Below are positions 1 through 32,000 of a stretch of 32,000 nucleotides of DNA, piece by piece (position 1 is the first letter of the stretch; each line of letters starts with the position of its first letter). Made by a program: the position numbers and the translations under genes. Below the pieces are notes generated by a model. That model saw only the letters and a list, made by a program, of their open reading frames with translations, was not told where the DNA came from and did not search any database. This DNA comes from Nitrosopumilaceae archaeon (GTDB taxonomy: Archaea > Thermoproteota > Nitrososphaeria > Nitrososphaerales > Nitrosopumilaceae), in NCBI GenBank assembly GCA_035935115.1, contig DASYXK010000020.1:33637-65636 (forward strand), in the 5' to 3' direction.

Positions 1-99
1 TGGTGCATCAACGAAGGAAAAATTCCAAATAATGAGATAGATAACAAATTGGATTGTGTATGTAAAAATTGTCTTTTGAAAAATATCAAGAAAGGTTAA
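1..99 (+). CDS. C-terminal fragment of an upstream CDS (5' end outside window), function unknown
   Basis: Frame 1 is open from base 1 to TAA at 97-99 (...WCINEGKIPNNEIDNKLDCVCKNCLLKNIKKG*). Same strand as the next gene and 24 nt upstream of it. Too short to assign a family. Confidence 0.3.
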   Translation, partial: WCINEGKIPNNEIDNKLDCVCKNCLLKNIKKG

Positions 100-123
100 C
101 ATAAAAAAGAATCTTCATATTTC

Positions 124-1098
124 ATGGTTAGTAAGAACAAAGTCATAATGAAAAGATACAAAGTTGTAATTATTGGTCTTGGTAGAGTAGGCATGGGGTA
201 TGGATTAGATCCAAAAAGAACACAGCCTGCTAGTCATATAGCTGCAATAATTAAAAATAAAAATTTGCAGTTATCAGCGATTTGTGATTCTGATAAAAAT
301 AGAAGATCAGTATTTGTTAAAAATTATGGCAATATAGCACATATCTACGATAATTATTACAAAATGATTCAAGATTTGAACAAGAAAATAATTGATTATG
401 ACATAATAGTAATAGCGACTCCAGATTCAACTCATAGTAAAATATTAACGTATATCATAAAAAATTTGAAAATTCCAAAAAAACAAATAATAATTTTTTG
501 TGAAAAACCACTTGCTCTCAATTCTAAAATTGCTAAGAAATTAAGATTTCTTCCAAGAAATTCAAATCTCAACGTTGTAGTAAATCACAGTAGAAGATGG
601 AGTAAAGTATGGCAAGAAGCTAAGAGATTAACTGCAAACATTGGCTATATTCAAAAAGCATCTTTTTATTTTTCTACCTCACCAGAAAATAAAGAAATTT
701 CACAAATTAGAGATGGAATCCATATTGCTGATTTGATCGCATGGCTCAAGATAACAGAAAAAACTACAGTGACCAGATTAAAATTACCATACTTCATTTA
801 TGATTTTCATTTATGGGGAACTAGAGGTAAAATTGAAGTTTTGAATTGGGGTGAAGTTCTAAATTTTTTTAGAGTAGAAAAATCGTCACACTTTCAAGGG
901 TTTAAAGAATTAAAACTAGTTTTTTCAAAAAAAGAGAGAGAATCACTAATGGCAAACACGTATGAAGAGTTTGTTAAATTTCTAGATGGTAGAAAAAAAT
1001 CTCTATCTACAAATTTTAATGACGCCATAGATGCGGTAGAAATTTTTGAAAAATGTGTATTTGATAAGAAACTATCTATAAATAATACACAAACTTAG
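124..1098 (+). CDS. Gfo/Idh/MocA-family NAD(P)-dependent sugar oxidoreductase
   Basis: 324-aa ORF. N-terminal Rossmann motif VVIIGLGRVGMGYG and the family-typical EKP motif (IIFCEKPLAL). The true start may be the internal ATG at 148 (MKRYKVVIIG...). 8-nt gap to the next gene. Confidence 0.75.
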   Translation: MVSKNKVIMKRYKVVIIGLGRVGMGYGLDPKRTQPASHIAAIIKNKNLQLSAICDSDKNRRSVFVKNYGNIAHIYDNYYKMIQDLNKKIIDYDIIVIATPDSTHSKILTYIIKNLKIPKKQIIIFCEKPLALNSKIAKKLRFLPRNSNLNVVVNHSRRWSKVWQEAKRLTANIGYIQKASFYFSTSPENKEISQIRDGIHIADLIAWLKITEKTTVTRLKLPYFIYDFHLWGTRGKIEVLNWGEVLNFFRVEKSSHFQGFKELKLVFSKKERESLMANTYEEFVKFLDGRKKSLSTNFNDAIDAVEIFEKCVFDKKLSINNTQT

Positions 1099-1106
1099 AA
1101 TTTTCA

Positions 1107-2273
1107 ATGAACCGTTTTGATAATAAAGAAGTGGATGCTGTTAGAAATGTTATAGAAAATGGCAAATATCTATCAGGTTTTACAACAAAGTACCTAGGAG
1201 GGGAAGAAGTACAGAAATTTGAAGAAGAATTTGCAAAGTACGTAGGGGTAAAACATGCACTTAGTGTAAATTCGGGGACAATGGCACTTTTTATTATTTT
1301 TAAAACAGCTATGGAATATGGTAAAAAAATTAAAAACAAAAAATTACAGAAGCCTGACATACATATACCTGCATATACTTTTACGGCTGATGTTAGTGCG
1401 GCATTACTAGCAGGAGGAAAAATAGTTTTTGAAGATATTGATAAAATGACATATTGCATGCTGCCACCCAAGAATCATTCCGCAATTGTAGTTCCCACTC
1501 ATCTCTTAGGTAATGCAATGTCAAAAGTGAATTTTGGTGAAACAGATTTTTCTGTAGAGGATTGTTGCCATTCACTTGGAACAACAATTGATGGAAAGAG
1601 GGTTGGCGGATTTGGAACAATGAGTATTTTTAGTTTTCAAGAGACAAAGCACATTACTACCTTAGGAGAAGGTGGTATGATATGTTCTAACAATGAAGAA
1701 TTAATCAAGATTGCCGCAGCCATTAGAAATCATGCAGAATATTATCAGGAAAGTAACTTTTTAGGATATAATTTTCGTATGATTGAGGCACAAGCCGCAT
1801 TTGGAAGAGTTCAACTTAAAAAATTAAAAGCCATTCTTAAATCATTTAGAAATAATGCAAAATATATAATTAGTCACCTACCAGACGGAATTTTACCTCC
1901 ATTTATACCATCAAATGTAGAACATTCATTCTTGATGATTGGTTGTTTATATGATGAAAAATCTGTTGGTATAAATAAAAAAATATTCTTAGAAAAACTT
2001 ACTGAAAACAGAAAACACCTTCTGCAAGGTGATGAAAAATCAGACATAAAGGGCATAAATATGAAATCTGGAAAAATAATAGGAAATGGATATTCAAAAC
2101 CTCTTTATGAAATTCCTATGTATAGAAAATATAAACCAAAAAACGGGTGTCCTAACGTAGAAGATACAATCAAAAAAGCGTTGTGGATGGATATACATCG
2201 ATTTAGAGAAAGGGAAGAAATTTCAGAAGAATTAGATATTTTATCTGATACTGTGAGAGAATTTCAGAAATGA
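1107..2273 (+). CDS. DegT/DnrJ/EryC1/StrS-family PLP-dependent sugar aminotransferase
   Basis: 388-aa ORF. Family pattern ...FEEEFAKYVGVKHALSVNSGTMAL... and PLP-lysine context SFQETKHITTLGEGGM. ATGA start/stop overlap (2270-2273) with the next gene. Confidence 0.85.
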   Translation: MNRFDNKEVDAVRNVIENGKYLSGFTTKYLGGEEVQKFEEEFAKYVGVKHALSVNSGTMALFIIFKTAMEYGKKIKNKKLQKPDIHIPAYTFTADVSAALLAGGKIVFEDIDKMTYCMLPPKNHSAIVVPTHLLGNAMSKVNFGETDFSVEDCCHSLGTTIDGKRVGGFGTMSIFSFQETKHITTLGEGGMICSNNEELIKIAAAIRNHAEYYQESNFLGYNFRMIEAQAAFGRVQLKKLKAILKSFRNNAKYIISHLPDGILPPFIPSNVEHSFLMIGCLYDEKSVGINKKIFLEKLTENRKHLLQGDEKSDIKGINMKSGKIIGNGYSKPLYEIPMYRKYKPKNGCPNVEDTIKKALWMDIHRFREREEISEELDILSDTVREFQK

Positions 2274-2974
2274 CGGTAGCTATTATTACAGCTAGATCTG
2301 GTTCAAAATCTTTACCTAATAAAAATATACAAGAATTAGGAGGCATTCCTTTACTTGCTTGGACAATAAAGGCCATAAGCAAATCCAAATTAGTAAGTAA
2401 CATAATTCTATCAACTGATTCTGACGATTATTTTAGAATAGGTTCTAAATTTAACAACAAGTTGATTTACCATAAAAGACCACCACCTTTAGCAGAAGAC
2501 GTACCATCAGAATTTGTGATACTTGATGTGATGAATACATTAAAACAATACTTTGATAATCCATTATTAGTATTAGTACAACCTACAACTCCTTTCATCA
2601 CCTACTCAGATATTGACGAGTGTATTAAAAAAATGATGAATAATCCTAATGTTAATAGTTGTATTACAGTAAAATCTGTATCAGAATATCCTGAATGGCA
2701 ACTTGTGAATAAGGAAGGTCATACTGACATTTGTGTATCAGGAATTCTTTCTGGAGAGATTTCAGTTAGACAAAACCTGAGAAAAAGATGGATACCAAAT
2801 GGAGGAGTATATGTTATAAGAAAAACATTTCTTGAAAAAACTGGAAAAATTGTAGATGAAGAAGGAATACTGATTCATGAGATGCCAAAAATACGAAGTG
2901 TTGACATAAATGATCAAGAGGATTTTACCCTTTGTGAAGCATTAGTTAACTCTGGTTTTATTGTTAATGAGTAA
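2270..2974 (+). CDS. NeuA/PseF/LegF-type CMP-sugar synthetase (acylneuraminate cytidylyltransferase family)
   Basis: 234-aa ORF. N-terminal signature VAIITARSGSKSLPNKN is typical of the CMP-nonulosonate cytidylyltransferase family (CTP_transf_3), not the KdsB variant. Translationally coupled to the aminotransferase. Confidence 0.85.
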   Translation: MTVAIITARSGSKSLPNKNIQELGGIPLLAWTIKAISKSKLVSNIILSTDSDDYFRIGSKFNNKLIYHKRPPPLAEDVPSEFVILDVMNTLKQYFDNPLLVLVQPTTPFITYSDIDECIKKMMNNPNVNSCITVKSVSEYPEWQLVNKEGHTDICVSGILSGEISVRQNLRKRWIPNGGVYVIRKTFLEKTGKIVDEEGILIHEMPKIRSVDINDQEDFTLCEALVNSGFIVNE

Positions 2975-3159
2975 TTGTAAATTAAAACAAAGTTATTTTT
3001 AAACATGTTTTATAATTTGATTTGCTCCAAATAATGATCTAAAATATGATTTATTTTCTGAATCGTCGATAAAAATTTGTATCATTATTTTTATTGATTT
3101 TTAGATATCAAAATACAGTACAACAAGCTTATATTACCTCTTTAGTAAAAAATTTTTAA

Positions 3160-3333
3160 ATGAAGAAAAAACTCTTAAAAGGAAATTATCTCCCAGAATC
3201 CAATCCAGAAATGGAAGAAAAGAATTCATCTTCATCTACCACAACACATGAATTTGAAAAGAAGGCAATTGAAAGGCTTGGTGGAAGCATAGCTTTCGTA
3301 AGGGGAGGAAAGTTATACGACGAAAATAACTGA
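3160..3333 (+). CDS. Small hypothetical ORF (57 aa), absent from the supplied ORF track
   Basis: ATG at 3160 to TGA at 3331-3333: MKKKLLKGNYLPESNPEMEEKNSSSSTTTHEFEKKAIERLGGSIAFVRGGKLYDENN. Hydrophilic and protein-like, unlike the antisense 3186-3389 ORF. TATA-like cttatatta at 3128-3136, about 24-32 nt upstream. No family recognised. Confidence 0.2.
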   Translation: MKKKLLKGNYLPESNPEMEEKNSSSSTTTHEFEKKAIERLGGSIAFVRGGKLYDENN

Positions 3334-3373
3334 TGATGAATTACTAGATTTAGTAAGTGAAAGTACAACAAGG

Positions 3374-4207
3374 GTGAAAGGATCATCATGGTTAGAAAAT
3401 ATAAGATATAATGAAAAGCATTATGGATTTAAGGAAACCTTTAAAATTTCAAACCATGGTAGAAAATCACTTGTCTTAGCAGCCGGACCAAGTTTCAAGC
3501 GATTCAATCAAAAAAGTATGGAAAAAATCATAAGTAGAAGAAATGATCTTACAATTATTGCATGTGATGGAGCTCTTCCCGTTTTATCTCAATTTAATTG
3601 CATCCCAGACTACGTTGTTACAGTAGATCCACTTCAGATAGTTTCCGATTTCTATAAAAAATCTAGGAATATTCTGAAAAATGTCACAGCCATACTATCT
3701 ACTACTACTCATCCTGACGTAGTTGAAGAATGTATTACAGCAAATCTCAATATAAAATGGATTCAGCCTTTTTTTAATGATGGTAATAACACCAATTTTT
3801 TTAGACGTGGAGTAACATCTTTAAAAATGGGAGGCAATGTCGGGACTACATCATATTTGTTCTCAGCCTTGTTATTGAAAAGTAAATTTATTGGATTAAT
3901 GGGAATTGAGTTTGCTTGGAGTGACGAAACACCTTACTACGATACTCAGTACTACAAAAATTTGCTTAATGTACTAGATGATGATCATGAAAAGGCGATC
4001 AAACATTATGTACATGTTAAAAATCCAAGAGATGGAAAAACGTATGTTGCAGATCCAGTTTATTATGCATATAGTCTTATGTTTAAAGAAATATGGAATG
4101 AATTACCACAGAGTGTGAGGAAAAATACATTCAGTTTAACTCCTCAAGGTATTGTAAATATTGACCATTTAAAATATATTAATATTGACGAATACCTTAA
4201 CTTGTAA
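3374..4207 (+). CDS. DUF115 / MptE-like protein (Maf-type motility-accessory-factor family, candidate nonulosonate glycosyltransferase)
   Basis: 277-aa ORF. Core pattern KSLVLAAGPSFKRF...LTIIACDGALPVLSQFNCIPDYVVTVDP matches the DUF115 consensus (GPSL ... iiA.D.a...L...gi.PDyvv.vDp). GTG start is required because the first in-frame ATG is codon 49, downstream of the conserved GPS motif. Confidence 0.65.
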   Translation: MKGSSWLENIRYNEKHYGFKETFKISNHGRKSLVLAAGPSFKRFNQKSMEKIISRRNDLTIIACDGALPVLSQFNCIPDYVVTVDPLQIVSDFYKKSRNILKNVTAILSTTTHPDVVEECITANLNIKWIQPFFNDGNNTNFFRRGVTSLKMGGNVGTTSYLFSALLLKSKFIGLMGIEFAWSDETPYYDTQYYKNLLNVLDDDHEKAIKHYVHVKNPRDGKTYVADPVYYAYSLMFKEIWNELPQSVRKNTFSLTPQGIVNIDHLKYINIDEYLNL

Positions 4208-4210
4208 ACA

Positions 4211-5809
4211 TTGAAAGTTCTGTTCATAAATCCCATTGTTAGATATTTTGATTACCCTAGACATGTGCCATTAGGAATTCTTCAGATTATCTCCATACTT
4301 GAAAGAGATCACAAATGGGTAAAGTTTCAACTCTATGATGCCAATGCACATAGAATTGATGATGTAAATCATGGGAATACAGATGGCCTTGACGAAGTTC
4401 TCAGATCAGATGACTTTGATGTTGTTGCTATTGGTGGATTAATCACTGGTTATAATTACATAAAGCAAGCAGTTCGACGTGTGAAGGAATTCCAACCGCA
4501 TGTAAAAATCGTTGCAGGTGGCGGATTTTATTCCTCAATGCCCTATGAAATGATGAATTTCCTTCCTGAGATCGATTATGGTGTGACTGGTGAAGCATAT
4601 CTTACATTTCCTGAATTGTTAAAAGCTATTAAAAATAATGAAGATGTTACTGATGTAAAAGGAATTTTTTATCGCAGGGATAGTAGTATAAAATTTTCAC
4701 AGCCACGAGAATTGATTCCCGAAATGGATTGGTTACCATTTCCTTCCTACAAGTACGCGCCATTAGAGATTTACTTCAAGTACTCTGAACTACTCTTGAG
4801 TGAAATATCTATGACTTCAAAAAAGAGACTAGATGCATGTTTTAGTCTTTCCTGTCCTTTCCTGTGTAGATTTTGTTGGGATCTAGGTATTACTTCCAAC
4901 TACGAAATTAACATGGTAGATGGAAAACCCCAATATGATGGAGGAAGACCAGGACGAAAAAGTATCGTAAGACAGCATTCACCAGAGTACATAGCCAGAT
5001 ACATTGAATATTTACGCAGAGAATTCTTAGACATACCAAGGGATGACGAAGGAGGTGGAATAGGTGATCCTATAGATTTCTTAGGTTGGTCAGATGAAAA
5101 CATAGTAGCACATGACGCTCAAACTGGTTTCACATGGCTCAAAGAGATAAGAGAAGAGTTATGGAAAAAAGATCTTGTTGCAGAATGTGTAAAGAGAGGA
5201 GTTGCCCATGATCCAAGTTTCTGTAACGGTCCTCATTTTGGCGGTACAAGCCATGCAGGCCTTGTCAATAAGGAGATGTTAAAGACTTTGAGAGACATAG
5301 GATTCACATATTTGGATTATGGACTAGAACATTGGGATAGTAAAATTCTCAAGAGTATAGGAAAAGGAAGCACCCCAGATACTAACAAAAGAGCTGTCAA
5401 TTGGACACTTGAGATGGGAATAAGACCCATACCTAATCAGATAATTATGTTTCCAGATGAAAGCTGGGAAACACTGAATACTATGCTGGACGCAATGAAA
5501 GAAACAGGCATTGTTAGCATGCCATTCATTTGTACGCCATACCCTGGTTCAGAATGGTATACAAAGTATAAAGAATATGTCAAAGAACAATATGATGGTA
5601 ACTTAGAAAAATTTGTTTCTGACCTTGAAGACGCAACAAAACCTACTGCATTATTAACTAAGAGATTTACTCCTGCTGAAGCAGTAGGAATACAGCACAT
5701 AATAGGCCATGCGGCAATTAGTAGAGATTTCAATAACGCCAAAAGACTTTTGTCATTGTCAAAGAAAATGAAAGAAAGTCAATATGTTCAAGATCAAATT
5801 TCAAGTTAA
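4211..5809 (+). CDS. B12 (cobalamin)-binding-domain radical SAM enzyme (class B, probable C- or unusual methyltransferase)
   Basis: 532-aa ORF. N-terminal B12-binding-domain pattern (KVLFINP..., DVVAIGGLITGYNY..., KIVAGGGF) followed by the radical SAM cluster motif CPFLCRFC (CxxxCxxC, nt 4853-4876). TTG start at 4211; the next in-frame ATG falls well inside the B12-binding domain. Confidence 0.85.
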   Translation: MKVLFINPIVRYFDYPRHVPLGILQIISILERDHKWVKFQLYDANAHRIDDVNHGNTDGLDEVLRSDDFDVVAIGGLITGYNYIKQAVRRVKEFQPHVKIVAGGGFYSSMPYEMMNFLPEIDYGVTGEAYLTFPELLKAIKNNEDVTDVKGIFYRRDSSIKFSQPRELIPEMDWLPFPSYKYAPLEIYFKYSELLLSEISMTSKKRLDACFSLSCPFLCRFCWDLGITSNYEINMVDGKPQYDGGRPGRKSIVRQHSPEYIARYIEYLRREFLDIPRDDEGGGIGDPIDFLGWSDENIVAHDAQTGFTWLKEIREELWKKDLVAECVKRGVAHDPSFCNGPHFGGTSHAGLVNKEMLKTLRDIGFTYLDYGLEHWDSKILKSIGKGSTPDTNKRAVNWTLEMGIRPIPNQIIMFPDESWETLNTMLDAMKETGIVSMPFICTPYPGSEWYTKYKEYVKEQYDGNLEKFVSDLEDATKPTALLTKRFTPAEAVGIQHIIGHAAISRDFNNAKRLLSLSKKMKESQYVQDQISS

Positions 5810-5840
5810 TTTATTGCTGGTTAGTGAAAATAGAAAGAAA

Positions 5841-7133
5841 TTAGTTTTTATCCAATAATTTCATAATTTCATCACAAATCCTTTCTGTTGCACGGCCATC
5901 AGATTTGTACAGAAATTCTCTAATGAATAACTCGCGTTGTTGTTCATATTTAGGATTTGTTGATAAGGCATTATGAATCGTGTTGATAAGATCAGCAGAA
6001 TCATTACATTCTAGAGCTAGACCTCTTTGTACAAATGGATCTTTCTCATAATTGAAAAAATTACATAGAATTATTGGCTTTTTTGCCAGTATAGAATATA
6101 CATCAGCTGTAGTGAATTGAAAAGAAAGTACAACATCAGCATTCTCTACAAATTCTTGTATGTTACCATTTTTATAAACAGGTATTGAAGGATCTATTGA
6201 GTTTATCAAAGATTGATATTCTGAAAGAACGGAATATGATGGATGAATTTTAACTACAAGTGACATTTCTTGTTTATTTTCAAAAATTGTTTTTACAATT
6301 TGTGTAATAGTAGTATCTCTTTGTGTTCTTGTCCAGAATCCATGTTCATATTTAGGGGTAGGTGCAAATAATATGCGTATTTTATTACCTTTAACATAAT
6401 CTTTTTTTATTGAAAGTTTGTGAAAAAATTCATCATATATAGGATTTCCCGTTATTACGAATTGTGATCTTTCAAATCCGCCATCAAGATAGTCATTTAG
6501 TAAATTTTCATTATCAAGAAAATGCAAAGTACCTCCGAATCTAGAGTCAAAAAAAATTCTAGTACTGGAAAGAAAAAGTTTCAGTAGAATAAAAAAATTT
6601 TTAAATATTTGTAAAATACTCCATTTCATTGCTCTTTGTGTTCGTACCAAGAAAAGATATTTGTAAACAAAGAATCTACCTCTTCTCATAAATTGTTTTT
6701 TATTTTGACCAGTATCTGTTGGAATTGAACTTTCAAAAAAACGGGTTATATATGATTTTATGAGTGTTAATCTATTAGTTTTAAAATTAAAGCCAGTTGT
6801 AACATGAGAAACTACTGGAATATTTAGAAATTTTCCAGCTAAAGAAAATGCATAATCAATAAAACCCCATCCCGTGGTTGCATAAATTATATCTGGTTTT
6901 TCTTTTTTTAAAACCTCAAAAGCATTGTTATAATCATGAATACTCGATATAAAAGAATCTGAATCTGATGTTAGTAATGAATCAAGTTTATCCGGACTAT
7001 AGATAAACCAGGTAATATGTACAATGATTCCCCTAGTTTTTAGTTCAGATACTATACTATGGAGTACCATAGTAGTTACTGATGTTACATCAGGCATAAC
7101 ATGCACCGGTGCGAAAATTTTTATTGTTTGCAC
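5841..7133 (-). CDS. TagB/TagF-like (Glyphos_transf-like) GT-B protein with HP motif; candidate CDP-/CMP-donor transferase
   Basis: 430-aa ORF. IRILFAPTPK resembles the (I/L)LYAPT(F/W)R motif and VVKIHPS the K-x-HP motif (HP codons at 6240-6245) of CDP-glycerol glycerophosphotransferases. The C-terminal domain is clearly paralogous to the 7331-9202 product (shared K.HP, IDPSIP.Y, DV, TTA, KP blocks). Confidence 0.5.
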   Translation of the reverse strand: MQTIKIFAPVHVMPDVTSVTTMVLHSIVSELKTRGIIVHITWFIYSPDKLDSLLTSDSDSFISSIHDYNNAFEVLKKEKPDIIYATTGWGFIDYAFSLAGKFLNIPVVSHVTTGFNFKTNRLTLIKSYITRFFESSIPTDTGQNKKQFMRRGRFFVYKYLFLVRTQRAMKWSILQIFKNFFILLKLFLSSTRIFFDSRFGGTLHFLDNENLLNDYLDGGFERSQFVITGNPIYDEFFHKLSIKKDYVKGNKIRILFAPTPKYEHGFWTRTQRDTTITQIVKTIFENKQEMSLVVKIHPSYSVLSEYQSLINSIDPSIPVYKNGNIQEFVENADVVLSFQFTTADVYSILAKKPIILCNFFNYEKDPFVQRGLALECNDSADLINTIHNALSTNPKYEQQRELFIREFLYKSDGRATERICDEIMKLLDKN

Positions 7134-7330
7134 AAACGATCTGTCACAATGTATGATAAATATCTACAGATGAATTGATTACAACCAATAGCTTTGTGTT
7201 AGAATTTATCATATAATAGTTGTAATAGTATGTTTTTAATTATTTTAATAATTTTTTAATTTCCTAAAATTCGATAACACTATGAATAACATTATCGTTC
7301 AAACAACTTTAAATTAATTATTAACACCTA
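7134..7330. promoter_or_regulatory. Divergent promoter region for the two TagF-like paralogs
   Basis: 197-nt very AT-rich spacer between divergent starts, so it must hold two promoters. TATA-like gataaatatc at 7155-7164 (22-31 nt from the minus-strand ATG) and tttaaatta at 7308-7316 (21-29 nt before ATG 7337). The short distances suggest short or absent leaders. Confidence 0.4.
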
Positions 7331-9202
7331 GTGTTTATGATCGATACATTAATCCTAGTGGAAGGTAATCATGATATTGAAGTACTTAAGGATTCGATCA
7401 TAAACTTAAAAGATGCAAAAATAATAACTTTTGATTTCCTTGCTCATAAATCACTAAAATCATTAGGAATATCACATGTTATTATTGAAGATTATTTCAA
7501 TTCGGACGACGAAGAAAAGATTGACAATGAGGCAATAGAATTATCAACTGGATGGTATAAACATAGGGATTTTAGCATATTGGAATATGATGGATTAAAC
7601 TTAGGTTCACTTCTTGAAACTGAATGTTTGGTGTATTTTTTTCTACATCTAAAAAGAATCTTAGGAGTAAAAAGAGTTCTAGAAAAAGAAAGACCTAGAA
7701 AGATAATAGGAGCATATCTTTCCAATTTTATTGATTCAGTATGTAAAGATAAAGTAGAAACTACCCTTTTTCAATCAAAATTTTCATCCTCATTATATTA
7801 TGATTCATTTGAGATACCAGTTAACATAGGTCATCAAACTAAATCAATCAAGATTTCAAGAGAGTCTTTTATGAAAATAAAAAAAATTGTCGAATTTATT
7901 ACTAATTTATTTTTCCACTTTAAACCAGATTCACAAGAGATAGCAAATAAAAATCCAATTTTATTGTTAGATTTTAATCCCGTTCATTATGAAGATATGT
8001 TAAAAGCATTATCGCGTAACAATAAAATTCTGTTATTAAACCAAAGAAGACCAGCTATTTTTAATTTAGAAAGCTTTAGAATAGTCAAAAATTCCAAATG
8101 TAAAATAATACAATTAGATGATCATATGGATCCTAATACATCACTTGAGATAGCAAGTAAAGTAGATGATTTAAAGAAAAAATTAAACATGATTTGGTCA
8201 AACACGAAAACCTTAGAAAAAACATTCTCAATAGAAGAAATTTCATTTTGGAATGCTATCAAAGAGGAATTTATTTTCATTATATCTAAAAGGTTTCAGG
8301 AAAGCATTAGAAGGTTAATTCTATTACAGAAATTATTTGATAGTATTAAATTTAAGAGTATTATAGAATGGTCTCACTTGGGAATAGAAGACAAGCCAGT
8401 GCTTTATGTTGCAAATAAAAAGAAAATCCCTATTATTTTCTTACAACACGCTCTTGAATTACTTAATGAAAAATTTGAAAAATATATTCCATTTTTGACT
8501 ATATTACCTTCTTGCGGAGCTAAAGAAGCAGTTTGGGGAAGCATAATGAAAGAGTATATTCTAGATCATAAAATTAAACCAGAAGAGGTTATAGAAATAG
8601 GAAGCCCAAGACATGATATATTTTTCAAAAGAAAATCTCGAACTATTTACAATAATACGATCTTAATAACAATAAGTCCATTTGTGTACATTAAATTTGC
8701 TGCTGCCGATACAAAATCATATGAATACTTAGAAGAATGTATTAAAAAGATTATTTATGGAATAAAAAAAATCTCAAACAAAAAAATCATTATAAAACTT
8801 CATCCTGCCAAGTCTTATTATGATATAAAACCATTAATACGACAAATCGATCCTTCAATTCCAATATATCAACATCGAAATATAATAGATTTGATAGAAT
8901 CATGTGATGTCATGATTACATTAAATTATACAACTGCGTTGTTAGAAGCAATGATTTTAAACAAACCTACTATGTTAATTGAAACTGAAAAACAAAGTAT
9001 AGGTGAAGAAAACATGTTTAAGAGAGGTACGTCGATTTATGTTCCTAATATTAATGAAATAGAATCAAAATTAAATGATTTGATTCTTAATGATAAAATT
9101 CGTAAAGAATTAATTCAAAAAGGTCAAGAATTTGTCAATGATTACTTTGTAAATCATGGTACTGCTTCAGAACATTTAGCTAAAATATTAGAAAATTATT
9201 AA
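7331..9202 (+). CDS. Large paralog of the TagF-like HP-motif GT-B protein; substrate unknown
   Basis: 623-aa ORF (GTG at 7331; ATG at 7337 giving MIDTLILVEG... is the more likely start). C-terminal IIIKLHPAKSYYDIKPLIRQIDPSIPIYQHRNIIDLIESCDVMITLNYTTA aligns with VVKIHPSYSVLSEYQSLINSIDPSIPVYKNGNIQEFVENADVVLSFQFTTA of the divergent neighbour. HP codons at 8801-8806. Confidence 0.45.
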   Translation: MFMIDTLILVEGNHDIEVLKDSIINLKDAKIITFDFLAHKSLKSLGISHVIIEDYFNSDDEEKIDNEAIELSTGWYKHRDFSILEYDGLNLGSLLETECLVYFFLHLKRILGVKRVLEKERPRKIIGAYLSNFIDSVCKDKVETTLFQSKFSSSLYYDSFEIPVNIGHQTKSIKISRESFMKIKKIVEFITNLFFHFKPDSQEIANKNPILLLDFNPVHYEDMLKALSRNNKILLLNQRRPAIFNLESFRIVKNSKCKIIQLDDHMDPNTSLEIASKVDDLKKKLNMIWSNTKTLEKTFSIEEISFWNAIKEEFIFIISKRFQESIRRLILLQKLFDSIKFKSIIEWSHLGIEDKPVLYVANKKKIPIIFLQHALELLNEKFEKYIPFLTILPSCGAKEAVWGSIMKEYILDHKIKPEEVIEIGSPRHDIFFKRKSRTIYNNTILITISPFVYIKFAAADTKSYEYLEECIKKIIYGIKKISNKKIIIKLHPAKSYYDIKPLIRQIDPSIPIYQHRNIIDLIESCDVMITLNYTTALLEAMILNKPTMLIETEKQSIGEENMFKRGTSIYVPNINEIESKLNDLILNDKIRKELIQKGQEFVNDYFVNHGTASEHLAKILENY

Positions 9203-9227
9203 TTTCATATCTATTATATATTATAAA

Positions 9228-10148
9228 TTAATTATCAATTTGTTCTTTAAGTAACCTAAATGATTCATCTAATGAAAGAAATTTGAATTTTGATTCATTA
9301 ATAATTTTACTAGAATCAAGACATTTGTTAAAACCCGTAGTGACATTTCTGCCTAATTCTTTAGTGATTACAGGTTCAATCAATTTTGAGTTTAGACCTA
9401 GAGATTCTGCAAGTTTTACACAAAAGTCATACCTACTTATTTGAATCATTGGAGCAGAATGAAATATTCCAGAATAATTCCCATTAACTAAATGTAATAT
9501 GGATCTTGCAAAATCATCTGCCAAAATAGGTGAACTGTATTCATCTGTAACAATTTTTATTCTTTCATTAGAGTGTAGTTTATTTATCAACCATTGACCA
9601 AAATTTGTTGGTTTCATTGAGCTTGACGAAATTTGAGAAAGTAATTTTGGTAACCATCCATAAAGAACACTTGCCCTTACGACAAGATTATTCGTATTTT
9701 CTAATACAAGTTTTTCGCCTATCATTTTTGTATATCCATAATAATTGATAGGTTTTGGTATATCATCCTCTTTGTATGGGTCCTTTTTTGTACCATCAAA
9801 GACGGAATCGGATGATAAATGTACTAATTTGATACCTAATGGTTTTGTTATTTCGTATAATTTCTCAACAAAATCGATATTGATTTTCTTTGCTTCTTCT
9901 TGGTGGTTTTCACAATAATCTACGCTGTTAATAGCACATGTGTTTATTATTACATCGGGTTTAATTTTTGATAAAACATCTTTTACCTTTGACATATCTA
10001 AAATATCCAGTTTGATTCCATCAATGAAATCAAATTTAGGGTTGCGTAGATTATAACTACCATATATCTCAAAACCATTTTTTGCCAGTATAGCAATCTT
10101 GGAACCTGTCAAGCCCCCAATACCAAAAATAAATAATTTTTTCTTCAA
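9228..10148 (-). CDS. rmlD: dTDP-4-dehydrorhamnose reductase
   Basis: 306-aa ORF. N-terminal GIGGLTGSKIA nucleotide-binding loop. SSDSVFDG...PYKEDD...PINYYGYTKMIGE matches the RmlD S(T)DYVFDG / YGxSK (YxxxK) pattern. Confidence 0.8.
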   Translation of the reverse strand: MKKKLFIFGIGGLTGSKIAILAKNGFEIYGSYNLRNPKFDFIDGIKLDILDMSKVKDVLSKIKPDVIINTCAINSVDYCENHQEEAKKINIDFVEKLYEITKPLGIKLVHLSSDSVFDGTKKDPYKEDDIPKPINYYGYTKMIGEKLVLENTNNLVVRASVLYGWLPKLLSQISSSSMKPTNFGQWLINKLHSNERIKIVTDEYSSPILADDFARSILHLVNGNYSGIFHSAPMIQISRYDFCVKLAESLGLNSKLIEPVITKELGRNVTTGFNKCLDSSKIINESKFKFLSLDESFRLLKEQIDN

Positions 10149-10160
10149 TTCAGAACATCC

Positions 10161-11216
10161 TTAAAAAATATCATAATCACCAAACGAGAAAAACCAATTA
10201 TCATAATTTGCTAGTTTTTTAACGTATTCATCCTGAGTAAAAGAGGAAGAAATGAAATTAAGTTGTTGTGGTTTAAATGAATTAGGAACAGAGAAGAATC
10301 GAGTTTCGTGTAATATTGTACTCTCTAAAAATCGCTTATTACAAGTAGCAATTGCAACTGATGCTCCATTGTGGATAAGATCTAACAATGCAGTATTCAC
10401 TAAATCTTTAAGACTTTTTTTGTCTCGAATCTCATCATCCACTAGGAAATCAACTATTACCCCAATAGTCTTTTCTTCAAATTTTGTAATCCTTGTTATA
10501 ATGTACCCTTTTAACTGAGAATCCTCTTTGAGAGTAAAAATTTTGTATTTTCTTGTAGGACATGAATGATAACGCCATCTAAAAAAACTCACATCTCTTT
10601 TTACCATTATTGGTATTCTTTGCGTAGCTTTATTTGAGAAAGTTTCAAATTCCTCTGAAAAATCATCAGTAAATAAATTGATTTTACTATTTTCCACACT
10701 GTTGATTTTCCACATCCAATCAAATAATTTAAAAATTCTCTGTAGTGGAGAATTGAAAAATTTTGAAAAATTCAGAGGTCTCACTAATATGGGCAACGAA
10801 GTAATTTTTACTGCTCCTTGTCTGATAAAGGCATTAAACGATTTTTTATTTGGTACAGCATAAAAATACAAAACGCCATTTTTTTCGGCATATTCTTTCA
10901 TAGATCCTAATAATTTTGAAAATATGCCTTGTCCTCTATATGTTGGATCTACTTGTACATTGCATGCCAATGATGATCTAATTGCTTTTTTTTCTATGAT
11001 CAAATTAATTGGTATCAATACATTGGTACCAATTATTTTTTCATTCTTGCTTTCATCCTTAGCTAAGAGAATTAATGCTTTACCTTGTGGATTTATACGA
11101 TATTGCCAATCAAAGTAAGATGGTTGAGTTATCTCTTGTTCACCAAAAACTTTTTGGGTCAAGGCAAGAATTCCTTCTTTTTCCGATTCTTCATCAAGCC
11201 ATTCTGAAATTTTCAT
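10161..11216 (-). CDS. GNAT-family N-acetyltransferase, two-domain (351 aa)
   Basis: GNAT motif A in the N-terminal half: NVQVDPTYRGQGIFSKLLGSMKEYAEKNG (Q/R-x-x-G-x-G/A). 12-nt gap to rmlD downstream, so probably co-transcribed. Confidence 0.7.
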   Translation of the reverse strand: MKISEWLDEESEKEGILALTQKVFGEQEITQPSYFDWQYRINPQGKALILLAKDESKNEKIIGTNVLIPINLIIEKKAIRSSLACNVQVDPTYRGQGIFSKLLGSMKEYAEKNGVLYFYAVPNKKSFNAFIRQGAVKITSLPILVRPLNFSKFFNSPLQRIFKLFDWMWKINSVENSKINLFTDDFSEEFETFSNKATQRIPIMVKRDVSFFRWRYHSCPTRKYKIFTLKEDSQLKGYIITRITKFEEKTIGVIVDFLVDDEIRDKKSLKDLVNTALLDLIHNGASVAIATCNKRFLESTILHETRFFSVPNSFKPQQLNFISSSFTQDEYVKKLANYDNWFFSFGDYDIF

Positions 11217-11306
11217 TAGTTTTTGTATGTTTTAAGGTAAGATATGAGTATTCATGATGATTCTTTTCAATTAAGAATATAAGATAAACTACCAAGATAA
11301 AACCAA
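11217..11306. promoter_or_regulatory. Divergent promoter region (GNAT-rmlD unit / deacetylase)
   Basis: 90-nt spacer between divergently oriented starts. AT-rich with several TATA-like runs (e.g. ttaagaatataagataaa). Positions not resolvable by eye. Confidence 0.3.
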
Positions 11307-12146
11307 TTGAACTTATTAGGAATAGATTTTGAAGACTGGTTTCATCCCGAATTAATCCAAAAATATTTGAATTCAGACAAAAAGGAACCTACTGTAATAC
11401 AAGGAATAGATAAGATTCTCAATTGGTTAAGACAAGCTGAGACATATGCAACATTCTTTATGGTTGGAGAGTTGCTATTAGCTAAACCAGAATTATTAGA
11501 TAAAATCCTTGACGGGGGACACGAAATTGCATTTCATACGATGCACCATACTAGATTGGATTCTCCCAATTATGAAGAAAAATTTGATAGTGAACTTAAG
11601 AAGTTCGCAGAAATAACCTTGAAAAAATCAAAGGGATTCAGGGCTCCCTCTTTTTCATTAAATAAAAACACGGGCTGGGCAATTGACAAATTGTCTGAAA
11701 ATAATTATGAATATGACAGTAGTATCGTACCTGCAAAGACAAAACTATATGGTGTTCCCAATGCTGAAACTAAACCCTATAAAATTTCTAGCAAAGGGAT
11801 TGAAAGAGAGGACCCAAAAGGAATTCTCTTAGAATTTCCGCTTTTGACTACAAAGTTGTTTGGAAAATCTATTCCTGCAGCTGGTGGATTTTACATAAGA
11901 GCACTGCCATTGTTTGTAATAGAAAATGCAATAAAACAAAATAACAACAACGGAATGCCAGCTTCTTTGTATGTCCATTCATGGGAGCTCACACCTGAAT
12001 TTATGCCTAGAATTCCTCTTTCCATTCTAGATGGATTTGTAACATATCATAATCTTGGAAAGACACTTTCCAGAATGGATAAAATAATTAAAAAATTTAA
12101 ATTTACTTCATTTAGTCGTTATATTTCTAAACAAAATAAAAATTAA
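11307..12146 (+). CDS. Polysaccharide deacetylase (CE4, DUF3473-type)
   Basis: 279-aa ORF, TTG start. N-terminal LGIDFEDWFHPE is typical of the DUF3473 subgroup. H(S/T)xxH-type metal motif present as HTMHH. The 3' end overlaps the convergent GT2 gene by 4 nt. Confidence 0.75.
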   Translation: MNLLGIDFEDWFHPELIQKYLNSDKKEPTVIQGIDKILNWLRQAETYATFFMVGELLLAKPELLDKILDGGHEIAFHTMHHTRLDSPNYEEKFDSELKKFAEITLKKSKGFRAPSFSLNKNTGWAIDKLSENNYEYDSSIVPAKTKLYGVPNAETKPYKISSKGIEREDPKGILLEFPLLTTKLFGKSIPAAGGFYIRALPLFVIENAIKQNNNNGMPASLYVHSWELTPEFMPRIPLSILDGFVTYHNLGKTLSRMDKIIKKFKFTSFSRYISKQNKN

Positions 12147-13204
12147 GAATTGATGATTTTTCTTGCAGTTTTACTTAGAAGGGTAATTATAAAACTCACC
12201 CTGTGAGAAGTTTTGGTATTAGTGGTTGAGATCGGAAGATGAAAGTTATCAGTAAAATTAGTTATTACTTGCTTATCTGAAATTTTGCGGTTCATATTAA
12301 TTCTCTTACGTCTTTGATCAATTTCTTTATTCATTTTAATAAGAGAGAAAAATGTTTTTATTTTTACCAACCCCATTTTTTTACTTAAAAAAAATAGCAA
12401 CATTCCAAATTCAACTATAATCAATAACGGAAATATTTTCAACATAGTCCCTCTTGAATATAATGTAAGTAAACAAATCCATCTATTTCGTTCTAGCAAG
12501 AAAAATTTTTTTTTACTCCATTTCAGGGTTGGACTGCCATAATGGTAAACTATTACTTTTGGCTCATAATAAGAAGACACTCCTAATAATAATCCCCTCC
12601 AACCATAGTCTACGTCATCATGATATGCAAAGAATATGGGATCAACGTCTCCAATTTTTTTTATAGTTTCACTAGAAGTAAAAGTACATGCTCCGCCTGT
12701 ATAACAAATGTTCTTGAAGTCTTCATATTGGCCCGAATCTGTTTCTCCTCTTCCTTGCAAAAATGCAAGACCAAAAATGTTGATCATATTTCCTGCACTG
12801 TTAATTATGTCAGGTCTTTCTTTTTCAAGAAATTTTGGTTGGTATAGACCTTCACCATGTTGCATATGTGATTTTACAAACTGGTTTAACCAATCTGGTT
12901 TTACTACTGTATCAGAATCTAAAAACACAACATAATTGCCTTTTGAGATAGAAATACCAATGTTTCTTGCAGTCATTCCCAAATTTTCTTTGTTCTCAAT
13001 TAGTATTATCGAAGGAAATTTTTGTTTACAGTTAAAATGACTATTATCGCTTGAGCCATTATCTATTACAATTACTTCAAATTTACATTTCTCAGTCTTA
13101 AAAATAGATTCAAGGCATTCCAGTATTACATTTCCACCGTTATAATTGAGAATTATTATACTAACAAATGTCTCATCAGGAATCTCAGAGCTGTCGTTTT
13201 TCAT
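12143..13204 (-). CDS. Family 2 glycosyltransferase (GT-A) with C-terminal membrane segment
   Basis: 353-aa ORF. VSIIILNYNGGNVILECLESI...VIVIDNGSSD and DxD motif VFLDSDTVV. Hydrophobic stretch KIFPLLIIVEFGMLLFFL near the C-terminus. Confidence 0.85.
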   Translation of the reverse strand: MKNDSSEIPDETFVSIIILNYNGGNVILECLESIFKTEKCKFEVIVIDNGSSDNSHFNCKQKFPSIILIENKENLGMTARNIGISISKGNYVVFLDSDTVVKPDWLNQFVKSHMQHGEGLYQPKFLEKERPDIINSAGNMINIFGLAFLQGRGETDSGQYEDFKNICYTGGACTFTSSETIKKIGDVDPIFFAYHDDVDYGWRGLLLGVSSYYEPKVIVYHYGSPTLKWSKKKFFLLERNRWICLLTLYSRGTMLKIFPLLIIVEFGMLLFFLSKKMGLVKIKTFFSLIKMNKEIDQRRKRINMNRKISDKQVITNFTDNFHLPISTTNTKTSHRVSFIITLLSKTARKIINS

Positions 13205-13238
13205 CTAGAAACTATCTCAAACAAGCAATATCAATCCT

Positions 13239-14315
13239 TTAAGGAGAAGAATTAAAGACTAATTTGTTATCTTCCCCTAATACCAAAAATGATTTTTCCC
13301 CGTTATTTGAGGTGATTTTCGAGTTGTATGAGATGATGCTATTTGTTAGATGTGTTTTGTAGTCAATAACGCAGCCATCCATTATTATAGAATTGTCTAT
13401 CATGCAATTGCTTATTTTAGAATTATTTCCAATACTTGTATTTGGTCCTATTTTAGCAGTTCCTTCAATAACACAATTTTCTCCTATAATTACAGGTCCA
13501 ATAATTCTAGCACCAGTTTTAATATGGCTATTAGAACCTACCATAACTTTTCCTTCCATAATGACATTGTCATATTTTTTTCCCTCAAAATATGGATGCA
13601 TGTTTTCAAGGATTGTTTTATTTGCATCAATTATGTCTTCTACTGTTCCAGTATCTTTCCAGTAATTTGTTATCACATCGTATGACATTGTCTTATATTT
13701 TTCAAGTAACAATTGTAATGCATCGGTAATTTCAAGTTCATTTCTCCATGATGGTTTGAGATTTTCAATTATTTCAAAAATTGCAGGGGTCAAAAAATAT
13801 ATCCCAATTACTGCCAGGTTTGTAGGAGGATTTTTCGGTTTTTCCATAATTTTTTTTATTTTACCATCTTGTGTAACATCAGCTATACCAAACTGAGACG
13901 GGTTTGAGACCTCGCATAAAAGGATCCTTGCAGCATCATTAGAATTATTAAAATTATTTACACTCTCCGAGATATCTTTAAGCAATACATTATCTCCAAG
14001 AAAGACAACAAATTTTTCATTTCCTATAAAATCTTTACACAATCCTACGGCATGTGCAATTCCTCGTGGTTGGTCTTGCTCTACATATGTTATCTTGACA
14101 CCAAATTTCTCTCCATTACCATAATATTCTTTAACCTTTGATGAGTTGTCTCCACCAATTATAATTGCAATATTTGTTATACCAGAATTTTTTAAAGAAT
14201 TAAGACAGTACTGTGATATAGGCACGTTTGCTATAGGTAAAAGCTGTTTTGGCCTCGTGTAGGTCAATGGCCTTAGTCTGGTTCCGTATCCCCCATGAAG
14301 TATTATGCCTTTCAT
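13239..14315 (-). CDS. rmlA: Glucose-1-phosphate thymidylyltransferase, long form with C-terminal left-handed beta-helix domain
   Basis: 358-aa ORF. MKGIILHGGYGTRLRPLTYTRPKQLLPIAN carries the GGxGTRLxPLT sugar-1-P nucleotidyltransferase signature. The C-terminal third shows hexapeptide-like repeats (IIGPVIIGENCVIEGTAKIGPNTSIGNNSKI...). Confidence 0.85.
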   Translation of the reverse strand: MKGIILHGGYGTRLRPLTYTRPKQLLPIANVPISQYCLNSLKNSGITNIAIIIGGDNSSKVKEYYGNGEKFGVKITYVEQDQPRGIAHAVGLCKDFIGNEKFVVFLGDNVLLKDISESVNNFNNSNDAARILLCEVSNPSQFGIADVTQDGKIKKIMEKPKNPPTNLAVIGIYFLTPAIFEIIENLKPSWRNELEITDALQLLLEKYKTMSYDVITNYWKDTGTVEDIIDANKTILENMHPYFEGKKYDNVIMEGKVMVGSNSHIKTGARIIGPVIIGENCVIEGTAKIGPNTSIGNNSKISNCMIDNSIIMDGCVIDYKTHLTNSIISYNSKITSNNGEKSFLVLGEDNKLVFNSSP

Positions 14316-14324
14316 TTCTGTTAT

Positions 14325-15329
14325 TTACTTCCTATATTTTTTCCAAGGAGTAGGATCTAACATTTCATCATTAGCTAATCCTTCCCACCAATCTCTATTT
14401 TGTTGATACCAATTAATTGTATTTTGTAATTCTTCCTCAAATTTCCATTGAGGTTTCCATCCCAATTCATGCCTAATCTTTGTAGAGTCCAATCCATATC
14501 GCAAATCATGGCCTGGCCTATCATCCACGAAATAAATTAGATCTTTTGGTTTTGACATCAATTCAAGTATTTTTTCTATGAGTGTGATGTTTGTTGATTC
14601 GTTTGAGCTAGATATGTTATAAGATTCACCGGTCTTTCCGTTTAAAAATACCTTCATTATTGCATCGCAATGATCTTCAACATATAACCAATCGCGTATG
14701 TTTTTTCCAGTTCCATACACAGGAATTTTCATGTTTTTATCAATTCTAATTATTGTTTTTGGAATAAGTTTCTCTGGAAATTGTCTTGGGCCAAAATTAT
14801 TGGTACATCTTGTGATTATCACATCCATATCATATGTTTTCGTGTACGATTCTGCTATCAACTCAGCCGATGCTTTTGAAGCTGCGTACGGATTAGAAGG
14901 TCTGAAAACGTCCTTTTCTTTAGCATATCCTGTGCTAAGACTTCCGAAAACTTCGTCTGTAGATATCTGCATGAATCTGATCTTCGGTTTTTTTTCTCTA
15001 ATAGTGTCAAGTAGTGTATACACACCCATAATGTTGGATTCAAGGAAAGGCTTTGAATCATGGATGCTTCTATCCACATGTGATTCTGCTGCAAAATTTA
15101 TTATTCCATCTATATCAGAAGATAGCCGTTCAACTAATTTTTTATCATTAATGTTACCATGTACCAATCTATAATTTTCTGATTTTTCAATTGATTTTAG
15201 ATTTTTTTCATTAGATCCTAACAGACCTGCATCTAGGTTAACAATTTTGAAATCAGGATAGTTTTTTTGCACGTGTAAGATAAAATTACTTCCAATGAAT
15301 CCCAATCCACCTGTTACTAGGATTTTCAT
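14325..15329 (-). CDS. rmlB: dTDP-glucose 4,6-dehydratase
   Basis: 334-aa ORF. MKILVTGGLGFIGSNF (GxxGxxG), STDEVFGS and YAASKASAE (YxxxK) match the RmlB extended-SDR pattern. 9-nt gap to rmlA. Confidence 0.9.
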   Translation of the reverse strand: MKILVTGGLGFIGSNFILHVQKNYPDFKIVNLDAGLLGSNEKNLKSIEKSENYRLVHGNINDKKLVERLSSDIDGIINFAAESHVDRSIHDSKPFLESNIMGVYTLLDTIREKKPKIRFMQISTDEVFGSLSTGYAKEKDVFRPSNPYAASKASAELIAESYTKTYDMDVIITRCTNNFGPRQFPEKLIPKTIIRIDKNMKIPVYGTGKNIRDWLYVEDHCDAIMKVFLNGKTGESYNISSSNESTNITLIEKILELMSKPKDLIYFVDDRPGHDLRYGLDSTKIRHELGWKPQWKFEEELQNTINWYQQNRDWWEGLANDEMLDPTPWKKYRK

Positions 15330-15492
15330 TTTTTCACCTGCATCATTGTTTTTGATAAGTATTGCAACATCACAACAGGCGGTATTTTTCTATTTAATAC
15401 TATCTTCTTTAAGAAGGATTCATTTTGTTGTTTTCTCATTTTGTTTTACTATACAATATTTTTATAATCACTTTCAACCAGTTACTTATTGA
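15330..15492. promoter_or_regulatory. Divergent promoter region (rmlB-rmlA unit / cupin-flippase-GT4-SDR unit)
   Basis: 163-nt spacer between divergent starts. TATA-like atatttttataatc lies about 31-45 nt upstream of ATG 15493. Confidence 0.35.
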
Positions 15493-15948
15493 ATGAAAAA
15501 TGATACTATAAGGTCTATAAAACTGGAAAAACATGAAACAAAAGACATTGTAGATAAACATGTCAATGGCTCTTTAACTGTAATATGGAGAGATTGGGAT
15601 CAAATATTAGAAGTAGAGCCAAGGATGGCATATGTTTCATCAGTAAATCCAGGAGAAGTAAAAGGACCTCACTTACATCTAAAAAGGGATAGCTATTTTG
15701 TTTGTATCCGAGGAAAGGTAGTGTTTATTGCAAAAGATCTTTCTGGTAAGTATCACGAGATAGAATCCAGTGAGCATGAACCAGTACTAGTTCAAGTACC
15801 AAAAAATCATCCATCAGCTCACATCAATATAACAGATCAAATATCAACCATTCTTACCCTTGCAAATCCAGCATGGAGACCAAATGATGATGAAATGGTA
15901 AATGTAACTTTTGAAGATTATGATTGGAGCAAATGGAAAAAAAAGTAA
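15493..15948 (+). CDS. RmlC-like cupin (dTDP-4-dehydrorhamnose 3,5-epimerase or FdtA-type dTDP-sugar isomerase)
   Basis: 151-aa ORF divergent from rmlB. Core KGPHLHLKRDSYFVCIRGKVVFIAKD resembles the RG(L/x)HxH/Q ... G-x-v cupin core of RmlC and FdtA/QdtA. Shorter than the roughly 180-aa RmlC proteins I recall. Confidence 0.55.
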   Translation: MKNDTIRSIKLEKHETKDIVDKHVNGSLTVIWRDWDQILEVEPRMAYVSSVNPGEVKGPHLHLKRDSYFVCIRGKVVFIAKDLSGKYHEIESSEHEPVLVQVPKNHPSAHINITDQISTILTLANPAWRPNDDEMVNVTFEDYDWSKWKKK

Positions 15949-16000
15949 TTGCAAATGCTTGTTTTTAAATAATGATATAATTCAGAGAAACCTATAGCTT

Positions 16001-17185
16001 ATGTCAGACAGTTGGAATAGAATTAGCAGATTTTTTACAAGATTCAAAGATTTAACAACTCTAGGTTTTGCAACTGTAGTCTCAAACGCAATTTCTGGAA
16101 TATTTTGGCTTTTCATAGCTTCATTATTGGGCACAGAACATTATGGAGAAGTAAGCTATCTGATAGCAATATCATATGTAGCATTAGCAATTTGTTCAAT
16201 TGGCGGTTCAAACACTATACTAGTATATTCTGCAAAAGAAGTCAAAATACAACCCCCAATCTACTTCATAACAACTATTTCAAGCATAGTTGCTGCTGGA
16301 ATTTTATTTTTAATTATTCACAATATCGAAACTAGTTTACTTGTTATTACAAGTACAATGTTTTCAATTGCTACCGCGGAAATAATAGGCAGAAAACTTT
16401 ACCTGAAATACTCTAAATACATTCTTGTACAGAGAGTTATCTTTGTAGCAATTGCCATAGGATTTTACTATGTTATTGGTCCATATGGAATAATTCTGGG
16501 ATATGCAATTTCCTATTTACCATTTCTGATACCTGTATACAAAGGACTTTTGAAATTTAATATGGATTTTTCAGTCCTACGAACCCGTTCTCGCTTTATG
16601 ATCAATAGCTATCTTTTGGATCTTTCGAGAACTTTTAGCGGGCAAACCGATAAATTGTTTATTGCTCCACTGTTTGGTTTTGCTATTCTTGGAAATTATC
16701 AATTAGGCGTTCAATTTTTAAGTCTTTTAACTACATTACCTGGAATAGTGTATTCATACGTACTTCCACATGACGCAAGTGGCAATCCCAACCAGAGACT
16801 AAAGAAAACAATAATAATAATTTCAATTATCCTTGCTGCGCTTGGGTCATTGTTAGGACCTATAGTTATGCCACTACTATTTCCAAAATTTACTAATGCT
16901 GGCGAAGTTATTCGAATTATAAGTTTGGCAGTTATTCCAACGACAATAAACTATATGTATATTTCAAAATTTTTGGGTTCTGAGAACAACAAAATTGTTG
17001 TCATAAGTTCTGGGATATATGTAATAGTACAAATTTCAGGCATTTTTGTATTAGGACATCTTTTTGGTATAAGAGGTGTAACAAGCGCTTTTGTGCTTGC
17101 AACAGCAGCAGAATCTTTATTCTTATTTATCATGGATCGTCATTCTAGAAAAAATGAAATGCCAGCATCTAATGTAGAGCATTAA
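16001..17185 (+). CDS. Polysaccharide biosynthesis / MOP-superfamily (Wzx-like) flippase, stand-alone paralog
   Basis: 394-aa polytopic membrane ORF. The N-terminus LTTLGFATVVSNAISGIFWLFIASLLGTEHYGEVSY fits the Polysacc_synt-type start. 36 of the first 60 residues are identical to the N-terminus of the 25112-27892 product. Confidence 0.6.
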   Translation: MSDSWNRISRFFTRFKDLTTLGFATVVSNAISGIFWLFIASLLGTEHYGEVSYLIAISYVALAICSIGGSNTILVYSAKEVKIQPPIYFITTISSIVAAGILFLIIHNIETSLLVITSTMFSIATAEIIGRKLYLKYSKYILVQRVIFVAIAIGFYYVIGPYGIILGYAISYLPFLIPVYKGLLKFNMDFSVLRTRSRFMINSYLLDLSRTFSGQTDKLFIAPLFGFAILGNYQLGVQFLSLLTTLPGIVYSYVLPHDASGNPNQRLKKTIIIISIILAALGSLLGPIVMPLLFPKFTNAGEVIRIISLAVIPTTINYMYISKFLGSENNKIVVISSGIYVIVQISGIFVLGHLFGIRGVTSAFVLATAAESLFLFIMDRHSRKNEMPASNVEH

Positions 17186-17222
17186 CAGTTAATATAAAGA
17201 TGGAATTTTTGTTATCTAAAGT

Positions 17223-18254
17223 ATGAAGAAACCTTCAGTTATCATGGTGGTTGCAAAGTATCCAGCAACTTATGGACACACTACGGTAATCAACAATCTT
17301 TGTGTTGGGCTTAATAAGATGGGTCATCGTACTGCTATTGGTGCTTTTTCTTTTGATGAAGAACCTCCACACAATGTAGAAAAAATAAAATTAAACAAAT
17401 GGAAGCTGTTAACATCTGGCGTCAAATATCTTGACTTTGATATTATTCATCCTCATCAATCAAGAGTAAATTATTATCTGCTTTTTAAAAAACCTAACAA
17501 GCCTGTAGTTTTCCATTATCATGCGGCAGCCACAAAGATTCAAGAATTAAATTTGAAATTAATGATGGCCTTATTCAAGAAAAGGATCTCAAAAACCATA
17601 TGTGTCTCTCAAAAAGCACGTAATCATTTGGAAGAATGGGCTGGAAAATGTGATACTATAGTTATCTATAATGGCTCTGACACAAATTTTTACAGTCCAA
17701 ATTTGCCAAGGCCTTATAAAAAAGGAGAGCCACAATTGCTTTTTGTCAGTGTCTTACGTCGATATAAAAATACAGGCATGTTAGTAGATGCCATGCCAGA
17801 ATTATTAAAAAAATATCCCAAGGCGCATCTTCAAATCGTAGGAGCTGGTGAGGATTACAACAGAATAAAGGAGAAAATAAAACAATTGGGATTAGAAAAT
17901 AGCATTGAGATGGCGGGAAGGGTTACAGATGATGAACTTAGATTAAGATATTCCTCATGTGATTTGTATATATCGGCAAGTACTAACGAACACTGTCCTG
18001 TACCTACGTTTGAAGCTATGGCATGTGGCAAACCATTGGTATTGTCAGAATTAGAATCACATGTAGAAATTGTAAATGCCTCGAAGGCAGGGTTAACATT
18101 TTCATTCACAGATAGTTCTGACATTTGTAGAAAAATAGATGAGGTTTATAAAAATGAGAAGACATACAGCGAAAATGCGTTAAAGTTTTCAAAAAATTAT
18201 GATTGGTCTGCCATATGCAAGCAGGTAGCAGAAGTTTATGATCAAATCTCCTAG
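17223..18254 (+). CDS. Family 4 glycosyltransferase (GT-B, group 1)
   Basis: 343-aa ORF. C-terminal donor-binding pattern LLFVSVLRRYKN..., SCDLYISASTNEHCPVPTFEAMACGKPLVLSEL is typical of GT4 enzymes. Confidence 0.8.
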   Translation: MKKPSVIMVVAKYPATYGHTTVINNLCVGLNKMGHRTAIGAFSFDEEPPHNVEKIKLNKWKLLTSGVKYLDFDIIHPHQSRVNYYLLFKKPNKPVVFHYHAAATKIQELNLKLMMALFKKRISKTICVSQKARNHLEEWAGKCDTIVIYNGSDTNFYSPNLPRPYKKGEPQLLFVSVLRRYKNTGMLVDAMPELLKKYPKAHLQIVGAGEDYNRIKEKIKQLGLENSIEMAGRVTDDELRLRYSSCDLYISASTNEHCPVPTFEAMACGKPLVLSELESHVEIVNASKAGLTFSFTDSSDICRKIDEVYKNEKTYSENALKFSKNYDWSAICKQVAEVYDQIS

Positions 18255-18382
18255 TTTACATGAGAACAGAATTTATAATTCACAAATAATCTAAATTTAC
18301 ACATCTATTGAGAATAAAGTAACTCACACCATAACTAAATTGTAACGTGGGTTTTTATGTGTGAATTTTTAAGTTTTAGCAT

Positions 18383-19348
18383 ATGAGTTTCCATTCTTAT
18401 GGTCCAACTCTTGTGACTGGTGGAGCTGGATTTATTGGAAGTCATCTTGTAGACAAATTAGTAAGTGAAGATGTTAATGTTGCAGCACTAGATAATCTTG
18501 CAACTGGCAAGCTTTCAAATTTGTCTGTAAGTGATGGCAAGAAAAATTTTCATTTTATAAAAGAGGATTTGAATAATCCTGAAGGAATAAGAAAGTCTTT
18601 ACAAAATATAGAAACTGTCTTTCACATGGCTGCAGATCCTGAAGTAAGGACAGGGGTTGACAATCCAGAATCATCATACAAAGAAAATGTTAGAAATACA
18701 TTTTTTCTTCTTGAAGAAATTCGAAAATCAAATGTAAAAAAACTAATTTTTGCTTCGTCCTCTGCTGTTTATGGAGATGCAACGGTATTACCTACACCAG
18801 AAGATTATGGTCCTCTATTACCGATTTCTGCATATGGCGCTTCAAAACTTGCCTGTGAGGCATATGTTTCCTCATATTGTAACAATTATGGCATCAAAGG
18901 AATCATCATCAGGCCGGCCAATGTAATTGGTGCAAGAGGCAGACATGGCGTTACTTGGGATTTTATAAATAATTTAAAAAAAGACAGAACAAAACTAGTC
19001 GTATTAGGAGATGGAAAACAAACCAAATCCTATATTCATATTAGTGATGCAGTCACGGGAATTCTGACTAGTTTAAAATCCAAAAATAAACTTGAAATTT
19101 TCAATTTAGGCAGCCTAGATAGGGTTGAAGTTATGACAATAGCCAAAATTGTGCGTAAGAACATGAATCTAGAAAAGGCAGAGATAGTGACAACAGGTGG
19201 AATAGATGGAGGCAGGGGCTGGATAGGAGACATAAAGTATGCTCATTTAGACATCTCCAAACTAAAAAATCAGGGTTGGACTCCCAAGCTTTCTAGTGAG
19301 GAATCGGTGGATCGTACTTCAAAAGAAATCATAAAGGATAATATGTAG
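18383..19348 (+). CDS. NAD-dependent nucleotide-sugar epimerase/dehydratase (extended SDR)
   Basis: 321-aa ORF. LVTGGAGFIGSHLVDKL (GxxGxxG) and YGASKLACE (YxxxK). Substrate cannot be called from sequence alone. Confidence 0.8.
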   Translation: MSFHSYGPTLVTGGAGFIGSHLVDKLVSEDVNVAALDNLATGKLSNLSVSDGKKNFHFIKEDLNNPEGIRKSLQNIETVFHMAADPEVRTGVDNPESSYKENVRNTFFLLEEIRKSNVKKLIFASSSAVYGDATVLPTPEDYGPLLPISAYGASKLACEAYVSSYCNNYGIKGIIIRPANVIGARGRHGVTWDFINNLKKDRTKLVVLGDGKQTKSYIHISDAVTGILTSLKSKNKLEIFNLGSLDRVEVMTIAKIVRKNMNLEKAEIVTTGGIDGGRGWIGDIKYAHLDISKLKNQGWTPKLSSEESVDRTSKEIIKDNM

Positions 19349-19366
19349 AAAAGTTACAATCACTAA

Positions 19367-20839
19367 CTAGAATTTGAAATATATGAAATCTTCAGGATTT
19401 CCACGATAAAAGAACAGTATCAAAAGTATTATTGCTGCCAAAAAACCAAACCAATAAACATGTTTAAGATTAGACAGTCTTTCCACCATATTCATTTTTT
19501 TATACGTAATAAAAGACAAAATTATAAACAAGACCATTAATGCCAAAGGAAAATTATGATATTTTATAAAATAGCCTATGTTTTGAATTTGAAAATCAAA
19601 AAACACATACTTGGTCATAGAATAAATCATATCATTAAAATCATGGACTCTAAATGCAATCCATGCTAAAAATATAAGATATTGTGTTATTAAAATAGAA
19701 AATATCTTACCAATGTTGCTTTTGAAAAATTTATTATTTTCAAGTATCGGAAATTTATTTACTATTGCCTTATGTATAGCTAAATACGAACCATGCAAAA
19801 CTCCCCAAATAACAAAATTCCAAGATGCACCGTGCCATAAACCTCCCAAAAACATCACTGCAAATAAATTAAAATAAGTCCTTAAGTGAGATTTGCGATT
19901 CCCGCCTAATGGAACATAAAGATAATCCCTTAACCAAGATGACAAGGAGATGTGCCACCGTCTCCAAAAATCAGACGGGGATGTTGCAAAATATGGTTTG
20001 TTGAAATTAATCGGGATCTTAAAGCCTAGTATTAATGCAGCACCTATTGCAATATCAGTATATCCAGAGAAGTCACAGTAGATTTGAAATCCAAAGCCAA
20101 TTGCACCAATAATTATAGTTAAAGAGTTTAACCCAACAGGATGGCCAAAAATTTCGTTTACCATAGGTGCAATATTATCAGCAAAAAACATTTTTTTCAA
20201 AAATCCCATTGCCATCATAGTAACTCCCAATTTGAGGTTTGAATCAAAGAGTAGAATTTGGCGAAGTCTTGCTCCTACTTGAGGATTATCAAGTTTTTCT
20301 CTAAGTTGTGGCAAGAAATCCTTTGCACGTAAAATTGGACCTGCGACTAGCTGTGGGAAAAATGCTACAAAGATAGCATATTCCACAAAAGTTTTTGCCG
20401 GCTGTATTTGCCCTCGATATATGCTTACGGTATAAGTAATTGAATGAAACGTATAAAATGAAATTCCAATTGGTAGTGCCAGATTCAAAAATGGAATGTT
20501 TGTACCAAGATCAAAATGTTGCCCTAGAAAATTGATTTGCGTTATAGCAAAATCACTATATTTAAAAAATCCCAATAATCCTAAATTTCCCGCAAGACTC
20601 GTTATCAACATGGCCTTCTTTCTTTTTATATTGTCAGCTTTCCAGATTGCTTTTCCAAAATAAAAGTCCCAGATTGTTGTAAATATTAAAAGTGTGATCA
20701 AATAATTGCTTGAATAATAAAAGAAAAAGTAGCTTGCAAATAACAAAAAGAGATGCTGAAATTTTCTTTCTTTTATTATTGCAATTGTAGTTAATACAAC
20801 TATAAAGAAAATTATAAAATCAATTGTGTTGAATAGCAT
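19367..20839 (-). CDS. MBOAT-family membrane O-acyltransferase (AlgI/DltB/PatA-like)
   Basis: 490-aa polytopic ORF. FWRRWHISLSSWLRDYLYVPLGGNR and GGLWHGASWNFVIWGVLHG are classic MBOAT blocks including the conserved His. Its ATG overlaps the stop of the upstream gene (TAATG, nt 20837-20841). Confidence 0.85.
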   Translation of the reverse strand: MLFNTIDFIIFFIVVLTTIAIIKERKFQHLFLLFASYFFFYYSSNYLITLLIFTTIWDFYFGKAIWKADNIKRKKAMLITSLAGNLGLLGFFKYSDFAITQINFLGQHFDLGTNIPFLNLALPIGISFYTFHSITYTVSIYRGQIQPAKTFVEYAIFVAFFPQLVAGPILRAKDFLPQLREKLDNPQVGARLRQILLFDSNLKLGVTMMAMGFLKKMFFADNIAPMVNEIFGHPVGLNSLTIIIGAIGFGFQIYCDFSGYTDIAIGAALILGFKIPINFNKPYFATSPSDFWRRWHISLSSWLRDYLYVPLGGNRKSHLRTYFNLFAVMFLGGLWHGASWNFVIWGVLHGSYLAIHKAIVNKFPILENNKFFKSNIGKIFSILITQYLIFLAWIAFRVHDFNDMIYSMTKYVFFDFQIQNIGYFIKYHNFPLALMVLFIILSFITYKKMNMVERLSNLKHVYWFGFLAAIILLILFFYRGNPEDFIYFKF

Positions 20840-21843
20840 TATCGCCCAATCTCATTTAGAATTATTTTGGAAACATCTTCGCTATAGATGATAGAGTTTT
20901 GATTATAGGCAACATGCATGGCATCTGTCCAGATGTTTAATTCATTGTATTTATCTTGAAGCGAATAAAGGTCCATTCCATATTTGTAATGTGCATCTTC
21001 CAGTGTAGAATTAAAAAGCTGTCTATCAGAATTTGAGATTTTATCTACCCATAATTTGTTATATGGATTAGCAAAAACAGCAACTTGAATATTATTCCTC
21101 TTTAATGTATCAATAATTTTATCAAATGCAGATATCTCCTTTGGATCAATTCCATTAAAAATTCGTGGTGTTTGGGTAAATTCTTTTTTTATTATTTCAT
21201 TACTGGTAATGTTGTCTGCCTGATTATGTATTATAAGAGGAGTGTTTGAATTCACATCAGGATAGTGACCTTGAGCTCCTGTGACATAAAGATAAAGCGT
21301 CAAGGTAACAAGTTGGGGATCGTTTAAAATTTTTGAAACAAACTCGTTATCTGTAAAAAAACTAGTTTGTGCACCAAACAAGTTACGTGGATCTGGAAAT
21401 ATGCTTTTTGACTTTTCATCAGTAGAAAATCCAATCGGAGATGTGTTTTCTTGGCTTATTTTTTCAAAATCCCTATACCCTACACCATAAATCACTAAAT
21501 TTGGTTTCAATGAAATTATTTTATTCAAGTCATTTAATCTTGTAGAAGGTTTATCAGCTGAAATTGCCAAGTTATAGACAACAAAATTATTGTTATAACT
21601 CGATATGCGCTGATTGATGAATGTTGTGTTTAAAGTTCCAACTTGACTAGATCCCAAGATAAAAATTTGTTTTTGTTGTTGCTCGGAATTTAGTTTGGTT
21701 TTAACCCATCTATTGAATGGTTCATAATTAATCAAATACCATTCCATAACAGAATAAAATACGATTAATGCAAAAACAAATGCACCAAGTATGATAAGCG
21801 AAATTTTTATGTTTGGCGATAACGTAACATTCATCGAAACCAA
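20839..21843 (-). CDS. DltD-like / SGNH-fold partner of the MBOAT, N-terminally membrane-anchored
   Basis: 334-aa ORF (TTG at 21843; ATG at 21834 giving MNVTL... is the alternative start). One N-terminal TM helix (ISLIILGAFVFALIVFYSV). Candidate SGNH block I FILGSSQVG and block V WTDAMHV (DxxH). Translationally coupled to the MBOAT gene. Confidence 0.5.
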   Translation of the reverse strand: MVSMNVTLSPNIKISLIILGAFVFALIVFYSVMEWYLINYEPFNRWVKTKLNSEQQQKQIFILGSSQVGTLNTTFINQRISSYNNNFVVYNLAISADKPSTRLNDLNKIISLKPNLVIYGVGYRDFEKISQENTSPIGFSTDEKSKSIFPDPRNLFGAQTSFFTDNEFVSKILNDPQLVTLTLYLYVTGAQGHYPDVNSNTPLIIHNQADNITSNEIIKKEFTQTPRIFNGIDPKEISAFDKIIDTLKRNNIQVAVFANPYNKLWVDKISNSDRQLFNSTLEDAHYKYGMDLYSLQDKYNELNIWTDAMHVAYNQNSIIYSEDVSKIILNEIGR

Positions 21844-22091
21844 CTATCGCCTAAACTTATGATAAGTTTATTCTGAATCATACCTCTTTACACTAATCCT
21901 TTTTTTACCTATTATTATATTTCAATATCATAAAATACTGCGATAACAAGTGCATGTATGAGATAATTTAACTCTCAAATTATTATTTTTTAACACTATT
22001 AAAAATAATTAATTAAAATCTAAATTCCAAATAAAAAACAATTCGTATAGTTATAAATACGACATTACTAATTTACAGGTGTTTAAACCAA
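21844..22091. promoter_or_regulatory. Divergent promoter region (DltD-like/MBOAT unit / methyltransferase block)
   Basis: 248-nt non-coding AT-rich spacer. ttataaata at 22051-22059, 33-41 nt upstream of ATG 22092. Confidence 0.35.
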
Positions 22092-22919
22092 ATGAGAGAG
22101 AAAATTGTTGATGCATTAAAACCATATTATTACAAATTTCCAGCTTTACGACCATTTATGGCATTTTTCCACAGAAGATTTTTTGTTCCAACAAAATTTT
22201 CAGGATTTGGAATGAAAACCATTCATGAACTTCCATGGAATGACGAATATGACTGGGAAGTTTTCCGTAAATCCATTATAGATGTACGAAACTTTGAATT
22301 CAGTAAAGATGCTGCCCAGATAGATCGTAATAATGTAGACGAATTACGTTGGAGACATTGGATAATTTCCTATGCGGTACGTCATGCAATAAAATTTGCC
22401 CAAACCAATGAATACAATTTTGCGGAGTGCGGTGTTGGAGACGGCTGTTCTGCCTTTTTTGCATTACGTGAAATAGAAAACCAGAAAAAAAACGCGAGTG
22501 GATTTTCCATGCACCTATATGATTCATGGATGGCAATGAGAGAAAATGAATTGCTTGAAAGTGAGTTAACACATGTTGGTAGATATGCACAACTTAATAT
22601 CGATAAAACAAAAAAAAATCTCTCCGAGTTCAAAGATAATGTCATTTATCACCAAGGATATGTCCCAGATTCCTTCAGTATTTCACCTGAACCACCAAAA
22701 TCAATTGTATATTTACACATTGATCTTAATTCTGCAAAACCTACTATAGCTACATTAGATTTCTTTCTTCCACGACTTGCAAAGGGGGGAGTGATTTTAT
22801 TTGATGATTATGGGTGGTCAGGATACACAGATACCAAAAAAGCAGTTGACAAATATTTTCACGACAAACCTGGTGTATTATTGAAATTTCCTACCGCACA
22901 GGCGATTTATTATCATTGA
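22092..22919 (+). CDS. TylF/MycF-like class I SAM-dependent (sugar O-) methyltransferase
   Basis: 275-aa ORF. FAECGVGDGCSAFFAL (SAM motif I context) and VYLHIDLNSAKPTIATLDFFLPRLAKGGVILFDDYGWSGY match the TylF / Methyltransf_24 pattern (hiD.DlY.s....l..l...l..GG.i.fDDY). Confidence 0.65.
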   Translation: MREKIVDALKPYYYKFPALRPFMAFFHRRFFVPTKFSGFGMKTIHELPWNDEYDWEVFRKSIIDVRNFEFSKDAAQIDRNNVDELRWRHWIISYAVRHAIKFAQTNEYNFAECGVGDGCSAFFALREIENQKKNASGFSMHLYDSWMAMRENELLESELTHVGRYAQLNIDKTKKNLSEFKDNVIYHQGYVPDSFSISPEPPKSIVYLHIDLNSAKPTIATLDFFLPRLAKGGVILFDDYGWSGYTDTKKAVDKYFHDKPGVLLKFPTAQAIYYH

Positions 22920-22996
22920 ATTTCTAGTTTTTAATTCAACCTACCAGAGTAATAACTAAAATACTGAAAAAATGAAAAGATATCGCTATATTCATC

Positions 22997-24043
22997 ATGT
23001 ATAATGAAAATATCATGAAAGGTATTTCATATAGTGAACTAATATCATCTCATATATCATATTGGAAAAATTTTCTTCAAATGCTATTTAATGTGTCTAA
23101 AACATTCTCAAATTATTCTACAGTTCTCAATAGTGCTCTTAATGGAAAATTTCCTATCGATGCAATATTGAAAAGTGGGAAGCATGTTTCACTTCAAACT
23201 TTTAATGCCATGTATGTACTTGCCTTTACACGTAATTTCAAGGAAGTACAATGTGATACAGAAAACGATCTTGTAATTATCTCATCAAAAATTGATCCGA
23301 GCAAAAAAACAATACTGTATGGAGGAATAAATAATGGAGACATAGTTTACGGCTTTTTAAAAGAAGATTATGGTAAATTGCCTATAAACGAAAAATTTGT
23401 AATTGATGTAGGCACAAACATTGGAGACACGCCTATTTATTTTGCATTAAATGGTGCAAAAAAAGTCATTGGTTTGGAGCCTTTTCCAAAAAATTACGAA
23501 TTGGCAAATAAAAACATCACAGCAAACAATCTTTCTGACAAAATAATAATTCTCCTAGCTGGATGTGCTGCAAAAAAAGGTTCCATCACAATAAATCCAA
23601 ATTATCAAAGTAATCATGAAAGTAAATTAATTGAATTTCAAGATGGTCAACAGATTCCTCTATTGACCTTAGAGGATCTTTTTAATCAATGCAACATACC
23701 CTCTGGCGCCATTTTGAAGATGGATTGTGAAGGATGTGAGGATGAAATCATCATGTCTGCATCTAAAGAAATGCTTCAAAAATTTAGTCACATGCAAATT
23801 GAATATCATTCCGGATACAAGGCATTAAAAGAAAAACTGGAAAGATGTGGGTTTAAAGTGAATATCAGTGGTCCTGTTGCAACAGATGTATTACACACAT
23901 ATTTACAGTCATTTAAAAAAAATCATTCTGCTATCAATAAAAAAGACGATTCAAAAATTGTCGATGATGCAAAGAATTTTCATTATAAAAAAATTCACAG
24001 GATAGGATATACTGGATTTATTTATGCATCTCGTAATATTTAA
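22997..24043 (+). CDS. FkbM-family methyltransferase
   Basis: 348-aa ORF. FVIDVGTNIGDTPIYFALNGAKKVIGLEPFPKNYELANKNI is the typical FkbM-family SAM-binding block. Confidence 0.7.
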   Translation: MYNENIMKGISYSELISSHISYWKNFLQMLFNVSKTFSNYSTVLNSALNGKFPIDAILKSGKHVSLQTFNAMYVLAFTRNFKEVQCDTENDLVIISSKIDPSKKTILYGGINNGDIVYGFLKEDYGKLPINEKFVIDVGTNIGDTPIYFALNGAKKVIGLEPFPKNYELANKNITANNLSDKIIILLAGCAAKKGSITINPNYQSNHESKLIEFQDGQQIPLLTLEDLFNQCNIPSGAILKMDCEGCEDEIIMSASKEMLQKFSHMQIEYHSGYKALKEKLERCGFKVNISGPVATDVLHTYLQSFKKNHSAINKKDDSKIVDDAKNFHYKKIHRIGYTGFIYASRNI

Positions 24044-24200
24044 TCACGAGATTTTATAAAAATTGAACATCATAACCAATGATAAATTTTCCAAATTATC
24101 ATAAATTCATGTTTTGTAAAATCAATTCAATTTTCTACTCATATTCAAAACATGGTAAAGTATTATACGAACCTTGAAAGCATATGATTAAGTTGAGAAT

Positions 24201-25085
24201 TTGCATATTACAATAGGAATACCTGCATATAATGAAGAAAAAAACATAGCAAAGATAATTGTAAAATTACAAAAAATTGCAGATAAAATCATAGTTTGTA
24301 ATGATGGATCAACTGATCTTACAGGTGAGATAGCAGAAAAAATGGGAGCAGTTGTGATAAATCATACTAAGAATCTAGGATATGGTGCTGGAATTAGAAG
24401 CATATTTCTTAAAGCAAGAGAGATAGATTCTGATATTTTAGTAACATTTGACGCAGATGGACAACATAGAATTGAAGATGTTCAGACAGTGATAGAACCA
24501 ATTATAAAAAATGAAGCTGATGTTGTTATAGGTTCAAGATTTTTGGGAGATGGAAAACAAGTACCAGGATACAGAAAAGCTGGTATTAAGACAATAACTA
24601 GCGTTGCAAACACTGCAATGGATTCAAAAATTACTGATTCTCAAAGTGGTTTTAGGGCATATAACAAAAAAGTCCTAAAAGACATTATTCCATCTGAGTA
24701 TGGCATGGGTGTTTCAACTGAAATTCTAATCAAGGCAAATAAAATTGGGTGTAGAATAAAGGAAGTTCCAATAACAATATTATATGAAGGAGAAACGTCT
24801 ACTCACCATCCAGTTTCACATGGATTTTCGGTAATTCTTAGTACCATGAAATTCATATCCATTGAACATCCTCTGAAATTTTATGGCATACCAGGAGTAA
24901 TATTTTTAGGCATAGGACTATTCTTTACAATTTGGACGATTCAGATATTTACTGCGACAAGACAAATTCTGACAAATGTTGCTTTGGCTGGAGTAAGCTC
25001 GATTCTAATTGGAACAATGCTTACAATGACATCCATAATGCTTTACTCTTTAGTTAATGTTGTAAGAGAACGTCGTAGTAATTGA
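24201..25085 (+). CDS. GtrB/ArnC/DPM1-like polyprenyl(dolichyl)-phosphate glycosyltransferase (GT2) with two C-terminal TM helices
   Basis: 294-aa ORF. TTG is the only start in the open frame (in-frame TAA at 24189-24191). ITIGIPAYNEEKNIAKII, CNDGSTD, VTFDADGQH (DxD), then C-terminal helices GIPGVIFLGIGLFFTIWTIQIF and LAGVSSILIGTMLTMTSIMLY, as in GtrB/ArnC. Confidence 0.8.
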   Translation: MHITIGIPAYNEEKNIAKIIVKLQKIADKIIVCNDGSTDLTGEIAEKMGAVVINHTKNLGYGAGIRSIFLKAREIDSDILVTFDADGQHRIEDVQTVIEPIIKNEADVVIGSRFLGDGKQVPGYRKAGIKTITSVANTAMDSKITDSQSGFRAYNKKVLKDIIPSEYGMGVSTEILIKANKIGCRIKEVPITILYEGETSTHHPVSHGFSVILSTMKFISIEHPLKFYGIPGVIFLGIGLFFTIWTIQIFTATRQILTNVALAGVSSILIGTMLTMTSIMLYSLVNVVRERRSN

Positions 25086-25111
25086 TATGAAGATATCATT
25101 CATAATTAGAC

Positions 25112-27892
25112 ATGCCAAGTAGTTTAGACAAAATAAGTGGAATTGTAACCAGATTCAAAGGACTAACAACAATTGGTTTTGCAAATATCTTAGCTAGTGT
25201 TATCTCTGGTCTCTTTTGGCTTTATATCGCACGACTCTTAGGAACCACTCATTATGGAGAGATAAGCTACCTAATAGCTGCATCATCAATAGCTGTTACT
25301 CTGTCTTTTCTTGGTTCTGGAAATATTCTCTTGGTGTATACTGCAAAGGGAATAAAAATTCAATCTACTATTTACACTGTTGCAATTTTAGCTTCTGCCA
25401 TAGCCTCTGTAATTTTGTTCTTAATATTTTATGATGTAGGAGTAAGTCTGTTTGTTATAGGAAATGTGATTTTTGGATTAGTTACAAACGAGCTTGTTGG
25501 CCAGAAACGTTACAAGCAATACTCCTTTTATATGATAACACAAAAAATTCTTGGAACTGTTTTAGCCATAGCACTAAATCATTTTATCGGTCAGACAGGA
25601 GTAATTCTTGGTATATCAATTTCATTTTTCTTGCCTACACATAGAATCTATACTGTATTTAGAGATCATAAGATAGATTTTTCACTTCTAAAAGCTCGTT
25701 CTGGTTTTATCATAAACAGCTATATCATGGATATTGCCAGGGCATTTAGTACCACACTTGATAAATTGATAGTTGCGCCATTGCTTGGTTACGCATTACT
25801 TGGCAATTACCAACTAGGAGTCCAGTTTCTTTCGTTGCTTGGAATACTTCCTGGAATAATGTTTCAATACATTTTGCCACATGATGCAAGCGGAAATGCA
25901 AATAAAAAATTAAAGAAGTTATCCATACTCTTCTCAATAATATTAGCAATTTTAGGCGTATTTTTGGCACCGATATTTTTACCATTGTTATTTCCAAAGT
26001 TCACTGAAGCAACTCAAGTTATTCAAATAATCAGTTTTTCAATAATAGCTACTACCATCAACCTGACTTACATATCAAAATTCCTTGGTGATGAGAAAAG
26101 CAAGATAGTTTTGATTGGTTCTGCGATATATCTTTCCATTCAAATATCTCTAATAATAATTTTGGGCAAAATGATGGGAGTAAACGGTGCTGCAATTGCA
26201 GTTGTCATAGCTACGTTTTCTGAAACAGCATATTTGGTAAGTGTGGACAGATTTGTTAAGAAAAAAACCAATCAGGTTTCAATTAAAGAATCAACTGAGA
26301 ATTCAGATACATTATTTGAGGCAAATGAAACTAATAAGAATTCAGAGATTTTGCTTGAAAAAAATAAAACCAAAATGACAAATGGATTTCATTTCAAGTA
26401 TGCAATTCCAGTTTTAATATCAATAGTGGTTATGGGTCTATTACTTCGTGTGTATTATTTTCCTTATAATGTTCCATTGATATTAGATGCGTTAAATGAT
26501 TATTTTTTTTATGCTACTGATATTAGTATCTTAGGTCATCTACCAACTACATATAACATTGCAAACAATGGTTGGCCCATTTTCTTATCATTTTTCTTTA
26601 CAGTATTTCATTTCAATAACATATCAGACTATATGACATTACAAAGAATAGTGGCAACATCATTATCAGTATTGACAATTATTCTAGTTTATTTATTATG
26701 TAACAAATTTTTTGATAAACCTTATGCGATTATTGGAGCAGCTATATTTGCATTTGAACCTAGAATTATCCAAAACTCCGTACTAGGCATAACTGAACCA
26801 CTCTATATTTTCATAATAACTTTGGTATTGGTTTTATTCTTTAGCTCAAATAAAAAAATGCAATATGCGTCATTTGGAATTGTAGCACTTTCAACCATTG
26901 TTAGAGCTGAAGGATTGTTTGTATTTTTCCCCATGTTGATTATGTTCTTTGTAAACCACAGAAAGGAGAGACGCATAATAGCTAAGTCTGCTCTAGCGTT
27001 ATCTATTTTTATTTTGATAATATTACCAGTGGCTATTTTTAGAATTCAAACCGAAGGAGAGGATTCATTAACTAGCCGCATAGCAGCACCTACAAACGAA
27101 CTCTTATCGTCATCACATGAAGGCAATGTGAGTAAACTAATTTCTGGAACTATCGTAAAAGCAGAAAATGTCATAAAGTTCTCAGGGTGGTCTTTGATTC
27201 CTATTTTCATATTGTTTCTACCTATAGGTTTATTTTTAATTTTTAAGAAGCGAACTCCAGAAAGAACTGCGATCATAGTAATTGTAATTTCAATGATGCT
27301 TCCTGCAATCTATGGTTTTTCGTTTTTACCAGATACACGATACATCTATCCCTTGTTTCCGTTGTTTTGCATCATATCTATTTTTACAGTAAAAAGTTTT
27401 GCAGAAAAGATGAAAAACCAGAAAAGAATTTTAGTTTTAATTATAATAGGAATAGTACTATCATCTGGCATATTTTTAGAATTAAAGAAATTTGATTATG
27501 AACACCAGAGAGAAGCGTTTGGAATATCAGACTATGTTATCAAAATAACAAAAGGCGTTAATGATTATTACCCAGAAAGCAGCTATCTACAGCCAGCTGA
27601 ACTACCTGAAAAATGGCCAGCCCTCAAATCATCCATTAATTTCAAAACAACAGTGATTCCAATTGATGGTTTTGATTCTCTTACTGCATACATCAAATCT
27701 TCAGAGCAAAAAGGTTTGACACATTTGGTCTTGGATGGCCAAAAGAACAGACCACCATTTCTAAATGATGTATTTTATCATGAAGAAAAGTACCCCTATT
27801 TAGTTGAAGTATTTGATTCGTATAAGCACGGATTCAAATATCATGTAAAGATATTCAAGATAGATTACAATCTATTTAATTCATACAACTAG
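25112..27892 (+). CDS. Fusion protein: N-terminal MOP/Wzx-like flippase domain + C-terminal GT-C (ArnT/PMT-like, GT39/83-type) glycosyltransferase domain + about 130-aa soluble tail
   Basis: 926-aa uninterrupted ORF. Residues 1 to about 385 are paralogous to the 16001-17185 flippase. Hydrophilic N/K/E/T/S-rich linker at about nt 26264-26400. The downstream polytopic region has a first-loop acidic motif (LILDALNDYFFYATD), FEPRIIQNSVLGITEP and a late DTRYIYPLFP motif reminiscent of ArnT/PMT_2-type GT-C enzymes. No WWDxG oligosaccharyltransferase motif. Confidence 0.6.
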   Translation: MPSSLDKISGIVTRFKGLTTIGFANILASVISGLFWLYIARLLGTTHYGEISYLIAASSIAVTLSFLGSGNILLVYTAKGIKIQSTIYTVAILASAIASVILFLIFYDVGVSLFVIGNVIFGLVTNELVGQKRYKQYSFYMITQKILGTVLAIALNHFIGQTGVILGISISFFLPTHRIYTVFRDHKIDFSLLKARSGFIINSYIMDIARAFSTTLDKLIVAPLLGYALLGNYQLGVQFLSLLGILPGIMFQYILPHDASGNANKKLKKLSILFSIILAILGVFLAPIFLPLLFPKFTEATQVIQIISFSIIATTINLTYISKFLGDEKSKIVLIGSAIYLSIQISLIIILGKMMGVNGAAIAVVIATFSETAYLVSVDRFVKKKTNQVSIKESTENSDTLFEANETNKNSEILLEKNKTKMTNGFHFKYAIPVLISIVVMGLLLRVYYFPYNVPLILDALNDYFFYATDISILGHLPTTYNIANNGWPIFLSFFFTVFHFNNISDYMTLQRIVATSLSVLTIILVYLLCNKFFDKPYAIIGAAIFAFEPRIIQNSVLGITEPLYIFIITLVLVLFFSSNKKMQYASFGIVALSTIVRAEGLFVFFPMLIMFFVNHRKERRIIAKSALALSIFILIILPVAIFRIQTEGEDSLTSRIAAPTNELLSSSHEGNVSKLISGTIVKAENVIKFSGWSLIPIFILFLPIGLFLIFKKRTPERTAIIVIVISMMLPAIYGFSFLPDTRYIYPLFPLFCIISIFTVKSFAEKMKNQKRILVLIIIGIVLSSGIFLELKKFDYEHQREAFGISDYVIKITKGVNDYYPESSYLQPAELPEKWPALKSSINFKTTVIPIDGFDSLTAYIKSSEQKGLTHLVLDGQKNRPPFLNDVFYHEEKYPYLVEVFDSYKHGFKYHVKIFKIDYNLFNSYN

Positions 27893-27935
27893 ACAATCAT
27901 TACCTAGATATATTCAGGTATTATTTTAGACATAG

Positions 27936-28631
27936 ATGATTGATTCTGATCAAAAGAAATCCTTGTTTGATCGAATTAGAATAAAAGTAGAGAAAAAATT
28001 TGGAAAATCCAATTATGGAAAGGTTTGGACTAAAGATAACCAATGGTACAATGAAATACACAATTCAAATCCCTTACTTCATGAGGATTTTGTCAAATAT
28101 TTTAAGGGAAAAAAGGATGTAAAAACAGTATTAGAGATAGGATGTGGAACTGGGATTTATCCCATCCAGATGAAAGAAATGTTTGAAGGAATACAGTATA
28201 CTGGGATAGATATATCAGATGAAGCAATAGAATATTGCAAGAAAAACTCTGAGTTTGAGTTTATTTGTGGTGATTTTATAAAAATGGATATTACAAAAAA
28301 ATACGATCTAGTGTATTCTCATGCTGTAGTGGATCATGTATACGACATTGATGCATTTATATCAAAAATAGTAAAAACGTGCAACAAATACGCCTACATT
28401 AACTCCTATAGAGGATACTTTCCAGAACTAAAAGAACATAAAATGACATGGGACGGTCACAATGGTTGCTATTTTAACGATTTATCAATCCAGCAAACAA
28501 GAGAAAACCTTCTTAAAAGTGGACTTTCGGAAGATGAGTTTGTTATTAGATCGCAAGAGAGTGGACAGCAAGGGAAAAATGTTAATCTACAAATGGTAAT
28601 TGAAATCACGAAAAAGATCAAACATTTATAA
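27936..28631 (+). CDS. Class I SAM-dependent methyltransferase
   Basis: 231-aa ORF. Motif I VLEIGCGTGIYP and post-I acidic residue context YTGIDISDEAI. The 3' end overlaps the convergent gene by 6 nt. Confidence 0.75.
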   Translation: MIDSDQKKSLFDRIRIKVEKKFGKSNYGKVWTKDNQWYNEIHNSNPLLHEDFVKYFKGKKDVKTVLEIGCGTGIYPIQMKEMFEGIQYTGIDISDEAIEYCKKNSEFEFICGDFIKMDITKKYDLVYSHAVVDHVYDIDAFISKIVKTCNKYAYINSYRGYFPELKEHKMTWDGHNGCYFNDLSIQQTRENLLKSGLSEDEFVIRSQESGQQGKNVNLQMVIEITKKIKHL

Positions 28632-29669
28632 TTTTTTTCCTGTAGCACTAATTCCACTTTCAATTTCCTTAAAATGAATTATCTTAGTTTTGGTATCTGC
28701 ATACCATTTTCTAACCTCATCAGGCGTATGCCTGTATGCATATTTTGGATAATACCAATCAAAATTTACTCCAACACTTCGCTCAAAATCTTCATCATCT
28801 GCCCAGAAGCATTTGAGAAAATGCCAATAAATGAATCGTTGAACATCATAGGTTCCTGCTTTGATGTTTAAAAGTGAAATATCACGAGGGATAGTTATTT
28901 TCTTTTTTAATCTAGATAGACTTTTACCCAAAATTGTCATGTCCTTTGAAAATTCAACACATTCTGCTTCTGACATTTTTGTTGTTTTGGTTCTGATGTA
29001 ATCGTCAGCAAATTCTCGTATTGGAGCTTTTTTGTTATATACATAAATAGAAATCAGTCCATTTTTTTGCAGAAACTTTGTCAGATATTTAAAAGAAGTT
29101 TCAGTGTTTTTTGTATGATGCAATACTTGGTCAGAATAAATATAATCAAAAAAATTTTTTCTAAATGGTAGCTTTCGAAGATCCGCTTGAAGAAAGTGCA
29201 CATTTTCAATATGACCATATTTCTTATATGCAAAATCTATGCTTTCACTAGCATCAAGAGCAAACACTTGAGCATTTTTGCTATTAGATAGAAATCTAGC
29301 ACTATTTCCTATTCCAGTGCCAGCATCAAGAATCTTCTTCCTACTCTCTAAAAATTTGTTAAATTTAGAAAGAGTGTGCCAGCCAAATCTTTCAAGAAAC
29401 CAATTTCTTTGGAATTCAAACCATTCTTTCTCATGGTATGATTTATGGTATTTTTTCCATTTTGAAGAAAAGGCATCTTCCGTCTTGGCAAAGCTCTTAG
29501 ATGTATCAAAAACAAACCTAGGGATGCCGTTTATGACTTTAAATTTATGATTTTGTGCGCAAACTAGTGTTCCCTCAATAATCTCGCTTTCTCTTTTTTT
29601 TATGTTTTTAATATGAAAAGCAGAACTGCATTTAGGACATACTAGAGCATCAAGTAAGCTTGTTTTCAA
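28626..29669 (-). CDS. Class I SAM-dependent methyltransferase with N-terminal Trm112-like zinc-ribbon domain
   Basis: 347-aa ORF. N-terminal LLDALVCPKCSSAF...GTLVCAQNHKFKVINGIPRF (Trm112-like ribbon pattern with one CxxC pair; the second half shows a single Cys), then motif I KILDAGTGIGNSARFL and FDYIYSDQVLHH. Confidence 0.7.
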   Translation of the reverse strand: MKTSLLDALVCPKCSSAFHIKNIKKRESEIIEGTLVCAQNHKFKVINGIPRFVFDTSKSFAKTEDAFSSKWKKYHKSYHEKEWFEFQRNWFLERFGWHTLSKFNKFLESRKKILDAGTGIGNSARFLSNSKNAQVFALDASESIDFAYKKYGHIENVHFLQADLRKLPFRKNFFDYIYSDQVLHHTKNTETSFKYLTKFLQKNGLISIYVYNKKAPIREFADDYIRTKTTKMSEAECVEFSKDMTILGKSLSRLKKKITIPRDISLLNIKAGTYDVQRFIYWHFLKCFWADDEDFERSVGVNFDWYYPKYAYRHTPDEVRKWYADTKTKIIHFKEIESGISATGKKL

Positions 29670-29785
29670 GATAATTCGCTAGACTGGAGTTAGCAAATAA
29701 AAGTATTAGGATCAAAGGAACAAAATTAAATTTCATATTCAACCATATTGCATATATTGATCTAAATTAGAATCAACTTGAACAA
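29670..29785. promoter_or_regulatory. Divergent promoter region (Trm112-fused methyltransferase / GT4)
   Basis: 116-nt spacer between divergent starts. AT-rich with catatattga and aaattaaattt runs. Confidence 0.3.
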
Positions 29786-30838
29786 ATGAAATTATTAATA
29801 GGCGGTTCTAGCTCAAAATTTTTTCATCTCAAAGATTTCGGGGAACATTTAGCCAAATTCGGAGTCGAGTACAAGATAGTCATAGATTCAGAAGTTTATG
29901 ATGGATTTCCAAGTAGAAAGATTACTAATTGGTTTCAGTCAAAAAAGAAGTTTAACAAACTTTTAGAAGATTTCAAGCCAGATGCAATATTTGTTGACAG
30001 ACAGAGACACTTTTGCCTTGCTGCAACCAAAACAAAGTTGCCTGTATTTATGTTACTACGTGGAGACTTCTGGACTGAGATAAAGCTAGCAAGAGAAACA
30101 TTATACAAATCACCGTACAAACGCATTGCGCTTTCAAGATGGGAAAAAATAGGAGAAGAGTGTTTTTCTCAAACTAATTTTATTTTACCAATTTGCAAAT
30201 ATCTTGATAATATAGTAAAGTCACATTATCCAACTAAACCTACAGAGGTGTTGTACCAAGGAATAGATCCTACAAAATGGTATCCTGTAGAACCAATGAA
30301 TCTGAAACATCCATGTATTGGATTACTTCAAGGAGCTTGGATTTGGGATAAGGCAAAAGAAATGTTCACACTCAAAAAAGTTCTCGAATCAATGCGTGAT
30401 GTCATGTTTTATTGGGCAGGTGATGGACCGTATAGAAATAATATCTTAGAAGTATTGGGAAAATATGAAAATTTCAAATGGCTAGGGCCACTACAATATC
30501 CAGATAAAGTTAGAGAATACTTGTCTGCAATAGACGTTTATGCATTAGTCAGTGGCTTGGATATGTCGCCGTTAACCCTTCAAGAAGCACAGTTGATGCA
30601 AAAACCTGTCATAGCCACAAGGGTTGGAGGAATCCCAGAACTTATGGATGACAACAAAACAGGATTTCTCATAGAAAAAGGTGATCATGAATCTTTGAAA
30701 GAAAAGATATCTATTCTTCGTGGTGATTCTTCCAAATCAAAGGAGTTTGGAGCTAAAGGACGCGAGTTTATAATAGATAACTTTAGTTGGAATAAAATAG
30801 CAAAAAAATTCATTACAATACTTGATACTATTTCATAG
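29786..30838 (+). CDS. Family 4 glycosyltransferase (GT-B, group 1)
   Basis: 350-aa ORF. C-terminal pattern LTLQEAQLMQKPVIATRVGGIPELMDDNKTGFLIE matches the GT4 E..a.G.PviAt..GG..E...d..tG.l block. Confidence 0.8.
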   Translation: MKLLIGGSSSKFFHLKDFGEHLAKFGVEYKIVIDSEVYDGFPSRKITNWFQSKKKFNKLLEDFKPDAIFVDRQRHFCLAATKTKLPVFMLLRGDFWTEIKLARETLYKSPYKRIALSRWEKIGEECFSQTNFILPICKYLDNIVKSHYPTKPTEVLYQGIDPTKWYPVEPMNLKHPCIGLLQGAWIWDKAKEMFTLKKVLESMRDVMFYWAGDGPYRNNILEVLGKYENFKWLGPLQYPDKVREYLSAIDVYALVSGLDMSPLTLQEAQLMQKPVIATRVGGIPELMDDNKTGFLIEKGDHESLKEKISILRGDSSKSKEFGAKGREFIIDNFSWNKIAKKFITILDTIS

Positions 30839-30863
30839 TTTTGACATTATGATATTTTTATAA

Positions 30864-32000
30864 TTAACTCAGAGTATCGTTAGGCTTGATTTCTTTAGTA
30901 ACAAATAACCTAAACCAAATTTCAAATGCCAACAACCCAAGGAATTTGTTTACATATCTCACATCAGGATCTTTACCGAGTTTTTTAAGATGTTTTGTTA
31001 CCCATTCATCTTTTATCCATCCTTTTTTTATGGTTCTGGCATCAGATAAATAATAATTACATAGCTCGCGTCCATGTGAATTCCATAAATTTATTGTATT
31101 AACTGAGAAGCCTTGTTTTGTTTTATACATCATTTTGTCATCCACATATTTACGAAGAATTTTTCTCAGTAGAATCTTTCCAAGATCTCTTTTGCTGTCA
31201 TATTTTAATTTATAAGGTATATGAGTTGCGTAAGTGATTAATTCCTTTGACAGAATAGGTACTACTGATCTTATACCAAAATGTTTATGAATTTTTGTAT
31301 AAAGTGGTGTCCAATTGTACAACAATTTTCCATTAAAATCTGCTAGAAAAACTTGTGCAATTGGAGCAAGATTATTATCAAAATATGGCTTCAAAGTATC
31401 ATAGATTTCATTCCAAGAAAAGTGTGCTTTTTTACCAAATAGATTATTTTGATCAGGTACCCAATCCCTCTCATGACATTCCAAGTATGCCTTAACTTTT
31501 TTAATTGGTGAAAAATCTGTCTTTATTAGTGAGAAGAATTTTTTATATCTAAAAGTATACCCTCCAAAAAGCTCATCTCCACCGTCACCAGATACAAGAG
31601 TCTTGGAGATAGATTTTGTCTTTTTAACTACATGATACCAATGTAAATCCCAAAAAGGGAGTTTTATAATACTAATTGCTTTTGGTAATTCTTTAAGATA
31701 ATTTTCTAGGTATATTACATGATGTTGTGCTTCAAATCTTTCTGCTATTTTTTCTGCATATACTGACTCATCAACACTATCAGCAAATTTAACAGAAATT
31801 GCATTAATATCAAGATCAGGGCATGTCTTTCTTAACAAGCCAAGAATTAAAGTAGAATCAATACCACCGCTAAGAGCAACTGCAACCTTTAGTTTCGAAT
31901 TATTAAAATTTTTTTGTATGGTATTTCGTATGGTTTTTTCAATATGGATAGAAGGTTCGTTAACTGGTTTTTCTACAAAATCTTTCCATGTTAATTTTGG
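30864..32000 (-). CDS. Asparagine synthase (glutamine-hydrolysing)-like amidotransferase, 5' end beyond window
   Basis: SGDGGDELFGGY block of AsnB-type synthetase domains. The minus-strand frame stays open from 31838 to base 32000 and encodes the PP-loop VAVALSGGIDSTLILG (SGGIDS at 31854-31871). The ORF-track TTG start at 31838 is therefore internal and the gene runs off the window. Confidence 0.8.
   Translation of the reverse strand, partial: PKLTWKDFVEKPVNEPSIHIEKTIRNTIQKNFNNSKLKVAVALSGGIDSTLILGLLRKTCPDLDINAISVKFADSVDESVYAEKIAERFEAQHHVIYLENYLKELPKAISIIKLPFWDLHWYHVVKKTKSISKTLVSGDGGDELFGGYTFRYKKFFSLIKTDFSPIKKVKAYLECHERDWVPDQNNLFGKKAHFSWNEIYDTLKPYFDNNLAPIAQVFLADFNGKLLYNWTPLYTKIHKHFGIRSVVPILSKELITYATHIPYKLKYDSKRDLGKILLRKILRKYVDDKMMYKTKQGFSVNTINLWNSHGRELCNYYLSDARTIKKGWIKDEWVTKHLKKLGKDPDVRYVNKFLGLLAFEIWFRLFVTKEIKPNDTLS

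Follow-up and report, generated by a model that had tools for sequence, protein, structure and literature searches.

In Haloferax volcanii, AglD, AglR and AglS act as a Dol-P-mannose synthase, a Wzx-like flippase or flippase helper, and a Dol-P-mannose mannosyltransferase, respectively (PMC3871713, PMC4335974), and AglR has been described as a protein that "serves as or assists" the flippase (PMC3871713). The locus examined here resembles this system by role: both are archaeal and appear to be based on dolichyl phosphate, both fill the same three roles, and both have a flippase candidate of the MOP type and not the GtrA type. A further likeness, in our view, is that AglD/AglR/AglS attaches one sugar, outside the cell, to an N-glycan that is already in place. 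AglD, AglR and AglS are, however, separate proteins, with aglD located outside the agl cluster, and an NCBIfam search of the proteins of the window (the whole 32,000-nucleotide stretch of DNA analyzed) matched no AglR or AglS model.

The same three-step logic is documented in bacteria with a MOP-type flippase. In Streptococcus pyogenes, a GT-A enzyme, GacI (with GacJ), makes a polyprenyl-phosphate monosaccharide that the Wzx-type GacK moves and the GT-C enzyme GacL transfers outside the cell (PMC8035078). This system differs from ours in being bacterial, in its use of undecaprenyl phosphate and a cell-wall polysaccharide acceptor, in keeping all of its parts separate, and in having a GT-A that needs a membrane helper. 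An earlier note on this DNA considered a MOP-type flippase atypical for three-component systems; that view does not hold, as AglR (PMC3871713) and GacK (PMC8035078) precede it and the MOP type is usual in these archaea.

The Gtr (GtrB/GtrA/Gtr-type) and Arn (ArnC/ArnE-F/ArnT) systems also follow this logic, and our GT2 is homologous to ArnC while the C-terminal half of our fusion protein shares the GT-C fold of ArnT. These systems differ in their small GtrA- or SMR-like flippases and their O-antigen or lipid A acceptors, and they contain no flippase-transferase fusion. Similar correspondences extend to the eukaryotic lumenal GT-C enzymes that use Dol-P-Man or Dol-P-Glc (ALG12, ALG9, PMTs), with GT2 homologous to Dol-P-Man synthase and ALG12 among the best fold matches of the C-terminal half. 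To our knowledge, the eukaryotic flippases for Dol-P-monosaccharides (Dol-P-Man and Dol-P-Glc in the ER) are still unidentified, and we know of no flippase fusion for the lumenal GT-C enzymes. Gene fusions are among the strongest purely genomic signs that two proteins work together physically.

The role of the MOP protein Rft1 as a flippase is disputed (PMC4973528). Natural GacJ::GacI fusions occur in some bacteria (PMC10821137) and set a precedent for covalent fusion of the interacting parts of a multicomponent glycosylation system in some lineages. In them, the synthase is joined on the cytoplasmic side with the membrane protein that helps it, whereas the protein described here joins a candidate flippase to a predicted external transferase. 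Our literature search found no paper on a covalent MOP flippase::GT-C fusion. The fusion rearranges a three-part system that is already known and does not amount to a novel type of machine, and the locus probably encodes a Dol-P-sugar-dependent surface glycosylation module of a Nitrosotalea-like ammonia-oxidizing archaeon (Nitrosopumilales).

Gene arrangement and the GT2 enzyme

The GT2 gene has a TTG start and is followed 26 nt downstream by a single uninterrupted ORF whose coordinates include the stop codon (Table 1). This arrangement and its coordinates agree with the earlier note, all of whose sequence-level claims about the two ORFs hold. The G+C content of the window is ~31%, at which stop codons make up ~8% of random codons, giving a chance of ~1e-33 for an open frame of 926 codons. 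Both genes sit within a large cluster of sugar-nucleotide, glycosyltransferase and methyltransferase genes.

Table 1. Features of the GT2 and fusion genes and of a related gene in the window.
Feature	Position (nt)	Strand	Basis
GT2 polyprenyl(dolichyl)-phosphate glycosyltransferase, 294 aa; GT-A domain and two C-terminal TM helices	24201..25085	+	ORF, PF00535, NCBIfam, PDB match
MOP::GT-C fusion protein, one 926-aa ORF	25112..27892	+	ORF, full-length homologues, fused relatives
MOP/Wzx-type flippase-like domain, aa 1-385, 12 TM helices, predicted N-in/C-in	25112..26266	+	AF2, Foldseek, positive-inside pattern, family-level Pfam
Hydrophilic linker, aa 386-430, predicted cytoplasmic, rich in K/S/E/N; length and sequence vary	26267..26401	+	Low pLDDT, low conservation
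GT-C glycosyltransferase membrane domain, aa 431-795, ~11 TM helices	26402..27496	+	PF13231, AF2, Foldseek, profile match, invariant residues
Predicted C-terminal extracytoplasmic alpha/beta domain, aa 796-926	27497..27889	+	Confident AF2; kept in fused and split homologues
Paralogue of the MOP domain encoded on its own (394 aa), same glycan gene cluster	16001..17185	+	Sequence identity to fused MOP domain

GT2 matches PF00535 in Pfam (E 2.8e-25). Its NCBIfam matches, PpgS (2e-40), AglJ (1.9e-36, over the full length), Dol-P-hexose transferase (3e-29) and ArnC (4e-11), all score below the equivalog cut-offs, and the sugar is therefore not assignable from them. The closest PDB match is the Pyrococcus furiosus Dol-P-Man synthase 5mlz (E 1.3e-18), followed by ArnC, and the GT2 motif FDADGQH lines up with the DAD of 5mlz. 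Together with two hydrophobic helices at about aa 225-285, these matches support the description of a GtrB/ArnC-like GT2 with a DAD motif and two C-terminal helices. By sequence, GT2 is a homologue of Dol-P-Man synthase, AglJ, PpgS and ArnC.

The two membrane halves of the fusion protein

The C-terminal half on its own reaches 33.6 bits with PF13231 (PMT_2) and the full protein 28.6 bits, both above the gathering score of 26.1. Its AF2 model (pLDDT 83, pTM 0.80) gave 21 Foldseek matches with E <= 0.001, every one of them a GT-C enzyme, among them AglB (2.9e-7), ALG12 (TM 0.57/0.59), STT3, ALG9, ArnT (5f15; 7e-5) and PglB. A sequence-profile match to AfAglB (3waj) was also obtained. Pfam, profile and predicted fold thus agree that this half is a GT-C glycosyltransferase. 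The earlier note had called it ArnT/PMT-like, and of that description the GT-C assignment stands while the closer one is not established: PF02366 (PMT) reaches 21.2 bits, below its gathering score of 22.7, and ArnT and Pmt4 are outranked as fold matches by AglB, ALG12 and STT3, so membership in GT39 (PMT) or GT83 (ArnT) is not supported and no CAZy family is assigned.

The motifs first noticed in this half contain invariant residues. LILDALNDYFFYATD holds D459 and D470, which are invariant in 42 fused homologues and which AF2 and topology prediction place in the loop after TM1, the first external loop. D459 is also invariant in a 19-sequence GT-C alignment in which 18 members are free-standing. 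R743, within DTRYIYPLFP, is likewise invariant, and E549, E562, D741 and R743 are predicted to lie on the outer face of the GT-C domain. The tail of roughly 130 aa (aa 796-926), remarked on earlier as soluble and of unknown fold, belongs to no recognizable family and had no Pfam or PDB sequence match. AF2 confidently predicts an alpha/beta domain here (pLDDT about 80-95), which is conserved among fused and split homologues and is probably an acceptor-binding domain.

These fold matches bear on an improbable alternative, in which the MOP domain would work like Wzx or Agl15 and flip an oligosaccharide linked to Dol-P(P), the GT-C half would use this oligosaccharide as an oligosaccharyltransferase, ligase or polymerase-like enzyme, and GT2 would only elongate or prime the same glycan. 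The oligosaccharyltransferases AglB and STT3 are among the best fold matches, and AfAglB is matched by profile, but the C-terminal half, at 496 aa versus 793-875 aa in solved AglB/STT3-type chains, lacks their large C-terminal domain, scores E 0.42 with the NCBIfam archaeal STT3 model, and has PMT_2 as its Pfam match; the monosaccharide transferases ALG12, ALG9 and ArnT fit equally well by fold. Oligosaccharide repeat units are the classical cargo of MOP/PST proteins, yet the length and C-terminal helices of GT2, as well as its full-length AglJ match, are of the Dol-P-monosaccharide synthase type. Any oligosaccharide assembled by the many cytoplasmic glycosyltransferases of the cluster could be served by the second, free-standing MOP paralogue in the window or by a separate ~498-aa MOP family that exists in the lineage.

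The N-terminal half was modeled by AF2 with 12 helices in aa 18-385 and moderate confidence (pLDDT 72). This helix count agrees with the 12 or 14, arranged as two six-helix bundles, that mark the Wzx-like branch of the MOP superfamily. Foldseek matched this predicted model to MurJ (6nc9, E 6e-6), to MATE transporters, and to WzxE (9g9m), the last with a TM(target) of 0.69 over ~414 of 415 residues. In Pfam, the half itself scores below the gathering thresholds of PF01943 (15.2 bits versus 28.2) and PF13440 (11.8 bits versus 23), and its family sequence profile matched no MOP protein among solved structures; the MOP assignment is therefore carried by the predicted fold and by relatives. Among 34 members of the MOP family, 30 match Polysacc_synt_3 (PF13440) and 27 match Polysacc_synt (PF01943), the best at 8e-10. 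The half shares 60% identity with a 388-aa protein encoded on its own in a related locus (L004), and the free-standing paralogue in the window, which has an orthologue in the syntenic locus L002, shows 51% identity over 393 aa (E 7e-135) and matches Polysacc_synt_3 at E 0.0021. The MurJ and WzxE fold matches and the family-level Pfam matches favor the MOP/Wzx-type flippase domain that had been proposed.

Column conservation is higher in the MOP domain (0.71) than in any other part of the fusion protein, and the domain retains most of the residues that are invariant in the mostly free-standing alignment of its family. This is the pattern expected for a working transporter and suggests that the domain has been kept as functional. 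It also speaks against a transport-inactive MOP domain that would stabilize or localize the GT-C half as a scaffold or chaperone while the Dol-P-sugar flips by other means, as do free-standing MOP orthologues in the same operon. We consider such a role quite unlikely, even though proof that MOP proteins flip Dol-P-monosaccharides is lacking even for AglR (PMC3871713) and three loci (L002, L042 and L023) pair GT2 with GT-C and have no MOP gene alongside. L002, which is closely related and syntenic, lacks a dedicated MOP gene between GT2 and GT-C and carries just the second paralogue, at a distance of 6 kb, indicating that the fused flippase is dispensable or replaceable.

The linker and the distribution of the fusion

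The ~45-residue hydrophilic linker that the earlier note had placed near nt 26264-26400 was found essentially there (Table 1), with an AlphaFold confidence below 50. Among homologues its length varies from 25 to 60 aa, and its column conservation is 0.19 versus 0.61-0.71 in the domains. Toward its C-terminal end, the linker is similar to the N-terminal tail of GT-C homologues that are not fused. An error of assembly or sequencing, in which a lost stop or a frameshift in the A-rich linker made one long ORF of two genes, is essentially refuted. The linker DNA does contain A-runs (e.g., A7 at about 26261-26267), and MOP and GT-C are more often encoded separately, but the frame is kept in >40 independent fused homologue clusters whose linkers are unrelated in sequence, the fused form is present in the complete genome of Ca. 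Nitrosotalea okcheonensis and in several MAGs, and in true split loci the two genes are separated by several stops and usually lie in different frames. The fusion is real, and we saw no sign of the stop or frameshift that might have undone the original proposal.

The K/R-rich loops of the 12-helix MOP domain alternate as N-in/C-in, and 12 MOP plus ~11 GT-C helices place all K/R-rich loops on one side. By this positive-inside prediction, the linker is cytoplasmic and the tail lies outside the cell together with the loops and acidic residues of the GT-C domain. Such a helix parity would allow both domains to face correctly. The full-length AF2 model has a pTM of 0.52, and thus establishes no inter-domain interface.

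We identified ~45 full-length homologues of 904-939 aa with 45-72% identity, and fused ORFs are present in eight of the compared loci (L001, L008, L010-L013, L015 and L017). Among the top 150 representatives at 50% clustering, two are full-length fusions and one more is truncated. In most other Nitrosopumilales, GT2, MOP and GT-C are separate adjacent genes, usually in the order GT2-MOP-GT-C and sometimes GT2-GT-C-MOP. Across ~30 related loci from Nitrosotalea, Nitrosotenuis, Nitrosarchaeum and Nitrosopumilus, GT2 adjoins MOP and/or GT-C genes (GT2-MOP-GT-C, GT2-GT-C-MOP, MOP-GT2-GT-C, or fused), bearing out the anticipated adjacency of orthologues to a polyprenyl-phosphate GT2. Judged from sequence and gene order, the protein is a Rosetta-stone fusion of operon neighbors. 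It probably arose when the stop codon and the intergenic spacer between the adjacent MOP and GT-C genes of the conserved GT2-MOP-GT-C operon were lost. The fusion occurs in a narrow clade only and need not give a mechanistic advantage.

Proposed pathway and significance

From the architecture, folds, topology parity, conservation and synteny described above, we infer a pathway, and the donor lipid and sugar, the flippase activity of the MOP domain, the acceptor and any channeling all belong to what is inferred. GT2 would charge dolichyl phosphate with a single sugar from a nucleotide sugar at the cytoplasmic face, as its homology suggests, and the 12-helix MOP domain would bring the head group of the Dol-P-sugar across to the outer leaflet. 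In the last step, the GT-C domain of this same protein would pass the sugar to an acceptor outside the cell, using D459 and D470 of the first external loop and the conserved external domain. The most likely acceptor would be a glycan already present on an S-layer or other surface glycoprotein, as for AglS; direct protein O-glycosylation would be an alternative route.

The flexible cytoplasmic tether would keep the flippase and the transferase next to each other in the membrane, in a 1:1 ratio, and may favor local hand-off of the lipid-linked sugar. More tentatively, and as a possibility we would not bet on, the protein could be a "flip-and-transfer" machine in which the MOP lateral gate releases the Dol-P-sugar straight into the groove where the tethered GT-C domain binds lipid. 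If so, it would offer a single-chain target in which to capture the hand-off structurally. If the fusion has no kinetic consequence, it would merely be a lineage-specific rearrangement.

The identity of polyprenyl-phosphate monosaccharide flippases is poorly settled in archaea. A chain that joins a Wzx-like domain to a Dol-P-sugar-type GT-C, encoded beside a Dol-P-Man synthase homologue and with split orthologues in the same operon across the order, provides a concrete, testable flippase candidate, and a construct well suited to cryo-EM and reconstitution. If the flip-and-transfer reading is correct, the fusion and the conserved GT2-MOP-GT-C operon would be the first strong genomic evidence for Dol-P-monosaccharide flippases of the MOP family. 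Overall, this analysis documents a conserved, previously undescribed putative surface-glycosylation module in ammonia-oxidizing archaea, whose variable glycan islands probably shape their interactions with viruses and grazers.

The fused gene

The ORF list for 22–30 kb of the window places the fusion gene 26 nt behind a gene for a synthase-like GT2 protein (see table); minus-strand ORFs overlapping this region reach only 76–83 aa and are unsupported. G+C content is ~31% throughout the window, and by our own arithmetic, with ~8% stops among random codons at this composition, a frame of 926 codons would stay open by chance with p ~1e-33. The sequence details described in the earlier note were all found: the DAD motif and two C-terminal helices of the GT2, the motifs 'LILDALNDYFFYATD' and 'DTRYIYPLFP', the soluble tail, and the hydrophilic linker at about nt 26264–26400.

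Features of the synthase–fusion module and of the surrounding island (window coordinates)
Feature	Position	Strand	Remark
Cytidylyltransferase	2270-2974	+	
B12-binding radical-SAM enzyme	4211-5809	+	
TagF-like CDP-glycerol glycerophosphotransferase	5841-7133	-	
FdtA-like cupin	15493-15948	+	151 aa, soluble
Free-standing MOP paralogue	16001-17185	+	394 aa; 51% identity to fused MOP domain, 8 kb upstream
MBOAT membrane O-acyltransferase	19367-20839	-	island
DltD-like protein	20839-21843	-	island; directly follows MBOAT
GT2	24201-25085	+	294-aa ORF, TTG start
Fusion ORF	25112-27892	+	926 aa
In-frame ATG (M422)	26375-26377	+	within fusion ORF

A search of 5.8 billion proteins returned about 45 full-length homologues of 904–939 aa (45–72% identity), and all named ones belong to Candidatus Nitrosotalea or Nitrosopumilaceae. 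In the complete Ca. N. okcheonensis genome, the GT2 gene is followed after 22 nt by a 910-aa fusion, and scanning one genome per species turned up eight more genomes with uninterrupted fused ORFs. At split loci whose genes share a frame, three to five stop codons lie between them. Artefactual read-through is ruled out by these multiple stops, by the many fused homologues, and by linkers that are unrelated in sequence and length; the fusion is genuine. A stop or frameshift in the linker, the error against which the earlier note had cautioned, is likewise excluded by the recurrence of in-frame fused homologues, including that in the complete genome. At one locus of a Nitrososphaerota MAG (L022, 4505–6764), a fused gene appears split into 481-aa and 285-aa ORFs overlapping out of frame, which points to a pseudogene or to misassembly.

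Domain assignment and predicted topology

The GT2 matches the Pfam family Glycos_transf_2 (E 2.8e-25). Its best NCBIfam matches are mycobacterial PpgS (2e-40), archaeal AglJ (1.9e-36, aligned end to end), a haloarchaeal Dol-P-hexose transferase (3e-29), and ArnC, all of which load one sugar onto polyprenyl phosphate; the sugar cannot be named because every score falls below the equivalog cut-off. The closest solved relative is the dolichyl-phosphate mannose synthase of Pyrococcus furiosus (5mlz, 1.3e-18), in whose alignment the two DAD motifs coincide; ArnC ranks next. The C-terminal end forms two hydrophobic helices.

Taken alone, the N-terminal half of the fusion stays under the Pfam thresholds (Polysacc_synt, E 0.015; Polysacc_synt_3, E 0.14). 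Its family is very large (>500 matches) and made up of free-standing Nitrosopumilales proteins of ~380–390 aa; Polysacc_synt_3 and Polysacc_synt are detected in 30/34 and 27/34 aligned members, respectively (best 8e-10). For aa 18–385, AlphaFold2 modelling with 42 fused homologues as input predicts twelve helices (pLDDT 72), and the top Foldseek matches of this half in the PDB are exclusively MOP transporters, namely MurJ (6nc9, E 6e-6), WzxE, and MATE proteins, with WzxE aligned at a TM-score of 0.69 across essentially all of its 415 residues. Searched against the PDB, the family sequence profile matched no solved MOP protein, so the assignment as a MOP/Wzx-type domain rests on the predicted fold and on the family-level Pfam matches of its relatives.

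The C-terminal half is a GT-C. It matches PMT_2 with 33.6 bits (gathering score 26.1), and the PMT, Alg9-like, and STT3 models match below threshold. A profile of the window C half and 18 free-standing homologues matches Archaeoglobus AglB near the second acidic motif of AglB, with E562 aligned to AglB D161. A separate model of this half (pLDDT 83, pTM 0.80) gave 21 Foldseek matches in the PDB with E <= 0.001, every one a GT-C glycosyltransferase; they include AglB (2.9e-7), ALG12 (TM 0.57/0.59), STT3, ALG9, ArnT (7e-5), and PglB, and AftB, AftA, and Pmt4 match at weaker E-values. An O-antigen ligase/polymerase or an uncharacterised membrane domain, either of which the earlier note had considered damaging to its claim, is ruled out: the strong fold matches are all GT-C, and no Wzy/ligase Pfam match appears even at E <= 1. 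The description of this half as ArnT/PMT-like holds for the GT-C class and not for a specific placement in GT39 or GT83. The last ~115–130 residues form a confidently predicted alpha/beta domain that is conserved across all relatives; this tail (aa 796–926) has no Pfam or PDB sequence match.

Predicted helices and the Lys/Arg distribution indicate that both domains can face correctly, a point the earlier note had left to be checked. The MOP domain would run from N-in to C-in over its 12 helices, and the linker would therefore be cytoplasmic. GT-C helix 1 (aa 432–448) is predicted to go outward into a first external loop (aa 449–503) with two juxtamembrane helices and the invariant D459 and D470. 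With ~11 GT-C helices, all K/R-rich loops (aa 530s, 578–582, 616–621, 713–715, and 766–772) would lie inside, and E549, E562, D741, R743, and the C-terminal domain outside.

Among the fused homologues, linkers are 25–60 aa long (median 46), rich in K/S/E/N, and always in frame, with a conservation of 0.19 vs 0.61–0.71 in the domains. Their ends ('..KLEFxxKN', 'DRFHFKY') resemble the cytoplasmic N-tail of free-standing GT-C proteins. The ATG of M422 lies 9 codons ahead of GT-C helix 1, near the position at which free-standing GT-C genes begin, and a stand-alone GT-C could also be made from this internal start.

Split relatives and origin of the fusion

In most Nitrosopumilales, GT2, MOP, and GT-C are encoded by separate neighbouring genes. 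Parsing of ORFs and BLAST matches at related loci gave the order GT2-MOP-GT-C at 15 loci (including Nitrosotenuis chungbukensis, Nitrosarchaeum, and Nitrosopumilus), GT2-GT-C-MOP at three clear loci, and MOP-GT2-GT-C at one; marine contigs carry GT2-MOP with the GT-C gene ~6 kb off, and L002, L042, and L023 have GT2-GT-C only. At L004, one of the GT2-GT-C-MOP loci, the GT-C and MOP genes share a 4-nt overlap, and the MOP has 60% identity with the window N half. Altogether, about 30 loci have the GT2 beside a MOP gene, a GT-C gene, or both, which answers the earlier note's concern that orthologues might never adjoin a polyprenyl-phosphate GT2. The components are arranged differently again on one 538-kb contig (L005/L029), where two tandem MOP paralogues sit beside a divergent PMT/PMT_2 protein of 443 aa that shares 24% identity with the window GT-C and has no GT2 next to it.

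When a library clustered to 50% identity was searched, the top 150 matches contained two full-length fused representatives and a truncated one, whereas split representatives numbered >90 for GT-C and >40 for MOP; the operon is thus widespread, and its fused state is narrow and centred on Nitrosotalea. The fusion could have arisen when the stop codon of the MOP gene and a short spacer were lost, and the likeness of the linker end to the GT-C N-tail agrees with this.

A single fusion event is unsupported, as fused and split forms are intermixed in neighbour-joining trees of both the GT-C and MOP domains (trees without support values) and domain identities are discordant. For the MOP domain, GT-C membrane part, and tail, identities to the window protein are 65/80/82% in the fused homologue P0001 and 86/56/80% in P0002 (alignment over 25112–27892). 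This pattern suggests a mosaic fused gene in which the GT-C membrane core has been swapped by recombination independently of the MOP domain and tail, likely within variable glycan islands. Because recombination confounds them, the domain trees are hard to read for counts of fusion and fission. A homologous protein of 1027 aa (P0054; L051, 35–3118) joins the same GT-C family to an unrelated MOP-like family of ~498 aa that is otherwise free-standing (>400 members), and the same GT2 (77% identity) lies convergent and downstream of its gene. An independent second fusion is plausible, though seen in this one 5.2-kb contig.

Glycan island and proposed function

The window is a large surface-glycan island with nucleotide-sugar enzymes (RmlA/B/D-like, an FdtA-like isomerase, and a DegT aminotransferase), several GT1/GT4 and GT2 transferases, and four methyltransferases. 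The TagF-like protein, cytidylyltransferase, and B12/radical-SAM enzyme hint at a surface glycan that contains glycerol phosphate or carries unusual modifications. The MBOAT/DltD-like pair is reminiscent of the systems by which bacteria acylate polysaccharides or teichoic acids outside the cytoplasm, and in the marine relatives L006 and L007 an MBOAT gene directly precedes the PMT_2 gene. The FdtA-like cupin also matches Polysacc_synt_C (30.6 vs a gathering score of 28.7 bits) across the residues of its FdtA-like match, despite lacking hydrophobic segments, and its L002 orthologue gives this weak match too; the Pfam model is probably contaminated or over-broad.

At syntenic L002, the GT2 is directly followed by an unfused GT-C without a MOP domain, and the orthologue of the free-standing MOP paralogue is the only MOP of its family. 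A GT-C can therefore exist without a dedicated MOP partner. In the window, the paralogue may flip another lipid-linked glycan or act as a back-up for that of the fusion.

Homology and synteny suggest a route in which the GT2 would make a dolichyl-phosphate monosaccharide at the cytoplasmic face, the MOP domain would carry it across the membrane, and the tethered GT-C would pass the sugar on outside the cell via its external acidic residues, with the external C-terminal domain helping to bind the acceptor. The cytoplasmic tether would set a 1:1 ratio and the proximity of MOP and GT-C, and it may also channel the lipid; the full-length model (pTM 0.52) defines no inter-domain interface.

The module has the testable defining features of three-component transmembrane glycosylation systems and would work alike. 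Its logic is shared with Haloferax AglD/AglR/AglS, which add a single mannose outside the cell to the S-layer glycoprotein N-glycan (PMC3871713, PMC4335974), and with Streptococcus GacI/GacK/GacL. In the latter, the flippase GacK is of the Wzx type (PMC8035078). Contrary to the earlier note, there is nothing atypical about a MOP-type flippase; the note's interpretation is supported overall, two corrections apart. The nearest published parallel to the fusion is a natural GacJ::GacI fusion, but on the synthase side (PMC10821137). Some automatic annotations already label both halves, such as the JGI name of the homologous protein P0027, 'O-antigen/teichoic acid export membrane protein/4-amino-4-deoxy-L-arabinose transferase-like', and literature searches yielded no relevant description of a flippase::GT-C fusion or of Nitrosotalea glycosylation. 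What is new is the covalent joining of MOP and GT-C in one chain. Neat rather than startling to a specialist, the fusion gives structural work a single-chain target and provides a concrete way into the question of which protein flips dolichyl-phosphate monosaccharides.
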